From contig CAWGTN010000002.1 in the NCBI GenBank assembly GCA_963825525.1, positions 288,001 through 352,000 of the forward strand: 64,000 nt of DNA, in the 5' to 3' direction. Made by a program: the position numbers and the translations under genes. The notes under the pieces were generated by a model that made no database searches, had not been told where the DNA came from, and saw nothing but the letters and a program-made list of their open reading frames with translations. This document shows, one piece after another, positions 1 through 64,000 of this stretch; the stretch's first letter is position 1, and the number at the start of each line of letters is the position of its first letter. This DNA is from an uncultured Chloroflexia bacterium (lineage in GTDB: Bacteria; Chloroflexota; Limnocylindria; QHBO01).

Positions 1-2604
1 GGGACCATCAACGACATCGGGGAGGCGATCACGGCGCAGATGGAGGTCGGCCCGCTTCTCGCCGTGGTCGGCGAGCGAGCCCGCGAGGCGTTCGAGGCCG
101 ATATCGCCTTCGTGGCGCTCCTCGATGAAGAGGCGCGCCGCATCGATTTCCCGTACTACGTCGAACAGGGTACGACCCAGGAGCAGGAGCCCCTGGCACT
201 CGGAGAGGGGCTGACGTCGCGCGTCATCGAGCGCCGCGAGACGCTGTTGCTCAACAATGAGGCGGACTGGGCAGCGCTCGGCCAGCGCGGGACGGGGACG
301 CTTGCGAAATCGTGGCTGGGTGTGCCAATTCTCACGGGTGACCGGGCCATCGGGGTGATCAGCGTGCAGAGCACGACGCACGAGGGTCGCTTCACCGATT
401 CAGATGCTCGGCTGCTCGCCACGATTGCGGCCAACGTGGGCGTGGCGGTGCAGAACGCGCGGCTGTACGCTGAGACGCGCCGACGGGCCGAGGAGATGGC
501 CGCTCTCGCCGACGTGGGCCGAGAGATGTCAGCCACGCTCGAGCTGTCAGTCGTGCTTGAGCTGATCGCAAACCGAGCGCAGACACTGCTCGACGCGGAC
601 ACGAGCGCGCTCTACCTCCCTCGCGAGGACGGTGAGACGCTCGAGGGCGTCATTGCCGTCGGCGCGATCGCAGACGAAGTCAGAGCCGATCCGGTGACGC
701 GCGGCAAGGGCATCATCGGAACCGTTGCCCTCACCGGCGACGCGGAAGTCGTGAACAGCACGTCGCTCGACGATCGCACCGAGCACATTGCCGGAACCGG
801 CGACGAGGACGGACGGCTGATGGCCGCACCCCTCATCGTGCAGGGGGAGGTGGTCGGCGTGCTCGCGGTCTGGCGCGACACGGTTCAGCATGCCTTCACC
901 GGCGCCGACCTCAACTTCCTGACCGGCCTCTCCCAGCAGGCAGCCATCGCGCTGCAGAATGCCCGCCTGTTCACGGATGCGACCGAGTCGAAGTCCATCG
1001 CCGAACAGGCGAATGAGGCGAAGAGCAGCTTCCTGGCTGCCATGAGCCATGAGATCCGCACGCCGCTCAACGCGGTGATCGGCATGAGCGGGCTGCTGCT
1101 CGACACGCAGCTCGATGACGAGCAGCGCGACTTCGCGGAGACCATCCGGACTTCCGGTGACGCCCTGCTGACGATCATCAACGATGTGCTCGACTTCTCG
1201 AAGATCGAGGCCGGTCGCGTCGAGCTGGAGAGCACGCCCTTCGTCCTCCGCGACGCCATCGAGGCGTCGCTCGATATCCTGGCGCCGGCCGCGGCAGCCA
1301 AGGGCCTCGAGCTCATCTACGCCGTCGACGACGATCTGCCGGCCAACCTCGTCGGCGACGCAGGTCGATTGCGGCAGGTGATCCTCAACCTGCTCTCCAA
1401 CTCGCTGAAGTTCACTGAACGCGGCGAGGTCGTGGTGAGCGTGAGCGGAACCGTCGAGGCCACCCACGGACGGCGTCGGCAGGACCGATGCGAGCTTCGG
1501 GTCGACGTGCGTGACACCGGCATCGGCATCCCCGCTGACAAGATCGGCAAGCTGTTCCAGTCGTTCACCCAGGTCGACGCCTCGATCGCCCGCCGCTACG
1601 GCGGGACCGGCCTCGGCCTCGCGATCAGCCGCCGTCTCGCCGAGCTGATGGACGGCTCGTTGACGGCGGAGAGCAGCGGCGTGGCGGGGGAGGGGAGTGC
1701 GTTTCACCTCGTCGTCAGCATGCCGGTCGCATCAGACGATGCTGTGGCGGCCAGTCGCCCGACCAGGATTGACGCCGACCTCAGCGGCCGATCGGTCCTC
1801 ATCGTCGACGACAACGCGACGAATCGGCGAATCCTGGTGGCGCAGACGGCCCGATGGGGGATGGTTCCCCGCGAGACCGGCGATCCGACCGCCGCGCTCG
1901 AGTGGATCCGCGGCGGGGATCACTTCGACATCGCACTGTTCGACCTCCTCATGCCCGAGCTCGACGGGCTTGAGCTCGCGGAGGAGATCAATCGGGTCGA
2001 CGACAACGGTGCCACCCACATGCCGGTTGTGATTCTCTCGTCAATCGGCGTTCGCGACCGCGACAGCACCGCGATCGCGGCCTGGCTCGCAAAGCCTGTC
2101 AAGCCATCGGCCCTGCATGACACGGTCGCCACCATCCTGCTTGGCGCATCTGTCGAAGTACCGGCCAGAGCTCGGGCGGAGGTCGATGGCACGCCCCTGG
2201 GTGAACGGCACCCACTGCGCATTCTTCTCGCCGAGGACAACCCGGTGAACCAGAAGCTGGCGACACGCTTGCTGAAACAGTTCAGCTACGTGGCCGATCT
2301 GGCCGAGGATGGCATCCAGGCCGTGGACGCGGTGCGAAGCCAGGCCTTCGACGTGGTGCTCATGGACGTCCAGATGCCGGAGCTCGACGGGCTGGGTGCG
2401 ACGCGGCGCATCAGGGCGGAGATGCCGGACCGAGACGTCTGGATCATCGCCATGACGGCGAACGCCATGGCCGGCGACCGTGAGGCCTGCCTTGCTGCCG
2501 GCATGAATGACTACATCAGCAAGCCGATCCGACCGGCGGAGCTAGAGGCAGCCCTGGCGCGCGCTCCAACGTCGCCCGAAGCAACGAAGGGACACAGCCG
2601 ATGA
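1..2604 (+). CDS. Hybrid sensor histidine kinase (GAF-GAF-HisKA-HATPase-REC-REC), 5' truncated by window edge
   Basis: Frame is open from base 1. H-box [15 protein letters not shown]-box [11 protein letters not shown]-boxes DTGIGI and GGTGLGL. Two receiver domains (LIVDDN...FDLLMP; LLAEDN...MDVQMP). Confidence 0.95.
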
Positions 2605-2975
2605 GCGAACCCGGAGCCGCAACCCTCGACACGACCGTGTTGGATGAACTTCTCGCATCGGTGGAGGGGGACCGAAGCTTTGTCGTCGAACTGGTGGAGG
2701 CATATCTCTCGGACAGTGCTGGCCACGTCGATGCCATCGAGGCGGCAGTGGCGGCGGGCGACCCAGACGCGCTCGTCCGGCCCGCACACACCCTCAAGTC
2801 GAGCAGCGCCACACTGGGAGCCTCTCGCCTGGCCGTGACCGCACGTGAGCTCGAGGTGGCCGCGCGCAGCGGATCATTGGCCGGCGGGGCGGATGACGCC
2901 GCGCAGCGCGTGCGCGACGAATGGTCCACGACATCCGATGCGCTTCGCGCATGGGTTGCCGCAGGCGGCGCATGA
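2601..2975 (+). CDS. Hpt (histidine phosphotransfer) domain protein
   Basis: [13 protein letters not shown] motif; ATGA overlap with the kinase stop codon. Confidence 0.92.
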
Positions 2976-4075
2976 CCGATTCCGGCATCGCGCTCGTCGT
3001 CGACGATAGTCGTGTCAATCGCCTCGTCCTGGCCCGTCAGTTGACCGCGCTCGGCCTGGAGGTCCTCGAGGCCGAGAACGGACGCGAGGCGCTGGACCTG
3101 GTCCGCGCGCACGTCGACGCCATCGATATCGTGCTGCTCGACGTGATCATGCCCGAGCTGGACGGCTACGAGACGCTCGCCGCCATGAAGGCGGACGAGA
3201 CCACCCGCCACCTGCCGGTTCTCATCGTCTCGGGCGTGGAGGAGCTGGAAAGCGTCGTACGGTGCATCGAGCTCGGCGCGACCGACTACCTGACGAAGCC
3301 GATCAACCCCCGCATCCTCCAGGCGCGCCTGAACGCCTCGCTGGCTGCCAAGCGCCTCCGGGACCTCGAGCTCGAGTACCTCGAGAAGCAGCGCATCCTG
3401 ACCGAGACGATCGAGCGACAGAAGACCGAGCTCAGCCGATTCCTGTCACCACAGATTGCCCATCTCATCTCGTCGAGCGACGGTGAGGGCCTGTTAGCCG
3501 GGCACCGGCGCCAGATCACCGTGGCCTTCTGCGACCTCCGCGGCTTCACGACCTTCGCCGAAGGCGCCGATCCCGAAGAGATGCTCGGAGTGCTCGGCGA
3601 ATACCATCGCATGATGGGTGACGCCATCATCGAGTTCGGTGGCACGCTCGAGCACTTTGCCGGGGACGGCGTGATGATCTTCTTCAATGACCCGGTCGAA
3701 CAGGAGGACCACGTCCAGCGCGCCGTGGGCATGGCCATCGCCATGCGGGAACGATTCGCGCCATTGGCCGAACGCTGGCACAAGCGTGGCTACGAGCTCG
3801 GTTTCGGTGTCGGCATTGCCATGGGATACGCGACGCTGGGTCGCATCGGCTTCGAGGGACGCTACGACTATGGCGCCATCGGCAACGTGACCATCCTGGC
3901 GTCGCGCCTCAGCAGCCAGGCTGCAGCCAACCAGATCCTGCTGAGCCAGCGCGCGGCCTCAATGGTCGAAGACCTGGTGGAGGTCGAATCGGTGGGCGAG
4001 ATCGAGATCAAGGGCCTCAGCAGACCGGTGAGTGCGAGCAACGTGCTGGCCGCCCGCAACGTCAATGCAACATAA
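2972..4075 (+). CDS. Response regulator receiver fused to class III adenylate/guanylate cyclase
   Basis: REC (LVVDDS...LLDVIMP...KP) followed by cyclase motifs FCDLRGFT, FAGDG and LASRL. ATG at 2972 overlaps the Hpt stop. Confidence 0.92.
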   Translation: MTDSGIALVVDDSRVNRLVLARQLTALGLEVLEAENGREALDLVRAHVDAIDIVLLDVIMPELDGYETLAAMKADETTRHLPVLIVSGVEELESVVRCIELGATDYLTKPINPRILQARLNASLAAKRLRDLELEYLEKQRILTETIERQKTELSRFLSPQIAHLISSSDGEGLLAGHRRQITVAFCDLRGFTTFAEGADPEEMLGVLGEYHRMMGDAIIEFGGTLEHFAGDGVMIFFNDPVEQEDHVQRAVGMAIAMRERFAPLAERWHKRGYELGFGVGIAMGYATLGRIGFEGRYDYGAIGNVTILASRLSSQAAANQILLSQRAASMVEDLVEVESVGEIEIKGLSRPVSASNVLAARNVNAT

Positions 4076-4173
4076 CATACATTTGCGGAACCTCTGTGGG
4101 CAGCATCCGCACTGAGTAACCGCACGGCACCTCATAGCCACCGGGGTCATGGGACCCACGAGCCGATCGTCCT

Positions 4174-4455
4174 ATGCGCACGCGGCTTCGTCAGCGATAC
4201 GCTCCACGCATGCATCGCACACTCTGGTCAATGGCCATCACCGGGCTCGCGTTCGGTAGCCTCGCCATGGTCGGCGGTACCGCCATCGGCGGCGAGATCG
4301 CGCATCTCGCGGTCGGATACGGACTGCTGGTTGCCCTGGCGGCCCTCTACCTGGTCGCGGGACTCGCGATTCGCGAGCGCGTCTGGCGTCGACTGCCTCG
4401 GACGACGATCGGCCATCCCTCCACCGACCGCATGGCGGGCCGTCGAGTCTTCTAG
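4174..4455 (+). CDS. Small two-TM hypothetical membrane protein
   Basis: Two hydrophobic stretches; fills the gap between convergent genes. True start may be ATG 4210. Confidence 0.55.
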   Translation: MRTRLRQRYAPRMHRTLWSMAITGLAFGSLAMVGGTAIGGEIAHLAVGYGLLVALAALYLVAGLAIRERVWRRLPRTTIGHPSTDRMAGRRVF

Positions 4456-5834
4456 CGTTCCGCCCGTCGCTGGCGCAGCGCCTCGAAGCCGATGATGGCA
4501 GCCGAGGTCGCCGCGCCGAGTGCTGGCGCACCTTCGCGCCCATAGCCGATCCGGAGCTGCAGGTCGGCCCGATCGACGAACGAGCGGGTCACCCCGCGCC
4601 GTTCGCCTCCCACCAGCACGAAGAGCCCGCCCCGCAGGTCGGCCTCGGTCAGGTCAATGGCCGTATTGGTCACCACGGCGCAGGCCACGCGCATCCCAAC
4701 CCGCCGGCACACCTCCGCCGCCGCATCGGCTGATGCAGCGTGGGCCGTGGGCAGCAGCTCCGTGGCTCCTGCCGATGCGCGGGTCACGGTGGCGAGCGCC
4801 GTTTCCCAGCTGCGTCGCACGACGAGTCCGTCGACGCCGGCGGCGTACAGGGCCCGCACAGCCTGCGCATAGTTGAACGGGTCCTCGATGCCGTCGAGCA
4901 TGACGACCAGCGACCCCTCCCCCACCTCGGCCAGCAGCGTGCCGACACCCATGTCGGTCCTCGCACCCACCAGGCCGATCACGCCGCCGTGGGTACGTCC
5001 CGAGGCCAGCTCGTCGATGATCTCGGCTGACACCTGCTCGATGATGACGCCGCGTTCGCGCGCCAGCGCCCGCAGGCGGCCGAATCGGCGATCCCCTGGC
5101 AGCGTGGCCCAGATCCGACGCACGCTGCGGACACCAGCCTCGAGACATGCCTCGACCGAGACGTGGCCCTCGACGGCCATCGGCCACAGGTTGACCGGGA
5201 TTGAGCCGCGATCGGTCCCGTATGGAATGAGGTCGCCCTCGCCGAGATACGGCGCATCCTGCCGCGGTGACGGCAGATCGATGGCCCGTCGTCGTTCCTC
5301 CAGCCGAGAGGGATCGGCCACCGGCAGCGGATATTCGACTTCGCCGTCCGGCGCCAGCATCGCGATGGTGCCGAATGCCTGCTGCTCGCCCGCCACGGCC
5401 GCGACGCGGTCGGTCAGGGTGGCGAGGTGGCGCGGATCGGCATCGCCGGTGATCACCGCGTTGGAGAGAAGGGGCAGCCAACTCGCTCGGGTCTCGTTCT
5501 CGCGATCGGCGTGCTGCGCGAGCATCCAGGCGGCGTCGGCGCCATCGGCACCGACCATCCGGAGTCCCGGCCAGGCACCTACTTCCTCGATGAGTTCGGA
5601 GAATCGCGCCACGTTCGCCCCGTTGAGGTCGAGCAGGTCGTCCGCCTCGGCCGGCGCACCATCCCAGTCCGCCAACGCACGGATCAACGGCGTCGTAGGG
5701 CCGGCGGTCAGGCGAGAGAGCTCGGCGTCAAGGGCGGGGTCGTGGGCGCAGCGCTCGTAGAGGGCCTCTGCGGCCCGCAGCTCGCGATCGGTCATCTCGA
5801 TCAGTTCGCGACGGACATCGGCTCGTTGCGGCAT
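4452..5834 (-). CDS. DUF6624-like domain fused to TrmH/SpoU (RlmB-like) RNA methyltransferase
   Basis: N-half has GAWPG...AAWMLAQHAD...LATLTDRV...QQAFGT (DUF6624-like). C-half has LDGIEDPFNY, VGGERRG and ALGAATSAAII (SPOUT). Start placed just after the hflX stop. Confidence 0.8.
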   Translation of the reverse strand: MPQRADVRRELIEMTDRELRAAEALYERCAHDPALDAELSRLTAGPTTPLIRALADWDGAPAEADDLLDLNGANVARFSELIEEVGAWPGLRMVGADGADAAWMLAQHADRENETRASWLPLLSNAVITGDADPRHLATLTDRVAAVAGEQQAFGTIAMLAPDGEVEYPLPVADPSRLEERRRAIDLPSPRQDAPYLGEGDLIPYGTDRGSIPVNLWPMAVEGHVSVEACLEAGVRSVRRIWATLPGDRRFGRLRALARERGVIIEQVSAEIIDELASGRTHGGVIGLVGARTDMGVGTLLAEVGEGSLVVMLDGIEDPFNYAQAVRALYAAGVDGLVVRRSWETALATVTRASAGATELLPTAHAASADAAAEVCRRVGMRVACAVVTNTAIDLTEADLRGGLFVLVGGERRGVTRSFVDRADLQLRIGYGREGAPALGAATSAAIIGFEALRQRRAER

Positions 5835-5841
5835 CAGACGT

Positions 5842-7141
5842 TCAGCGTGATGCGCTGCTGCGTCGGCGCCCGTTGCGCCCGGCGGCCGTGAGCTCGGCCG
5901 CCACCGATTCCGGAAGGTGGCCGCTGACTCGGACACCGCCCTCCTCGTATCGTTCCTGGACCTCGCCACTCGTCCTCGCGCGCGCCACCAGCTCGCCCCG
6001 TTCGTACGGGACGACGGCGTCCACCGTCACCATCTGGCCGCGCAATGCGTCCGCGATCAGTGCTCGCAGCTCCTCGATGCCGCTTCCGGTCACCGCGCTC
6101 ACGAAGGCAGCCTGCGGGGAGGGCGGCGCGGCACCCGCCTCCGCCGCCAGGAGGTCGATCTTGTTGAACACCGTGATGCGTGGCTTGTCACCGGCGCCCA
6201 GCTCATCCAGCACCGACTGCACAGCCGCCTGCTGGCCGACGAAGTCGGGGTCGGCGGCATCCACCACTTCGAGCAGCAGATCCGCGCGACGGACCTCCTC
6301 GAGCGTGGCGCGGAAGGCATCAACCAGGTCATGCGGGAGCTTGTTGATGAAGCCGACGGTGTCGGTCATGACCACGTGTCGCCCGTTTGGCAGCGAGACC
6401 TGGCGGCTCGTCGGGTCGAGCGTCGGCGAACAGCCGGTCGGCCGCGTAGACATCGGCACCGGCCAGGACATTCAGCAGGGTGCTCTTGCCGGCGTTCGTG
6501 TACCCCACCAGGGCCACCGTCGCGACCTCGTTGCGGTCGCGCTGCCGGGATGCCGTCTTGCGATGACGTTCCACGTTGGCGAGATCGGCCTTGACCTTCT
6601 TGATCTTCTCGCGAATCAGCCGACGGTCCGTCTCCAGCTGGCTCTCGCCGGGTCCGCGCGTCCCGATGCCGCCGCCGGTGCGCGAGAGGTGGGTCCACAT
6701 GCGAGTGAGCCGCGGCAGGTGGTACTCGAGCGCCGCCAGTTCGACCTGGAGACGGCCCTCCTTCGTGCGTGCGTGTCGCGCGAAGATGTCGATGATCAGG
6801 GCCGACCGATCGAGGACCTTGCAGTCGAGCAGCTCCTCGAGTCTCCGCTGCTGGTTCGGGGCCAGTTCGTCATCCACGATGAGCAGGTTGAAATCGAGGA
6901 CCGCCTTCTCGTCGACGAGCTCCGCGGCACGACCCTTCCCGAAGTACCAGACCGGGTCGGGTTTCGGCCGCCGCTGGGAGGCCGAGCCAACGACGGTCGC
7001 CCCCGCTGTTTCGGCGAGGGCTTTGAGTTCGGCGAGCGAGCGCTGCACCGGCCATCGATCGTCCGTGGAGTCGTCGAGGCCGATGAGGAATGCGCGCTCG
7101 ACCGGTGTGGTGAGGTCGGTGATTCGTGCGCGTTCGGACAT
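5842..7141 (-). CDS. hflX: GTPase HflX (one +1 frameshift near 6425, probably sequencing error)
   Basis: ORF 6329..7141 carries IFARHARTKEG, GTRGPGE and GYTNAGKSTL. ORF 5842..6471 continues TLDPT...DTVGFI...NKID. They join at TTC GCC G ACG CTC. Confidence 0.93.
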
Positions 7142-7287
7142 CTGTTCGCTTCATGGTAGCGGATGAGCACGATCGGCCCCGACGCACGTTCTCGGGCACA
7201 GGGAGTACGAACGTCATGGTGCCCGGAAGCCACGGACCTGCGATAACTCGGTGGGCAAGGCGTCGGGGGCACATCGCAGGAGGCTGA

Positions 7288-8874
7288 ATGAAGGTCGACG
7301 AGCTCGACCTGGTGCACAGCGGCTCGGGCCAGATCAGACTCCTGACCAGGCTGCTGATCGGTGCCATGCTGGCGATCCTCGCCTTTGTGGGCATTCAGCG
7401 AATGGCACTGCTCCTCCTGACCAGCGATGAGCTGATCGCAATGCTCTCCGCGATCGTGGGCGCGGGCATCGTTGCCACCATTGCACTCCGTACCACGATC
7501 TCGCCGTGGCTCGCGACGCATGCCGACCTGCAGGTCCGGTACGAGGCTGCCGTGGCCGATGCCCTCCGGGATCCGTTAACGAGCCTCGGCAACCACCGCG
7601 CCTTCCACGAGGACCTCGAGCGCGAGGTGGCAGCCGCCGTGCGCTACGGCGTGCCGCTGACGCTTGCCGTCATCGACCTGGACGAGTTCAAGGCGATCAA
7701 CGACCACGAAGGTCACGCCGCCGGCGACCGCGTTCTGAACGGGTTCGGTGAGCTCATGCGCAGCTCCCTCCGTCTGGCAGATCGTCCGTTTCGGACCGGC
7801 GGCGACGAGTTCGCCGTTCTCCTTCCCCACACGGACCTCGATGGCGCAAGGGTCGTCATCCGCCGACTGCTCGCGCAGGCACTGCAACCCGCCACCCGCG
7901 GGAGCCTGACCCAACCCGTTTCGTTCTCGGCGGGCATCTCGGCGGTCCCCGATCTCGCCACCAGCGGCTCGCAGCTGTACTCGCAGGCGGACGCCGCCCT
8001 CTACGCTGCCAAGCGTGCCGGGCGCACGGAGATTGCCGCGTTCAGCCCCGGACTGTCGGTCGCGCCGCTCGACTCGACGGCCGCCTCGAGCGAGATTGCC
8101 GAGATCATTGCCGGCGGACATCTCGCCGCCGCTTATCAACCCATCGTGTCGATCGCCACCGGCACCGTGATCGGCGTGGAGGGCCTCATCCGACCGATGC
8201 CACCGTCGCCATTTCCCGACCCGGGGGCACTGTTCGAGGCCGCGGAGGCGGGTGGCAGGCTCACCGCGCTCGACATGGCCTGCATCGAGACGATCGTGGC
8301 CAATGCCGGTGCGCTGCCGCCCGACCAGTTCCTGAGCGTCAACCTGTCGCCGCCGACCGTGGAGGCGCCCGAATTCAACGGTGGTGCCATCCTCGCCATC
8401 CTGGCGAGGTACCAGTTCCCCCCGGAGCGCCTCGTGATCGAGCTCACCGAGCGACATCAGCTGAATGACCTGGACCTGGTTCGCGCCAGGCTCGACGTCT
8501 GTCGACGAGCCGGCATCCGGTTCGCCGCCGACGACATCGGCGCCGGGAATGCCGGCCTGCGGCTCCTGGCCGATATCCGTTTCGACATCCTCAAGGTCGA
8601 CCTCACCGTGGTGCAGCGAAGCGCTTCAAGCGATGGATACAGCGCCGTCATCGGCTCGGTCGTGGATCTCGCGGCACGTACCGGCGCGTTGGTCATCGCC
8701 GAGGGCATCGAGACCACCGATCAGCTCGCACCCCTCCAGGCACTCGGCATCCACACCGGCCAGGGATATCTGCTCGGGCGACCTGGGCCGCTCAACGCCG
8801 AGCGCCCGGTTCCGGAAATTCCGACCATCGGACTCAGCACGTGGCGCCAGTCGATGGGCCTGACGGTCAACTGA
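7288..8874 (+). CDS. Membrane-anchored GGDEF-EAL diguanylate cyclase/phosphodiesterase
   Basis: Two N-terminal TM segments, DPLTSLGN, RTGGDEF, EAL-variant EGLIR, DDIGAG and AEGIET. GGAGG RBS. Confidence 0.92.
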   Translation: MKVDELDLVHSGSGQIRLLTRLLIGAMLAILAFVGIQRMALLLLTSDELIAMLSAIVGAGIVATIALRTTISPWLATHADLQVRYEAAVADALRDPLTSLGNHRAFHEDLEREVAAAVRYGVPLTLAVIDLDEFKAINDHEGHAAGDRVLNGFGELMRSSLRLADRPFRTGGDEFAVLLPHTDLDGARVVIRRLLAQALQPATRGSLTQPVSFSAGISAVPDLATSGSQLYSQADAALYAAKRAGRTEIAAFSPGLSVAPLDSTAASSEIAEIIAGGHLAAAYQPIVSIATGTVIGVEGLIRPMPPSPFPDPGALFEAAEAGGRLTALDMACIETIVANAGALPPDQFLSVNLSPPTVEAPEFNGGAILAILARYQFPPERLVIELTERHQLNDLDLVRARLDVCRRAGIRFAADDIGAGNAGLRLLADIRFDILKVDLTVVQRSASSDGYSAVIGSVVDLAARTGALVIAEGIETTDQLAPLQALGIHTGQGYLLGRPGPLNAERPVPEIPTIGLSTWRQSMGLTVN

Positions 8875-9790
8875 GCGCGGCTCGGACGAGGCGGTCGGCC
8901 TCGCCCGTTACGTCCGGATCCGCCGCATCACGACTCCCCGCCGGCAGCCACAGCACCTGGCCGTGGTGCCGGAACCAGGTCAGCTGCCGCTTCGCGTACT
9001 GTCGGGTGCGTCGAGCGGTGACGGTGATCGCCTCATCGAGCGACCACTCCCCCGCCAGGTGGCGAACGGACTCACGGTATCCGTGGCCCGTCATCGGATG
9101 CAGGTCGGCACCGAACCCCGCCGCCAGGAGCTGGGCCACCTCGTCGAGGAGGCCGGCGGCGAACAGGCGACTCGCACGCTCGTCGATGCGCCGATACAGC
9201 TCGGCGCGAGGACGGGCCAGTGCCAGGATCGCTGTGCGGCCGGCATAGGGGTGGCTCGTCGGCGCCGGCCTCCCCGAGCCGCCAGCGCGCTCGAGGGCCT
9301 GGAGCACGCGTCGTGGATTGTGCAGGTCAACCCGCCGCGCCCCTTCCGGATCCAGGTGCCCCAGACGGTCCGCCAGCGGTTCGAGCCCGTCCGCGTCCAG
9401 CTCCCCCATCAGTTGCTCGCGGAGTTCCGCCGATCGGGGCAGTGCTGCGTAGTCATGACCATCCAATAGCGCGGAGACGTACAGGCCGGTCCCACCGACG
9501 ACCAGCGGAATCCGTCCTCGAGCGGCGACCTCGCCGATGCGCACCCGAGCCAGCTCGACCCATGACGCAACGCTAAAGGGCTCGTCAGGGTCGACGAGGT
9601 CCAGCATGTGGTGCGGAACCGCGGCGCGAGCGGCGGCGTCGGGCTTGGCTGTTCCGATGTCCATGCCACGGTAGACCTGGCGCGAGTCGGCCACGATGAT
9701 CTCGACGGGCCATGTCCGTGAAAGACCGAGGGCGAGATCAGTCTTCCCCGAGGCGGTCGGACCCACGATCGCGATGAGGGGTGACACCAT
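8867..9790 (-). CDS. miaA: tRNA dimethylallyltransferase
   Basis: GPTASGKT, DSRQVYRGMDIGTAKP, VGGTGLY and TRQYAKRQLTWF. Confidence 0.96.
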   Translation of the reverse strand: MVSPLIAIVGPTASGKTDLALGLSRTWPVEIIVADSRQVYRGMDIGTAKPDAAARAAVPHHMLDLVDPDEPFSVASWVELARVRIGEVAARGRIPLVVGGTGLYVSALLDGHDYAALPRSAELREQLMGELDADGLEPLADRLGHLDPEGARRVDLHNPRRVLQALERAGGSGRPAPTSHPYAGRTAILALARPRAELYRRIDERASRLFAAGLLDEVAQLLAAGFGADLHPMTGHGYRESVRHLAGEWSLDEAITVTARRTRQYAKRQLTWFRHHGQVLWLPAGSRDAADPDVTGEADRLVRAALS

Positions 9791-9828
9791 GTCGCGGTCG
9801 GCGGTCGCAGGCTGGCCCACCGTCCGAG

Positions 9829-10629
9829 CTAGAACTCGATGAGGCGCTGGACCTGGTCGATCGCGGTGGCGCGCCCGGTGGCCGAATCGATCGTGATGAC
9901 GACCGCGTTCAACGAGACCGGGCCCTCGGCGACTGCGAAGCGAGTCGGGAGGTGACGCGTGAAGCGCGGGAGGACGGTCTCGAGACTGAAGCCGATGACC
10001 GAGTCGCGTGGCCCCGTCATGCCAATGTCGCTGATATAGGCGGTTCCACCCGGCAGGACGCGCGCGTCGGCCGTCGGAACGTGCGTGTGCGTGCCGACCA
10101 CGCCGCTGACGCGGCCATCGAGATACCAGCCCATTGCGTTCTTCTCCGACGTGATCTCGCAATGGAAGTCCAGGATCCGGATCTTCGGCAGTGGCTCAGC
10201 GGCCTCGTCGAGCAGCGCGTCGATCTTCGTGAACGGTGAGTCGAGCTGGTTCATGAACACGCGGCCCATGGCGTTGATCACCGCCACCTCGGTCCCATCG
10301 TCGGCGTGGTGGACCAGCCACCCTCTGCCGGGTGCGTCGTCGGGATAGTTGATCGGACGCAGCACGGGCCGCGGGGTGTCGAGGTAGTCGTAGATCTCGC
10401 GCTTGTCCCAGATGTGGTTTCCCGACGTGATGACGTCGACTCCCCCACCGAGCAGCTCCTCGGCCAGGCTCGGCGTGAGCCCCGCTCCGGCCGCCAGGTT
10501 CTCGCCGTTCGCGATGACCATGTCGATCTCGAGCTCGGTCCGAAGCTCGGGCAGGGCCTGCATCACCGCCAGGCGGCCCGGCTTCCCGATGATGTCGCCG
10601 ATGACGCAGATGCGGGTCGCGCCGCTCAC
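9829..10629 (-). CDS. ymdB: YmdB/TIGR00282 metallophosphoesterase
   Basis: GDIIGKPG, NGEN, TSGNH, DFHCEITSEK and GTHTH; follows rny. Confidence 0.93.
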   Translation of the reverse strand: MSGATRICVIGDIIGKPGRLAVMQALPELRTELEIDMVIANGENLAAGAGLTPSLAEELLGGGVDVITSGNHIWDKREIYDYLDTPRPVLRPINYPDDAPGRGWLVHHADDGTEVAVINAMGRVFMNQLDSPFTKIDALLDEAAEPLPKIRILDFHCEITSEKNAMGWYLDGRVSGVVGTHTHVPTADARVLPGGTAYISDIGMTGPRDSVIGFSLETVLPRFTRHLPTRFAVAEGPVSLNAVVITIDSATGRATAIDQVQRLIEF

Positions 10630-12155
10630 CTGGCGAAGTCGACGGCGCGCGTCTCACGGATGACGGTCACCTTGATCTGGCCGGGATAGTTGAGCTGCTC
10701 CTCGATCTTCTTGACGACATCACGTGCCAGCCGGCTCGACGCCGTGTCGTCGATGGCCTCCGGCCGCACGAGAATCCTGATCTCGCGTCCGGCCTGGATG
10801 GCGAAGCAACGTTCGACACCCGGGAAGCTGAGGGCGATCTGCTGAAGGTCCTCCAGCCGCTTGACGTAGTTGTCGAGGTTCTCACCCCGCGCACCGGGAC
10901 GCGATGCGCTGATGGCGTCCGCGATCTGCACGATGGTGGCCTCGGTCGTCTCCTGCTCCACTTCCTGGTGATGGGCCGCGATCGCGTTGCAGACCGTGGG
11001 CGTGACCCCATATCGGCCGGCAATATCGGCGCCGATCGCCGCGTGAGGGCCCTCCACTTCGTGGTCCACCGCCTTGCCGATGTCATGGAGCAGGCCGCCC
11101 TTCTTCGACTCGGCCACGTTCGCGCCGATCTCGGCCGCCAGCAGTCCCGACAGTCGCGCGGTCTCCACGCAGTGGTCGAGCACGTTCTGACCGTAGCTCG
11201 TTCGATACTTGAGCCTGCCGATGAGCTTGATCAGCTCGGGGTGCAGGCCGGGCACTCCGGCGTCGTAGGCGGCCTGCTCGCCGGCCTGTCGCATGACGAC
11301 CTCGATCTCGGAACGGCACTTGGCGACCGTCTCCTCGATTCGCCCCGGGTGGATGCGTCCGTCCGAGATGAGCTTCAGGAGCGTCATCCGCGCTACCTCG
11401 CGGCGCACTGGATCGAACCCCGAAAGGACGACCGCCTCGGGCGTGTCATCGATGATCAGGTCCACGCCCGTCGCCTGCTCCAGTGCTCGGATGTTCCGGC
11501 CCTCGCGGCCGATGATGCGTCCCTTCATCTCCTCGTTCGGAAGCGGCACCACCGTGATCGTTGCCTCCGAGGTGTGGTCCGCTGCGATGCGCTGCATCAC
11601 GGTCGTGAGCACTCGTCGAGCGCGGTCCTCCCCCTCGTCGACGGCGTGGCGCTCAATCTCGCGGACGAGATGCTGCGCCTCAGCCCGGGCGTCATCGACG
11701 ATCTGCCCGATGAGCCCGTCCCGCGCTTCGGCGGCGCTCAGGCCGGAGATGTGCTGAAGCTCGCTCAGCTGCTGTTCCTGGAGCTCACGGACTCGCTGGA
11801 GCTCAGCCTCGAGCTCACGTTGACGCTCAGAGAGTGCCTGTTCGCGCCCTTCGAAGGCCTCCATCTTGCGGTCGAGCGCCTCCTCCCGGTCCAGGAGTCG
11901 GCGCTCGGAACGCTGGATGGTCAGCCGCTGTTCGCGGGCTTCCTCTTCGGCGGCCCGACGCAGCTGGAGCGCCTCGTCCTTCCCCTCGAGAACGATCTCC
12001 TTCTGCTTGGCGCGAGCTTCGGCAACCAGCCGCTCGGCGTACCCATCGGCGTGCTTGATCGATCGCATGCTGAGCATGCGACGGGCGAGAAACCCGATGA
12101 TGATTCCGGCAATCGCTGCCGCCGCGGCAATGGCGGCGACAAGAGGATCGTTCAT
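10626..12155 (-). CDS. rny: Ribonuclease Y
   Basis: N-terminal TM, coiled coil, KH domain (KGRIIGREGRNIR) and HD domain (LLHDIGK). GGGGAG RBS before ATG 12155. Confidence 0.97.
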   Translation of the reverse strand: MNDPLVAAIAAAAAIAGIIIGFLARRMLSMRSIKHADGYAERLVAEARAKQKEIVLEGKDEALQLRRAAEEEAREQRLTIQRSERRLLDREEALDRKMEAFEGREQALSERQRELEAELQRVRELQEQQLSELQHISGLSAAEARDGLIGQIVDDARAEAQHLVREIERHAVDEGEDRARRVLTTVMQRIAADHTSEATITVVPLPNEEMKGRIIGREGRNIRALEQATGVDLIIDDTPEAVVLSGFDPVRREVARMTLLKLISDGRIHPGRIEETVAKCRSEIEVVMRQAGEQAAYDAGVPGLHPELIKLIGRLKYRTSYGQNVLDHCVETARLSGLLAAEIGANVAESKKGGLLHDIGKAVDHEVEGPHAAIGADIAGRYGVTPTVCNAIAAHHQEVEQETTEATIVQIADAISASRPGARGENLDNYVKRLEDLQQIALSFPGVERCFAIQAGREIRILVRPEAIDDTASSRLARDVVKKIEEQLNYPGQIKVTVIRETRAVDFAR

Positions 12156-12304
12156 GTTCGGCTCCCCGGTCGTTGGAGCCCGGATTGGGCGGGGATCGCG
12201 CCGGCCACCCGGCCAGCGAATGGGCAAGACGATGAGGTCTGAGGTCGCGGGACGGTCCCGTCGACGGAGTGTAGCGCAAGTCCGCCGGTGGACGGGGTGA
12301 GGGC

Positions 12305-13258
12305 TCAGTCGGCGAAGATCCGGCCCATCAATCGAACATGGTCGAGGTCACGCGGCAGGAAGTCCTGGAGCATCACCCGCTGCGTGCCGTTTCGTTCGAG
12401 GGCCGCGACACGTTCGGCGGCCTCATCGGGTGTGCCCATGATCCACCGGCCGCGACGTTCCGCCAGCCAGGCCTCCCCGTCCTCCGGCCCCTTGCCCAGT
12501 GCGGCCATCAGATCACTCACGCGCGCATCCAGGTCTGCCGGTGTCTCGGCCACGAGGACGCCGGTCATCGCGGAGTAGACCAGATCATCTGGGTCGCGGC
12601 CGATATCGAGGCATGCGGCCCGCACGCGGGCATAGGCCTCCGGCGCATCGTCGGGCGACGCCGACAGCAGGTTAAACTCGTCCGCGTAGCGGGCCGCTAG
12701 TCCAGCCATCCGCGGCAGTCCCTTCCCGCCCAGGATGAGGTGCGGGTGCCGGCGGCCGCCGCGCGCCACCGGCCCATGCCGCATGGCTCCACTGACCTGC
12801 CAATGCGTGCCCGCGAATGCCCATCCGTCGGGCTCCGTCCAGAGGCCGTGAAGGATGGCGAGCTGCTCGGTGAGCATGTCGAAGCGCTCACCGATCGGCG
12901 GGAACGGGATGCCAAGCTGGGCGTGCTCGAGGTCATTCCAGCCGGCCCCAAGGCCTGCCTCGACACGGCCACCGCTCATTTCATCAACCGTCTGAATCAC
13001 TTTCGCGAAGCTGCCCGGGATCCGGAACGTGACCGGCGACACGAGGACGCCGAGCCGGATCCTCGTGGTCTCCCTGGCCAGGCCCCCCAGCGTGGCCCAT
13101 GCGTCGGTCGTGGGCAGACCCGCATCGCCGGGGAAGCTTGCGTAGTGGTCGGAACGGAAGAACGCCTCGAATCCGGCGTCCTCGGCCGTCCTGACAATGG
13201 CCAACAGCTCATCGTAGGTGAGCCCCTGCTGGGGCTCGGTCATGAGGGCGTATCGCAT
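12305..13258 (-). CDS. LLM-class probable F420-dependent oxidoreductase
   Basis: EPQQG, FFRSDH, TDAWATLGGLARET and VDEMSGGRVEAGLGAGW. Confidence 0.88.
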   Translation of the reverse strand: MRYALMTEPQQGLTYDELLAIVRTAEDAGFEAFFRSDHYASFPGDAGLPTTDAWATLGGLARETTRIRLGVLVSPVTFRIPGSFAKVIQTVDEMSGGRVEAGLGAGWNDLEHAQLGIPFPPIGERFDMLTEQLAILHGLWTEPDGWAFAGTHWQVSGAMRHGPVARGGRRHPHLILGGKGLPRMAGLAARYADEFNLLSASPDDAPEAYARVRAACLDIGRDPDDLVYSAMTGVLVAETPADLDARVSDLMAALGKGPEDGEAWLAERRGRWIMGTPDEAAERVAALERNGTQRVMLQDFLPRDLDHVRLMGRIFAD

Positions 13259-13262
13259 GTCC

Positions 13263-13826
13263 TCAGGGTAGACCCTCAAGGTCCGGCTCACTCTGTGCGC
13301 GTCGGAGCGTGGTCCGAACCGTCTCCGCATCGAAGCCACGCCGCATGAGGAACATGCCGATGCGCTGCACGGCTCGCGCATCGGCCGGCATCGGGCGGCC
13401 CCGAAGATGTCGCTCGAGAGCGTCGCGTGCGCGCTCGGCCTCGGTCCCGGGAAGCCCGGCGTCCTCGACCGCGCGCTCGGGCTCGACATGCTCGTCCCGA
13501 TATGCATCGATGACGTCTCTCGGCACCCCCTGGCGACGCAGCTCCGCCTCGATCATCCGACGCCCACGAGGCGCGTGCCGGTCGCGCTGCTCTCCCCACC
13601 AGCGGGCGAACGCGGCGTCATCCGCGTAGCCCAGCTCCGCGAGGCGATCGAGGGTGGCAGCGATCGTGGGCTCGTCCACGCCACCTCGTTGGAGGCGCCG
13701 CTGGATCTCCCAGCGGGTACGGGGGCGTGCGCCCAGGAATCGGACGGCGATCTCCATGGCCGCGCCCGCGTCGGGCGGGTCCGTCTCTGTTCCAACTCGC
13801 CGCCTGCGGGTCGCGCCGGTGGCCAC
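13263..13826 (-). CDS. recX: Regulatory protein RecX
   Basis: RFLGARPRTRWEI, LGYADDAAFA and LMRRGF; directly downstream of recA. Start is GTG 13826 or ATG 13757. Confidence 0.88.
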   Translation of the reverse strand: MATGATRRRRVGTETDPPDAGAAMEIAVRFLGARPRTRWEIQRRLQRGGVDEPTIAATLDRLAELGYADDAAFARWWGEQRDRHAPRGRRMIEAELRRQGVPRDVIDAYRDEHVEPERAVEDAGLPGTEAERARDALERHLRGRPMPADARAVQRIGMFLMRRGFDAETVRTTLRRAQSEPDLEGLP

Positions 13827-13830
13827 GGAG

Positions 13831-14892
13831 CTACTCGGCCTCGCTGATCCCGTCGACCCCGACCTCGATGCTCGCGACCTTGCCGCGGATCTCGTCGTCG
13901 ATCTTCTCGGCGATCTCGGGGTTCGTCTTGAGGAACTCGCGCGAGTTCTCGCGCCCCTGGCCGAGGCGGACGTCGCCGTAGTTGAACCAGGCTCCGGTCT
14001 TCGACAGGATGCCGGCCGCGATGCCCACGTCGAGCAGCCCGCCCTCGACGCTGATGCCCTCGTTGTACATGATGTCGAACTCGGCAACGCGGAAGGGGCT
14101 CGCCACCTTGTTCTTCACGACCTTCACCCGCGTGCGAGAGCCGATGGCATCGGTCCCCTGCTTCAGGGTCTCGATGCGTCGGATATCCATGCGCACGCTG
14201 GCATAGAACTTCAGGGCGCGGCCGCCCGGCGTGGTCTCCGGGTTGCCGAACATGACGCCGATCTTCTCGCGAAGCTGGTTCGTGAAGACGAGCGCCGTGT
14301 TGCTGCGGTTGATGGCGCCGGTCAGCTTGCGGAGTGCCTGGCTCATGAGCCGTGCCTGGAGGCCGACATGTGCGTCGCCCATGTCACCCTCGATCTCGGC
14401 GCGCGGGACGAGCGCGGCAACCGAGTCGACGATGACGACGTCGACGCCGTTCGACCGAATCAGGGTCTCCGCGATCTCGAGCGCCTGCTCGCCGGTGTCC
14501 GGCTGGCTGACGAGGAGCTCGTCCACGTCCACGCCGACGTTCCGTGCGTACCCGGGATCCAGCGCGTGCTCGGCATCGATGAAGGCGACGATGCCGCCCA
14601 TGCGCTGCGCATTGCCGGCGACGTGATAGCACAGCGTCGTCTTGCCGCTCGACTCGGGACCGTAGATCTCGGTGATCCGGCCGCGAGGCACGCCGCCGAC
14701 TCCCAGTGCGAGGTCGAGGGCCACCGACCCGGTCGGGATGGCCTCGACGTTCTGGGCCGCGCGGTCGCCGAGGCGCATGATCGCTCCCCGACCGAACTGC
14801 TTCTCGATCTGGAGGATCGCCGCGTCCACGGCACGGCCGCGTTCTCCGTTTCGCTCAACCGGGACCTGGGCTGTTGCCACCGGTGCATCCAT
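13831..14892 (-). CDS. recA: Recombinase RecA
   Basis: [23 protein letters not shown] and GGRALKFY; AGGAG RBS. Confidence 0.98.
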
Positions 14893-14942
14893 GTGTCGTT
14901 CCGCTCCTGAATCAGTCGATTTGGGTCCCGGCGGCGCTGGGT

Positions 14943-15098
14943 TCACTCCTCGTCGCGGGGTGTGCGCTCCTTGCGCTTGGGCTTGATCACCTCGACCGAT
15001 GCCGGCGGCTCGTACGAGGAAGTCGGCGGAAGCTTCGGCGCCTTCTCCTTGGCCTTGCGCTTCTGCTCCTTGCGCGGTCGATCTCGACCCTTAGCCAT
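14943..15098 (-). CDS. Small basic hypothetical protein (51 aa) upstream of recA
   Basis: GGAGG RBS, then [25 protein letters not shown]...[17 protein letters not shown]. Confidence 0.7.
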
Positions 15099-15263
15099 CG
15101 CTCGAACCTCCTGTATCGGGCCGAGCGACATGCACAGCGTGCCTCGTCGACCCTTATCAACCCGTTACCCGACGCTTACCCGCGTCGGCACTGGTCCGCG
15201 TGAGTGAATTCTACGCCTCGCGTCGTGACAGCTCGTGCGACGCAATGCCATTCTACACCGCCG

Positions 15264-16412
15264 TCATACATCGTCATACGAACCGGCGCGTGGACGGTCG
15301 AACGCCCCGGAGATCCGCTTCTTCAGGTCCGCGAAGGTGCCGTCGGACAGGGACGCGCGGAGCTGGCGAAGCAGATCCAGCGTCCACGTGACGTTGTGGA
15401 TGGTCGCAAGCCGATATCCCAGCAGCTCGTGGGCCCGGAACAGGTGCGCCAGGTAGGCGCGTGAGTGGTTCCGACACGCTTCGCACCCGCAGGCCGCGTC
15501 GATCGGCCCGTCATCGTCCTGGTGGCGCGCGTTGCGCAGGTTCAACCTCCCGTCACCTGTCCACACCTGGCCCGTGCGCGCCACCCGCGTCGGCAGGACG
15601 CAGTCGAACAGGTCGATGCCACGCTCAACGGCCACAAAGAAGTCAGGCGGAGCGCCGACGCCCATGAGGTACCGAGGGCGCGCGTCGGTTCCGAGCGCGT
15701 CGGCGACGACTTCAAGGGCCGATGCCATGGCTGCCTTCGACTCCCCCACCGAGAGGCCGCCGACGGCGATGCCGTCGAACGGCAACGCGGCGATGGCCGA
15801 GGCGGAGGTTCGGCGCAGCTCCCCGTCGACGCCACCCTGCACGATCCCGAACACGGCCTGGTCCGGCCGGCCACGGGCATCGAGTGAGCGCTCCGCCCAT
15901 CGATGCGTACGCTCCATCGCCTCGGCCACCTTCGCTCGTGGCAGCGTGGGATCCACCAATTGATCGAACGCCATCGCGATGTCCGACCCGAGCAGGGCCT
16001 GGATCTCCATCGAACGCTCCGGCGTCAGGCGGTGCGTGGCTCCGTCGAGGTGCGAGGTGAACGTGACCCCGTCATCATCGACGCGTCGCAGGTCGGCCAG
16101 GCTGAAGACCTGGAACCCGCCGGAGTCGGTCAGGATCGGCCCATCCCAGGCCATGAACCGATGGAGGCCGCCCAATCGAGCGATTCGCTCCGCGGTCGGG
16201 CGCAGGTTGAGGTGATACGTGTTTCCGAGGATCATCTGCGCACCGGCGGCGTGCAGGTCGCCGGGCGTCAGGGCCTTCACAGTCGCCTGGGTGCCCACGG
16301 GCATGAAGTCGGGCGTCAGGATCGGGCCATGCGGCGTGTCGATGCGACCCAGCCGGGCATGCCCGATGCTGGTGGGTGCAAAGGAATGAGCGAAGGAAGC
16401 AGGCGTTGACAC
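15264..16412 (-). CDS. tgt: tRNA-guanine transglycosylase
   Basis: FMPVGT, TDSGGFQVFSL, GIVQGG, GGLSVGE, DCVLPTR and zinc site CGCEAC. Confidence 0.96.
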   Translation of the reverse strand: MSTPASFAHSFAPTSIGHARLGRIDTPHGPILTPDFMPVGTQATVKALTPGDLHAAGAQMILGNTYHLNLRPTAERIARLGGLHRFMAWDGPILTDSGGFQVFSLADLRRVDDDGVTFTSHLDGATHRLTPERSMEIQALLGSDIAMAFDQLVDPTLPRAKVAEAMERTHRWAERSLDARGRPDQAVFGIVQGGVDGELRRTSASAIAALPFDGIAVGGLSVGESKAAMASALEVVADALGTDARPRYLMGVGAPPDFFVAVERGIDLFDCVLPTRVARTGQVWTGDGRLNLRNARHQDDDGPIDAACGCEACRNHSRAYLAHLFRAHELLGYRLATIHNVTWTLDLLRQLRASLSDGTFADLKKRISGAFDRPRAGSYDDV

Positions 16413-16458
16413 CGCCGGAGAGGATAGGCTACGTGGAGCACGGAGAGGTGACCGTCGG

Positions 16459-17145
16459 GTGCGATTGACCGAATGGCCGCGAATGCCGTTCCTGAACGAC
16501 GAAGTGAAGGAATGGATCGCGATCGAGCTGCAGACCCTCGGGGTCGAGGATCTGGCCGTCTACGCCCTCGAAGCGGGGACGGAAGGTGACGAGCGACGGG
16601 TGATGGTGGCGACCGAGGTCGGCCTCCTGGACCACCGCTACGCTCCGTTCGGATCGTCCGCGCGGTACCGCCTGGCGATGCTCATGTACCCGTGGCAGGT
16701 CCTCCGCGGCGTGGAGCTTCGTGCGGATACGTTCCGACTCTGGGCACGCGAGCACCGCACCCGCTGGTCGTTCCGGCTCCACCACCCCCACTTCGAAGCG
16801 GCCACCGAATCCCCCGACCTTGGACAGGCGCTGTGCGACCTCGCCCGCGTATGCGCGGTGATGGCCGAGCCGTTCGGCGTCCCGGCAGGAAGGGTCGCAA
16901 GCGACGTTCCGGGGGTCATTCCCGGGGGCCCGCGGCCGCTTCCGCCGTCGCCGGGCGAAGAGACCGATGATGACGACGAGCCCGAACCGGCCATCGCGCA
17001 CGACGATGCGCCCATGGACGCCAGCCAGAACGGTTCGTCGGCCGACCCTCAGCCATCCGAAGAGGGCGAGGAGGGCGAGGACGTGGTCGAGCTCGATGCC
17101 GAGGCGCGCGAGGCCGTTCCGACGCGTTCCGACGACCAGGGTTAG
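16459..17145 (+). CDS. Hypothetical protein (globular N-domain plus acidic disordered tail)
   Basis: 228-aa ORF with GC-rich third codon positions, lying between tgt and queA on the opposite strand. Confidence 0.7.
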   Translation: MRLTEWPRMPFLNDEVKEWIAIELQTLGVEDLAVYALEAGTEGDERRVMVATEVGLLDHRYAPFGSSARYRLAMLMYPWQVLRGVELRADTFRLWAREHRTRWSFRLHHPHFEAATESPDLGQALCDLARVCAVMAEPFGVPAGRVASDVPGVIPGGPRPLPPSPGEETDDDDEPEPAIAHDDAPMDASQNGSSADPQPSEEGEEGEDVVELDAEAREAVPTRSDDQG

Positions 17146-18197
17146 ACGATCAGCATCGCGTCGCCGAAGCTGAAGAATCGGTAGCCCGCCGCCAGCGCGT
17201 CCCGGTACGCACCCAGCAGCACGTCCCGCGCCTCGTGTGGCGGGGCATCGGCCATTCCGTCCTGCACGAAGGCGGTCACCAGCAGCAGCAGCGAGCTCCG
17301 CGGCAGGTGGAAGTTGGTGATCATCGCATCCACGGACCGGAACCGATGCGGGGGCGTGACATACAGGTCGGTCCAACCCGAACCGGATTCCGAGGCGGCC
17401 GCCGTCTCGAGGACGCGCACGGTGGTCGTCCCCACGGCCACGATTCGTCCTCCCGCCGCCCTCGCCGACGATATGGCGTCGCGGGTGGCGTCGGGCACCT
17501 CGAACCACTCCCGGTGGATATGGTGCTCATCGACGTACTCGCCCTCGAGCGGGCGGAACGTGTCCAGCCCGACGTGGAGTGTGACGGCCGCCCGGCGAAC
17601 ACCCATTGATTGCAATCGCTCGAGCAGCTCCGAGGTGAAGTGCAGTCCGGCCGTCGGTGCCGCGGCCGATCCCGGCGGCCTTGCGTACACGGTCTGGTAG
17701 CGATCGGCGGAGGCCGTCCGGTCGCGGATGTACGGGGGCAGCGGCATGTCGCCCGCCTCGCTCATGATCGCGTGCGGATCTCCGTCGAACAGGACCGACC
17801 GGGTGCCCGAGCCCAGCCGCTCCCCGACCGCCACCTGGGCGCCGGTGCGCAGGATGACGGCCTCACCGACGGCGATGCGGCGCGAAGGCCGCACGAGCGC
17901 TTCCCAGGCCCCGGATGCAACGTCGAGCGGTCGCAGGACGAGGATCTCGGCCGATCCCCCGCTGGCGCGCGTTCCGGTGAGTCGCGCCGGGATGACGCGG
18001 GAATCATTGACGACGAGGAGGTCGTCGGGGCGGAGCCACGAGCCGATGTCGTGGAACCGCGCGTGCTCGACGTCGCCGGTCGAGCGCTCCAGCACGAGCA
18101 TGCGCGATGCGTCTCGGGGCTCGGCCGGCACCTGCGCAATGGCGTCGGTGGGGAGCTCGTAATCGAAATCGTCGACTCTGAGCCGGGGATCGTTCAC
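17142..18197 (-). CDS. queA: S-adenosylmethionine:tRNA ribosyltransferase-isomerase
   Basis: FDYELP, PLPPYI, YQTVYA, AAPTAGLHF, TNFHLPRSSL and YRFFSFGDAM. Confidence 0.97.
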   Translation of the reverse strand: MNDPRLRVDDFDYELPTDAIAQVPAEPRDASRMLVLERSTGDVEHARFHDIGSWLRPDDLLVVNDSRVIPARLTGTRASGGSAEILVLRPLDVASGAWEALVRPSRRIAVGEAVILRTGAQVAVGERLGSGTRSVLFDGDPHAIMSEAGDMPLPPYIRDRTASADRYQTVYARPPGSAAAPTAGLHFTSELLERLQSMGVRRAAVTLHVGLDTFRPLEGEYVDEHHIHREWFEVPDATRDAISSARAAGGRIVAVGTTTVRVLETAAASESGSGWTDLYVTPPHRFRSVDAMITNFHLPRSSLLLLVTAFVQDGMADAPPHEARDVLLGAYRDALAAGYRFFSFGDAMLIV

Positions 18198-18251
18198 CCG
18201 GAAAGCGTAGCGCCCGGCCGGATGGTCCGACCGGGCGCCATCGATGCGTGA

Positions 18252-19643
18252 CTAGATGAACGTTGCGTTGATCCAGTCCTGCGCGAAGTACACAACAAAC
18301 GCAAGCGCCACCACCCACATCAGAGGGTGGATCTCACCAAACTTGCCTCGGACTGCCTTGATCAGGACCCACGTCACGAAGGCGGCGCCGATGCCGACCG
18401 TGATGCTGAAGGTCAGTGGCATGAGGATGATGCCCAGCAGAGCCGGGAACCCTTCCTCGACATCCACGAAGTCGATGTCCTTGATGAGGGTCGCCATGAG
18501 ATAGCCGACCACGATGAGCACCGGAGCGGTCGCCGCGAACGGGACCATGGGCGCCAACGGAGTGATCAGCACGGCAACGAGGAAGAGGACGCCGGTGACC
18601 ACGGCGGTCAGGCCGGTCCTTCCGCCTTCCGCAACACCGGCCGCACTCTCGATGTAGCTCGTGTTGGAGCTGATGCCCGCCGCCCCACCGGCGGCGGCGC
18701 CGATCGAGTCAATCAGCAGCACTCGACCGATTCCCGGCACCTTGCCGTCAGGTGTCGTGAGCCCGGCCTGCTCGGTGATGGCCGTCGCCGTGCCCATCGT
18801 GTCGAAGAAGTCCGTGAGCATGATCGTGAAGATCGTGAGGATCGCGGCGAGCGCGCCGAGGGACCACACGTTTCCGAGATCGAACTGGCCAAGCGTCGAG
18901 AAGTCCGGCACGAAGCTGGCATCCGCCGGGAACGCCGTCAGGCCCACGATGAACGCGATCACCGACATGATGACGATGCTCAGCAGCAGCGCGGCCCGCA
19001 CCTTCATCACGAACAGGACGATCGTGACAAGCAGACCGAGCAACGTGAGCCAGGCCTGGGTGCTGTTCGGGAACACGAATTGGACGGGTGTTCCGGCCCC
19101 GGCAATGATCAGGCCTCCATCGGCGAAGCCGATGAACAGGATGAAGAGACCGATTCCGACCCCGATCGCGCGCTTCAGCGCGAGCGGCACCGCGTTCATG
19201 ATGGCCTCGCGCAGACCGACGACGACCAAGACGAGGACGAGAAGTCCTTCGATCACGATGACGCCCATCGCACCGGCCGGCGAGAGGCCAAGCCCGAGCA
19301 CGAGGGTGAATGCCACGATCGCGTTGATGCCCAAGCCCGCCGCGAGGGCAATCGGGTAGTTCGAGTAGAGCCCCATGCCGATGGTGAGGATGCCAGCCAG
19401 GAGGGCCGTCGCCGCACTGGCGGCGGGGACGAACGCCGCGCGTTCCGGCGATCCCTCGGCGAACATGTTGGACAGGATGATCGGGTTGAGGAAGATGATG
19501 TAGGCCATCACCATGAAGGTGGTGATCCCAGCCTTCACCTCGGTCCCGACAGTGGTCCCCCGCTCGGTGAGCTTGAAGAACGAGTCCAGTCCGCCGCCAC
19601 TCGGCGCGGGCCGTTCGTTCGCTGGTACCTCGGTCGCCGTCAC
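18252..19643 (-). CDS. NCS2/AzgA-PbuG family purine permease
   Basis: AGITTFMVMAYIIFLNP, DFFDTMGT and YIESAAGVAEGGRTGLT; many TM segments. Confidence 0.93.
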   Translation of the reverse strand: MTATEVPANERPAPSGGGLDSFFKLTERGTTVGTEVKAGITTFMVMAYIIFLNPIILSNMFAEGSPERAAFVPAASAATALLAGILTIGMGLYSNYPIALAAGLGINAIVAFTLVLGLGLSPAGAMGVIVIEGLLVLVLVVVGLREAIMNAVPLALKRAIGVGIGLFILFIGFADGGLIIAGAGTPVQFVFPNSTQAWLTLLGLLVTIVLFVMKVRAALLLSIVIMSVIAFIVGLTAFPADASFVPDFSTLGQFDLGNVWSLGALAAILTIFTIMLTDFFDTMGTATAITEQAGLTTPDGKVPGIGRVLLIDSIGAAAGGAAGISSNTSYIESAAGVAEGGRTGLTAVVTGVLFLVAVLITPLAPMVPFAATAPVLIVVGYLMATLIKDIDFVDVEEGFPALLGIILMPLTFSITVGIGAAFVTWVLIKAVRGKFGEIHPLMWVVALAFVVYFAQDWINATFI

Positions 19644-19781
19644 TCGGGTTTACCCTCCGCTCCTTGGGGCTCCCTGATACCCGACACCATGTTGGGCACC
19701 GGTGCCGGTGGCAGCCTACTCTCGCGTGGTCCGTGAGCGCGGCCCATTTTTGCGCGTCCCAGTAGCGTCGCGGTTCGCGGT

Positions 19782-19982
19782 GGTCGAACTGAGCGTGGAC
19801 AAACCGATTCCCGCTAATGCGAACCAGGCGCGCGGTTGTCCAAACCGGAAAGCGCGAGTGGTCATATGTGCGCTCCATGTGCATTAGCCGGCCCTGGCGG
19901 GGTCGGTGGGGTCGAACGAAGCGTGGGAGGAACACTAGGACCGGCCGATTCCCCGCTAATGCAAACCAGGCGAGCAGTTGTC
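19782..19982. repeat. Imperfect intergenic duplication with an internal inverted copy
   Basis: 19804-19840 and 19945-19982 differ by 3 substitutions and 1 indel. Upstream blocks 19782-19798 and 19910-19926 also match. GCATTAGC at 19881-19888 is the inverse of the GCTAATGC core. Confidence 0.8.
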
Positions 19983-20020
19983 AGGACGCGGGCAACGTCG
20001 CGCCGGAGGAGTCCGCGGAG

Positions 20021-21061
20021 TCAGCCGTCGAACAGCCCGGGCTGAGCCGATGCGCCGCGCGGAGGCGTGAGGTCCAGGTGCTCCCACCCGGACGGCGTCA
20101 GCTGCCGGCCGCGAGGGGTCCGTGCCAGCATCCCGATCTGCATGAGGTACGGCTCGACGACATCCTCGATTGTCTCGATCGGCTCGCTGACGGTGGCGGC
20201 CATGGTGGCCAGTCCGACCGGCCCGCCGGCGTGGTGCTCCGCCATGGCCCGCATGAGCTGCCGGTCCATGGCGTCGAGGCCACGATCGTCGATCTCGAGC
20301 AGGCCCAGCGCATCCCCGGCCAGCTCGACGGTCACGCTGCCGTCTCCCCCGCCCCGGACCTGGGCATAGTCACGGACGCGCTTGAGCAGCCGATTCGCTA
20401 TACGCGGCGTCCCCCGCGAGCGACGCGCCACCAGGGCCGCGGCATCATCGGTGAGCGACACACCGAGAATCTCGGCGGATCGGCGCAGGATGCGCTCGAG
20501 CTCGGTCTCGGTGTAGTAGTCGAGCCGATACGTCACGCCGAACCGATCACGCAGCGGCCCGGTGATGCTCCCCACCCGGGTGGTCGCGCCGATGACCGTC
20601 AGATGCTCGATCTGCAGTCGCACCGAGCGGGCGCCCGGGCCCTTGCCGAGCACGACATCAAGCGCGAAGTCCTCCATCGCCGGGTAGAGGATCTCCTCGA
20701 CGGCATGGCTCAGCCGGTGAATCTCGTCAATGAACAGCACGTCGCCCTTGCCCAGGCTGGTGAGCACCGCGGCCAGGTCGCCGGCACGTTCGATGGCGGG
20801 ACCGGAGGTCGTGCGGATCTGGGCACCCATCTCGGCAGCCACGATGTTCGCTAGGGTTGTCTTGCCGAGACCCGGCGGCCCGTAGAGCAGGACGTGGTCG
20901 ACCGGCTCCGACCGATGCTGGGCAGCGTCGATGAGAATCGCCAGGTTCTCCTTGACGCGCTCCTGCCCGGCGAACTCGTCGAGCCGTCGCGGGCGCACCG
21001 TGGTCTCGAGCGCAAGCTCGTCTTCGCCGATCTCGCTCGTCGTGATCCGTTCGATGGTCAT
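20021..21061 (-). CDS. ruvB: Holliday junction branch migration helicase RuvB
   Basis: [33 protein letters not shown] and RTPRGR. Confidence 0.98.
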
Positions 21062-21101
21062 CAGTGCGCGTTCGAATCGAACATGTGACCGATTCTATCG
21101 C

Positions 21102-22142
21102 TCACCCGATGCCGGCCTCGCCCGCCCACTGCCGGATCGTGGCGTGATGCACCGCCCACGCGCCCCAGACCACCTGCGCCCAGCTTCGGACCTCAGCCAC
21201 GTGGTCGGCCCCGCTCGTCGCCGACAGGACGTCGCGGACCGTGACCGAATACCCGGATGGCGGGACGAGCCACGGCCAGTCCCGTTGGCCATCGGCGAGG
21301 CGCCGCGTCACCGGCAGGAGCGCATCGGGCCCCAATCCATGCTCGAGCCAGGCACACAGGCTGATGAGATGGACGGCAACTGACTGGCGCTGTCTCCGCC
21401 CATCCACGCCGGGATGCTGCGCCGCATAGATGTCGACCGTGTGCCGATGCACCACGCCGTAGGCGGGATCGGAGAACTCGCGCGCGATGAGCTCGCCGAA
21501 CGCGGACCAGCATGCCCCTGACGCCCCGAGGTACTCGTGCGGCTTGATCTCGGGTAGCGGCTGGAAGATCGCGCCGCAGCCAGGGCAGACCTCGATGCGC
21601 CGCTTCAGGTCGTCGGTCGTATCGACATCGACCGGCGGCCCGTCGAGGACGAACGGCGTCATGAGCTCGGATCGGCCGGCCAGGACGGTTCGGAGACCCT
21701 CGTCACCTGTCGCCTGATCCACGAGGTAGAACAGCGATCGCTCGAGGAGCACCGGCGGGCCGATGACATCGCCGGCCATCGACGCCACGGCGTGCCGGCC
21801 CTCTCGATCGGCGCCAACGAGCGCACGGATGGTCGCCGGCGTGAGCATCGGCTGATCTCCGAGCATGATCACCGCCTCATCGACCCCATCGGGCACGGCG
21901 CCGATTCCGAGGCGTAACGACGCGCTCATCCCCTCCTCGGGCCGATCATTCGTCACACGGACCACGTCGGCAGCCAGGGCAACCGAGGTCGGCGCGACGA
22001 CCAGCACCGGCGACAGGCCCGCCGACCGTGCGATGCCGCACACCACGTCGAGCATCGTGCGATCGCCGATTGGCGCCTCCTGCTTGGGTGACCCGAATCG
22101 ACGCGACGTTCCGGCGGCCAGGATGACGGCGGCGGTGCGCAT
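21102..22142 (-). CDS. MocA/MobA-like nucleotidyltransferase fused to DUF5946-like domain
   Basis: ILAAGTSRRFG, GDQP and DVDT in the N-half. CPGCG...SGACW...HRHTVDIYAAQHP...SVAVHL in the C-half. Confidence 0.8.
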   Translation of the reverse strand: MRTAAVILAAGTSRRFGSPKQEAPIGDRTMLDVVCGIARSAGLSPVLVVAPTSVALAADVVRVTNDRPEEGMSASLRLGIGAVPDGVDEAVIMLGDQPMLTPATIRALVGADREGRHAVASMAGDVIGPPVLLERSLFYLVDQATGDEGLRTVLAGRSELMTPFVLDGPPVDVDTTDDLKRRIEVCPGCGAIFQPLPEIKPHEYLGASGACWSAFGELIAREFSDPAYGVVHRHTVDIYAAQHPGVDGRRQRQSVAVHLISLCAWLEHGLGPDALLPVTRRLADGQRDWPWLVPPSGYSVTVRDVLSATSGADHVAEVRSWAQVVWGAWAVHHATIRQWAGEAGIG

Positions 22143-22192
22143 CGCCCAATTCTGCACACATGACCTGTGACCGACTCTGCGATCATTCCACG

Positions 22193-23791
22193 ATGGCCCA
22201 GCCGTACGACCTCCTGATCGAGGGAGGCCGCATCATCGATGGATCGGGCGCACCCGGATTCGAGGGCGCCGTCGGCGTCCGGGATGGCGTCCTCCATGTG
22301 CTCCGTGGCTCGACCGACGATCTCGATGCAGGCACGCGGATCAACGCGAGCGACCAAGTTGTTGCGCCCGGCTTCATCGACCTCCACTCCCACTCGGGGC
22401 TCATGATCTTCGCCGATCCGCTCCACGAGCCGAAGGTGCGTCAAGGGGTCACGACCGAGGTCATCGGCGTCGACGGGCTGTCCTACGCGCCGATCCCCGA
22501 TCCGGCGGACCTCGAGGCCCTGGCCCACATCAACGCCGGGCTCGACGGGCGCCCCGACATCGCGTACGACTGGACCAGCGTCGAGAGCTATCTCGACCGG
22601 CTCGACGGGCTGCACCCGTCGCTGAACCTGGCCTTCATGGTCGGCAACAGCGCGCTGCGCATCGGCGCCATGGGATGGGACGAAGTCGAGGCGACGGCCG
22701 ACGACATGGCGAACATGCGGGCGATGCTGCGGGAGGCCATGGAGCAGGGCGCCATCGGCGTCACATCGGGCCTTGACTACCCGCCTGGCGCCTACGCCAC
22801 GACCGATGAGCTGGCCGCACTGACCTCCGAGGCGGCGCGTGGCGGCGGGTTCTATCACACCCATGTCCGGTACGACCTCGGTGACCGATACCTGGACCCG
22901 TTCCGCGAGGCGATCGAGATCGGCAGGCGCGGCGAGGGCCCGACCCACATCACCCACTTCTACCACCGGCAGACGTTCCCCGACGGCCCGGGGCCGATGC
23001 TGGCGCTCGTCGACGACGCGCGCGCCGCTGGGCTCGATGTCACGTTCGACACCTATCCGTACGAGTGGGCGTCGACCCGCCTGCTGATCATGATCCCGCC
23101 ATGGGTACAGGCCGGCGGGCCGGCGCCGACGAAGGAGCGGCTGGCCGACCCCGGTGTCCGAGATCGGATCCGACAGGAGCTCGCCGAACGGGGAACGCTC
23201 TTTGCGGGGCGACGCGCGTGGGATGACGTTCGGGTCGGCGCATTCACCCATCCGGAGCTGATGCGCTGGGAGGGTTCGACGTTGGGTGCGGTGATCGCCG
23301 ACCGGGGCGACGATCCGGTCGACGTGCTCTGCGACCTGTTGCTGGCCGAGGACCTGCGGCTCAACCAGGTCACTCCCGGCCCATGGACGGACACGCTCCG
23401 CGACTTCATCCGACATCCCATCGGCATGATCGGCACCGACTCGACGTTCATCGGCGCCAAGCCCTCCCCGCGGACGTATGGGTCATTTCCGCGGGTGCTC
23501 GGCCAGTTCGTGCGCGAGGAGGCGCTGCTCACGCTCGAGGAAGCCGTGCGCTCGATGACATCGGCGCCGGCGGCGCGCCTCGGGTTCCCCGACCGAGGAT
23601 TCGTCCGCGACGGCTACGCGGCGGACCTCGTCATCTTCAACCCCGATCGCGTCCGCTCCAACGCCACCTACGACGAGCCACGGCGGTTTCCCGACGGCAT
23701 CGATTGGGTCGTGGTGGGCGGCGAGGTTGTCGTCGCCGCGGGCGACCACACCGGTGCCCGCCCCGGCCGCGTCATCCGAAGGGGTCGTTGA
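22193..23791 (+). CDS. N-acyl-D-amino-acid deacylase family amidohydrolase
   Basis: PGFIDLHSHS, QGVTTE, GLDYPPG, PRTYGSFPR and ADLVIF. Confidence 0.9.
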   Translation: MAQPYDLLIEGGRIIDGSGAPGFEGAVGVRDGVLHVLRGSTDDLDAGTRINASDQVVAPGFIDLHSHSGLMIFADPLHEPKVRQGVTTEVIGVDGLSYAPIPDPADLEALAHINAGLDGRPDIAYDWTSVESYLDRLDGLHPSLNLAFMVGNSALRIGAMGWDEVEATADDMANMRAMLREAMEQGAIGVTSGLDYPPGAYATTDELAALTSEAARGGGFYHTHVRYDLGDRYLDPFREAIEIGRRGEGPTHITHFYHRQTFPDGPGPMLALVDDARAAGLDVTFDTYPYEWASTRLLIMIPPWVQAGGPAPTKERLADPGVRDRIRQELAERGTLFAGRRAWDDVRVGAFTHPELMRWEGSTLGAVIADRGDDPVDVLCDLLLAEDLRLNQVTPGPWTDTLRDFIRHPIGMIGTDSTFIGAKPSPRTYGSFPRVLGQFVREEALLTLEEAVRSMTSAPAARLGFPDRGFVRDGYAADLVIFNPDRVRSNATYDEPRRFPDGIDWVVVGGEVVVAAGDHTGARPGRVIRRGR

Positions 23792-23797
23792 CCCCCG

Positions 23798-24307
23798 TCA
23801 GAATGGCTTGACGATCATCAGCGCCAGGATCACGAACAGCATCAGTGACATGAACTGCCCGCCCCGCGCGGCCTTCTGCGAGAGCGCGACGAAGGCGGGC
23901 GGCGGACCAGCAGCGGCCGCGTCAGGTGGAGGCGGCTGGCTCGTGAACGCGACCATCTTTCGCACGGTGGGCAGCTGGACGAGGTTTGCGTAGGCGAAGG
24001 TGATGAGGAACAGGACGATCGCGATCGCGAGCCACGGCAGCTCGAGCGGGTTGTAGCCACGAGTCACGATCAGCCCGACGCCCATTAGGAAGACGAACGC
24101 GCTCCCCGGCTCGACCACCTTCTCGGTGATCCACTCCATGGTGCGCAGGACGAAGTTCCCGTGTTGCGGCTCCTTGGCCGCCTTGGCTGCGATGAACGGG
24201 AAGGCGATCGTCGGGCCGAACGCCACAATGACGCCGCCGACATGCAGGTAGAGAAACAACGTCCCGAGCCAGTCCACTGAACCCTCCGCTTGCTCGCTGG
24301 TAGTCAC
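23798..24307 (-). CDS. DUF2269-like membrane protein
   Basis: LFLYLHV N-terminus, four TM segments and LMIVKPF C-terminus. Confidence 0.75.
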   Translation of the reverse strand: MTTSEQAEGSVDWLGTLFLYLHVGGVIVAFGPTIAFPFIAAKAAKEPQHGNFVLRTMEWITEKVVEPGSAFVFLMGVGLIVTRGYNPLELPWLAIAIVLFLITFAYANLVQLPTVRKMVAFTSQPPPPDAAAAGPPPAFVALSQKAARGGQFMSLMLFVILALMIVKPF

Positions 24308-24369
24308 AATCGACGCATCAGGGTATGTCCCGCGTCAACAGGCGAGTGGCGAGGCGCTAGCATTGGCCG

Positions 24370-26760
24370 ATGGAGCGCCCGAGCCTGACCGTCCGCACGA
24401 CCTCGCCGGGTGTTGCGAGCGACACCACCCCGTTGGTCATCCCGACCGATGCCCCGTCACCCGGCCGTGCTCGATCCGCCGCCCCACTGCGCCGCGAGGG
24501 CCCGGACAAGCTCACCGGGGCCGCGAAATACGCCGATGACCTCGTGTTTCCCGGAGCGTGGTTCGGCGCCACGATCCGCTCCAGAGATGCGCACGCCCGG
24601 CTGCTCGAGATCTCGCTCGACGACGGATTCGACTGGAAGCGCGTCGTCGTGGTCACCGCGGACGACATCCCCGGCGAGAACATCGTGAGCCTCATCAGTG
24701 ACGATCAGCCCGTCCTCGTGCCGGTCGGAGGCGAGATCCAGCACCAGGCGGAGGCCTGTGCCCTCATCGCCGCCCCGGACCGCGCGACCCTCCACGAGGC
24801 GCGACGACGTGTGCAGCTCAAGACTGAACGACTACCTCCGACATTCGATCCACTCGAGTCCGACCGGGAGTTCGCCCACTACACGGTGGCGCGCGGGGAC
24901 GCCGCAGCCGCCATGGCCGGCGCCGAGCTGGTCATCGAGGGCACGTACCGCGTCGGCCACCAGGAACAGCTGTATATCGAGAACCAGGCGATGATCGCCG
25001 TGCCTCGCGAGGATGGTGGAGTCACGGTCCACGGATCGCTGCAGTGCCCGTACTACATCCACAAGGCGATGAAGCGTGCGCTCGATATGAGCGACGAGCT
25101 GGCTGTGGTGGTGCAGGCCGAGACGGGCGGCGGATTCGGCGGCAAGGAGGAGTACCCGTCGGTCGTGGCGCTCCACGCGTCGCTGCTCGCGCTCAAGTGC
25201 CGCAAGCCGGTTCGCATGATCTACGACCGCCACGAGGACATCAGCGCCACGACGAAGCGCCACCCTGCGGTCATTCGCTATCGGTCCGGGGTGAGCGCCA
25301 CAGGCGAGCTCGTCGCGCAGGAGATAGAGGTGATCATGGACGGCGGTGCGTACTGCACGCTCACGCCCGTCGTCCTGTCACGCGGCATCCTCCATGCCGG
25401 CGGCCCCTATCGCTGCGAGAACGTTCGGATCACGGGGCGAGCCATGGCCACCAACACGCCTCCGAACGGAGCCTTCCGCGGATTCGGCGCGCCGCAGACC
25501 GAGTTCGCGGCCGAGATGCAGGTGAACCGAATCGCCGAAGCGCTCGACGCCTCGCCCCTGGACCTGCGCCGGCGCTGGGTGTACCGCGAGGGCGACACGA
25601 CGCCCACGGGCCAGGTGCTCCGCGAGAGCGTGGGCGGGACCGACGTGCTCGAGGCGGCAGCCGCGGCGGCCGGATTCGACCGCACCCATGCCCAGACTCG
25701 ATCTATGCGAGAGGCCCGAACCGATGGCGCCCGCACCGCCACCGGCATCGGCATGGCACTGGCCTGGCATGGTGCCGGATTCACCGGATCGGGCGAGGTG
25801 AGGCTGGCCTCGGTGGCATCGCTGGAGATCACCGACGACGGCCGAATCCGGATTCTCACCGCGTCGACCGAGATGGGCCAGGGAACGAAGACGATCTTCC
25901 CCCAGATCGTCGCCGAAGCCCTCGGCGTCGACTATGACGAGGTCGAGATCGCTCCCCAGGACACATCGATCGTTCCCGACTCGGGGCCGACCGTGGCCAG
26001 CCGGACCGCGATGGTCGTCGGTGGCCTCCTCATCCGGGCAGCGGAGAAGCTCCGGAAGCGCGTCGAAGACGCAGCAGGGCGACCGTTCTCGGAGGCATAC
26101 CGTGACGCGGGACCGATGCGCATCGACGAGCAGTTCGTCGCCTACCCCGGCGAGCCGTTCGACGACACCAACTACACGGGTGACGCGTATCCGGCCTTCG
26201 GCTGGGCCGCCGCGGTCGCCCGGGTCGACGTCGACCTGGATACCGGCGAGGTCGCGGTGCGCGAGTGCGTCAGCGCCGATGACATCGGGCGCGTCATCCA
26301 TCCAATTCTCGCCGAGGGACAGGTGGAGGGAGGCACCCTGCAGGCAATCGGCTACGCCACCATTGAAGAGATGAAGCTCGTCGGTGGGCGCTACCTCAAC
26401 GATCGGCTGGCGACCTATCTCATTCCCACCTCCCTCGATGCGCCGCGCCTGCGCTCGATCCTGGTCGAGAAGCCGTTCTCGGGAGCCCCACACGGTGCAA
26501 AGGGCGTCGGAGAGCTGCCGATGGACGTCGGCGCACCCGCTGTCGTGGCGGCCATTCATGATGCGACCGGGGTCTGGATCCACGATCTCCCGGCAACCCC
26601 GGAGCGCATCCTTGCGGCGATGACCGGCGGCGACCCGCTGCCGGCTCCCGGGGTATCACTCGACGAGCCCGCACCCAGGACGCCGCCCATCGAGAACCTA
26701 CCGCCCGGTGGCGACGCCATGCCGTTTCGCGCCCCGACCGATGAGGGCCAGGCACAATGA
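24370..26760 (+). CDS. Xanthine dehydrogenase family molybdopterin-binding subunit
   Basis: QEQLYIE, GGGFGGK, AFRGFGAPQ, EMGQG, TVASR and GAKGVGE. Confidence 0.94.
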   Translation: MERPSLTVRTTSPGVASDTTPLVIPTDAPSPGRARSAAPLRREGPDKLTGAAKYADDLVFPGAWFGATIRSRDAHARLLEISLDDGFDWKRVVVVTADDIPGENIVSLISDDQPVLVPVGGEIQHQAEACALIAAPDRATLHEARRRVQLKTERLPPTFDPLESDREFAHYTVARGDAAAAMAGAELVIEGTYRVGHQEQLYIENQAMIAVPREDGGVTVHGSLQCPYYIHKAMKRALDMSDELAVVVQAETGGGFGGKEEYPSVVALHASLLALKCRKPVRMIYDRHEDISATTKRHPAVIRYRSGVSATGELVAQEIEVIMDGGAYCTLTPVVLSRGILHAGGPYRCENVRITGRAMATNTPPNGAFRGFGAPQTEFAAEMQVNRIAEALDASPLDLRRRWVYREGDTTPTGQVLRESVGGTDVLEAAAAAAGFDRTHAQTRSMREARTDGARTATGIGMALAWHGAGFTGSGEVRLASVASLEITDDGRIRILTASTEMGQGTKTIFPQIVAEALGVDYDEVEIAPQDTSIVPDSGPTVASRTAMVVGGLLIRAAEKLRKRVEDAAGRPFSEAYRDAGPMRIDEQFVAYPGEPFDDTNYTGDAYPAFGWAAAVARVDVDLDTGEVAVRECVSADDIGRVIHPILAEGQVEGGTLQAIGYATIEEMKLVGGRYLNDRLATYLIPTSLDAPRLRSILVEKPFSGAPHGAKGVGELPMDVGAPAVVAAIHDATGVWIHDLPATPERILAAMTGGDPLPAPGVSLDEPAPRTPPIENLPPGGDAMPFRAPTDEGQAQ

Positions 26761-27224
26761 GCTTTGAGTTCACGGTCAATGGCGCACCGGTCGAGGTCGA
26801 GGCGACCGGTACCCGACGCCTGCTTGATGTGCTGCGTGAAGATCTGGGCCTGACCGGCACGAAGGAGGGGTGTGGCGAGGGAGAATGCGGAGCCTGCAGC
26901 GTCCTTGTCGACGGCGCGGTGGTGGACGCCTGCCTGGTACCCGTGAGCCAGGCAGCCGGCCGAATGGTGCGAACCGTCGAGGATCTCGCCGCGGACAGCG
27001 GACTGGACGTCCTGCAGCAGGCATTTCTGGAGACCGGCGGCGCCCAGTGCGGCATCTGCACGCCGGGGATGCTGATGGCGGGCCACGCGTTCCTCGCATC
27101 GGGCGCGGAGCCCAGCGAGGAGAACATTCGCGAGGCAATCGCCGGCAACCTGTGTCGCTGCACCGGCTACACGAAGATCATTGATGCCATCGCCCTCGCG
27201 GCCGAACGGAGCGCGCATTCATGA
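26757..27224 (+). CDS. Xanthine dehydrogenase family [2Fe-2S] subunit
   Basis: GCGEGECGAC, QCGICTPG and NLCRCTGY. Confidence 0.95.
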   Translation: MSFEFTVNGAPVEVEATGTRRLLDVLREDLGLTGTKEGCGEGECGACSVLVDGAVVDACLVPVSQAAGRMVRTVEDLAADSGLDVLQQAFLETGGAQCGICTPGMLMAGHAFLASGAEPSEENIREAIAGNLCRCTGYTKIIDAIALAAERSAHS

Positions 27225-27358
27225 CCGATGCCCCCGAACCCCTCGCTGCGGCGGTCGACGACCACGACGTGACGCTGGCCATCACTCCGGGGCAGCTCAT
27301 CCTGGTGGCGATCGCGGCCCTCGTGCTTCTGCGCATCGTTCGCAGCTTCCGCGGGTAA
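27221..27358 (+). CDS. 45-aa single-TM microprotein inside the xdh operon (not in ORF track)
   Basis: ATGA overlap with the Fe-S subunit stop. MTDAPEPLAAAVDDHDVTLAITPGQLILVAIAALVLLRIVRSFRG, ending 5 nt before the FAD-subunit ATG. Confidence 0.7.
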   Translation: MTDAPEPLAAAVDDHDVTLAITPGQLILVAIAALVLLRIVRSFRG

Positions 27359-27363
27359 CGGCG

Positions 27364-28236
27364 ATGCCGAACGCGGTGGAGCCGCCATCCGAGTCCCCCA
27401 CCCGGCTCGAAGCCGCCCTGGCGCTCATGGCCGATGCCTCCGGTGCGACGTGGACCCCACTGGCCGGTGGGACCGACCTCATGGTCCAGATGACCGGCGA
27501 GATCGGCGAACCGCCCACCCGCGTCCTGGACATCTGGGCCCTGGATGAGCTGCGCGGGATCAGCGTGGTGGGCGATGCTCTATCGATCGGCGCCCTCACC
27601 ACGTACACCGAGCTGCGCACGTCTCCGGTCATCGCCGAATTCGTCCCGGCGTTGGCCGATGCTGCCGCGACGATCGGCGCGGCCCAGATTCAGAATCGCG
27701 GGACGATCGGGGGCAATGTGATCAACGCTTCTCCCGCCGGCGACACGCTCCCGGTGCTCCTGGCGCTGGGCGCGCGCTTCGTGCTCGTCTCGACGAACGG
27801 CGCGCGGACCGTGCCGTCCGATGAGTTCTGGACCGGCTACCGGAAGACGGCGCGCACGGCGGACGAGCTGCTCCTCCGCGTCGAGATCCCCATCGTCGCG
27901 GATCGGCAGGTCCGATTCCGCAAGATCGGGACGCGGCGGGCACAGGCGATCAGCAAGGTCGTCATCGCCCTCGCCTGGCGAGGATCGACCGGCGACGCAG
28001 CATGGTCCGACGTTCGCCTGGCGCTGGGATCGGTGGCCGCGACCACGGTACGCGCCCCCCGGACCGAGGCCGTTCTCGAGGGCTCGCGGCCGGATCGTGA
28101 CACGGCCGACCTGGCGGTCAGCGCGCTGGCATCGGAGCTGGTGCCCATCGATGACGTGCGGTCCACGGCGGCGTACCGGCAACTCGTGGCCGGCCGCGTC
28201 CTGCATCGGCTCCTGCGCGACGAGGGTGGTTGGTGA
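27364..28236 (+). CDS. Xanthine dehydrogenase family FAD-binding subunit
   Basis: AGGTDL, QIQNRGTIGGN, ASPAGD and PIDDVRSTAAYR. Confidence 0.93.
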   Translation: MPNAVEPPSESPTRLEAALALMADASGATWTPLAGGTDLMVQMTGEIGEPPTRVLDIWALDELRGISVVGDALSIGALTTYTELRTSPVIAEFVPALADAAATIGAAQIQNRGTIGGNVINASPAGDTLPVLLALGARFVLVSTNGARTVPSDEFWTGYRKTARTADELLLRVEIPIVADRQVRFRKIGTRRAQAISKVVIALAWRGSTGDAAWSDVRLALGSVAATTVRAPRTEAVLEGSRPDRDTADLAVSALASELVPIDDVRSTAAYRQLVAGRVLHRLLRDEGGW

Positions 28237-28844
28237 GGCGTCCGACTCGGGACGAGGTGGAGGTGTTCGAATCACCGGCTGACTTTCGCTCGTGGCTGGA
28301 GCAGCACCACGCCACCTCTGACGCCGTCTGGGTGGCCTACTACCGCAAGGACGTGCCGAAGGTGTCGATGACCTACGGGGAGGCGGTCGAGGTCGCGCTC
28401 TGCTACGGCTGGATCGACGGCATCGGCTACCGCGTTGATGACGAGGTCAGCACGAACCGCTTCACGCCACGCCGCACGGGCAGCTACTGGAGCACGGTGA
28501 ACATCGCCAAGGTCGAGCGACTGACGCGGGAGGGTCTCATGGCCCCGGCCGGCCTGCGTGCCTTCGAAGCGCGCGACCAATCGTCCGAGGCGCGCTATTC
28601 CTACGAGAATCGACCGGCCGACCTGCCGCCCGCGATGCTCGATCGGCTCAGGGGCAACCCCGATGCGGCGCGCTACTGGGAGCAGCAGACGCCCGGCTAC
28701 CGCCGCGCCGCCGCCTTCTGGGTGATGGGTGCCAAGCGCGAGGAGACGCGCCTGCGGCGCCTGGAGCAGCTCACACAGGACGCGGCCGCCGGACGCCCGA
28801 TCAAGATGCTCTCCTACGGCCGAGATCGCTCCGCCGGGCGCTGA
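28233..28844 (+). CDS. YdeI/OmpD-associated family protein
   Basis: [24 protein letters not shown]...WS and [10 protein letters not shown]. Confidence 0.88.
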
Positions 28845-28863
28845 CTGCTGGGACAATGGGCGA

Positions 28864-30445
28864 ATGACCGATATGCCAGATGGCGTCCAGATCAGCCGAC
28901 CGACCGATCACGCCGACGAGATCCTCACGCCCGATGCTCTCGCGTTCGCCGCCGACCTGCATCGGCGCTTCAATGCCCGCAGGCTCGGACTGCTGGAGGC
29001 CCGAACGGTGCGCCAGGCCAGCTTCGATGCTGGCAGCCTGCCGGACTTCCTGCCCGAAACCGCGTCCGTTCGAGAGGACGACTCGTGGCAGGTCGGGGTC
29101 GGCGCCCGCTGACCTCGACGATCGCCGGGTTGAGATCACGGGACCGGCCGAGCCCAAGATGATGATCAACGCGCTGAACAGCGGCGCCAAGGTGTTCATG
29201 TGCGACTTCGAGGACGCGCTGTCGCCCACCTGGGACAACGTCGTGACGGGCCAGTGGGCGGTGCGCGAAGCCGCCCGACGCCGCCTGAGCCATCGGACCG
29301 CAGAGAAGACATACGAGCTCGCGCCGCAGATCGCGACCCTCGTCGTGCGGCCGCGCGGATGGCACCTCGACGAGGCGCACGTCACCGTCGATGGCGAGCC
29401 GATTGCCGCAAGCCTGTTCGACTTCGGGTTGACGTTCTTTCACAACGCCCGCGAGCAGCTGGCTCGGGGCTCCGGGCCGTACTTCTACCTGCCGAAGCTC
29501 GAGTCGCACCTCGAGGCGAGGCTCTGGAACGATGTCTTCATCCACGCTCAGGAGGCCCTGGGGATTCCTCGCGGCTCGATCCGGGCGACGGTCCTGATCG
29601 AGCACATTCTCCTGGCCTTCGAGATGGAGGAGGTCCTCTACGAGCTCCGAGAGCACGCGGCCGGCCTGAATGCCGGCCGATGGGACTACATCTTCAGCAT
29701 GATCAAGACGTTTCGGTCGCGCGACGACATGATCCTGCCCGACCGCTCGAACGTCACGATGACCGTGCCCTTCATGCGCGCGTACACCGAGCTCCTCGTC
29801 CGGACCTGCCACCGTCGTGGCGCCCATGCCATGGGCGGCATGGCTGCCTTCATTCCCTCCCGTCGCGATGCTGACGTCAATGAGCGCGCGCTCGCCGCCG
29901 TCCGCGCCGACAAGGAGCGCGAGTCCGGCGACGGGTTCGATGGCACATGGGTCGCCCACCCTGACCTGGTGCCGATTGCGCACGAGGTCTTCGACAAGGT
30001 GCTCGCAGAGCGGCCCCACCAGAAGGGGCGCCAGAGAAGCGACGTGGTCGCCGACGGGGCGGCGCTCCTGGACGTGAGCGTGCCGGGCGGCGCCGTCACC
30101 GAGGCCGGTGTGCGCGCCAACATCTCGGTCGGGCTGGCCTACCTGGCGAGCTGGCTGGCCGGCAACGGGGCCGCGGCCATCAACAACCTCATGGAGGACG
30201 CGGCGACGGCGGAGATCAGCCGCTCTCAGCTCTGGCAGTGGCGCACGCAGGAGTCGCCGATCGAAGACGGCCAGCCGATGACGGCCGGGCGATACCGTTC
30301 CTGGCGCGACGAGGAGCTCACCGCGCTCCGCCAGGCGACCCCCGAGGCGCCCTGGGACGCGGCCGCCGAGCTGCTCGATGAGCTCGTGCTGTCCGACGAG
30401 TACGCGACGTTTCTCACCCTCGTCGCCTACGGTCGGCTTGGCTAG
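28864..30445 (+). CDS. aceB: Malate synthase A (one +1 frameshift at GGGG 29095-29098, probably sequencing error)
   Basis: N-terminus ILTPDALAF...LPDFLPET in one frame. [31 protein letters not shown] and [11 protein letters not shown] in the other. Confidence 0.94.
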
Positions 30446-30490
30446 CAGGCTCAATCACCCGAAAAGACCATCGCGCAGCACGAATGGGTG

Positions 30491-30519
30491 GTGACGATCC
30501 ACGGATTCCGTGCTACGCT
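30491..30519 (+). promoter_or_regulatory. Putative sigma70 promoter with internal palindrome
   Basis: GTGACG-17nt-TACGCT with extended TG; CACGGA-T-TCCGTG inverted repeat at 30500-30512. Confidence 0.5.
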
Positions 30520-30634
30520 CATATGAGCAAACGCCCAAGCATGGGCAATCACAATCGCGGCAGCACGAACGCTCCTCTCACGGTCTTAACGGCGAGATGG
30601 CTCGCTGAGGCCGCGCAGAAGGAGTGTTTCTCTT

Positions 30635-30973
30635 TTGTTGACCTACGAAGACAAGACGCTGACGTGCGTCGACTGCGGAATGGAGTTCTCGTTCACCGCG
30701 AGCGACCAGCAGTTCTACGCTGACCGTCAGTTCAGCGAGCCGCGCCGATGCCCGGCCTGCCGGGCAGCCAAGAAGGCGGCCCGTGGCGAAAGCACCGGAA
30801 GCTACGGTGGCGGCGGTGGTGGTGGATACGGTGGCGGCGGTGGCGGCGGCTACAGCGATCGCCCGCGCGAGATGTTCAGCGCCACCTGCGACAGCTGTGG
30901 CAAGGAAGCTCGCGTTCCGTTCCGCCCGACCGGCACGAAGCCCGTCTATTGCAGCGACTGCTTCCGCCGCTAG
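30635..30973 (+). CDS. Zinc-ribbon (zf-trcl / CxxC-x17-CxxC) protein
   Basis: DKTLTCVDCG...PRRCPAC, Gly-rich linker and CDSCG...VPFRP...PVYCSDC. GAAGGAG RBS with TTG start. Confidence 0.92.
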   Translation: MLTYEDKTLTCVDCGMEFSFTASDQQFYADRQFSEPRRCPACRAAKKAARGESTGSYGGGGGGGYGGGGGGGYSDRPREMFSATCDSCGKEARVPFRPTGTKPVYCSDCFRR

Positions 30974-30994
30974 ACGCAGCTCTGCGCACATCGC

Positions 30995-31030
30995 AAAACG
31001 ACCCGGTGGCTTCGGCCGCCGGGTCGTTTG
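30995..31030. terminator. Intrinsic (likely bidirectional) terminator
   Basis: AAACGACCCGGTGGC-TTCG-GCCGCCGGGTCGTTT between convergent genes. Confidence 0.85.
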
Positions 31031-31426
31031 TCATTTGCCGGCGGCCTTCAGCCCGTCGGCGGTTCCCCATGGGTCCGCCCACGGATACCGCCGACTCGCA
31101 ATTTCAAGTGCCTCGAGCATCCGGCCGCGTGCCGTGGCCAGCGCCTCCGAGGCCAGGGCCAGCTCTGCATCGTCGGCGTCCTTCTGCTCGGTCTCGGCAC
31201 GAATCGCCTGGGCCACGCGTCGGTATGCCTGGATGCCGTCGTTCGCGGATCGCGTGATCTGCCCCGTCGCCTGGCGGAGGTGCTTCAGCTGCTCCTCCGG
31301 CCGCGGTTCGGCGCGCAGCTGGCGGTCCAGGATGCCGCTCAGCTCCTCGATCCGCCGCGTGGCACGATCGATGGCCCGAAGGTCAGCTGAGCTTCGGCGG
31401 CTGAGGCGACTGCGAGATCGAATCAA
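31031..31426 (-). CDS. Hypothetical helical protein
   Basis: 131-aa ORF with TACCCT -10-like element 6 nt before the TTG; ends at the terminator. Confidence 0.6.
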   Translation of the reverse strand: MIRSRSRLSRRSSADLRAIDRATRRIEELSGILDRQLRAEPRPEEQLKHLRQATGQITRSANDGIQAYRRVAQAIRAETEQKDADDAELALASEALATARGRMLEALEIASRRYPWADPWGTADGLKAAGK

Positions 31427-31465
31427 GCATCAAGGGTATCATCTCGCGCCGATTCCCTCGCCCGC

Positions 31466-32845
31466 TCAGCTTCGATGGCGCTCGATGAACCTGCCGGCAA
31501 CCCCATCGGGGTCATGGCCGGAGGTGAGGACGCGGACCGGCGCCCCGCGGACCTCGAAACCCTCGTACGGCGTGAAATCGCTCGTGTGATGGAGGTCGTC
31601 CTGGCGCAGGACGCGACTGGCATTCGGATCCCAGATCACGACATCGGCGTCCAGTCCGGGCTCGATGGCTCCCTTGCCGGGCAACCCGAACAGGCGCGCC
31701 GGTGTCGCCGACAGGACCTGCGCCATGCGGCCGATGCTGATTCGGCCGCGCGCCACGCCCTCCGAGTACACGATGCTGGTCAGCGTTTCGATGCCCGGCC
31801 CGCCGTTGCTGATCTCGGGGAATGGTCGCGCCGGGAGCCGCTTCTCGGTGTCGATGCGGTCCGGGACGTGATCGCTTCCGACCACGTCCAGGATCCCGTC
31901 ACGCAGCCCGCCCCACAGCGCGTCGATATCGGAGCGCGAGCGCAGTGGTGGGGAGATGACGCCCTTCATGACTTCCTGCTCGTCGTCGGAGGCGTACGCG
32001 GCGTCGGTCAATGAAAGGTAGTGCGGACAGGTCTCCGCGTAGATCGGCTCACCCGCCGCCTTGGCGTCCGCAACCGCGTCGAGGGCCTCCTCGCACGACA
32101 GATGCACGATGTAGAGCGGCGCGTCGGCGCGTCGGGCCATGTCGATCGCGCGACGCGTCGCGAGGGCCTCGGCTCTCGGAGGCCGGCAGCTGGCGTGATA
32201 CCGCGGCCCGACGTGTCCGGCGGCGATCGACTCGGACACGAGCGGATCGATGATCCCGGGCTCCTCGCAGTGCAGCTGCAGCATCCCACCGTGGTCGGCC
32301 GCGATGCGCATCGCCTGCTCGACGCGCTCGTCCGGCAGAGCGAAGTCGTAGACCATGAATGCCTTGAAGGTCGGCACCCCACGACGGATGAGCTCGGGCA
32401 GCTGGTCGAGGGCGTCCGGTTGCTGCCCGCTGATGACCGAGCAGAGTCCGAAGTCGATCGGCGCAGTTCCCTCCGTCCGCTCGCGGAACTCGTCGAGCCC
32501 GGCGAGCGGTGAGCGCGCACCAGCCTCGCTGATGCCCGTTCCCGGATTGTTGAATGTCAGGACGGTGGTCGTGCCGCCGGCCGCCGCCGCACCAAGGTCG
32601 CGGGCGAACCGGGCCGGGTGCTGATCGTCGCTGAGGCGCACGTGCGTGTGGACGTCGATCGTGCCGGGCATCACCAGCATCCCGGACGCATCGACGACCT
32701 GTGCGCCATCACGGGACAGGTGTTCGGCCACTGCGGTGATCCGCCCGTTGGAGATGGCGACGTCCGCGAGCCGCGAGCCGGCGGGCGTCACCACCGTCCC
32801 GCCCACGATCAGCATGTCCCACGGACCGCGGGGCTCCTCAGGCAC
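31466..32845 (-). CDS. Dihydropyrimidinase/allantoinase-like cyclic amidohydrolase
   Basis: IDVHTH, FKAFM, LHCE, IVHLS, ETCPHYL and GSDH. Confidence 0.9.
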   Translation of the reverse strand: MPEEPRGPWDMLIVGGTVVTPAGSRLADVAISNGRITAVAEHLSRDGAQVVDASGMLVMPGTIDVHTHVRLSDDQHPARFARDLGAAAAGGTTTVLTFNNPGTGISEAGARSPLAGLDEFRERTEGTAPIDFGLCSVISGQQPDALDQLPELIRRGVPTFKAFMVYDFALPDERVEQAMRIAADHGGMLQLHCEEPGIIDPLVSESIAAGHVGPRYHASCRPPRAEALATRRAIDMARRADAPLYIVHLSCEEALDAVADAKAAGEPIYAETCPHYLSLTDAAYASDDEQEVMKGVISPPLRSRSDIDALWGGLRDGILDVVGSDHVPDRIDTEKRLPARPFPEISNGGPGIETLTSIVYSEGVARGRISIGRMAQVLSATPARLFGLPGKGAIEPGLDADVVIWDPNASRVLRQDDLHHTSDFTPYEGFEVRGAPVRVLTSGHDPDGVAGRFIERHRS

Positions 32846-32878
32846 GACGACTGCCTGTGGTGATGGAGGTCGTCACCG

Positions 32879-33289
32879 TCAGGCCTCGCTGATCACGATC
32901 TCCTGCGCGCCCTCCCACAGCACGCGTCGGCCCATCTCCGCCAGGTGCTCCTGCCCGCTCACCAGGGTGGCGAAGTGATTCCCCGCCAGCTGCCCGACGC
33001 GCGAGCTGAAGCTGCAGGCGCCGTACGGGAACAGGATCTCGCACTCGCTGATGTCGCCGATGTAGATGAGCACGTCACCGGGCGCGGGGTGCGAGGTGTG
33101 ATTCTCGAATCCGACGTCCGGCCGTTGCTCGCCGAAGGGGATCCAGGTCGACTCGCCACTCCATTTGCAGTGGATCAGCTTGGAGCGAATCGGGAGCCAC
33201 GACTGCAGCGCGGCTCGGGTCCTCGGGGCGGCCGCTTCCCAGCGGGCGGTGAAGACGAGCTCACCGACGGTGATCTTCAAATCTGGCAT
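32879..33289 (-). CDS. DUF3830 family protein
   Basis: APRT, IHCKWSGE, ENHTSHPAPG, SECEILFPYG and GQLAGNHF. Confidence 0.85.
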   Translation of the reverse strand: MPDLKITVGELVFTARWEAAAPRTRAALQSWLPIRSKLIHCKWSGESTWIPFGEQRPDVGFENHTSHPAPGDVLIYIGDISECEILFPYGACSFSSRVGQLAGNHFATLVSGQEHLAEMGRRVLWEGAQEIVISEA

Positions 33290-33365
33290 GCCACGAGGAT
33301 ACTCCGGAGGCGGTGCGGGGCCCTCGCGCATCGGGCATCATGGCCGCTCATCACGGAGTGGGATA

Positions 33366-33713
33366 TTGGCCGACGCGCGTCCAACCATCAGCACGCATGT
33401 CCTCGACCTGGCGACCGGTACCCCGGCCCAGGGTGTGAGTGTCGCCTTGTTCCGGATGGATGCCGATGGCAGCCCGGAACTCGTCAGCGAGCTGGCGACC
33501 AACGCGGATGGTCGCATCCCGGACCTGCTCGACGGCGCGCGGTTGACGGCCGGAGACTATCAGCTGGCCTTTGACGTCGGAGGCGCCGCCGAGGATCCCG
33601 ATGCGTTCTTCCAGAGTGCGGCACTCGCCCTGCGAATCGTCGACGTAGGTCGCTCGTACCACGTCCCCCTCCTGCTGAGCCCGTTCGGGCTGAGCACCTA
33701 TCGCGGCAGCTGA
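33366..33713 (+). CDS. uraH: 5-hydroxyisourate hydrolase (transthyretin-like)
   Basis: ISTHVLD, TNADGR and YHVPLLLSPFGLSTYRGS; TTG start inferred. Confidence 0.93.
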   Translation: MADARPTISTHVLDLATGTPAQGVSVALFRMDADGSPELVSELATNADGRIPDLLDGARLTAGDYQLAFDVGGAAEDPDAFFQSAALALRIVDVGRSYHVPLLLSPFGLSTYRGS

Positions 33714-34681
33714 TGGCTGTCCTCGACGAGTTGAATACGCTCGATACCGACGCGGCGGCCCGCATGATCGGGCCACTCTTCGAGGACGCACCCAGGTACA
33801 TCGGCCGGCTGCTCGCGGCTCGGCCGTTCGAGACCGAAGATGCCATGTTCGACGAGGCACGCGCCGTTGCGCGCTCGATGCCGGAGGATGAACAGATCGA
33901 GCTGCTGAATGCGCACCCCCGTATCGGGGCCGTTGCGGCCGGCGTTTCCGAGCTGTCCCGCCGCGAACAGGGTCTCGACGAGCCGGCGGGGCCCGGTGCC
34001 GCGTGGATCGCAGACGAGCTTCTCGCGCTGAACGAGGCCTATGAGTCGCTCTTCGGCTTCCGCTACGTGATCTTCGTGGCCGGCCGCCCCAGGGCCGACA
34101 TCATCCCGCTGCTGGAGCGCGCACTCCACGCGGATCGCGACGAGGAGATTCGGCGAGGCCTCGACGACGTGGTGCTGATCGCGCATGACCGATGGGCCAC
34201 GATCCGCGGCCCTGATGTGCTGCGTGAGGAGCTGCGTGAAGCGATCGCTCTCGAGATCTCCCGCTGGATGGTCGAGGAGATCGACCGCGACGGATTGCGT
34301 CGTGCCGCGCACCGGCTCATCGACGAGGGAATCGCCTCCCCCGCCCTCCTTGCCCTGTCGCTGGCAGCCTCGGATGAGGATGTTCGCCTGGAGGAGCCAA
34401 TCTCCCGCGTCGCTGCCGAGATCGGCCTGGGCGGCTGGGACGTCGGCCAGGCACGACAGCTCCTGGCAATGCACGCAGCAGCGTCGATCCTGGGCCAGGT
34501 GAGCCAGCCGATCGACGGCGCGCGCCGCATTGCCCACGTCACCGGGGATCGGAACTTCGATGCCATGGTCCGTCGATGGGAGGCCGAGTCCGAGCAACGG
34601 GCCGCGATCGATGCCCAGATTCGTCGCGCCGCCGCCGAGCTCTTCGGCCCTCCGGACGAAGCGGAAGAAGAGGAGACATGA
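33713..34681 (+). CDS. uraD: OHCU decarboxylase with ~150-aa C-terminal extension
   Basis: LNAHPRIG, SRREQ and LNEAYESLFGFRYVIFVAG, followed by an unassigned helical domain. Confidence 0.82.
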   Translation: MAVLDELNTLDTDAAARMIGPLFEDAPRYIGRLLAARPFETEDAMFDEARAVARSMPEDEQIELLNAHPRIGAVAAGVSELSRREQGLDEPAGPGAAWIADELLALNEAYESLFGFRYVIFVAGRPRADIIPLLERALHADRDEEIRRGLDDVVLIAHDRWATIRGPDVLREELREAIALEISRWMVEEIDRDGLRRAAHRLIDEGIASPALLALSLAASDEDVRLEEPISRVAAEIGLGGWDVGQARQLLAMHAAASILGQVSQPIDGARRIAHVTGDRNFDAMVRRWEAESEQRAAIDAQIRRAAAELFGPPDEAEEEET

Positions 34682-35608
34682 AGCACGAGATCACGTACGG
34701 AAAGGCCGATGTCAAGGTCTACCGCACGAACGCACAACCCGCTGAGCGGCATCACCCAGATCCCCGAATCCCCGTTCAACGGGCGCGAGAACCGCCTGGC
34801 GGCGGCCGAGATCGAGGTGATCGTTCGGGGTGAGGTCTTCATCGACGCCTACACCAAGGGCGACAACCGCCTGGTCGTGGCCACCGACACGATGAAGAAC
34901 TTCATCCACGCGGTCTCGTTGAAGGCGCGAGCCCGCACGCTGGAGGAGTGGCTTCTCGAGGTCGGTACCGCCTTCCTCGACACCTATCCCCACATGGAAC
35001 GTCTGACGATGCTGGGACGGGACCTGCCGTTCTCCCCGGCCCTGGTGGCGGCCGAGGCGGGCGACGGTTTCGACGTCTCTGATCGGCTCTTCAGCCGTGA
35101 GCGCGGGGACCACGGATCGGCCCGGCTGGACCTCGAGCGCGGCGCCGATGGATCGGTCCGAATCACCGATCACGAATCTGGCCGTCGCGAGCTCCAGCTC
35201 ATCAAGATCACCGGCTCGGCATTCGCCGACTTCGCGCGAGACGAGCACACCACCCTGCCCGAGCGTCGGGATCGGCCGCTCTACATCTGGTGCGACATCG
35301 GCTGGCGCTATGCCGACGCCTCCGACGCGGTCCTCGTCGATCCCGCCCGATACGTGGCCTCGGAGCAGGTCGCCGACCTGGCTGCCACCGTCTTCCACGA
35401 GTTCGTGTCACTCTCGATCCAGCACCTCGTGAACGAGGTCGGTACCAGGATGCTCGAACGCTGGCCGCAGCTCACCGAGGTCAGCTTCGACGCCCAGAAC
35501 CGCCTCTGGGACCTCGTCGCCGAGGCGGATGGCGACGCGAAGACACGGACGTACAGCGATCCGCGGCCTCCGTTCGGCCATATCGGACTCGTCCTGCGCC
35601 GCGACTGA
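34678..35608 (+). CDS. pucL: Urate oxidase (uricase); +1 frameshift at CCC 34738-34740, probably sequencing error
   Basis: AGGAG RBS and MKHEITYGKADVKVYRT, then VVATDTMKNF, LIKITGSAF, TTLPE and SIQHL in the adjacent frame. Confidence 0.92.
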
Positions 35609-35624
35609 GGGGCGGACAAGACGA

Positions 35625-35650
35625 GAGCCCCGGAGGACGCTCCGGGGCTC
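35625..35650. terminator. Hairpin terminator between convergent genes
   Basis: GAGCCCCGGAG-GACG-CTCCGGGGCTC, a perfect 11-bp stem. Confidence 0.75.
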
Positions 35651-35668
35651 ATAGCCTTCACGGGTGCG

Positions 35669-36124
35669 TCAGTCGCCGAGCTGGCCGCGGATCGCCCCGC
35701 CCGGGAACGCGTCGTTGTGCACGTTCACGTAATAGTCCGCGGGATTGGCGCGGATGTCCGCCACAACCGCCGCGTCGGCAGGTGCGCAGTACGTCAGTCG
35801 ATTTCCCTTGCTCGTCGCAAGATCGAGCCTGAGGTTGACGACCACCGGGCCCGCCACGCCTGCCGTTGCCTCATGGATATGGGCCGCAGTCGGAGTCTCG
35901 ATGGCCTGGGTCTTCAGCGTGTAGCAGACGAGACCGGCGTTGTACACGTCGAGGGTGACAAAGCCCTTCCCGTTCGCATCGCCCGGATCTGGAGCTTCCT
36001 CGCTGCCACTGAGTGTGGTCGTGAATGTCCCGAAGTGGTTCGCGGAGACCGTGCCGGCCACCATGAGCACACCGATCGCCGCGATGATCATCGCGAGCGA
36101 GAGGCTGGTGAAACGTCGAGCCAT
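35669..36124 (-). CDS. Secreted CHRD domain protein
   Basis: Signal peptide, LSGSEE, AAHIH and YVNVHN..FPGGAIRGQL; AGGAGG RBS. Confidence 0.9.
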   Translation of the reverse strand: MARRFTSLSLAMIIAAIGVLMVAGTVSANHFGTFTTTLSGSEEAPDPGDANGKGFVTLDVYNAGLVCYTLKTQAIETPTAAHIHEATAGVAGPVVVNLRLDLATSKGNRLTYCAPADAAVVADIRANPADYYVNVHNDAFPGGAIRGQLGD

Positions 36125-36225
36125 GGATTCCTCCTGTAGTGGGGGTCAGGCCGCGCGGGCAGTGCGCAACCGTCTTGTGTGGTGCGGATACGTCGCCGCT
36201 CAAGGCACGTATCAATGCCGAACAC

Positions 36226-36675
36226 TCAGGCGTCGAACCGCGCGCCCACCATCTGCGGGTGGTCGATCGCCGGGCAGCGATCCATGACCACCAGGAGCCC
36301 CGCATCGGCTGCTCGCTGGGCGGCAGCCTCGTTCCATACCTCGAGCTGCATCCAGATGGCCTTCGCGCCGATCTCGATGGCCTCGTCCACGTGCGCTGGC
36401 ACGAGTTCGCTCCGTCGGAACAGGTCGACGACCTCGATCCGAGATCGCAGCTCCTCGGGAATCGAGAGGAGGTCGCGGTGAGCGGGAATGCCGTGGACTT
36501 CCTTCTCGTTGGGATGCACCGGGACGACCTCGTATCCCTGCCGCAGGAGGTACCGCGAAACACCGTGCGACGCCCGCCAGGGTCGAGAGGAACAGCCGAC
36601 CACGGCCCAGGTCCGGAAGCTGCGCAGAATCTGCTCCGCGACCCCCGGGTCACTCCAGCCGTGCACCGTCCTCAT
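36226..36675 (-). CDS. CoA-binding protein (YccU-like)
   Basis: WAVVGCS, VVDLFRRSE, AIWMQL and VVMDRC. Confidence 0.88.
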   Translation of the reverse strand: MRTVHGWSDPGVAEQILRSFRTWAVVGCSSRPWRASHGVSRYLLRQGYEVVPVHPNEKEVHGIPAHRDLLSIPEELRSRIEVVDLFRRSELVPAHVDEAIEIGAKAIWMQLEVWNEAAAQRAADAGLLVVMDRCPAIDHPQMVGARFDA

Positions 36676-37245
36676 CGGGATCGGGCAAGCTCCTGAAGGG
36701 CGGCCTTGATCCTGGTGTCGAGCTCACCGCCCGAGCTCGCGACGGCGGCAGCGGCCCGCCTGGCCTCAGTACACTGGAATACCCAGCGACTCGAGCGCGG
36801 CCACCACGTCGGAGTCGGTGGAGCCGCCACCCGCCGCGATGCCGGCTGCGTGAACCTTCTCCTTGAGCTCCAGGATGATGCGCTGTGCGGTCTTGCGTCC
36901 CACACCCGACACGCTCGTGAACACGTCGACGTCATCCCCCAGGATGGCCAGCTGCAGGCGAGTGACGGCATGGGCCGTCGTGATCGCCAGCGCGAGCCTC
37001 GGCCCCACCTGCGAGACCGTCATGAGCAGCTCGAAGAACGCCAGCTCTTCGGTCGTCGCGAAACCGAAGAGCGCCTGCTGATCCTCACGCACGAGGTGGT
37101 GCGTGAAGACCGATGCCTCCGTTCCGACCCGCAGCTTGGCGAGCAGAGCAGGTCCGGCCACGACGCGGTAGCCGATACCGCCGACCTCGATGAGGACATG
37201 ATCCTGGCCCATGAGCGTGACCGTGCCGCGCAGCGAGCCGATCAT
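36672..37245 (-). CDS. ruvA: Holliday junction DNA-binding protein RuvA (frameshift near 36770-36785)
   Basis: MIGSLRG, VGGIGY, VRED, VSGVGRKTAQRIILELK and ALESLG. The C-terminus (EARRA...RIKAALQEL) continues in another frame to stop 36672. Confidence 0.92.
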
Positions 37246-37736
37246 CCGATCACCGCCTTCGGCTGGGCAGCGGCGCGGTAGGCGCAGCCGATGGCGATCG
37301 CCAGGGCATCGGTCGCGTCGTCAGGCACGCCGCGCAGCGATCGGCCGAGAAGCCTCTCGACCATGGCGGCCACCTGGGCCTTGTCGGCGGAGCCGTTGCC
37401 GCAGATCGTCTGCTTGACCTCGTTCGGGGTCGGCTCGTCAATCGGAACCCCTGACTCGGCGGCCGCCAGCAACGCTACGCCGCGAGCCTGCCCGACGGTC
37501 ATCGCCGTCTGGACGTTCCGCTGGAAGAAGAGGCGCTCGATGCCGATGCGTTCCGGCCGGTGCTCCCCGAGCAGCGACCGCAGTGCCACGTGGAGCTGAT
37601 GAAGGCGATCGGCATCCGACGCCTCCGCGGGCGTCCGAATGCAACCGGCATCGATCAGCCGCACGTCTCCGTCGCGCAGCTCAACGACGCCGAAGCCGCA
37701 GATCGCGGTCCCAGGGTCGATGCCGAGAGTGATCAC
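37242..37736 (-). CDS. ruvC: Holliday junction resolvase RuvC
   Basis: LGIDPG, IERLFF, QARGV, GSADKAQV and DDATDALAIA. Confidence 0.96.
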   Translation of the reverse strand: MITLGIDPGTAICGFGVVELRDGDVRLIDAGCIRTPAEASDADRLHQLHVALRSLLGEHRPERIGIERLFFQRNVQTAMTVGQARGVALLAAAESGVPIDEPTPNEVKQTICGNGSADKAQVAAMVERLLGRSLRGVPDDATDALAIAIGCAYRAAAQPKAVIG

Positions 37737-37798
37737 CCTCGCATGGTAGCGATCCGGGACGGCTTCGACCCGCTGTTCGAAACATTTCGTCCGTCCGC

Positions 37799-37855
37799 TT
37801 GACATCGCGACGAGTGCGATCGTACGATAGGCACACATTCGAATCTTATCGAATG
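37799..37855 (+). promoter_or_regulatory. Sigma70 promoter with downstream palindromic operator
   Basis: TTGACA(37799)-18nt-TACGAT(37823), followed by CATTCGA-N6-TCGAATG at 37836-37855. Confidence 0.7.
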
Positions 37856-37894
37856 GCACGTAGTTCATCGGACGAAGGGACGGTAATCGAACAC

Positions 37895-38098
37895 ATGATG
37901 CTTCCACCGGATCCTGGCGTCCTCGAGACCCTCATCAGGGATCGCCAGAACCGCCACAATTTCGCCACTATCCCCGCCGCGCGTGGGGGCGGAGTGCTCC
38001 GCGTGCGAATCGGCCATGCGCTGATCGTCGCCGGCAGCCGCCTCACCGGCGAGCGCATGGAGACACCCCGCCGCACCAGCATTCCGCGTCACGCCTGA
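37895..38098 (+). CDS. Small hypothetical protein (67 aa) preceding the ArsR-type regulator
   Basis: MMLPPDPGVLETLIRDRQ...RVRIGHALIVAGSRL, between the promoter and the regulator gene. Confidence 0.6.
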   Translation: MMLPPDPGVLETLIRDRQNRHNFATIPAARGGGVLRVRIGHALIVAGSRLTGERMETPRRTSIPRHA

Positions 38099-38123
38099 TC
38101 CCACCCATCCCCAGGGAGGAGCC

Positions 38124-39257
38124 ATGGCCCCCACCCGCCGCCCGGGCGCAAAGCCCGGAATCACCATCGAGGTCTCGCCCGCATACGAGCTGCTCGAGTC
38201 GCTCGTCATCGCCATCGATGACAGCGAGATCGAGACATACGAGGTCGGCCCCGAGTGGATGACCGAGATCCGAGCTCGCGCCGGTGACGAGTTGCTCGAG
38301 CGTGTGCGCCGGGTCGCCCAGGGTGACGCCGATACCTACATCCACCTGATGGGCCTGGCATACGACACGCCGGCGCCCCGCGATATCCCGACCTTCATCG
38401 AGCACCTGCGATCGACGGACGCCGATGAGATTCGCCTCCATCTCGTCCAGTACTACGCGCGCGAAATCCGTCACATGACGCCGCGCGAGACCATCCGCGC
38501 CGCTGTCGCGGGCGACGAGACGGCAAAGCTCGAATTCCTGCGGACCTCTCATCCCGACTGGGAGCCGTGGACCACCTACCTTCGCGGAATCCTGGATGCG
38601 GACAGTGCCGCGTTCAAAGAGCATCTGGTGGCGGTTGTCGAGGAATGGGCCGAGCGGGTCTTCAAGCCCGAGGCGCTCACGATCATGCCCATCATCGAAC
38701 GCGACGCCGAGGCCAAGCGACAGCTCCTTCGAGAGCTTCCAGCCGATGAGTTCGTGACCGTGGCAACCAACGGCGTCGAGTTCGCCCCGCGTCCCGGCTG
38801 CGATCGGGTGGTCATGGTGCCGAGCTTCATTGCGCGACCGCTGGTTGCCCACCTCGAGGTCGGCGACGCGCTGATCATCATCTACCCCGTCGGCGACGAG
38901 AGCATCTCAGCCGAGGTTGATACCCCACCACAGCGCCTGGTGCGGCTCTCGAAGGCCCTGGGCGACGAGAAGCGGCTCCGCATCCTCCGAGCGCTGGCTG
39001 ATGGCGAGAAGACGTTCATGGAGCTCGCCGACGCCTTCGGCGTCGCGAAGACCACGATGCATCACCACATGATCGTCCTGCGGTCAGCCGGACTCGTTTC
39101 GGTGGGAGTGGGAAACAAGCGCTACCGGCTGCGGCCCGAGACCGTGCCGGACGTGGGCGCATTGCTCAGCGGGTACCTCGGCGCCGTGACTGGTCCGTCC
39201 GCGGCGTCGAGGTCGCCCGCCCCTGCGCGTCGGAAACGCACCGGGACCACGGGCTAG
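38124..39257 (+). CDS. ArsR/SmtB family regulator with long N-terminal domain and C-terminal HTH
   Basis: KALGDEKRLRILRAL...ELA...KTTMHHHMIVLRSAGLV; GGAGG RBS. Confidence 0.88.
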   Translation: MAPTRRPGAKPGITIEVSPAYELLESLVIAIDDSEIETYEVGPEWMTEIRARAGDELLERVRRVAQGDADTYIHLMGLAYDTPAPRDIPTFIEHLRSTDADEIRLHLVQYYAREIRHMTPRETIRAAVAGDETAKLEFLRTSHPDWEPWTTYLRGILDADSAAFKEHLVAVVEEWAERVFKPEALTIMPIIERDAEAKRQLLRELPADEFVTVATNGVEFAPRPGCDRVVMVPSFIARPLVAHLEVGDALIIIYPVGDESISAEVDTPPQRLVRLSKALGDEKRLRILRALADGEKTFMELADAFGVAKTTMHHHMIVLRSAGLVSVGVGNKRYRLRPETVPDVGALLSGYLGAVTGPSAASRSPAPARRKRTGTTG

Positions 39258-39260
39258 ACC

Positions 39261-40019
39261 TCAGACGACCTCGGCCTCCAGCTCCTCCATGAGGGCGCCG
39301 GGAATGTCGAAGTTGGCATAGACGTTCTGCACGTCGTCGAGATCCTCGAGCCGCTCCATGAACTGGAGCACCTGGCGCGCCGTCTTCGCGTCACTGACGT
39401 CGACGGTGGTCGTCGGCTCCATCGACAGCTCGGCTGACTCGGCCTCGAACCCGGCATCGGCCAGCGAGCGTCGCACGGCCTCCAGCTCGGTGGGCTCGGT
39501 GGTGACGATGATCGACCCCCCGTCGGGAGCCCCCACATCGGCCGCACCGGCGTCGATGGCCGCGAGGGTCACCTCGTCCGGATCGCGGCCATTGAGCGCA
39601 AGGCTGATCACGCCCCGCTGCTCGAATTGCCAGGCGACGGTCGACAACGTGCCGCCGTGCTTGTTGAAGACACTGCGGATCTCGGAAGCGGTCCTGTTCC
39701 GATTGTCGGTCATGGCGGCCACGATCACGGCAACGTTGGCCGGCCCGAGACCCTCGTAGGTGATCTCTTCGTACTGCTCGGCATCGGCGCCGGCACCGGT
39801 GGCCTTCTCGACCGCACGCTTGATGTTGTCGGCCGGCATCGAGTTGGCCCGCGCCTTGTCGACGGCCATGCGGAGCCGGTAGTTCGCCTCGAGGTCTCCC
39901 CCACCCTGGCGCGCCGCGGTCATGATCTCGCGGGCAAGCTTCGTGAACAGCGCGCCGCGCTTTGCGTCGTTCGCGCCCTTCTGCCGCTTGATCGTGGACC
40001 ACTTGCTGTGGCCGGACAT
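39261..40019 (-). CDS. yebC: YebC/PmpR family protein
   Basis: MSGHSKWSTIKRQK, TDNRNRT and DDVQNVYAN. Confidence 0.96.
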   Translation of the reverse strand: MSGHSKWSTIKRQKGANDAKRGALFTKLAREIMTAARQGGGDLEANYRLRMAVDKARANSMPADNIKRAVEKATGAGADAEQYEEITYEGLGPANVAVIVAAMTDNRNRTASEIRSVFNKHGGTLSTVAWQFEQRGVISLALNGRDPDEVTLAAIDAGAADVGAPDGGSIIVTTEPTELEAVRRSLADAGFEAESAELSMEPTTTVDVSDAKTARQVLQFMERLEDLDDVQNVYANFDIPGALMEELEAEVV

Positions 40020-40140
40020 CGGACCTCCTGCCGCGTCGGTTCCGCGGCTGCATGGCTCTTATGGGAGGCCAGATTCTACCAAACCGAGGCCCGTGAGCCG
40101 GCGGGGCGCATCGGCTGTCGGATTCCTCCCTCACCGAGCG

Positions 40141-41139
40141 TCACGGCGTCGATCCGGACCGGATCCGCGCTCCCACGCGACCCAGCACGACGTGGTCGAG
40201 GCTCCAGCGCCCGCCGCCCAGGATGACAAGCGCTGATGACAGTCCGAACAGCGCGACATGGGCGATGACGGGGTCATCGGGCAGTCCGAACATGGCGAGG
40301 GTCAGGACCGCGAATCCGACGACGGCACTGAGCCGGGTGAACGCACCGGTGACGATGGCCAACCCGAGGGCCGTCTCGACCAGGGCCGCTCCCACCACCC
40401 ACAGCTCGGGCGACGCGGGGATGACGGAGGTCAGGTCGTAGCGATCAACCGCGGCCAGCGCCTGGTCGTAGATGAGGAGCTTGTCCGCGATGCCCGATGC
40501 GAGGAACGCGCCACCGAGTCCGAGCCGCACGAGAAGTGGCACGAGATCGTCGTACCGACCCGGGGCGAGGTTCTCGGTTGCCGCCCGTGCCCCCGGTCCG
40601 CGGGGGAACGCGGCCCGCAGGAGGTCGTCCAGGCTCGGACGGCCGGGTCCCAGGACCGCGGCGACGGCCAACGCACCGGCGACGTCCAACATCATGACCA
40701 GCTCCGGCCTCCCGATGAGCACCACCAGGTACGCGCCCAGCGCCACGAGGGCCGCGGGACGGACGGCAAGACCCACGAGCAGGAGGAAGCCGGTACCGGT
40801 CAGCAGCAGCGCGAAAAGGGTCCCGGCCTCGTCCGTCGGCAGGAAGCGCACGCGAGACAGCCCAGAGCCGATGAGGACCAGCCCTGCCGACAACCGCACG
40901 ATCCACGGCAGGTACTCGCGGTAGCCATCGGCTCGCTCGATGAAACGAGTTCGCGCGGCCTCTCCGGGACGCCATCGGGCCCAGGCCAGCAGGATCGCGC
41001 CGACCACCAGCGCACCAGCCACGAGCAGGAGGAGGTTCCCCGGCTCGGCGAGGGTATCAAGGAGGAATCCGATCGGGTTCGGAGAGTCGGTCGGATCGGT
41101 CACGTAGTCGACGTGCGCCAGAACAGGCAGCGGCTGCAT
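40141..41139 (-). CDS. Double-DoxX-like membrane protein
   Basis: AHVDYV N-terminus and two DoxX-like halves ending GPGRPSLD and GGGRWSLD. Confidence 0.8.
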   Translation of the reverse strand: MQPLPVLAHVDYVTDPTDSPNPIGFLLDTLAEPGNLLLLVAGALVVGAILLAWARWRPGEAARTRFIERADGYREYLPWIVRLSAGLVLIGSGLSRVRFLPTDEAGTLFALLLTGTGFLLLVGLAVRPAALVALGAYLVVLIGRPELVMMLDVAGALAVAAVLGPGRPSLDDLLRAAFPRGPGARAATENLAPGRYDDLVPLLVRLGLGGAFLASGIADKLLIYDQALAAVDRYDLTSVIPASPELWVVGAALVETALGLAIVTGAFTRLSAVVGFAVLTLAMFGLPDDPVIAHVALFGLSSALVILGGGRWSLDHVVLGRVGARIRSGSTP

Positions 41140-41195
41140 GCCTCTACCTTCGCACAGACGTTGCCAACTCCGTCCGCATCCTCCATTCTCAGGTC

Positions 41196-41921
41196 ATGGG
41201 GTGGACCCGGAGGCTTGCCGCTGCGGTGCTGATGGCCGTGGTGCTCGCTGCCTGTCGAGCGATCGGGGGCGGATCTCAGCCGCCCGCCGCAAGCAGTGCA
41301 CCGGCCGCAGGGTCACCGGCGGCCGAGACCGAATCACTCTCGCCGTCCGAACTCCCTCCGGCCCTCGGCGTCGAGGCCCCTCCCGAGTGCGGCTTCCCCG
41401 AGGGGACGGCCCTCGAGTACGCCGGTCGCTCCACCACGGCTGCGCTCGGCGTGCAGGAGGTGGTCGGTGATCCGATGTCGGACGACCCGGCCGACATCTA
41501 CATCACCCGCGACCCGTTCGCGCAGGGCGAGCTCCATGGGCGCCTCGTGTGCGCGATCTTCGTGAACGACCCTCACTTCGTCGAGATCACCGTGCATCCG
41601 GCCGACGGCGGCCGATGGGTGCCACCGACGCCGGCGCCATCCATCCCGGAACCGCCCGGCGGGATCCCCGTGGCCGACGCCGTCGCTATCGCCCGGGACG
41701 CCGTTAACCAGGGCGACGCGTGGGCTGTCGTCTGGACGGAGGCAGGTCCGCTGGCGCAGTTGCTGTCGCCATGGCAGCCGGGGCCCGATTGGTCGGCAGG
41801 CCTACCGGCCGACCAGTGGGCATGGCGTGTCTTCCTCGTGCGCGGCGATGAGGGCGCGGAGATCTTCATCGACTACCTGGACGGAACCGTCCTGGGGACG
41901 ATGAGCTCCATCGTCAACTGA
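41196..41921 (+). CDS. Putative lipoprotein
   Basis: Basic-hydrophobic leader with lipobox LAAC; PepSY-like C-terminus (IFIDYLDGTV). Confidence 0.7.
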   Translation: MGWTRRLAAAVLMAVVLAACRAIGGGSQPPAASSAPAAGSPAAETESLSPSELPPALGVEAPPECGFPEGTALEYAGRSTTAALGVQEVVGDPMSDDPADIYITRDPFAQGELHGRLVCAIFVNDPHFVEITVHPADGGRWVPPTPAPSIPEPPGGIPVADAVAIARDAVNQGDAWAVVWTEAGPLAQLLSPWQPGPDWSAGLPADQWAWRVFLVRGDEGAEIFIDYLDGTVLGTMSSIVN

Positions 41922-42050
41922 GGGATCGCCGCTCAGGATGGCGCGTGGCGGCTCCCTATAATGGTCCCGCCCACTACACCGGCCACCAACCGCCCGAGGC
42001 GGACTCCATCGGCCTCGGCGACTCCGGCACCGCACGCGCAAGGAGCACCG

Positions 42051-44132
42051 ATGCAGCCGACCACCCCCGACAAGATCCGGAACGTCGCTCTTGTATCCCA
42101 CGGTGGCGCCGGCAAGACCAGCCTGGCCGAGGCGATGCTCTTCGATGCCGGCGCGATCCCTCGCCTCGGAAATGTCGAATCGGGAAGCACAGCGCTGGAC
42201 TGGGATCCCGACGAGCACAAGCGCGGCCAGAGCGTCAACCTGGCCATCGGGTCGCTCGAGCACGATGGCGTCCGAATCACCGTGGTGGACACGCCGGGCT
42301 ATGCCGACTTCCAGGCGGATGTGATCGAGGCATTGGCCGCAGTGGACGCGGTCATCGTGGTCATCGATGCCTCGGCGGGGGTCGAGGTGGGGACCGAGGA
42401 GGTTTGGCGGCTCGCCGATGAACGAAACCTGCCGCGCATGGTGTTCATCAACAAGATGGATCGCGAGAACGCCAACTACGACGCGACCCTCGATGCACTC
42501 AAGGCACGGTTCGGGCCGAAGATCGCGCCGGTCTACCTTCCGATCGGAGCAGCCGAAACGTTCCGCGGCTATGTCGATGTGATCGAGGAACACGCGAACG
42601 TCTACGAGAACGGCAAGCCGAAGGAGGTGCCGATCCCGCCCGAGCTCGAGGGCATCGAGCACTCCCGGCGCGACGCACTGGTCGAGGCCGCCGCCGAGGC
42701 GAGCGACGAGCTCATGGAGAAGTACCTCGAAGGCACGCCGTTCACGGATGCGGAGATCGAGGCGGCCCTTCACAAGGGCACGCGCGAGGGCTCGGTGGTA
42801 CCGGTATTCGTGGGATCGGCGACGAGGAACATCGGCGTGCGCGAGCTGACGACCATGATCGCCAAGCACGTCCCGTCACCCGCCGAGATCGGCTCGCGCC
42901 GAACGGTCGATGGTCGCGAGATCACACCTGATCCGGCAGGGCCCTTCGTGGCGCAGGTCTTCAAGGCCACGGCGGACCCGTTCGTCGGCCGACTCACGTA
43001 CTTCCGCGTCATCTCGGGGACCCTCAGCGGCCAGAGCCACGTCTACAACGCAAATCGACACGAGGAGGAGCGCGTCGGGAACCTGCTCGCCGTCCAGGGA
43101 AAGGACACCGAAAACCTGCCGAGGGTCGGGCCCGGGGACATCGCCGCGGTGGCGAAGCTCACCTCGACGACTGCGGGCGACACGCTCGTCGCCGATAAGG
43201 CGCATGCCGTCGAGCTGGCGAGCCTCGACTTCCCGGCTCCGTCGCTCCAGGTGTCCATCGAACCCGAGTCGAAGGCTGACCTCGACAAGCTGGGCCAGGC
43301 GCTGCATCGGCTGGCCGAGGAGGAGCCGTGCGTGGCCATCCGTCGGGAGGACGGCACAGGCGAGACGATCCTGACGGCCATGGGCGACGCCCACGTCGAC
43401 GTCATCGTCGATCGACTCAAGCGCAAGTTCGGCGCCGCGGTCACCACCGGCACGCCGCGCGTTCCCTACCGCGAGACCATCCGACAGCCGGCGCGCATCG
43501 AAAACCGATACAAGCGCCAGACCGGCGGCCATGGGCAGTACGGGCACGTGGTCATCGAGTTCGCGCCGGCCGAGATGGGCACCGGGTTCCAGTTCGGCGA
43601 CCGGATCGTCGGCGGCGTGGTGCCCAAGCAATACATTCCGGCGGTGGAGAAGGGGCTCAGAGAGGCGATGGCCGAGGGCGTGCTCGCGGGTTACCCGGTC
43701 GTCGACCTCCAGGCGACCCTCGTCGACGGCTCATATCACACCGTCGACTCGTCGGAGATGGCATTCAAGGTAGCGGCGTCACAGGCGCTCAAGAAGGCAT
43801 TCGACATGGCGTCGCCCGCGTTGTTGGAGCCGATTCTCGTGGTCGACGTGGTGGTCCCGGACGAGTTCATGGGTGACGTGATGGGCCAGATCACCTCCAA
43901 GCGCGGCCATGTCCTCGGCATGGACTCGATCGAGGGCATGCAGCACCTCAAGGCGCAGGTTCCCCAGGCAGAGATGTTCCACTACGCGACCGAGCTTCGA
44001 TCCATCACCCAGGGACGCGGGCGATTCAGCGCGACGGTCGATCATTACGCCGAGGTTCCGCACGCGATCGCCGATCGCGTCGTCGCCGAGGCGGCGAGCA
44101 ACGGCCATGGAGGCCCGGAGCGCGGGCACTGA
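42051..44132 (+). CDS. fusA: Elongation factor G paralog (EF-G2 type)
   Basis: SHGGAGKT, DTPGYADF, NKMDR, QTGGHGQYG and DSSEMAF. AAGGAG RBS; not in an rpsL-rpsG operon. Confidence 0.93.
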   Translation: MQPTTPDKIRNVALVSHGGAGKTSLAEAMLFDAGAIPRLGNVESGSTALDWDPDEHKRGQSVNLAIGSLEHDGVRITVVDTPGYADFQADVIEALAAVDAVIVVIDASAGVEVGTEEVWRLADERNLPRMVFINKMDRENANYDATLDALKARFGPKIAPVYLPIGAAETFRGYVDVIEEHANVYENGKPKEVPIPPELEGIEHSRRDALVEAAAEASDELMEKYLEGTPFTDAEIEAALHKGTREGSVVPVFVGSATRNIGVRELTTMIAKHVPSPAEIGSRRTVDGREITPDPAGPFVAQVFKATADPFVGRLTYFRVISGTLSGQSHVYNANRHEEERVGNLLAVQGKDTENLPRVGPGDIAAVAKLTSTTAGDTLVADKAHAVELASLDFPAPSLQVSIEPESKADLDKLGQALHRLAEEEPCVAIRREDGTGETILTAMGDAHVDVIVDRLKRKFGAAVTTGTPRVPYRETIRQPARIENRYKRQTGGHGQYGHVVIEFAPAEMGTGFQFGDRIVGGVVPKQYIPAVEKGLREAMAEGVLAGYPVVDLQATLVDGSYHTVDSSEMAFKVAASQALKKAFDMASPALLEPILVVDVVVPDEFMGDVMGQITSKRGHVLGMDSIEGMQHLKAQVPQAEMFHYATELRSITQGRGRFSATVDHYAEVPHAIADRVVAEAASNGHGGPERGH

Positions 44133-44143
44133 ACGTCGGGAAC

Positions 44144-45439
44144 CTACGCTGCGCCCTCGATCGCGACGACCGCGAGTGAGCGCTTTCCACGTCGCAGGAG
44201 TAGCCACCGTCCCGCGAGCATGTCTTCGCCGGTCGGCACGGCCGCCTCGTCGGTCACGCGGATGTTGTTGACGTAGGCGCCACCATCGGCAATCACCCGA
44301 CGGGCCTGCCCGCGGCTCGCTGCCAGTCCCGACTCGATCAGCAGATCCAGCACGGACGGGATGGCCTCGCCGACAGCCACCGTCGCGCGAGGGAGATCGG
44401 CGAATGCCGCCTCCAGGGTCGCCGCGTCGAGCGCCTGCAGGTCGCCCCCTCCGAACAGGGCCTCGGAGGCCTCGACGGCGGCACGCGTCGCATCGGCTCC
44501 ATGCACGAGCTCCGTCACCTCGACAGCAAGGGCTCGCTGAGCCGACCGCTGCTCCGGGTGCTCGCTCGACGCCGTCTCCAGTGCCTCGATCTCGTCGCGT
44601 GAGCGGAAGCTGAACACGCGCAGGTACGTGCCGACGACCGAGTCGTCGACATTGAGGAACCACTGGTAGAACGCGAAGGGGGCCGTTCGGTCCGGATCCA
44701 GCCACAGCGTGGATCCCTCGCTCTTCCCGAACTTCTGTCCATCGGGACGCGTGATGAGTGGCGTCGCCAGGGCGTGAGCCGTCACGCCCTCCACGCGACG
44801 AATGAGGTCCACGCCGGCGGTCAGGTTGCCCCACTGGTCACTGCCGCCAAGCTGCAGCGTGCATCCGTGGCGGCGGTACAGCTCCAGGTAGTCGACCGCC
44901 TGCATGATCTGGTAGCTGAACTCGGTGTAGCTGATGCCACCGGCCTCGAGTCGTGCACTGACCGCCTCCTTGGCCAACATCCGGCTGACGCTGAAGTGCT
45001 TGCCGATGTCGCGCAGCCAATCGATGGCGGACATCTGGGCGGTCCAGTCAAGGTTGTTCACGATCATTGCCGCATTCGACCCGGAAAAGTCGAGATAGCG
45101 CTCCACCTGGGACCGGATCCGATCGACCCAACCCTCGATGACCTGCGGGTCGTTGAGGGTCCGTTCGCTGCTTCGACCACTCGGATCACCCACCAGACCC
45201 GTCGCACCGCCGACGAGGCCGATGGGCCGGTGGCCCGCCTGCTGGAGGCGACGCATGGTCACGAGCAGGACGAGATTGCCGAAGTGAAGGCTGGGGGCGG
45301 TCGGGTCGAACCCGCCGTAGAACGTGACCGGGCCGTCCGACAGCGCCGTGCGCAGGTCATCCTGGTCGGTGTGGTCGGCAATCATGCGCCGCCACTCGAG
45401 ATCATCGAGCACGGCGGAGCGGGTCGTGGGCGTCGTCAT
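44144..45439 (-). CDS. tyrS: Tyrosine--tRNA ligase
   Basis: GFDPTAPSLHFGN, QLGGSDQWGN, KFGKS and an S4-like tail. Confidence 0.97.
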   Translation of the reverse strand: MTTPTTRSAVLDDLEWRRMIADHTDQDDLRTALSDGPVTFYGGFDPTAPSLHFGNLVLLVTMRRLQQAGHRPIGLVGGATGLVGDPSGRSSERTLNDPQVIEGWVDRIRSQVERYLDFSGSNAAMIVNNLDWTAQMSAIDWLRDIGKHFSVSRMLAKEAVSARLEAGGISYTEFSYQIMQAVDYLELYRRHGCTLQLGGSDQWGNLTAGVDLIRRVEGVTAHALATPLITRPDGQKFGKSEGSTLWLDPDRTAPFAFYQWFLNVDDSVVGTYLRVFSFRSRDEIEALETASSEHPEQRSAQRALAVEVTELVHGADATRAAVEASEALFGGGDLQALDAATLEAAFADLPRATVAVGEAIPSVLDLLIESGLAASRGQARRVIADGGAYVNNIRVTDEAAVPTGEDMLAGRWLLLRRGKRSLAVVAIEGAA

Positions 45440-45545
45440 CGGAGGCTGAGTATAGATACCGGCCGACACCGAATGAGATGCGCGGGTGAAGCAAACCCGG
45501 GCCACCGCGCGTCAGGATGGAGTGTCCGTGCTACCCTGCCGCCCG

Positions 45546-48311
45546 ATGACCCGAAGACCACCGCCGGGTCGGCGATCCGCGCAAGGGCGCGGTCCACGGA
45601 ACGCCACAGGGCGTCGCCGAGCCGGCTCCCCCACCATCCCGCGACTGATTCTCGGCGTATTCGCGCTCCTCGCCGCCGGGCTCTTCATCCTCATCCTGAG
45701 CGTCTACACGTCGTTCACCAGTGGGCTGCCGGACGTCGCCGGCATCGAGAACTTCGACCTCGACGAAGGTTCGACCGTCGTCTCGGCGGACGGGACGCAG
45801 TTGGCGACGTTCGCGGTCGAGGATCGGCGCGAGATCGACTTCGCCGACATGCCGGAGGTGATGCTCGAGGCTCAGGTGGCCGCGGAGGACCAGACGTTCT
45901 GGACGAACCCCTGCGTGGACTTCCGCAGCATCGTGCGAGCCGTCCTGCAGAACTTCCAGGCCGGTGAGACCGTGTCCGGAGCATCGACCATCTGCCAACA
46001 GCTCGTGCGCATGCGCCTGTTCGACGCCGAGCTCATGGCCGATCCCGAGCGGCAGGTCGAGCGAAAGATCAAGGAGGCCATCCTCGCCCTGCGTCTCGAC
46101 GATCGCTACCCGGGGACCGACGGCAAGCAGCGCATCATCGAGATGTATCTCAACCAGGTCTACTACGGGAATAACGCGTATGGGATCTGGGCCGCCGCCG
46201 ATTCCTACTTCGGCAAGGACCTGACATCGGACGCGGCCGACCAGCAGCTCTCGATCAGCGAGGCGGCCATGCTTGCTGGCCTCGTCCGAGCGCCGTCTCG
46301 GCTCGATCCTTCGCCGGAAGCGGTCGAACGCGACATCGGAGGTGAGCGCGTCCTGGTGGTTCCCGAAACGTCGCAGGCGATCACCGTCCGCGACTTCGTC
46401 CTTGACCAGATGCTGGAGTCCGACTTCATCAGCCGCGAGGAGCATGACGCGGCCGTCGCCGAGACCATCGTGCTGGCGCCGCCCAGCGACAACGCCTACC
46501 TGGCCCCGCACTTCGTGTTCGCCGTTCGCCGCGAGGCCGGCCAGCTGCTCGAGGGCGAGGAGCTCCTGGACACCGGTGGGCTGCGGATCGTGACCACGCT
46601 CGACTACGAGGGTTACCAGACCACCGCCGAGAAGTGGGCCGAGATCGGCTACGACATGGACCGGCTGTCCGACGACGAGCTCATCGCGAAATATGGGGAT
46701 GAAGCCCTTTCGTGGATCGGGCAGCTCCAGGGTCGCAACATCAACAACGATGCGCTGGTGTCGATCAACTATCGAACGGGCGCCGTCCTGGCCTACGTCG
46801 GAAGCGCGAGCTTCTTCGGCGAGTCAACTCCGGAGCACCAGGCGAACTTCGACGTCATCGGCCAGGCCTTCCGCCAGTCCGGATCCGCATTCAAACCGAT
46901 CACGTACGCCGCCGGCTTCGAATCGAATGCCATCACCCCGTCGAGCATGTTCATGGACGTCGAGGGCGAGATCGTCGACGGATACAGCGTGCCGAACGCC
47001 GACGGACGGGAACGCGGCCCCGTTCGGGTGCGCGACGCCCTGAAGTACTCGCTGAACATCCCGGTCGTGAAGGCGCAGCAACTGATCGGGACCGACAACG
47101 TCGTCAACCTGGCCGAACGGCTTGGGCTCGAGTGGGATCCGCGCCAGGAGAACGAGGTGGCCGTCCCATCGCTGACCCTCGGAACCATCGGTGTCCACAT
47201 GCTCGATCTCGCCGGCGCGTACGGTGCCCTCGCCAACGGCGGCGAGTTCCATCCCCCGTACCTCATCGAGCGGATCGAGGACTCGCGGGGCAACATCATC
47301 TACGACCACGCCACCGATGCCCCCGACGCCGAGCAGGTCCTCTCGGCGGCGTCGGCCCACCTCGTGACGGACATCCTCGCCGATAACACCGACCCGCAGG
47401 CCAACCCGCTGTGGGGGCCGCGCTTCCAGCTCCAGACCCCGGAGGGCAGGCGGCCGGCAACGCTGAAGACAGGCACGACGAACGACTTCCGAGACCTCCA
47501 GGCGGTCGGCTACCTGGCGCCCGATCCGGACCCAACGGTCAGCGAGGGGGCGATCGTGACCGGGGTGTGGGTCGGGAACAGCGACTTCTCGCCGATCGAG
47601 GACGTGTTCGCCGCCGATGGGCCGACCTTCATCTGGCACGACTACATGGCCGAAGTGGCCGCCCTGAACGAGCTTCCCATCCGGGACTTCACGCGTCCCG
47701 ACGGCGTGGTCGAAGTCACGGTCGATGCCATCAGCGGCATGTTGCCCGGCGACTTCACCGAATCCACGGTAAACGAGCTGTTCCGATCCGATCGGCAGCC
47801 GGGCGAGCGTGATACCACGCACCGCGAGCTGCGCATCGAGGTGGTCACCGGAAAGATCTGGCAGGAGGGCTGCGGCGACTTCGCGACCGAGGCCCCGTCG
47901 TCATCGCCCGACCCCTCGGATGAGCCTCCCCCGCCGCAGGCAGAGGAGCGCGTCTTCCTGGACATCAACGAGTGGGAGGCCGACCGTCCGACGTGGGAGG
48001 CGGCCAACCGGGCGTGGATCGAGCTCTGGACCGACCGCGAGGACGAGCTGAACGCCAATGTCCGGCGTCCGTTCCCCGGCCCGGTGGACGCCCCGTTTGC
48101 GCCGACGGAAGAGTGCACCCCGGGGGAGATCCCGACTTCAAGCCCCACCCCGTCGCCGTCTCCGAGCCCATCGCCGTCGCCGTCGCCCAGTCTGACGCCG
48201 ACCCCGACGATCCTGCCCACGGAGACGCCGATCCCGGAGCCGACGCCGACCGTTCCGCTGCCGACCGTCACGCCATCTCCCACGCCCACGGCGACGGCAC
48301 CGGCACCCTAG
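45546..48311 (+). CDS. Class A penicillin-binding protein (transglycosylase-transpeptidase) with Pro/Ser/Thr tail
   Basis: AAEDQTF, GASTICQQL, RKIKEA, YLNQVYYG, SAFK (SxxK), SLN and KTGTT. Confidence 0.92.
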   Translation: MTRRPPPGRRSAQGRGPRNATGRRRAGSPTIPRLILGVFALLAAGLFILILSVYTSFTSGLPDVAGIENFDLDEGSTVVSADGTQLATFAVEDRREIDFADMPEVMLEAQVAAEDQTFWTNPCVDFRSIVRAVLQNFQAGETVSGASTICQQLVRMRLFDAELMADPERQVERKIKEAILALRLDDRYPGTDGKQRIIEMYLNQVYYGNNAYGIWAAADSYFGKDLTSDAADQQLSISEAAMLAGLVRAPSRLDPSPEAVERDIGGERVLVVPETSQAITVRDFVLDQMLESDFISREEHDAAVAETIVLAPPSDNAYLAPHFVFAVRREAGQLLEGEELLDTGGLRIVTTLDYEGYQTTAEKWAEIGYDMDRLSDDELIAKYGDEALSWIGQLQGRNINNDALVSINYRTGAVLAYVGSASFFGESTPEHQANFDVIGQAFRQSGSAFKPITYAAGFESNAITPSSMFMDVEGEIVDGYSVPNADGRERGPVRVRDALKYSLNIPVVKAQQLIGTDNVVNLAERLGLEWDPRQENEVAVPSLTLGTIGVHMLDLAGAYGALANGGEFHPPYLIERIEDSRGNIIYDHATDAPDAEQVLSAASAHLVTDILADNTDPQANPLWGPRFQLQTPEGRRPATLKTGTTNDFRDLQAVGYLAPDPDPTVSEGAIVTGVWVGNSDFSPIEDVFAADGPTFIWHDYMAEVAALNELPIRDFTRPDGVVEVTVDAISGMLPGDFTESTVNELFRSDRQPGERDTTHRELRIEVVTGKIWQEGCGDFATEAPSSSPDPSDEPPPPQAEERVFLDINEWEADRPTWEAANRAWIELWTDREDELNANVRRPFPGPVDAPFAPTEECTPGEIPTSSPTPSPSPSPSPSPSPSLTPTPTILPTETPIPEPTPTVPLPTVTPSPTPTATAPAP
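48140..48308 (+). repeat. Low-complexity (SP/TP)n coding repeat
   Basis: Encodes SSPTPSPSPSPSPSPSPSLTPTPT... at the PBP C-terminus. Confidence 0.7.
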
Positions 48312-48327
48312 GGCCGGTGCTCGCCCC

Positions 48328-50751
48328 CTAGAACTCGGCGACGGTTGCCCCGTCGCCGCCCTCATCCTTCCGGCCGCCACGCACCGAGCGAACTCGCGGG
48401 TGCTGCGCCAGGGTCTCTCGAACCGCCCGCCGCAGGGCGCCGGTGCCGATGCCATGGACGATCACCGCTTCGTCGAGCCCTGCCAGCAGTGCCTCATCAA
48501 GGTAGGAGTGGAGCCGCTCGAGGGCAGCCTCCACTCGTTCTCCGTGGAGGTCGAGCCGTGGTGCCACGCGCTCGGCGGCCCGACGTCGGATCTCATCCGC
48601 GGCAAGGTCCCGCGGGGCCGGGCCGGCGATCGGCTCGGGAACGATCTCGACGTCGTCGGATGGCACGACGAGTCGCGCACCATCGGTCTCGAGCGTGACC
48701 CGACCGGTCCGACCACTGATCTCCTGGATCCGCCCGGTCGTGCCGAGCGTCCGCGATCGCGCCCACAGGCCCACGCGCGGCTGCGGCCCGGCAGCGGCCA
48801 CGGATTCGTCGTCGTCCGCCGCGTCCGCCGCCTCGGGAGCGATGATGTCGGTGGCCTCGTTCCTGACCTCTCTCGCACGCGCGGCCAGCTCGTCGAGATC
48901 CGCAGCGCTGCGGGTGGGCTGGGTGGATCGCATGTTCCGTTGCCGGAGCACCTCACGCCGCAGATCAGCGACCTCCCGCTCCGCACGAGCGAGCATGTCA
49001 TCGGCGGCTCGGCGCGCGTCAGCCAGCAGCTGCCCTGCTTCCCGTCGCGCGCGCTCGACTCCCGTCCGCGCCCTGCTGCGCTCATCGGAGGCCGCGGATC
49101 GCTCGGACTGGGCGGCATCCAGGGCACGTTGCTGCGCTTCCTGCGCACGCGTGATGGCCGCCAGCGTCTCTTCCATGCTGGCGTGCTCGGTCGAGATCCG
49201 ATCCCGAGCGTCCGCCAGGATGTCGGCAGGCAGGCCAAGCCGCTCGGCGATGGCGAAGGCCTGGCTCTTTCCCGGCAGCCCGATGGTCAGGTGATACGTG
49301 GGCCGCAGTGTCGCGACGTCGAACTCGACCGCGGCGTTCGTGACCTCCGCGTGCTCTGTGGCGAAGGTTTTGAGCTCGGCGTAATGCGTTGTGGCAGCGA
49401 CCATGGCCCCGGCATCCAGCAGGCGGGTCACGATCGCCATGGCCAGGGCGGAGCCCTCGGTGGGGTCGGTGCCCGCGCCGACTTCGTCGAGCAGGACCAG
49501 CGTTCCCGGCCTGGCGGCAGCCACGAAGCGCACCACGTTGCGGAGGTGACTCGAGAATGTCGAGAGCGACTGCGCGATGCTCTGCTCGTCGCCGATGTCC
49601 GCCATGACGCGACTGAAGACCGGCAGCCGGGCGCCCTCCGCCGCCGGAACGCGCAGGCCCGACTGATGCATGAGCGACAGCAGGCCGAGCGTCTTGAGTG
49701 AAACGGTCTTGCCGCCGGTGTTCGGCCCAGTCACCACCAGTGCCCGATACCCGAAACGGTCACCGAGACGGAGGTCGACCGGAACCGCTCCCGCCCCCAG
49801 CAGCGGATGGCGGGCCGACAGCAGCTCCGCCGCATCGTCCGCGATGGCCGGACGAACCGCATTCATGGCGTCGGACAGCCGCGCACGGGCCATCCACAGG
49901 TCAGCCCGTGCCAGGGCCCTGATGCTCGCCGTCAGCGAGGTCGCCCGTGCCTCCACGGCCGCGCTGAGCTCGTCGAGGATGCGCTCCTCCTCGCGTCCGG
50001 CCGCGAGTGAGGCCTCGGTCCACGCGTTGTTGAGGTCGACCACGCTCAGCGGCTCGATGAACAGGGTCGCGCCCGATGCGCTCTGGTCATGGACGATGCC
50101 CTTGACCCGACCCTTCGCCTCGGCTCGGATCGGAATCACGTAGCGCCCCGAGCGAACCGTGACGATCGGCTCTCCGATGAGCCCGGCGAGCTGGCTGGAC
50201 CGCAACATCGCATTCAGGCGCTCGCGGACGCGCTCCTGCGTCGTGCGCTGCCGCTTACGCAGGGCCGCGAGCTCGGCCGAGGCAGAGTCAAGGATCTCAC
50301 CGGCCTCGTCAACGCTGCGGCCGATGCTCTGGGCGAGCTCCGGCGCGGCGTCGAGATCGTCGCGCAGGGTCCCGAGCTGCGGCCCTTTCCAGGACACCAG
50401 GCGCGCGGCGAATCGACCCGTCGCGTCGAGCGTGACGCCGATGTCGAGCAGCTCCTGTGGCGTCAGGCGCCCGCCCCGCACCGCGCGGTCGAGCGATGCC
50501 CTGATGTCACGCGCGCCGCCGATCGATGCCTGGGCCTGGTCGTGGAGGAGGCTTCCCGCCTCCTCGGTCTGGTCGTGGAGCAGCGCGACGTGGGCTGCGT
50601 CGCCGCTCGGGCCGGTATCGAGCGCCAGCTCGCGCGCAGGCTCGAACGCGGTGAGCGCCGCGAGTTGCTCGACGACTGCCGAGAACTCGAGGGCCCGCAG
50701 CGTGCCCTCGTCGGCCGCTGCGCCGCCTGGTGCGTCAGCCACGCGAGACAT
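48328..50751 (-). CDS. mutS2: MutS2 endonuclease / ribosome collision factor
   Basis: HDQSASGATLFIEP, GPNTGGKT, QSLSTFSSH, DEVGAGTDP and Smr domain LDLHG...HGIGTG. Confidence 0.95.
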   Translation of the reverse strand: MSRVADAPGGAAADEGTLRALEFSAVVEQLAALTAFEPARELALDTGPSGDAAHVALLHDQTEEAGSLLHDQAQASIGGARDIRASLDRAVRGGRLTPQELLDIGVTLDATGRFAARLVSWKGPQLGTLRDDLDAAPELAQSIGRSVDEAGEILDSASAELAALRKRQRTTQERVRERLNAMLRSSQLAGLIGEPIVTVRSGRYVIPIRAEAKGRVKGIVHDQSASGATLFIEPLSVVDLNNAWTEASLAAGREEERILDELSAAVEARATSLTASIRALARADLWMARARLSDAMNAVRPAIADDAAELLSARHPLLGAGAVPVDLRLGDRFGYRALVVTGPNTGGKTVSLKTLGLLSLMHQSGLRVPAAEGARLPVFSRVMADIGDEQSIAQSLSTFSSHLRNVVRFVAAARPGTLVLLDEVGAGTDPTEGSALAMAIVTRLLDAGAMVAATTHYAELKTFATEHAEVTNAAVEFDVATLRPTYHLTIGLPGKSQAFAIAERLGLPADILADARDRISTEHASMEETLAAITRAQEAQQRALDAAQSERSAASDERSRARTGVERARREAGQLLADARRAADDMLARAEREVADLRREVLRQRNMRSTQPTRSAADLDELAARAREVRNEATDIIAPEAADAADDDESVAAAGPQPRVGLWARSRTLGTTGRIQEISGRTGRVTLETDGARLVVPSDDVEIVPEPIAGPAPRDLAADEIRRRAAERVAPRLDLHGERVEAALERLHSYLDEALLAGLDEAVIVHGIGTGALRRAVRETLAQHPRVRSVRGGRKDEGGDGATVAEF

Positions 50752-51331
50752 GTGGGTCCTGCGAGATCCAGAACCGCATGGCGCGATCCGCCCATGCGCC
50801 CGCGTACGCCACGCCGATCCGAGTTCCGCGCTCGATGACCGGAGCCGGACCATCCCGCGGTTCGATGCGCAACGGTCCATCGACAAGGTCCACGCCATCC
50901 AGGCGGCGGTCGATGCCAAGCGCGCTGCCCACGTTGCCGGGCCCCGATGCCAGGCGCTCATCGGCAGCGCGTTCGCCGCGCCGCTCGCGGGCCACGCCGA
51001 CGCCCTGGTCGAGATGCATGGCCCGAATGAGCACCGCCTCTGGCTTCAAACCCGGTCCACAGACCACATTGATGCAGTGGTGAAGCCCGTAGACCAGGTA
51101 CACGTAGAGATGGCCCGGCGGTCCGAACATGACACGCGTACGGGGCGTCTGTCCCCGAGACGAGTGAGCGGCGAGATCCTCCGGTCCGGCGTAGGCCTCC
51201 ACCTCGACGATGCGGCCACCGACCTCACCGTGGACCAGGCGCGCGCCGAGGAGGTCCCGAGCAACCTCGACCGCCGGCCTGTCGAACCACGCCCGCGACG
51301 CGATCGCGCGGTCGGCCGGCGCCACCATCAC
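50735..51331 (-). CDS. mpg: 3-methyladenine DNA glycosylase (AAG/MPG family)
   Basis: IVEVEAY, YVYLVYGLH, AVLIRA, GPG and RIGV. Confidence 0.93.
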   Translation of the reverse strand: MMVAPADRAIASRAWFDRPAVEVARDLLGARLVHGEVGGRIVEVEAYAGPEDLAAHSSRGQTPRTRVMFGPPGHLYVYLVYGLHHCINVVCGPGLKPEAVLIRAMHLDQGVGVARERRGERAADERLASGPGNVGSALGIDRRLDGVDLVDGPLRIEPRDGPAPVIERGTRIGVAYAGAWADRAMRFWISQDPHVSRG

Positions 51332-51882
51332 CGCACGAGGAGATCGGCGATCTCCTGCGGGACGAAGGGCTTGGCCAGGAATCCGGCCGTCGGGATCAGC
51401 GTGTCACGGAAGAACTGGATGAGGACGGAGTCGTTCAGCGCGTCGTAGTAGGACGCGACCCAGCCACCTGTCTCACCGCCGGCGCGGAAGAAGCTGTCGA
51501 AGACCAGGAGCTGGAAGGTCAGCACAAGCGCGGCAAACAGGAGCCCGAAGATCGCGCCGCCGATCTCGTCGAGCTGACGGACGATCGGCAACCGCGTTCG
51601 GCGGTACATGGCCCGAATGGCGAAGAACCCCGCCAATACCAGGCCGAAGAAGAGCAGGACGAAGATGAGAAGCTCGCGGCCCTCCGGCGTGAATGCCTGC
51701 CAGAAGCGGGTGAGCTCGACGATCGGCTCTTTGAGCTGGGACGCCACGACGAATGCCACGATGACGGCGACGGCGTTGAGGACGTAGCGAATCATCCCCT
51801 GGGTGAACCCGGCGAACACGCCTCCCGCCAGGATCAGGATGATCACCAGGTCGAACCAGCTCAGCCGCGCAAGCAGCTCCAC
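51328..51882 (-). CDS. CvpA family membrane protein
   Basis: WFDLVII...GFTQGMI...LDEIGGAIFG; usual neighbour of mutS2 and pheT. Confidence 0.85.
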   Translation of the reverse strand: MELLARLSWFDLVIILILAGGVFAGFTQGMIRYVLNAVAVIVAFVVASQLKEPIVELTRFWQAFTPEGRELLIFVLLFFGLVLAGFFAIRAMYRRTRLPIVRQLDEIGGAIFGLLFAALVLTFQLLVFDSFFRAGGETGGWVASYYDALNDSVLIQFFRDTLIPTAGFLAKPFVPQEIADLLVR

Positions 51883-51992
51883 GAGTCGATACCCTCCGTG
51901 CGCCGATTGGGCCGAGCGCGTCCATGTCCGGCTCGGGCGGCCGCAAGGGTACCAGTCACCCGTTCACGGCGACAAGGTCCCCGGGCCGCGCC

Positions 51993-54434
51993 TCAGCGGA
52001 TCTCGGCGCCCAAGTGATGGCGCAGCGCGCCGCGCACCTTGTTGAGCGCCTTCTCGATGGGCTTGGACTCGCCGGGCAGGTCCGGCTGGAAGCGGAGGGA
52101 GATCGCGTAGCTGACCTTGCCCTCGCCCACCTGGTCGCCGCGATAGATGTCAAACAGCCGAAGGTCAACGAGCTGTGGCCCCGCGCTGGTCCGCGCGACC
52201 CGCAGGAGCTCACCGACCGGCGTGCGCTCGTCGATGACCACCGCCAGGTCGCGGTCGACCGGCTGCGCCGCTGGCACCGGTGCCGAACGGCGGTCGGTCG
52301 GGATCAGACCGAACAGACGGCCGAGGTCGATGGACGCGTCGATCGGAGCTTGGGCCAGTCCCCAATGGCTCGCTACGCGGGGATGTACCTCCCCCAACGA
52401 CCCGTACGCCCGCCCGCCGGCATCGCAGACCAGGCCGGTGCGTCCGGGATGGCGGTGCGGATGAGCCGCGTCCGGCTCCTCCGAGCGGTAGATCGGACGC
52501 GGAGCGCCGAGCGCGTCATGCAGCGCATCGATGACTCCCTTCATGTCGGCCACATCCGCATCCCGGGCCGCCTGGCCCGGAGTTGCCGGCACCTGCGTCC
52601 CGGACAGCACCAGGCCCAGCTCCCACGACTCGTAGCGGCCCGTGCCCGCGGTCTCGGAGCGCAGGTCACGCGGCGTCGGGTGGGACGGGCGATAGCCGTA
52701 GACCTTGCCGAGGTCGAAGAGCCGCACGCTCGATTGCCGCCACCGCGCATTTTCCGCCACTCCCCGCAGCAACGACGGGGTCATGGTCGGACGCATGATC
52801 GCGTGCTCGTCACTCAGCGGGTTGAAGATCCGCACCAGCTCAGGATCGTCTGCCGGGGTCCCGGTCCGAACGAGGTCCTCGCCGCCGATGAGGGCATGGC
52901 TCACCATCTCGTCCAGCCCGAGGCCCGCCAGCACGCGTCGCACGACGTGCCGCGGCTCGCTCGGATCGGGCCGATACGGTGGCAGCGCCGCTCGCGGCAG
53001 GCGCCCCGGGATACGGTCGTAGCCGTAGGCGCGGGCGATCTCCTCGGCCACGTCGGCGTCCGAGGTGATGTCGAGGCGGTGCGGCGGCACCTGCACCTCG
53101 AGCTCGTCGCCGCCCGAGACGACGAAGCCGAGCGGCTCGATCAGCTGACGCACGCCATCCGCCGTGAGCTCGATGCCAAGCAGTCGGCTTGCTCGCTCGA
53201 CATGCACCCTGACCATCGAGCGCTGAGGCGGTTCCGGGTCGTTGTCGACGATGCCGACGGCGACCCGGGCGCCGGTGATCTCGGCGATCAGCGAGGCGGC
53301 ACGGTCGAGCGCGAGCCGTGGCAGATCGGGCCCGATGCCCTTCTCGTGCCTCGCGCTCGCCTCCGATCGAAGCCCGAGCCGCCGCGCGGTCGATCGGATG
53401 GTCGGGCCATGGAAGATCGCCGATTCCAGGATCACGCGCGTCGTCGTCTCGGTCACCTCGGTCGACGCACCGCCCATGATCCCCGCCAGTCCGATCGCGC
53501 TGCGGTCGTCGGCGATGACGAGCATCGTCGGGTCGAGCCTCCGCTCGACGTGATCAATGGTCACGAGTCGCTCATCGTCGCGCGCGCGGCGCACGACCAG
53601 CGAACCGTCGGGTACGCGGTCGGCGTCGTACGCATGCATCGGCTGTCCCAGCTCGTGCATCACGTAGTTCGTGACGTCGACTACGGCGCTCACCGGGCGC
53701 ATGCCCGCGGCCACCAGGCGTCGCTGCATCCAGTCGGGCGACGAGCCATTGCGAACCTCGTCGAACCACCGCCCCGCGAAGCGCGGGTTGAGGACCGGCT
53801 CGTCGATCCGCACGCGAAGGTGATCGGAGCTGGGTGACCCCCGCTCGGTGACCTCGGTTGCGGGACCTCGCAGCTCTCCCCCGCCGAGCGCCGCTATCTC
53901 ACGCGCCAGCCCGACCATCGAGAGTGCATCGCCGCGGTTCGGTTTGACGTCGACATCCAGCACGATCTCGCCGACCAGCTCGGCCAGGCCGATGCCGATC
54001 GGCAGCTCATCGCCGTGCCCGAGAATATGGATTCCATCGGCGTCGGCACCAAGGCCCAGCTCGATCGCGCTGCACAACATGCCGTTGCTCACGACGCCGC
54101 GGATCTTGCTGCGCTCGATGCGTCGATCTCCTGGAAGGCTGGCGCCGACGAGCGCGGCCGGCACGAGCTGCCCAACCTCCAGGTTCTGTGCGCCGCACAC
54201 GATCTCAAGCTCGCCGCCGGCTGATCCGACATCGACCCGGGTCAGCCACAGCGTGTCGGCGTTCGGATGTCGCTCGACGCTCAGCACGCGTGCGACCACG
54301 ACATCGGTCCAGTCAGCACCCGTCGTCTCGATGGAGCTGACCTCCATCCCGCGCATCGTGAGCGCCTCCGCGAGTGCGCGCGGCTCGAGGTCGATGTCAA
54401 CGTAGTCGCGGAGCCAGTCGAGCGGAACGCGCAT
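51993..54434 (-). CDS. pheT: Phenylalanine--tRNA ligase beta subunit
   Basis: HPNAD, VCGA, PNRGD, RHEKG, EEIARAYG and FDIYRG. Confidence 0.97.
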   Translation of the reverse strand: MRVPLDWLRDYVDIDLEPRALAEALTMRGMEVSSIETTGADWTDVVVARVLSVERHPNADTLWLTRVDVGSAGGELEIVCGAQNLEVGQLVPAALVGASLPGDRRIERSKIRGVVSNGMLCSAIELGLGADADGIHILGHGDELPIGIGLAELVGEIVLDVDVKPNRGDALSMVGLAREIAALGGGELRGPATEVTERGSPSSDHLRVRIDEPVLNPRFAGRWFDEVRNGSSPDWMQRRLVAAGMRPVSAVVDVTNYVMHELGQPMHAYDADRVPDGSLVVRRARDDERLVTIDHVERRLDPTMLVIADDRSAIGLAGIMGGASTEVTETTTRVILESAIFHGPTIRSTARRLGLRSEASARHEKGIGPDLPRLALDRAASLIAEITGARVAVGIVDNDPEPPQRSMVRVHVERASRLLGIELTADGVRQLIEPLGFVVSGGDELEVQVPPHRLDITSDADVAEEIARAYGYDRIPGRLPRAALPPYRPDPSEPRHVVRRVLAGLGLDEMVSHALIGGEDLVRTGTPADDPELVRIFNPLSDEHAIMRPTMTPSLLRGVAENARWRQSSVRLFDLGKVYGYRPSHPTPRDLRSETAGTGRYESWELGLVLSGTQVPATPGQAARDADVADMKGVIDALHDALGAPRPIYRSEEPDAAHPHRHPGRTGLVCDAGGRAYGSLGEVHPRVASHWGLAQAPIDASIDLGRLFGLIPTDRRSAPVPAAQPVDRDLAVVIDERTPVGELLRVARTSAGPQLVDLRLFDIYRGDQVGEGKVSYAISLRFQPDLPGESKPIEKALNKVRGALRHHLGAEIR

Positions 54435-55517
54435 CTACCGGCCCTCGACGAACTGCGATGTGAACCGCGTGTCCGCGCTGAAGAAGAGCCGGATGTCGCT
54501 GATCCCGTGCCGAAGCATCGTCATGCGGTCCGGCCCCATGCCGAAGGCATAGCCCTGGTACTCGTCCGGGTCGAACCCTCCGTTGCGGAGGACCGTGGGA
54601 TGCACCATGCCGGCACCCAGGATCGTCATCCAGCCGGTGCGCTGGCAGGCCGCGCATCCCGGCCCGCCGCACACGAGACAGCCGACATCGAACGCGACGC
54701 TCGGCTCGGTGAACGGGTAGTACCCGGGGCGGAAGCGGGTCCGCACGTCGCGGCCGTAGAGCGCCGCTGCGATCTCCTCGAGCATTCCCTTGAGGTCCGC
54801 CAGGCTCGTATCTCGGTCGACGACCAGGCCCTCGACCTGGAAGAACTCGAATGCATGGCTGGCGTCGACCGCCTCATAGCGGAAGCATCGGCCCGGGGTG
54901 ATGACGCGAATGGGCGCGTCCAGCGCCTGCATGGCGCGGACCTGCACGGGGCTGGTGTGCGTGCGCAGGATGGTCCCGTCCGATGCCGGCCGTGGATCCC
55001 CCGCCTCGACCGATCCGGGCTCGGCCACGTAGAGCGTGTCCCACAGGTCGCGGGCCGGGTGCTCCGGCGGGATGTTCAGCAGCTCGAAGTTGTACTCCTC
55101 GGTCTCGATCTCGGGGCCCTCGAAGACCTCGAAGCCGAACGCATGGAAGACCTCGCGCAGGTCGCGCATCAACGTCTGCACCGGGTGCAGGTGCCCGATG
55201 CGCACCGGGCGCCCCGGTGCGCTCATGTCGATGGCCTCGCTGGCCAGGCGCCCGTCAAGCGCGCCAGCGGTCACGGCCTCCATCCGCGCCGACAGCGCGT
55301 TCTCCACGGCGCCGCGAACGTCATTGGCGAGCTTGCCGAGAACCGGCCGGTCCGCGACCGGGGCGCCTGCCAGCTGCTTGAGCAGCGCCGTCAGGCGGCC
55401 GGAGCGCCCCAGGAAGTCACGCCGCACAGCGTCGACCGCATCGGGGCTGTCCGCGTCGCTCAAGCGCCCCATGGCCTCGGATCGGAGGCCGGTGAGCGCG
55501 TCGCCCAGGTCCGTCAT
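54435..55517 (-). CDS. pheS: Phenylalanine--tRNA ligase alpha subunit
   Basis: GHLHP, HPARD, LRTHTS, YPFTEP and AFGMG. Confidence 0.97.
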   Translation of the reverse strand: MTDLGDALTGLRSEAMGRLSDADSPDAVDAVRRDFLGRSGRLTALLKQLAGAPVADRPVLGKLANDVRGAVENALSARMEAVTAGALDGRLASEAIDMSAPGRPVRIGHLHPVQTLMRDLREVFHAFGFEVFEGPEIETEEYNFELLNIPPEHPARDLWDTLYVAEPGSVEAGDPRPASDGTILRTHTSPVQVRAMQALDAPIRVITPGRCFRYEAVDASHAFEFFQVEGLVVDRDTSLADLKGMLEEIAAALYGRDVRTRFRPGYYPFTEPSVAFDVGCLVCGGPGCAACQRTGWMTILGAGMVHPTVLRNGGFDPDEYQGYAFGMGPDRMTMLRHGISDIRLFFSADTRFTSQFVEGR

Positions 55518-55575
55518 TGGGACTCGATCTCCGCGTTGGCTCGTGTGTGCATCGGTGCGTGCTGCATCATCGGTG

Positions 55576-55613
55576 AAAACGAACGACCCCGCCCCGCTTC
55601 CGGGACAGGGTCG
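55576..55613 (-). terminator. Intrinsic terminator after rplT
   Basis: Minus strand CGACCCTGTCCC-loop-GGGGCGGGGTCG followed by TTCGTTTT. Confidence 0.7.
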
Positions 55614-55640
55614 GTGAGACCGATCGGCTTGCGCCGACGG

Positions 55641-56000
55641 TCAGCTGGTAAAGGTCGCTTTCGCCGTCTCGACCATCGCGGCGAAGGCAGCGGGCTCGCG
55701 AATGGCCATGTCAGCCAGGATCTTGCGGTCGACCTCGACCCCCGCGGACTTCAGCCCCGCGATGAACCGGCCATACGGCACGCCGTGCTGACGGGAGGCC
55801 GCGTTGATGCGCTCGATCCACAGGCGTCGCATGTCCCGCTTCCGATTCCGGCGGTCGCGGTACGCGTAGACGAGGGCGTGGATGAGGGCTTCCCGCGCCG
55901 GCCGGATCAGCGTCGAGCGCGTCCCACGACGACCCTCGGCGCGATTGAGCAGCTTCTTGTGGCGCTTGTGGGCGGTGACGCCACGCTTGACTCTGGCCAT
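55641..56000 (-). CDS. rplT: 50S ribosomal protein L20
   Basis: [25 protein letters not shown] and DRKILAD. Confidence 0.98.
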
Positions 56001-56003
56001 CGG

Positions 56004-56213
56004 CTACTTCCCCTTGCCGGCGTACGGCATGAGGCGCTCGAGCTGGGCAGTGTGTGTGGAGGACGCCTCCGTCACGCCGTCATAGCGCCGTCGGCGCCGA
56101 GCGGACTTGATCTCGAGATGGTGGCCACGCCACGCCTTCGGGCGCACCCACTTGCCGGAACCGGTCTTCCGGTAGCGCTTGGCCGTGCCCTTGTGGGTCT
56201 TCATCTTTGGCAT
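56004..56213 (-). CDS. rpmI: 50S ribosomal protein L35
   Basis: MPKMKTHKGTAKRY...LMPY. Confidence 0.96.
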   Translation of the reverse strand: MPKMKTHKGTAKRYRKTGSGKWVRPKAWRGHHLEIKSARRRRRYDGVTEASSTHTAQLERLMPYAGKGK

Positions 56214-56220
56214 ATTCGGT

Positions 56221-56883
56221 CTACGATCCCTGCTGTGCCGGCGCCTCGCCCGCCGCCGGAGCCGCCGGCTCACGCGCTGGAGCCGGAACCTTGGCGGCGA
56301 TCGCGTCACCGATGGTGTCGCCGGCAGCCGCGGATCCGTCCGCTTCGCCGTTCTCGCTCTTCTTCTCCGGTCGCTTCTCGACCGGTGCCATCACGATGTA
56401 CATGCTTCGGCCCTCGAGCAGTGGTTGCCGCTCGATGAAGCCGTGCTCGGAGAGCTCCTCCGCCGTCCGCATCAGCAGATCGCGTCCGAGATTCGCGTGG
56501 CTGATCTCTCGCCCGCGGAATCGCACCGTGACCTTGACGCGGTCCCCCTTGTCGAGGAACTCCGCCGCTCGCCGCGCCTTCGTGCGGAGGTCGTGGACGT
56601 CGATCTTGACGGCCAGGCGAACTTCCTTGAAGGTCTGCGACTTCTGCTTCTTCTTTTGCTCGCGTTCGCGCTTCTGCAGCTCGTACTTGTACTGGCCGTA
56701 GTCGAGGATGCGACAGACCGGCGGGACCGCGGTGGGTGCGACCTCCACGAGGTCGAGACCCCTTTCCTGTGCCAGAGCGAGCGCCTCGGACGTCGCCATG
56801 ACGCCCAACTGCTGCCCTTCATCGTCAATGATCCTCACCTCGCGGATGCGGATCATCTCGTTGATGCGGAGGTCCTTGGCCAG
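56221..56883 (-). CDS. infC: Translation initiation factor IF-3 (probable CTG start)
   Basis: GAAGGAG RBS then CTG GCC AAG GAC CTC CGC ATC AAC GAG (xAKDLRINE). LDLVEV, PPVCRILDYG and VRFRGRE. Confidence 0.95.
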   Translation of the reverse strand: MAKDLRINEMIRIREVRIIDDEGQQLGVMATSEALALAQERGLDLVEVAPTAVPPVCRILDYGQYKYELQKREREQKKKQKSQTFKEVRLAVKIDVHDLRTKARRAAEFLDKGDRVKVTVRFRGREISHANLGRDLLMRTAEELSEHGFIERQPLLEGRSMYIVMAPVEKRPEKKSENGEADGSAAAGDTIGDAIAAKVPAPAREPAAPAAGEAPAQQGS

Positions 56884-56904
56884 CTTTCTTGCTCTCCTTC
56901 AACA

Positions 56905-56994
56905 ACAAGGCCACCGTACCGATCACGGACGGGTGGCCTTGCAACGTACGCGAAATGCCGACGAAGGATACACCGAAACCGAACGGATGGTCAA
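56905..56994 (-). promoter_or_regulatory. infC promoter and leader hairpin (possible L20-type attenuator)
   Basis: TTGACC(56994)-18nt-TATCCT(56970). Hairpin AAGGCCACC...GGTGGCCTT (56907-56940) followed by GTTGTT. Confidence 0.55.
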
Positions 56995-57020
56995 CGCGAG
57001 GACCACGGCGCCGGACAGCG

Positions 57021-57048
57021 ATGAGGACCGCCTTTCGGCAGTCCTCAT
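57021..57048 (-). terminator. GAAA-capped hairpin closing the peptide transcript
   Basis: Minus strand ATGAGGACTGCC-GAAA-GGCGGTCCTCAT; no strong U tract. Confidence 0.55.
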
Positions 57049-57086
57049 GTTCGCTCCGCGGACTCGTGAGAGCCCAGGCCGGTTGG

Positions 57087-57188
57087 TCAGTACCAGCGAT
57101 GTCCGGCCCGGATCACCAGGTCCAGCGGAGCGGGCACTGTCGGAGCAGCCTGCAGTCGGTCGTCTGAGTTGCACACGAACGCGTACAT
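57087..57188 (-). CDS. 33-aa peptide ending AGHRWY (not in ORF track)
   Basis: ATG 1 nt after the stop of the upstream peptide; MYAFVCNSDDRLQAAPTVPAPLDLVIRAGHRWY. Confidence 0.5.
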   Translation of the reverse strand: MYAFVCNSDDRLQAAPTVPAPLDLVIRAGHRWY

Positions 57189-57189
57189 C

Positions 57190-57279
57190 TCAGTTCCACC
57201 GCATGCCGGCTGCAAGGGAGAGGGCCATCGACGCCAGGATCGTGACGGCCCAGGTGAGTCGCGTCAGTCGGTAAGCCAC
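57190..57279 (-). CDS. 29-aa signal-peptide-like precursor ending AGMRWN (not in ORF track)
   Basis: GAGGTG RBS 7 nt before the GTG; MAYRLTRLTWAVTILASMALSLAAGMRWN. First ORF downstream of the riboswitch. Confidence 0.75.
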   Translation of the reverse strand: MAYRLTRLTWAVTILASMALSLAAGMRWN

Positions 57280-57309
57280 GCTTGTTCACCTCGATGAGGG
57301 GACACGATC

Positions 57310-57398
57310 GGAGCCGGCAACCGGGCGGCCTCGGTCCCGTATTGGGCGAGGTCCCTGGCTTTGCGTCCCCGCCTCGCGGCGGGTTTGCCCTGGACGGA
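57310..57398 (-). ncRNA. Cyclic di-GMP-I riboswitch (GEMM-I)
   Basis: Minus strand CAGGGCAAACCCGCC-GCGA-GGCGGGGACGCAAAGCCAGGGACCT...AGGCCGCCCGGTTGCCG. Matches the class-I hallmarks GGCAAAC, GNRA-capped P2, GACGCAAAGC and GGTT(A/G)CC. Confidence 0.92.
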
Positions 57399-57458
57399 CG
57401 ATCGACGGAAGGCGATTCTCGCCCTCAGTGCGACCGTAGGCCGGAGGTCCGGGCACGC

Positions 57459-58034
57459 CTATCGCTCATCGGTACTCGGCGGGGGGTACGTTGGTGGGAG
57501 GTTCCCCGGCGCACCGCCCCTGCGCATCAGCACGGCAATCGTCCACGCCACCCCGATGGCGATGAGCACGTCGCCGACGCTGAACACGTTGGCGAACGGG
57601 AGTGGCGGAGGAAGCGCAAAGATGTCGGTCAGGGGATGCAGTCGTGGGGCGTCCATCACGACGCTGTTCGAGTAGCCCTCGTTGACCTCCCGCCCGAGGG
57701 CGGCGAGGGCACCGGGCGAGGCGGGCATCGAGCCGCCGTTTGCCACGATGGCGGCGAGGTTGCTTGCTGCGCCGATCGCCACCAATCCCAGGCCACCGAG
57801 CGCCAGGTTGCGGAGGACCACCACCAGCACCAGTGCGGTCGACCCGACATAGATGGGCATGCCGAGGTCGCCGACGCGCTCGGCCACCGGCCCGAAGAAG
57901 AGAACCACCTGGATCATCAGCCCGATGAGCGCCAGCGGTGCCCAACGGAGACGCGCGTCGCCCAGGCGGGACAGCTCCCCGCCGCCGAGCCACCCGGCAA
58001 GCAGACCGGCCGGCAGCGCGTAGAGCATGAACAT
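57459..58034 (-). CDS. DUF5317 family membrane protein
   Basis: GWLGGG, NL..IVANGGSMP, LTDIFALP and NVFSVGDVLI. TGATG coupling to the upstream sensor. Confidence 0.85.
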   Translation of the reverse strand: MFMLYALPAGLLAGWLGGGELSRLGDARLRWAPLALIGLMIQVVLFFGPVAERVGDLGMPIYVGSTALVLVVVLRNLALGGLGLVAIGAASNLAAIVANGGSMPASPGALAALGREVNEGYSNSVVMDAPRLHPLTDIFALPPPLPFANVFSVGDVLIAIGVAWTIAVLMRRGGAPGNLPPTYPPPSTDER

Positions 58035-60691
58035 CAGTCAGCCAGGCCCCGCACGAGCGGCGGGATGGCGGGGGCCGACGCTGCGTTCCGTCGAGCGGAT
58101 CCCATGCCGATCACGGTTGGATTCATGCGGAGCGTCTCAATGGGCGCCGGGCGAGCGAACAGGTAGCCCTGCCCGATCTCGCAGCCCATCTCGCGCAGCC
58201 GAGCCAGCTGTCCGGCGTCCTCGATGCCCTCGGCAATGACCATGAGCCCGAGCCGTTGACCCAGCGCCAGGATCGCTCCGGTGAACGCCCACTCCTGCCC
58301 CTCGTCTGCTGCGGGCCCGACGAAGTCCTTCGCGATCTTGAGGATGTCGACCGGGAACCGACGCAGGTACGTGAGCGACGCGTAGCCGGTCCCGAAGTCA
58401 TCGATGGCGATCCGGACGCCGAGGGCTCTCAGCGACTTGAGCTTTTCGATCGTTGCCTGGGTGTCGCGGAACATCGCCGTTTCGGTGATCTCGATGACCA
58501 GGCGCGAAGCGGGCAGGCCGCTCGACTCCAGCACGGCTTCGACGTCCGCGAGAAACTCGCGCTGCTGGAGCTGTACCGCCGAGACGTTCACGCTCACGAA
58601 GAAGTCGTCGTCGATCGGCAGGGATCCATGGACCATGCTGATCTCGTTGGCTGCCGTCTCCATCACGAAGCGCCCCAGCGGGATAATCGCCCCGGACGCC
58701 TCCGCCAGCGCGATGAACTCGTCGGGGTTCACGAGGTCGCGTCCCGGCCGACGCCAACGGGCCAGCGCCTCCATCCCGATGGCCCGGCCGCTGACCAGGT
58801 CGACGATGGGCTGATGCACGACCATGAGCTCGCTTCGCCCGACGGCGCCGCTGAGCGCGTTCGTCATCTCGTGCCGCGCGATGATGGCCGCATGCAGCAT
58901 CGGGTCGAAGACCGCGAACTGCCTCCGTCCATTTCCCTTCGCGGTGTACATCGCCACGTCCGCGTTTCCGAGCAGCTCATCCGCGGACTGCTGCGGACCC
59001 TGGCTGGCCGCGATCCCGATGCTCACGCCGACGGTCACCTCGCGTCCGTGCACCGGGAAGGCATTCCCGAGCGCCGCCACCAGGCGCTCCGCCACGGCGG
59101 CTGATCGGCTGAGATCGGGCTCATCTGCGAGCAGGATGGCGAACTCGTCGCCTCCGAGGCGCGACGCAAGGTCATCCTCTCGGACACAGGCGCGAATGCG
59201 CTCCGCGACCATCACGAGGAGCTCGTCACCGGCCGCATGGCCGAGCGTGTCATTGACGTTCTTGAAATCGTCGAGGTCGAGCAGCAGCACGACGGCGCAC
59301 GGCCCATCGGCTTCCTGGCCGGCGATGCGCGAGGACGCCGCCTCGGTAAACGAGGCGCGGTTCGGCATGTCGGTCAGTGGATCGTGGTACGCCTGGTAGC
59401 GAAGCTGCTCCTTGAGCCGCGACAGTTCTGCCAGTGACTGCTCGAGCTGGCCGTTCTCGAGGGCGACCGCAGCCTGGTTGGCGAGCGTTTCGAGCAGCCG
59501 CAGGTCGTCGTTTCCGAATGTCGTCCCCTCGGTCAGCCTGTTGGCGACCGTGAAGAGCCCGATCACACCGGCTTCGCCGACCAGCGGCGCAACCATGGCC
59601 TGTCGAATGGCCATCAGCCTGCCTCCGGGAGTTTCAGCCAGGTGCACGAATCCCGCGCGACGCTCGTCGATCAGGTCGCCCAGCGCAGGATCGATGCGCA
59701 TTTCGGGGATCGGCTGGATCGTCTCCGACGGGGCGTCGTGCAGCGACGTGGTGCGCAGAGCGTGCTGATCCGTGGCATCCGGGCGCAGGACGAGCTCGGC
59801 AACTTCCGCGCGGAACATCGAGCGGGCGTGATCGAGAAGTGCGACCAGGGCGACGTCAAGCTCCGGCGAGTGCTGGAGGATGCGGCTCGACTGATACACC
59901 ATCTCGAGCCGCTCATGCTTCTCTCGCTCCGAAACCCAAGCCCGATACGCGAGGAAGAGGGTGATGATCGGGATTGCCAGCAGCCACAGCGCGCCGGGGC
60001 TGGCCCACAGGATGGTCACCGCCACCAGCGCGATGCTCGTGTTCGCCACGGCGACCATGAGTCCGAACTGCAGCATGTCGGGGAGCTTCTTGTACTGGGG
60101 TGCGCCCCCGGACAGGGTGATGGCCGTGGCGATGCTCAGTGCCCCGACGACCGTGGCGGCCGCCGTCGCTCCGAACGCCGCAAGGTAGTCGGTCAGGTGC
60201 GGCATGCCGGTGCCGGCCGCGGCCACCTGGAAGATCGCCATCATCACGACCGCCAGGAGGAGATAGTTCGCGAGGTTGAAGGCGACCTTCACCGGGGCCT
60301 GTCGCAACAGCACCAGTGCCGTCAGCGCCCCGACACCCAGGGCGAGAAGGTAGGTCCCCGCGGGCAGGAAGAACAGGCCGATCACGGCCGGCATCTCCGT
60401 CAGAGAGAACGCATGGGACTCGCGACGGAAGTGGACCTCGATGACCTTGATGTCGGCGAGCGCGAACCCGGCCGCGATCGCAATCCAGGGAATCTCGAAT
60501 GGCACGCCACGGCGCGGCGCCGGGGCCACGAACTGCAGGTAGACGAGCAGTGCCAGTCCGGCCAGGAGGAACGAGAAGAGCCACACCCTGCGCGCCGGTC
60601 CAGCCGCCACGAAGCCGGCCCGGATCCGCTGCAGCGGCGAGCGTGGATGCAGGACCCGATCGTCGGCGGTAGGTGCCGTGGGTGAAACCAC
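58034..60691 (-). CDS. Multi-TM sensor-GAF-GGDEF-EAL protein
   Basis: About 7-8 TM segments (HFRRESHAFS, KVAFNLA), GAF, HDPLT, RLGGDEF, MEALARW, DDFGTGY and AEGIE. Start uncertain (60691-60748). Confidence 0.92.
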   Translation of the reverse strand: MVSPTAPTADDRVLHPRSPLQRIRAGFVAAGPARRVWLFSFLLAGLALLVYLQFVAPAPRRGVPFEIPWIAIAAGFALADIKVIEVHFRRESHAFSLTEMPAVIGLFFLPAGTYLLALGVGALTALVLLRQAPVKVAFNLANYLLLAVVMMAIFQVAAAGTGMPHLTDYLAAFGATAAATVVGALSIATAITLSGGAPQYKKLPDMLQFGLMVAVANTSIALVAVTILWASPGALWLLAIPIITLFLAYRAWVSEREKHERLEMVYQSSRILQHSPELDVALVALLDHARSMFRAEVAELVLRPDATDQHALRTTSLHDAPSETIQPIPEMRIDPALGDLIDERRAGFVHLAETPGGRLMAIRQAMVAPLVGEAGVIGLFTVANRLTEGTTFGNDDLRLLETLANQAAVALENGQLEQSLAELSRLKEQLRYQAYHDPLTDMPNRASFTEAASSRIAGQEADGPCAVVLLLDLDDFKNVNDTLGHAAGDELLVMVAERIRACVREDDLASRLGGDEFAILLADEPDLSRSAAVAERLVAALGNAFPVHGREVTVGVSIGIAASQGPQQSADELLGNADVAMYTAKGNGRRQFAVFDPMLHAAIIARHEMTNALSGAVGRSELMVVHQPIVDLVSGRAIGMEALARWRRPGRDLVNPDEFIALAEASGAIIPLGRFVMETAANEISMVHGSLPIDDDFFVSVNVSAVQLQQREFLADVEAVLESSGLPASRLVIEITETAMFRDTQATIEKLKSLRALGVRIAIDDFGTGYASLTYLRRFPVDILKIAKDFVGPAADEGQEWAFTGAILALGQRLGLMVIAEGIEDAGQLARLREMGCEIGQGYLFARPAPIETLRMNPTVIGMGSARRNAASAPAIPPLVRGLAD

Positions 60692-60775
60692 GCTCGCATG
60701 GTGCTCCCTCGACCGGCTTGGCGCCGTCCACCATTCGTACCGAGGCACCCCGTACCCCGAAGGGCCGGAAGGCGC

Positions 60776-61135
60776 TCAGTAGTTGTGGAAGATCGCCACC
60801 GCGCGGCCGTCAGGATCGGCGACTCGGAAGGAACGACTCCCCTCCCAGCGGTCGCCGGAAGGTGGTCCGACGAGTGCGAAGCCGCGCCTTGCAAGCTCCT
60901 GCGCCCACGCATCGACCTCGGCGGCCGTGTCGACACGGAACCCGATCTGGATTCCCTCGCGCGTGGCCTTCTCGCCTCGACGGAAGCTCAGCTCGAACCC
61001 GCCGAGCTCCAGGTCGACTCCGCGCTCATCGTTCGCCATGCGCTTGAAGCCGAATGCCGATTCGTAGAACTCGGCGGCGTGATCCGGGTTGGTTGAAAGC
61101 AGGGCCAGTTGGCCGATGCCGCGCATCTTCCTCAT
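60776..61135 (-). CDS. VOC/glyoxalase family protein
   Basis: AAEFYESAFG, QIGFRV and RSFRVADPDG. Confidence 0.85.
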   Translation of the reverse strand: MRKMRGIGQLALLSTNPDHAAEFYESAFGFKRMANDERGVDLELGGFELSFRRGEKATREGIQIGFRVDTAAEVDAWAQELARRGFALVGPPSGDRWEGSRSFRVADPDGRAVAIFHNY

Positions 61136-61148
61136 GGCGTGATGCTGA

Positions 61149-62966
61149 TCACGCCTCGGAGCCGTTCCCGTCGTCGAACGGCCACAGCTCGCGCGAGCCG
61201 GCCCGTTGCTGAAGATCTGCCACGAACTCGGCAATCGGAACGCCCTGGGAGGAGGATCCGCTGCGCAGCCGAGGCGAAACCGCATTCGCCTCGATGTCAC
61301 GGTCCCCAACCACGACCATCACCGGGACCTTCTGCTCCTGGGCGTCGCGCAGCTTCAGCTGCATGCGCTCCGATCGATCGTCAACGGCCGCACGCAACCC
61401 TGCGGCAGCGATGGTCGAGCGGACCTGTTCCGCGTACTCGAGGTGGCGGTCCGCGATCGGCACCACCATGACCTGGATTGGAGCCAGCCACAACGGGAAC
61501 GCACCGGTGTAGTGCTCGGTGATGATCCCGATGAATCGCTCGAAGCTGCCGTAGATGGCGTAGTGGATCACGACCGGCCGCTCGAATCCCCCATCGGCGG
61601 CCCGATACTCGAGGTCGAAACGCTGCGGCAGCTGGTAGTCGGCCTGGATCGTGGCCATCTGCCACTCCCGACCGAGGGCGTCCTCGATGAAGATGTCGAT
61701 CTTCGGCGCGTAGAACGCACCGCCTCCCTCGTCCATCGTGAAGGACATGCCGTCCTCCTCGAGCCGTTCGCGAAGCCTGCCCTCGGCCCGCTCCCAGAAC
61801 TCGTCCGAGCCCAGTCGCTTCTCCGGCCGCGTGGCGAGCTTCGCCCGAGGCTCGAAGCCGAACGGCGCGTACTGCCTGCGGACGAGCGACAGGGCAAGGC
61901 GGATCTCGTCATCGACCTGGTCGTCACGGCAGAAGACGTGTGAGTCGTCCTGCGTGAGCTGGCGCACGCGGAACATTCCGGCGAGCACGCCGGTGCGTTC
62001 CTTGCGGAAGAGCGTGGAGTAGTCCGCGAAGCGCATCGGCAGCTCCCGATACGAGTGAGACCGCGTCTTGTAGATGAGGATCTCTTCCGGGCAGTTCATC
62101 GGCTTGAGGCCGGACACGTGGTCGTAGTCGTCGAGCACGAACATGTTGTCCTGGTAGTTGCCCCAGTGGCCGGATGTCTCCCACAGCTCCTTGCGGACGA
62201 GACTGGGGGTCCGCACCTCGTCGAAGCCCGCCTCGCGGCGCACCTCGCGGGACCAATCCTCGAGCGCGCGCCAGATGGCCATCCCCTTGGGATGCAGGAA
62301 CGGAGCGGCCGGCGATTCGGGGTGGAAGGTGAAGAGGTCGAGCTCTCGGCCGAGCTTGCGGTGATCGCGCTTCTTCGCCTCCTCGAGACGCCACAAATGC
62401 TTGTCGAGGTCTTCCTGCGTATCCCAGGCGGTTCCGTAGATGCGCTGGAGCATCGGACGCGTCTCGTCGCCACGCCAATACGCGCCGGCGGTGGTCAGCA
62501 GCTTGAAGGCACCGAGCTCCCCGGTGAAGCCGATGTGCCCGCCCCGGCACAGGTCCTCGAACGTGCCGTGCCGGTAGAAGCTGACCGTCGGACCCTCCGA
62601 CTCGGGGAGATCCCCGATGATCTCGACCTTGTATGGCTGCCCGAGACCTCGCTCCAGCTCGATCGCCTCGGTGCGGGGCAGGTCCCTCGAATGCTCGAAT
62701 GCCAGGTTGGCCTGCTGCTGCTCCCGCATCTTCGCCTCGATCTGCTCGAGGTCGGCCGGGGTCAGCGGTCGCGGAAGGTCATAGTCGTAGTAGAAGCCAT
62801 CCTTGATGGCCGGCCCGATGCCGAGCTTGGCGTCCGGGAAGAGCTCGAGCACCGCCGCGGCCATCATGTGCGCCGCGCTGTGACGCATGGCCGAAAGATG
62901 ATCTTCCGTTCCGGAGGACAGCGCCTCGCCGGCGTCCACGGGCGTCTCGTCAGGGTCATGTGCCAT
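61149..62966 (-). CDS. thrS: Threonine--tRNA ligase
   Basis: RHSAAH, DLCRG, RDHRKLG, KPMNCP, GAFYAPKID and GSFERF. Confidence 0.97.
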   Translation of the reverse strand: MAHDPDETPVDAGEALSSGTEDHLSAMRHSAAHMMAAAVLELFPDAKLGIGPAIKDGFYYDYDLPRPLTPADLEQIEAKMREQQQANLAFEHSRDLPRTEAIELERGLGQPYKVEIIGDLPESEGPTVSFYRHGTFEDLCRGGHIGFTGELGAFKLLTTAGAYWRGDETRPMLQRIYGTAWDTQEDLDKHLWRLEEAKKRDHRKLGRELDLFTFHPESPAAPFLHPKGMAIWRALEDWSREVRREAGFDEVRTPSLVRKELWETSGHWGNYQDNMFVLDDYDHVSGLKPMNCPEEILIYKTRSHSYRELPMRFADYSTLFRKERTGVLAGMFRVRQLTQDDSHVFCRDDQVDDEIRLALSLVRRQYAPFGFEPRAKLATRPEKRLGSDEFWERAEGRLRERLEEDGMSFTMDEGGGAFYAPKIDIFIEDALGREWQMATIQADYQLPQRFDLEYRAADGGFERPVVIHYAIYGSFERFIGIITEHYTGAFPLWLAPIQVMVVPIADRHLEYAEQVRSTIAAAGLRAAVDDRSERMQLKLRDAQEQKVPVMVVVGDRDIEANAVSPRLRSGSSSQGVPIAEFVADLQQRAGSRELWPFDDGNGSEA

Positions 62967-63014
62967 GGGCCGAAGGGTAGCGCATGGCGGCGGCCGAGAC
63001 GAAGGCGCGCGAAC

Positions 63015-63236
63015 TCAGCCGCTCACACCCTCATCGCGTGGATCGGTCGCGGGGGTGGCCTCGGGTTCGCCGGGCATCCCGGTCTCGGGAATCGGGTCGT
63101 CCATGTCGCCCGTTGGCGGAGTCAGTCCCCCGCCTCCGGGATACGCGTCATCGCCGATGGGGTCACCGCCGTCGCGCTCAGGCCGGTCGAGCGGTCCACT
63201 GCCCGGCGCCTGGGGATTGTCGCGGTCGATCATCAC
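63015..63236 (-). CDS. Small acidic Pro/Gly-rich hypothetical protein
   Basis: AGGAGG RBS before GTG-ATG; 73 aa, low complexity. Confidence 0.55.
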   Translation of the reverse strand: MMIDRDNPQAPGSGPLDRPERDGGDPIGDDAYPGGGGLTPPTGDMDDPIPETGMPGEPEATPATDPRDEGVSG

Positions 63237-63293
63237 GTGCCTCCTGCTGCAGTTCCCGGCTGCTCGATGCAATCAGCGCGCCAACGTCGGTGA

Positions 63294-63812
63294 TCAGATC
63301 CGCTTGAACTGCTCGAAGGGCTGACGGCAGGCCGCGCAGTGGTAGATCGCGCGGCACAGCGTCGGGCCGAAGGGATTGTCCAGCGTCGTGTCCCTCGAGC
63401 CGCAGTACGGGCATTCCGCGACCGGCATGGTCGCCAGGTCGTCGATGCCGATGAGCCCGATCGGTCCCGGAGGCATCGGCGCGGGCGGCGCAAACCCGGA
63501 TTGGCGAAGCCGAGTCCGACCATGCTCGCTGATCCGTTCACTGGTCCACGGGGGATCGAACGTGACGTCGACGACGACCGTATCGGCGAGATCGAGTGCG
63601 CCGAGCCGTTCGGTGATCTCGTGCCGCATGACGTCGATGGCGGGACAGCCGACAAATGTTGGCAGCAGCCTGATGCGCAGCTCATCGCCCTCGAATGCCA
63701 CGCCGCCGATGACGCCGAGGTCCACCACGCTGATTGCCGGGATCTCCGGATCCGGGATCCGGGCCAACTCGGCCCAGACGCGCTCCTCGCGCTCGGTTCG
63801 CGCCGCGATCAC
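63294..63812 (-). CDS. paaD: Phenylacetyl-CoA epoxidase subunit PaaD
   Basis: DPEIPAISVVDLG, PTFVGCPA, CPYCGS, FGPTLCR and CRQPFEQFK. Confidence 0.93.
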   Translation of the reverse strand: MIAARTEREERVWAELARIPDPEIPAISVVDLGVIGGVAFEGDELRIRLLPTFVGCPAIDVMRHEITERLGALDLADTVVVDVTFDPPWTSERISEHGRTRLRQSGFAPPAPMPPGPIGLIGIDDLATMPVAECPYCGSRDTTLDNPFGPTLCRAIYHCAACRQPFEQFKRI

Positions 63813-64000
63813 CACAGCGCTCCCTCCTCGGAGCCCGCGACGCGGGTGAACTCGCCGTGGAGCCACGCAAAGTCGTCCGTTCGACGCCGCCGACCGTCGG
63901 GGGTCGGCTCGAGCGACGGGAGGTCACCGACGAGTGGCTCGAGCTTCGGCCGGACGCGGGCAACCCAGGCCGCGTGCAGGTCCGACATGGGCTGGGGCAG
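63809..64000 (-). CDS. paaC: Phenylacetyl-CoA epoxidase subunit PaaC, C-terminal fragment
   Basis: Own translation ...AAWVARVRP...GRRRRTDDFAWLHGEFTRVAGSEEGALW*; GTGA overlap with paaD. Confidence 0.7.
   Translation of the reverse strand: MPQPMSDLHAAWVARVRPKLEPLVGDLPSLEPTPDGRRRRTDDFAWLHGEFTRVAGSEEGALW

Follow-up and report, generated by a model that had tools for sequence, protein, structure and literature searches.

A conserved c-di-GMP riboswitch module links micropeptides with an A-G-x-[RK]-W tail to DUF5317 membrane proteins in Limnocylindria

Results

Organization of the locus

The window, by which we mean the whole 64,000-nt stretch of DNA that was analysed, comes from an uncultured soil Chloroflexota bacterium, and the lineage carrying the module described here is a class-level Chloroflexota group named Limnocylindria in the sources. 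The minus strand carries, in order, a TM-GAF-GGDEF-EAL gene (the sensor) and a DUF5317 gene, with a one-base overlap between the sensor stop codon and the DUF5317 ATG, then a c-di-GMP-I aptamer, two micro-ORFs and a strong hairpin (Table 1). An initial annotation had described four co-oriented parts in a row, all of which were found. The order and adjacency kept in relatives support a conserved functional neighbourhood and not a chance arrangement.

Table 1. Features of the module in the window
Feature	Position	Strand	Description
Membrane sensor enzyme	58034-60748	-	904 aa; multi-TM N-terminus, GAF, GGDEF, EAL (Pfam)
DUF5317 membrane protein	57459-58034	-	191 aa; PF17248, E 6e-27
-10-like hexamer TACGGT (TAnnnT)	57433-57438	-	Conserved block, 10-locus alignment
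c-di-GMP class I aptamer	57312-57398	-	Rfam RF03167 / RF01051 matches
Expression platform, ~32 nt	57280-57311	-	Contains Shine-Dalgarno GAGGTG (57287-57292)
sORF1, "type A" micropeptide	57190-57279	-	29 aa, GTG start, tail AGMRWN
sORF2, "type C" partner peptide	57087-57188	-	33 aa, tail LVIRAGHRWY
GC-rich hairpin	57022-57047	-	3´ end of micro-operon; dG -34.1 kcal/mol, z -4.5

The sensor matched the Pfam GAF (residues 297-432), GGDEF (453-609; E 4e-45) and EAL (630-867; E 3e-67) domains, and its GGDEF, RxxD (REDD) and EAL / DDFGTGY motifs are intact by direct reading. For the ~280-aa hydrophobic N-terminal region (residues 1-283), no Pfam or NCBIfam family was matched. At 26 of the 39 peptide-linked loci, an orthologue of the sensor precedes DUF5317, while in 12 of the 39 no c-di-GMP enzyme was present within the 1.4-3.3 kb examined upstream. 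The sensor is therefore a frequent but not an obligatory member of the module, and any feedback onto an adjacent enzyme could not be universal.

Against RF03167 (gathering score 59) the aptamer reached 60.5 bits, and against RF01051 (gathering score 35) it reached 55.3 bits; clan competition in cmscan accordingly picked RF03167, the GGC variant, even though the aptamer bears the canonical A in CGCAAAGCC. The earlier identification of a c-di-GMP-I riboswitch stands, with the correction that the Rfam label is that of the variant. In architecture and in the CGCAAAG nucleotide, the aptamer agrees with the consensus of RF01051 (c-di-GMP-I, GEMM-I), although it is assigned to RF03167 and its cargo is a two-peptide micro-operon instead of an ordinary gene. 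Both stems show compensatory changes in aptamers aligned across genera. The stretch from the aptamer to the sORF1 start codon contains no terminator, and in relatives it is mostly 32-40 nt long.

In an alignment of 10 loci, the TACGGT block forms conserved columns between DUF5317 and the aptamer; it was not called by a consensus promoter scan and may, judging from its sequence, be the micro-operon's own promoter. The hairpin, which was kept in relatives with compensatory changes in the same alignment, has a dG of -34.1 kcal/mol in its 61-nt context (z = -4.5; 0 of 200 shuffles as stable). It lacks a U-tract in the window, while a U-rich tail is seen in some relatives. The hairpin is the probable terminator of the micro-operon, so that infC, located downstream, would lie outside riboswitch control.

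The micro-ORFs are real genes

The two tiny ORFs ending AGMRWN (sORF1) and AGHRWY (sORF2) are present as claimed, and each encoded peptide has a C-terminal A-G-x-R-W motif followed by 0-4 variable residues. In sORF1, a basic N-terminus and a conserved hydrophobic helix precede the AGMRWN tail; R7, A19, A24, G25 and W28 are invariant in an alignment of 27 type A sequences, and helix columns A11, A16, A19, L20, A24 and G25 are invariant or nearly so. For sORF2, the frame as listed is 42 aa with a TTG start (57087-57215). The start retained in relatives is an ATG at 57188, one base beyond the end of sORF1; this tightly coupled frame encodes 33 aa, which is probably the true length. The N-terminus of sORF2 varies and is not hydrophobic, and neither a hydrophobic nor a signal segment was found in partners of this kind (type C). 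In other genera, another TM peptide ("type B", with the C-terminus ...ALVLEAG[QRK]RW) takes the position of sORF2.

Chance occurrence was estimated from the whole 2.58-Mb genome, where 19 stop-to-stop frames in the six frames end AG.RW.{0,3}; at that density, another one would be expected within 150 nt on the same strand in ~5e-4 of cases. Comparative conservation is the stronger argument against chance. Among 31 distinct type A coding sequences, codon-position entropy was 20.4 / 10.4 / 26.4 and pN/pS was 0.56 in frame versus 0.98 and 2.22 in the shifted frames, a value that reflects moderate constraint only. The codons for A24, G25 and R27 vary synonymously. That the micro-ORFs are untranslated, with the conserved stretch forming part of the expression platform or another RNA, might be proposed given how short and unannotated they are and how many spurious ORFs GC-rich genomes yield. 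We consider this extremely unlikely in view of the Shine-Dalgarno sequence at a constant distance, the excess of third-position variability and the pN/pS minimum in the proposed frame, the synonymous changes in motif codons, an amino-acid motif that types A, B, C and D share on unrelated nucleotide sequences, and a frame and stop position kept over 24 genera. The codon statistics favour coding, and we regard the micropeptide ORFs as real genes.

The micro-operon is tied to one DUF5317 subfamily

The order of the module is the same in nine close relatives; it is kept in same-genus genomes and in L001. The same four parts are also found in L003 and L004, in a different genomic setting without thrS and infC as flanks. 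The initial annotation had proposed testing DUF5317 loci for enrichment of small ORFs ending G-x-[RK]-W. For 39 of the 77 unique standalone DUF5317 genes of the class, the 1.3 kb downstream contain a sense-strand ORF of at most 42 aa whose C-terminus fits [AGS]G.[RK]W.{0,4}, compared to 1/77 antisense, 0/77 upstream sense and 0/77 upstream antisense. An association with riboswitches was likewise seen, with an aptamer preceding the type A peptide in 29 of 29 cases. Within a subset of 67 loci drawn by DUF5317 score alone, the peptide was detected in 29 and the aptamer in 24, all 24 of which also have the peptide, and a type A peptide followed the aptamer in 20/20. Here a GGDEF-EAL gene was located upstream in 17/29 peptide loci versus 1/38 peptide-less loci. 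Among the class's 301 genomes, 50 matched the type A profile, and these represent 24 of 57 genera. These counts are not independent, because the compared genomes are related.

On the DUF5317 tree, the peptide label requires 13 changes versus a shuffled mean of 33 (0 of 500 shuffles as low), and single genomes can hold both peptide-linked and peptide-less DUF5317 paralogues. The micro-operon is thus genetically tied to one DUF5317 subfamily. DUF5317 is not generally peptide-dependent, since 38 of the 77 standalone genes lack the peptide within 1.3 kb and, in other classes of the phylum, the peptide was found at only 3 of 40 DUF5317 loci.

The same genome encodes a second module, which consists of a c-di-GMP-II riboswitch, a TM peptide, a TM-HD-GYP enzyme and a DUF5317-MFS fusion. 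Its aptamer scored 51.8 bits, under the gathering score of 53.5 (E 3e-10), and a class II aptamer was present at 6/6 loci of this kind checked. The 32-aa peptide ends AGGAGFRGW and is encoded by 27 of the family's 61 genomes; in the 12 cases that were cross-checked, the fusion gene follows 1.5-2 kb downstream. Taken with the first module, this defines the conserved core as riboswitch, [RK]W-tailed micropeptide and DUF5317.

DUF5317 and the question of peptide processing

DUF5317 has five predicted TM helices with a loop at residues 99-152, and its AlphaFold2 model has a pLDDT of 92.6. Two aspartates, D137 in a loop strand and D155 where the last TM helix begins, are 18 residues apart and invariant in 60 sequences. 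Using hhalign against 29 Chloroflexota LspA sequences, this pair was placed on the conserved Asp of the LspA VVDF and FNvAD motifs, which we take to be its catalytic residues (E 0.005, probability 7%). Peptidase_A8 was the second-best Pfam family of the window protein (E 0.16, 12.6 bits vs the cut-off of 25), with a signal in 3 of 60 homologues. The protein would resemble LspA (signal peptidase II, MEROPS A8, PF01252) in being small and polytopic, with two Asp ~18-19 residues apart, of which the second opens the last TM helix, and in a putative substrate that combines a basic n-region and a hydrophobic h-region with small residues (A-G) ahead of the site; the peptides' [LVI]-x-A-G-x resembles a lipobox minus its Cys. 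LspA has four TM helices, in contrast to the five predicted for DUF5317, and the two show no significant sequence or fold match. LspA was not found in a profile search of PDB sequences with DUF5317, a Foldseek search against the PDB gave neither LspA nor any fold below E 2.5 (the best match), and an Atlas search returned no named neighbour. The role of processing protease that the initial annotation gave DUF5317 is consequently backed by the Asp pair and the weak LspA alignment, and opposed by the missing LspA fold and the sub-threshold scores, so that an LspA-like peptidase is weakly suggested. A version without intercellular signalling, in which DUF5317 would be an outward-facing LspA-like aspartyl peptidase that matures or inactivates the AG-x-[RK]W peptides as its dedicated substrates, seems rather unlikely to us, as every sequence signal is sub-significant, the genome encodes a separate bona fide LspA, and most DUF5317 genes outside the class lack such a peptide.

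The full proposal had been that sORF1 and sORF2 are pheromone precursors cut by DUF5317, with a short x-R-W peptide binding the TM domain of the sensor from outside, a resulting shift in c-di-GMP, and the riboswitch closing an autoinduction (quorum-sensing) loop that dispenses with a histidine kinase. The loop architecture of enzyme, riboswitch and peptide is present, type A resembles a signal peptide plus a 3-8-residue tail, and the G/S/A-A-G before the tail resembles a signal-peptidase or lipobox-like site. The MFS transporter fused to the paralogous DUF5317 would suit export, and the weak LspA-like signals of DUF5317 are accompanied by "lipoprotein signal peptidase" as the homologue name in two source records. 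The pheromone precursors of Firmicutes and their phages, Phr, AimP and SHP, likewise consist of a signal peptide plus a short tail. As in these and in agr, a short precursor would be mostly export signal followed by a few C-terminal residues, and the NCBIfam AimP_fam model gave a sub-threshold match to sORF1 (E 0.06, 13.5 bits vs the cut-off of 35). Here, however, the tail is nearly invariant over 24 genera, whereas pheromones usually diversify, and the type A helix is conserved residue by residue, which suits membrane helix packing and not a discarded signal peptide. The type C partners lack an export signal, what follows W varies and may be missing altogether, such that the product could be as short as a tripeptide, and the LspA fold was not recovered for DUF5317. 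No agr components (AgrB or AgrC) and no RRNPP receptor were found at the locus, and peptide-DUF5317 pairs occur without an adjacent sensor. With tail and TM segment conserved, the partner lacking a signal and 12/39 loci enzyme-less, a secreted pheromone, the sensor TM domain as its receptor and autoinduction are partly disfavoured, and we judge the pheromone proposal improbable.

Discussion

We propose that the locus is a conserved c-di-GMP module in which the peptides are membrane effectors or feedback regulators acting with DUF5317, a reading to which we assign a probability of roughly 0.55. The c-di-GMP level, set in part by the neighbouring enzyme, would act through the riboswitch to control translation of the peptides. 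Based on charge distribution, type A would insert into the membrane N-in, C-out, which would place the [RK]-W tail at the outer face of the membrane, where the positive-inside rule, again applied to charges, also puts the Asp pair of DUF5317. Tail and DUF5317 may then act together at this face, by binding or by cleavage after A-G, with an outcome that would feed back on the partner c-di-GMP enzyme or another membrane target. Type C, having no hydrophobic segment, would need export to reach a site that faces outward. A role as membrane-resident effector or feedback regulator seems more likely to us than a diffusible pheromone.

The initial annotation knew of no characterised system of this type, a statement outdated by a report of small membrane proteins under class I c-di-GMP riboswitch control in C. 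difficile (CD1980.2 family; Nat Commun 2026, PMC13724677). This family, whose 58-aa proteins have a role in sporulation and are reported there to be without homologues outside C. difficile, is the closest system in print (PMC13724677). Both cases combine a class I c-di-GMP riboswitch with a tiny, previously unannotated, membrane-associated cargo (membrane location being predicted for type A), read the second messenger out via micro-proteins and include riboswitch-less paralogues (PMC13724677). They differ, comparing by description only, in length (58 aa versus 29-36 aa here, with the A-G-x-[RK]-W tail), in the switch, which there is an OFF switch by premature termination while here there is no terminator between aptamer and start, and in the coupled gene pair, which here is tied to DUF5317 and c-di-GMP enzymes (PMC13724677). 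This precedent of riboswitch-controlled small membrane proteins with remote targets (PMC13724677) could suggest that our peptides are independent c-di-GMP effectors, CD1980.2-like or toxin-like, with targets unrelated to DUF5317 or the sensor and an adjacency that reflects shared regulation or ancestry of a c-di-GMP island. The micro-operon also carries a riboswitch, a probable terminator and a putative promoter of its own. Its products resemble type I toxins in size and hydrophobicity. We nevertheless find independent effectors very improbable, because the adjacency survives different contexts and gene orders (peptides placed before the sensor in L104; two DUF5317 copies in L127, L133 and L134), is seen with two riboswitch classes and also without any riboswitch at six type-B-only loci, and because peptide linkage follows the DUF5317 subfamily on the tree.

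For the membrane-effector reading, MgrB, a small membrane regulator acting on PhoQ, offers a likeness, as a tiny single-helix membrane protein with pathway-dependent synthesis that is placed to act on a sensor. Control here is by a second-messenger riboswitch instead of a response regulator, and the partner would be a GGDEF-EAL or HD-GYP enzyme plus DUF5317. Collectively, this arrangement, previously without a described function, is conserved in many relatives.

Anatomy of the module and class of its riboswitch

The initial annotation had described four co-oriented parts in a row, ending in two tiny ORFs and closed by a hairpin, and ORF calling, Pfam, cmscan and folding located all of them on the minus strand (see the table of features). 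The module is flanked on the left by thrS (61149-62966) and a glyoxalase-family gene (60776-61309) and on the right by infC-rpmI-rplT-pheST. By Pfam and direct reading of the translation, the sensor carries both c-di-GMP enzyme domains with their catalytic motifs, as GGDEF, RxxD (REDD, five residues ahead of GGDEF), EAL and DDFGTGY are intact; its N-terminal hydrophobic ~280 residues matched no Pfam or NCBIfam family. The DUF5317 product scored 95 bits against a gathering threshold of 25, over profile positions 3-150 of 151.

Features of the DUF5317 module in the window and of the second c-di-GMP module of the same genome (contig C2)
Feature	Coordinates	Strand	Description
Sensor enzyme, 904 aa	58034-60748	minus	Pfam GAF, GGDEF (E 4e-45), EAL (E 3e-67)
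DUF5317 gene	57459-58034	minus	PF17248, E 6e-27; start on final base of sensor stop codon
c-di-GMP-I aptamer	57312-57398	minus	Sole riboswitch reported by cmscan in the 64-kb window
sORF1, 29 aa			GTG start, Shine-Dalgarno GAGGTG, ~32 nt past aptamer; basic N-terminus, one hydrophobic helix, tail AGMRWN
sORF2, 33 aa			ATG one base past sORF1 stop; non-hydrophobic, tail AGHRWY
GC-rich hairpin after sORF2	57022-57047		-34.1 kcal/mol, z -4.5
Second c-di-GMP module (L041, L183, L184)	G000:C2:1388097-1394911		Outside the window
Class II c-di-GMP aptamer	C2:1391236-1391318		RF01786, 51.8 bits vs gathering 53.5, E 3e-10; in 420-nt gap before HD-GYP gene
32-aa TM peptide	C2:1391419-1391517		Hydrophobic ORF, tail AGGAGFRGW; same 420-nt gap

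The assignment of the riboswitch to c-di-GMP-I was likewise borne out, RF01051 matching over its full length (1-87) at 55.3 bits (gathering 35, E 4e-10) with a canonical junction, GACGCAAAGCC, that agrees with the consensus GACGCAAAgCc, as do the junctions of all 14 aptamers aligned. The same element narrowly passed RF03167 (c-di-GMP-I-GGC; 60.5 bits, gathering 59), the label being set by Rfam clan competition. The RF03167 consensus, GACGCGAAgCc, has a G for the first A of CGCAAAG, which, from the two Rfam consensus lines, we take to be the variant-defining position. The variant G is absent, with A at that position in the window and in all 14 aligned aptamers of relatives; for this reason the GGC label was discarded as a functional call, and we treat the aptamer as a presumably ordinary c-di-GMP sensor. 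No terminator was found between aptamer and peptide start in the loci of relatives. When Shine-Dalgarno accessibility was compared between free and aptamer-enforced folds of 35 leaders to gauge switch polarity, the shift was inconsistent, with a start-site regex that was imprecise for some leaders.

Riboswitch control of infC was also considered, and was discarded given the strong conserved hairpin past sORF2 and the 1.4-3.7 kb of other DNA before infC in relatives. This extra DNA lies between sORF2 and infC in three same-genus loci (L035, L034 and L038), and the right-hand border of the module is therefore variable. Ahead of infC on the minus strand, we noted a promoter-like site (TTGACC...TATCCT, 56994-56965, within 56880-57000) and a second hairpin (~56905-56940) followed by TTGTTGTTG, directly ahead of the infC Shine-Dalgarno. 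The IF3 frame continues open on the 5' side of the annotated ATG (..KDLRINE M..), so a codon other than ATG is probably the start of infC.

The micropeptides are conserved and paired

A search of 61 relatives with RF03167 yielded 29 aptamer loci. In six loci of the same genus, counting the window, two ORFs come after the aptamer and end ...SAGMRW[NYWH] and ...LV[IL]RAGHRW[YNA], and the order thrS-glyoxalase-sensor-DUF5317-aptamer-sORF1-sORF2 is preserved in the same-genus relatives. The sensor, DUF5317, aptamer, sORF1, sORF2 and terminator are all present at two more distant loci (L003 and L004); no thrS or infC match was found within either locus, so the genomic context differs. In L004, as in L034 (genome G003), tblastn and HMM searches found the sensor and DUF5317 split over reading frames with peptides and aptamer intact, which points to frameshifts from assembly errors, or to pseudogenes.

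Taking the DUF5317 score as sole criterion, we then picked standalone DUF5317 genes in 301 genomes of the class and searched their sense strand within 1.3 kb downstream for ORFs no longer than 42 codons that end [AGS]G.[RK]W.{0,4}. The enrichment of short G-x-[RK]-W ORFs anticipated in the initial annotation was clear: 39/77 unique genes had such an ORF, compared with 1/77 when the same segments were read antisense and 0/77 for upstream segments of equal length on either strand, where loci scored as peptide-less could carry peptides beyond 1.3 kb and locus counts are non-independent because the compared genomes are related. With the sample restricted to loci not chosen through the window, the count was 29/67.

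Three forms of the peptide were distinguished. The type A consensus, which includes sORF1, is MKxNLARxTWALxxLASMALxLGAGMRWx, with R7, A19, A24, G25 and W28 invariant (n=27 sequences), and type B has the form M..LK.Q.FRVLL.LSA.ASSALVLEAG[QRK]RW. In type C, to which sORF2 belongs, a variable, non-hydrophobic N-terminal part precedes the tail [AS]GHRW. Across 31 distinct type A coding sequences, variability by codon position was 20.4, 10.4 and 26.4, pN/pS was lowest in frame, at 0.56 (0.98 and 2.22 for the shifted frames), and synonymous variation was seen at the tail codons for Ala, Gly and Arg. The type A profile matched in 50/301 genomes of the class and 24/57 genera. By these signatures the micro-ORFs are conserved genes, of a size (29-36 aa) that escapes standard gene callers. 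The Arg-Trp codons of sORF1 (CGGTGGAA, 57189-57200) form a Shine-Dalgarno-like sequence for sORF2, and part of the nucleotide conservation of the sORF1 tail may therefore serve translational coupling to sORF2.

Genomes flagged unpublished (G006, G098, G034, G137, G153, G162, G174, G180, G188, G217, G222, G301, G308 and G485) enter the tallies for the aptamer (61 relatives), Peptidase_A8, DUF5317 (301 genomes), the type A profile (301), the DUF5317-MFS fusion and the second-module peptide (61). The 77-locus and 40-locus tables contain no locus from these genomes, and L016 (G006) appears only in the aptamer-locus listing.

In relatives, we also observed other c-di-GMP-I aptamers ahead of larger proteins (among L005-L033, e.g. 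L006, L009, L010, L011, L016, L024 and L028). These proteins start M.[FY]W[DN]G..W and continue with a basic segment, a single TM helix and a big extracellular part; their N-terminal G-x-R-W resembles the tails of the micropeptides.

The stable core is the peptide and DUF5317

The aptamer precedes type A in all 29 loci where type A occurs (20/20 in the unbiased sample), mostly 32-40 nt from the start, and tandem aptamer-peptide units are found at three loci (L119, L135 and L138). Type B stands alone, with no aptamer, at six loci (L002, L078, L079, L092, L098 and L121). Upstream of DUF5317 there is a GGDEF-EAL sensor at 26/39 peptide loci and an HD-GYP enzyme at one more (1/39); neither was found within the 1.4-3.3 kb examined (just 1.4 kb of upstream context for L071-L099) at the remaining 12/39. 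From these tallies, peptide and DUF5317 make up the stable core, the riboswitch goes with type A, and c-di-GMP enzymes are the most frequent neighbours of DUF5317. The arrangement varies in that aptamer and peptides lie ahead of the sensor at L104, and a second DUF5317 gene does so at L127, L133 and L134.

On a tree of 115 DUF5317 sequences, the peptide label needs 13 changes versus a mean of 33 for shuffled labels, with 0/500 shuffles as low; peptide-linked and peptide-less paralogues coexist within single genomes. Outside the class but within the phylum, 40 standalone DUF5317 loci yielded no aptamer; only three (L154, L175 and L179) had a peptide-like ORF, and tblastn found an HD-GYP neighbour in 16.

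At seven loci (L071, L072, L074, L077, L085, L094 and L124), the gene directly after a peptide-less DUF5317 paralogue encodes a >400-aa protein. This protein matches the end of the sensor GAF region weakly and over a short stretch (E 5e-7 to 5e-5) and has no match to the sensor N-terminal TM region. We read this pair as a split form of the pairing of DUF5317 with c-di-GMP-type signalling. BLASTP detected no similarity between DUF5317 and the sensor TM region, and between the sensor and HD-GYP TM regions found only a 25-residue match (E 0.018).

A second module pairs a class II riboswitch with a DUF5317 fusion

The other DUF5317 domain of this genome is N-terminal in a 640-aa fusion protein, joined to an MFS-like transporter. 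It belongs to a second c-di-GMP module, ordered as a large regulator gene, a TM-HD-GYP gene and, directly following, the DUF5317-MFS fusion. Peptides of the AGGAGFRGW type occur in 27/61 genomes of the family, and wherever the fusion gene was listed as well (12 cases), the distance from the peptide down to it is 1.5-2 kb, with both on one strand. A class II aptamer was present at 6/6 second-module loci checked (three above the gathering score), with a smaller ORF ending KGW ahead of the peptide in 3/6. A single genome has thus recruited two riboswitch classes to one kind of cargo. That two unrelated classes would control this cargo next to DUF5317 argues for a functional triad.

Is DUF5317 a relative of LspA?

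Eight DUF5317 columns are invariant among 60 diverse homologues: P104, L135, D137, P142, P146, S152, G154 and D155. The AlphaFold2 model, a confident one (pLDDT 92.6), has five TM helices, with residues 99-152 forming a structured loop; by the positive-inside rule, this loop and both Asp are predicted to face outwards. The initial annotation had put forward that DUF5317 cuts the precursor. Signals pointing to the lipoprotein signal peptidase LspA are present but weak. Peptidase_A8 (PF01252) is the second Pfam match of the window protein, below the cut-off (12.6 bits vs gathering 25, E 0.16), and a match of any kind was seen in 3/60 homologues. With hhalign against 29 Chloroflexota LspA sequences, D137 and D155 align with the two conserved LspA Asp at E 0.005 and a probability of 7%. 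Two source records name DUF5317 homologues "lipoprotein signal peptidase", and a normal LspA gene lies elsewhere in the genome. Foldseek of the model against the PDB gave 77 matches up to E 10, of which the best had E 2.5 and none reached 0.001, and among the matches listed there was no LspA entry, so that the LspA fold was not recovered. PDB sequence searches with the single protein and with a profile returned nothing relevant, and the named clusters of the protein Atlas, with PF17248 skipped, gave no usable DUF5317 match. A predicted complex of the L003 DUF5317 with its 31-aa type A peptide, run with alignments and without controls, scored 0.23 against a mark of 0.32, a value that we weigh neither way on binding. 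A peptidase role for DUF5317 is a lead, not a finding.

Weak Peptidase_A8 matches at L100, L101 and L102 (in the further Chloroflexota genomes G088, G076 and G100) were considered as DUF5317 and rejected. They form a separate family of short LspA-like proteins (124-176 aa; motifs GNG...GYA[TS]DW...WLTN[VI]AD) that is distinct from both LspA and DUF5317, and therefore gives no link between the two.

Comparison with known systems and proposed mechanism

The closest published system is the CD1980.2 family of C. difficile, described as membrane-associated proteins of 58 aa whose class I c-di-GMP riboswitches work through premature termination and which play a part in sporulation (PMC13724677); that paper gives homologues outside C. 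difficile as absent. In outline the two systems are alike, and both have a class I c-di-GMP riboswitch directly ahead of a small ORF with a hydrophobic helix. By the published description, they differ in the peptide family and its paired arrangement, in the expression platform and in the partner genes. Unlike agr, the locus has no AgrB, AgrD-type precursor with a thiolactone Cys, AgrC histidine kinase or AgrA, Pfam on its six proteins giving only GAF, GGDEF, EAL, DUF5317, IF3 and glyoxalase domains; the same search found no RRNPP-type receptor. sORF1 contains no Cys, and the sole Cys of sORF2 is in its non-conserved part. Judged from this gene content, the module is not an agr system.

Beyond the anatomy, conservation, coding signal and genetic linkage established here, we propose a model in which c-di-GMP would control translation of the peptide pair, and type A would be membrane-inserted, its [RK]-W tail lying on the outer side. 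There the tail would meet the conserved acidic site of DUF5317, and the outcome would modulate the partner c-di-GMP enzyme or another membrane target. The co-translated soluble partner, with the same tail, could possibly be a competitor or decoy, or a second substrate.

The initial annotation had instead envisaged autoinduction by a peptide pheromone, released from its precursor by DUF5317 and bound by the TM domain of the sensor, with the riboswitch retuning expression. We favour a membrane-resident effector or feedback role over a diffusible pheromone, because the type A helix is conserved residue by residue with small residues regularly spaced, because the tail has been kept from genus to genus and has not diversified, and because the residues past W are variable or missing. 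A more far-reaching proposal, which we consider unlikely, is that DUF5317 would be a new outward-facing aspartyl peptidase or receptor for the [RK]-W tails of dedicated micropeptides, forming with the enzyme and riboswitch a peptide feedback or cell-to-cell loop that would use a second messenger and an RNA switch instead of histidine kinase and response regulator; the MFS-fused paralogue would then be an exporter version. Enzyme, riboswitch, peptide and membrane partner make up a compact architecture, a putative feedback circuit that would be heterologously testable with three or four small genes.

DUF5317 is found in 2603 representative clusters at E up to 0.001 and in 237/301 genomes of the class, and it was mentioned in no paper of the literature searched. 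The tie of one subfamily to dedicated micropeptides and c-di-GMP turnover enzymes provides a lead to its function. The module also adds an unrelated micro-protein family to the cargo of c-di-GMP riboswitches, the second such micro-protein output, in a phylum whose c-di-GMP biology is essentially unexplored.

Follow-up and report, generated by a model that had tools for sequence, protein, structure and literature searches.

Regulatory transmembrane micro-proteins such as MgrB, MgtR, PmrR, KdpF and sarcolipin are about 30-50 aa long and consist of a single membrane helix with a short conserved tail, and their genes lie next to, or are regulated together with, that of the membrane protein that they modulate. 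To our knowledge, neither riboswitch control nor a two-peptide arrangement is a familiar feature of these proteins. That riboswitch-controlled micro-proteins can act as effectors of c-di-GMP has only just been shown, in 2026 and in C. difficile, where the 58-aa membrane-associated proteins of the CD1980.2 family are encoded behind class I c-di-GMP riboswitches and link c-di-GMP to sporulation (PMC13724677). According to that report, some members of the family had previously been unannotated and no homologues occur outside C. difficile (PMC13724677).

We describe here a locus of an uncultured Chloroflexota bacterium for which the CD1980.2 family appears to be the closest precedent, the likeness being one of architecture. 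The locus lies in a stretch of 64,000 nucleotides that was analysed as a whole (the window), and its features are collected in Table 1. As in CD1980.2, a c-di-GMP-I-type riboswitch is found directly 5' of a small, previously unannotated ORF that has a ribosome-binding site of its own, and the product is small and hydrophobic, with a membrane association that is predicted here from sequence. The systems differ in the size of the products (58 aa in CD1980.2 versus 29 and 33 aa here), in the arrangement of the copies (seven dispersed paralogues versus a coupled two-ORF unit) and in the host (Firmicutes and sporulation versus uncultured Chloroflexota). CD1980.2 is described as being controlled by premature transcription termination with an OFF response, whereas no terminator lies between the aptamer and the first ORF here. 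The variant aptamer and the fixed linkage to genes for a DUF5317 membrane protein and a GAF-GGDEF-EAL protein also set this locus apart from CD1980.2. In build, its first product resembles MgrB, MgtR, PmrR, KdpF and sarcolipin, a likeness of build only, for which no sequence relationship is claimed.

Table 1. Coordinates in the window of the features of the riboswitch locus.
Feature	Position	Strand	Remarks
GAF-GGDEF-EAL protein	58034..60748	minus	904 aa; Pfam EAL 2.9e-67, GGDEF 4.3e-45, GAF_3 6e-11
DUF5317 membrane protein	57459..58034	minus	191 aa; Pfam PF17248, 5.8e-27; directly 5' of the riboswitch
c-di-GMP-I-GGC aptamer (RF03167)	57398..57312	minus	60.5 bits; full model 1-80
Shine-Dalgarno GAGGTG	57292..57287	minus	7 nt 5' of the ORF1 GTG; read from the sequence
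ORF1	57279..57190	minus	29 aa; GTG start 57279..57277; TGA stop 57192..57190; ends AGMRWN
ORF2	57188..57087	minus	33 aa; ATG 1 nt past the ORF1 stop (TGAgATG); ends LVIRAGHRWY
12-bp G+C-rich stem-loop	57048..57021	minus	3' of ORF2; present in the minimum-energy and centroid folds

The original prediction, made from the DNA letters alone, was that of an unannotated 29-aa precursor at 57190-57279 with a GTG start and a GAGGTG ribosome-binding site. The translation of this ORF, named ORF1, is exactly as it had been given (MAYRLTRLTWAVTILASMALSLAAGMRWN, 29 aa). The strand, which is the minus strand, the second ORF (ORF2) and the hairpin at 57048..57021 were absent from that prediction. Since 93 ORFs of at least 20 aa overlap positions 54000..61000, the length of ORF1 alone is unremarkable in these 7 kb of G+C-rich DNA, but its conservation exceeds chance. 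A DNA search of 41 related genomes recovered the aptamer-ORF1-ORF2 stretch in five genomes of the same genus besides its own, and ORF1 was exactly 29 codons long in all six loci, with differences mostly at third codon positions. When an ORF1 profile was searched against 401 genomes of the class, 84 genomes matched at E <= 0.01, and the weakest of these matches lie within long open frames and are probably due to chance; by family, the matching genomes amounted to 29/153 (f1), 51/137 (f3) and 3/92 (f2). The start, the frame, the length (28-32 aa) and the stop were retained in 30 of the 30 best loci of this 401-genome sample. The distribution within the genus is patchy (13 of 51 sampled genomes matched), and the profile search of the class sample found one ORF1 copy per genome here.

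A scan of one genome per species gave 158 pattern matches, 95 of which were confirmed and 80 loci kept. Nearly all of these further loci come from MAGs titled Chloroflexota, Chloroflexia, Candidatus Limnocylindria or Limnocylindrales, and a few short contigs among them bear other taxon labels. The start codon was GTG in 27 of the 28 ORF1s listed, and a GGAG-type motif was present at the equivalent Shine-Dalgarno position in all listed relatives. By the Nei-Gojobori method, dN/dS of 100 distinct sequences was 0.39 in the ORF1 frame, the lowest of the six, versus 0.63-3.03 in the other five. The sequences for dN/dS and column statistics were picked by motif patterns that fix R7, G25, [RK]27 and W28, which biases dN downward. 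An earlier run with 30 sequences had given 0.46 versus 0.90 and 2.33. ORF1 is thus a genuine unannotated coding micro-ORF, as had been predicted, and the check proposed at the time, conservation of frame and stop in related genomes together with dN/dS and synteny, came out in its favour because relatives keep both the frame and the stop. Four of the peptides were absent, as exact sequences, from a collection of 15 billion proteins and have therefore been missed by gene callers, so that a conserved gene family has gone unnoticed in more than 100 genomes. In the ESM Atlas, unnamed clusters of 29-32 aa were retrieved at 0.89-0.90 for a 31-aa relative of ORF1, which we regard as leads only, and nothing was retrieved for ORF2. 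The tallies over the 41 related genomes, the LspA set and the 151 genomes scanned for aptamers (see below) each include one genome flagged as unpublished (G006, G089), on which no individual conclusion depends.

ORF2 comprises 31-33 codons and starts 1-2 nt past the ORF1 stop in the six same-genus loci; over the wider set of loci, its start lies from 7 nt before to 7 nt after this stop. Its end, AGHRWY, resembles the AGMRWN end of ORF1. In 59 of the 80 further loci, an ORF2 with a G-x-[RK]-W ending was present, and none was detected by pattern in the other 21. For the last 10 codons of ORF2 (69 distinct sequences), dN/dS was 0.32 in frame versus 0.40-2.40, and both ORF1 and ORF2 are conserved coding sequences. 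ORF2 often takes the form of a hydrophobic ORF1 paralogue in a second family of the class, e.g. ...LASSALV[LV]EAG[HQ]RW, and the ORF1 profile itself matches this ORF2 about 100 nt 3' of ORF1. In the genus studied here, conservation is confined to the end ...[DE]LV[IL]RAGHRW-x, and the N-terminus is variable and non-hydrophobic. A purely in-membrane role can therefore not hold for both peptides.

The anatomy of ORF1 was derived from column statistics over 125 distinct ORF1-like DNA sequences, which gave the consensus M-K-x-x-L-x-R-[FLI]-T-W-A-L-x-x-L-A-S-M-A-L-[TS]-[LV]-G-A-G-[MI]-[RK]-W-x. The predicted basic N-region and hydrophobic core are both present: R4 and R7 provide the basic residues here, with family frequencies of 0.84 for K2 and 1.00 for R7, and an uninterrupted stretch of about 19 hydrophobic or small residues (positions 8-26) follows, which reaches the cleavage point that had been proposed. 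Near-invariant positions are L15 (0.88), A16 (0.92), A19 (0.98), L20 (0.95), A24 (1.00) and G25 (1.00), as well as W28, and the intervening positions vary among hydrophobic residues. Position 23 is G (0.68), E (0.14), A (0.10) or S (0.06). At none of the 28 core positions is Cys among the four commonest residues in the 125 sequences. The Trp is followed by one residue in 76/125 sequences, by two in 20/125 and by none in 12/125 (range 0-12), and the first residue past it is not conserved. Given the spacing of positions 15, 16, 19, 20, 24 and 25, the conserved small and Leu residues line up along one side of a helix, as is expected where two helices make a specific contact within the membrane. 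With this near-invariant face and its stretch of about 19 residues, ORF1 looks like a membrane-resident peptide with a packing surface and not like a disposable signal peptide. Judged by its composition and conservation pattern, it is most likely a single-pass membrane micro-protein with an R/K-W anchor.

The riboswitch that the original prediction had implied was identified as an aptamer of the c-di-GMP-I-GGC family, lying 33 nt 5' of ORF1 on the same strand. It covers the 80 positions of the RF03167 model with a score above the gathering score of 59 (E 4.8e-13), and it scores above threshold with the canonical c-di-GMP-I model RF01051 as well (55.3 bits versus a gathering score of 35). No other aptamer of this clan was found in the 2.58-Mb genome. 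Among 29 related loci scanned, RF03167 was directly 5' of ORF1 in 28 (the exception being L031), with scores of 56.8-69.3 bits, some of them slightly under 59, and the aptamer motif was present in 74 of the 80 further loci. The aptamer is thus a direct upstream neighbour of ORF1. Two tandem arrangements were observed (L041, 1375..2156, and G123:C27, 22824..23524), in which the aptamers are about 490 nt apart and each is followed by an ORF1.

The c-di-GMP-I-GGC variant was reportedly defined by Weinberg et al. in 2017 (PNAS). Our literature search found no report on its ligand or targets; the papers that name the family merely list it, the defining study may bear on this point, and the reviews found are silent on the GGC variant. 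Within the class, RF03167 occurs commonly, in 66 of 151 genomes. Among the 30 best RF03167 loci, 7 precede peptides of the ORF1 family, 5 precede other hydrophobic micro-ORFs of 31-35 aa, 7 precede one conserved protein and 1 precedes an EAL protein, and the other 10 mostly lie 5' of genes for apparently secreted proteins. As these aptamers also precede unrelated genes, the riboswitch is not dedicated to the ORF1/ORF2 pair. To judge from these loci, RF03167 appears to control a regulon in which micro-peptides are frequent, and such peptides may be a recurrent output of this riboswitch. The other micro-ORFs of 31-35 aa 3' of RF03167 (L059, L065, L067, L075 and L076) do not have the R-W ending, and the conserved protein behind seven aptamers (L062, L070, L074, L078, L080, L081 and L083) carries ..GVSWEYF.. 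in its N-terminal region.

The accessibility of the Shine-Dalgarno sequence was modelled in 55 sequences with the aptamer helix P1 forced or blocked; the site was more open in the bound form in 9 and less open in 10, and no consistent switch direction emerged from this set. In this lineage, the 5' strand of aptamer helix P2 is anti-Shine-Dalgarno-like (GGGA[CU]CU[CU]) and its 3' strand is Shine-Dalgarno-like. Pairing of the real Shine-Dalgarno sequence with the 5' strand of P2 was considered and rejected, as matched pairs (-6.99 kcal/mol) were hardly distinguishable from permuted pairs (-6.82 kcal/mol; 427 of 2000 permutations as good), and no covariation between these two segments was detected.

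Two genes accompany the riboswitch and the peptides. The DUF5317 gene was found upstream on the same strand in 29 of the 30 best loci and in 75 of the 80 further loci, and the GAF-GGDEF-EAL gene, whose product carries several membrane helices at its N-terminus, in 28 of 30 and 59 of 80, respectively. Five loci without the latter gene upstream were examined (L118, L132, L138, L144 and L155), and in all five it was located directly downstream of the peptides. The four-part synteny holds, and the parts of the unit stay together even when their order is permuted. The other downstream genes vary by lineage and include infC, acetolactate synthase genes ilvB/N, regulators and others. DUF5317 also occurs in fusions, to GAF-GGDEF-EAL (P0128, 1053 aa) and to EAL (P0142, 445 aa). 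In other lineages it is fused to MFS transporters (entries among P0133-P0144). The predicted structure of the DUF5317 protein had a mean pLDDT of 76.6. A complex prediction of ORF1 with DUF5317 gave no call either way, with scores of 0.19 and 0.22 versus a mark of 0.32. No paper mentioning DUF5317 was found in our literature search.

Downstream of ORF2, the stem-loop likely marks the end of the small transcript. A scan for consensus terminators was negative at this position because the stem-loop has no T-run; equivalent hairpins were found 3' of ORF2 in five close relatives, two of which (L003 and L004) have T-runs. The infC-rpmI-rplT-pheST genes lie downstream of the stem-loop, after a promoter-like sequence of their own (TTGACC-18-TATCCT, 56994..56965).

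We propose that the c-di-GMP-I-GGC riboswitch gates a short bicistronic message for two translationally coupled micro-peptides, which would act in the membrane on the accompanying DUF5317 protein and the membrane-anchored GAF-GGDEF-EAL enzyme and would thereby feed the second-messenger level back onto this enzyme module. To this explanation, taken as a whole, we give an even chance. The aptamer, the Shine-Dalgarno sequence 7 nt before the GTG and the lack of a terminator between aptamer and ORF1 point to control at translation initiation, which would be exerted via the Shine-Dalgarno region, possibly with the participation of Rho. The stop-start overlap suggests that ORF2 is coupled to ORF1, and the hairpin with the separate infC promoter-like site suggests that the two peptides are the sole product of the regulated message; they would be its regulated product and not a leader for another gene. 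ORF1 would be oriented N-in/C-out, with a 19-residue helix that has a small-residue packing face and is anchored by R/K-W at the outer interface. ORF2 would be a diverged paralogue of ORF1 that has retained just the shared [AS]-G-[HQ]-R-W end, and by way of this G-x-R-W ending it would act on the same membrane proteins. We infer the partner of the peptides and their role in feedback from synteny and gene fusions.

If this explanation is correct, the unit would extend the idea of micro-proteins as c-di-GMP effectors, as reported from C. difficile, to an uncultured soil phylum (Chloroflexota) and to a variant aptamer. Its architecture differs as well, in that two coupled micro-ORFs are synteny-locked to genes for a domain of unknown function and a diguanylate cyclase/phosphodiesterase. 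For the GGC riboswitch variant, the locus supplies a target that is strongly conserved, and it provides a handle on DUF5317; the peptides may constitute a feedback route from the second messenger to the enzyme through membrane micro-proteins.

Several other explanations were weighed against this one. According to the original prediction, ORF1 is a signal peptide with a lipobox-like LAAG and a cargo of 4-5 residues, released as the extracellular signal GMRWN or MRWN. In its more general form, a Sec-type pre-peptide that signal peptidase or the DUF5317 protein would cut after A-x-G to free an x-R-W-x signal of 3-5 residues, we consider this unlikely. ORF1 does have the basic N-terminus and the hydrophobic core of Sec signal peptides, the small residues at the would-be -3 and -1 positions (G/E/A/S at position 23, Gly at position 25) make a cut after A-x-G formally possible, and the R/K-W past the putative cut is conserved. 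The lipobox analogy fails, however, because the Cys-equivalent position 25 is Gly in 125 of 125 ORF1-like sequences. Sec signal peptides have a short h-region (about 7-15 residues) followed by a polar c-region, an arrangement not seen in ORF1, whose core of about 19 residues is longer than theirs and conserved in sequence along one face. A cargo of only 3-5 residues is likewise unlike that of a Sec or lipobox precursor, and the predicted cargo reduces to x-[RK]-W plus 0-12 residues that are variable in kind and number. The same AG-x-RW ending on the ORF2 of this genus, which has no hydrophobic core, does not fit Sec export. Moreover, no exporter or processing gene is conserved beside ORF1, where the conserved neighbours are DUF5317 and GAF-GGDEF-EAL, and nothing was found in support of cleavage or secretion of GMRWN or MRWN.

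The DUF5317 protein itself has been a reason to think of a peptidase, since some sources name its homologues 'lipoprotein signal peptidase' and it matches signal peptidase II (Peptidase_A8) weakly in Pfam, at E 0.16 and 12.6 bits, below the cut-off of 25. Structural comparison by VIA-align listed the LspA chains 5dir_A (Z 5.2, rmsd 2.9 over 92 residues, 18% identity, rank 7) and 6ryp_A (Z 4.8, rank 20), both within the stated noise range of the tool and among many unrelated helical rows. Against this, Foldseek had no match for DUF5317 with E <= 0.001, only chance-level rows came back when solved structures were searched with a profile, hhalign put the probability at 3% in a comparison with aligned LspA sequences of the class itself, and the genome has a genuine LspA gene at another place. 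It is very unlikely, in our estimate, that DUF5317 is a diverged LspA-like intramembrane peptidase whose dedicated, ligand-induced substrates are ORF1 and ORF2, cut behind the invariant A-G, with x-R-W-x released as an extracellular signal; in a variant of this reading, the remaining helices would stay in the membrane and regulate the GGDEF-EAL enzyme. It also seems improbable that ORF1 and ORF2 are cis-acting leader or arrest peptides, whose translation, or stalling at G-x-R-W, would control the transcript or a downstream gene. Beside their stops, the two ORFs share one short terminal motif, their lengths (22-35 aa) are such that the peptides fit inside the ribosome exit tunnel, and a same-strand gene lies 3' of them, GAF-GGDEF-EAL in one sub-clade and infC in this family; yet the downstream genes are not conserved, so no constant regulated gene shares the transcript, and the strong hairpin and the separate infC promoter-like site intervene 3' of ORF2. 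ORF1 is moreover conserved over its whole length, including the helix face far from the C-terminus, and a Trp-to-stop distance of 0-12 residues argues against a precise stall at termination. Known small membrane toxins are about 20-35 aa long, and the size and single hydrophobic helix of ORF1 would suit a type-I-toxin-like peptide that perturbs the membrane upon induction by the riboswitch ligand. We hold this to be highly improbable, as the fixed synteny with DUF5317 and GGDEF-EAL and the vertical-looking conservation in two families are atypical of toxin-antitoxin loci, a search of 55500..59000 gave no antisense RNA family at E <= 1, and there is one copy per genome here. Finally, the region might be untranslated and conserved for its RNA structure, e.g. 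as an extended expression platform, and the 411-nt region does fold better than its shuffles (z -5.74). This can be considered extremely unlikely, given that substitutions are concentrated at third codon positions, that dN/dS is minimal in the proposed frames, and that the start codon and its spacing from the Shine-Dalgarno sequence are conserved, as are the stop and the stop-start overlap.

The leader of infC (56861..56998, minus strand), about 140 nt long, is 81-92% identical across most genomes of the genus and contains a short hairpin. It had no Rfam family at E <= 1, and it was matched even in genomes without a match to the riboswitch unit at the same place. In addition, the IF3 frame is open 5' of the listed ATG (..RKLAKDLRINEM.., about 56857..56900, minus strand), behind a GAAGGAG sequence. 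A non-canonical CTG start of infC is therefore likely, and non-canonical infC starts are familiar from other bacteria.
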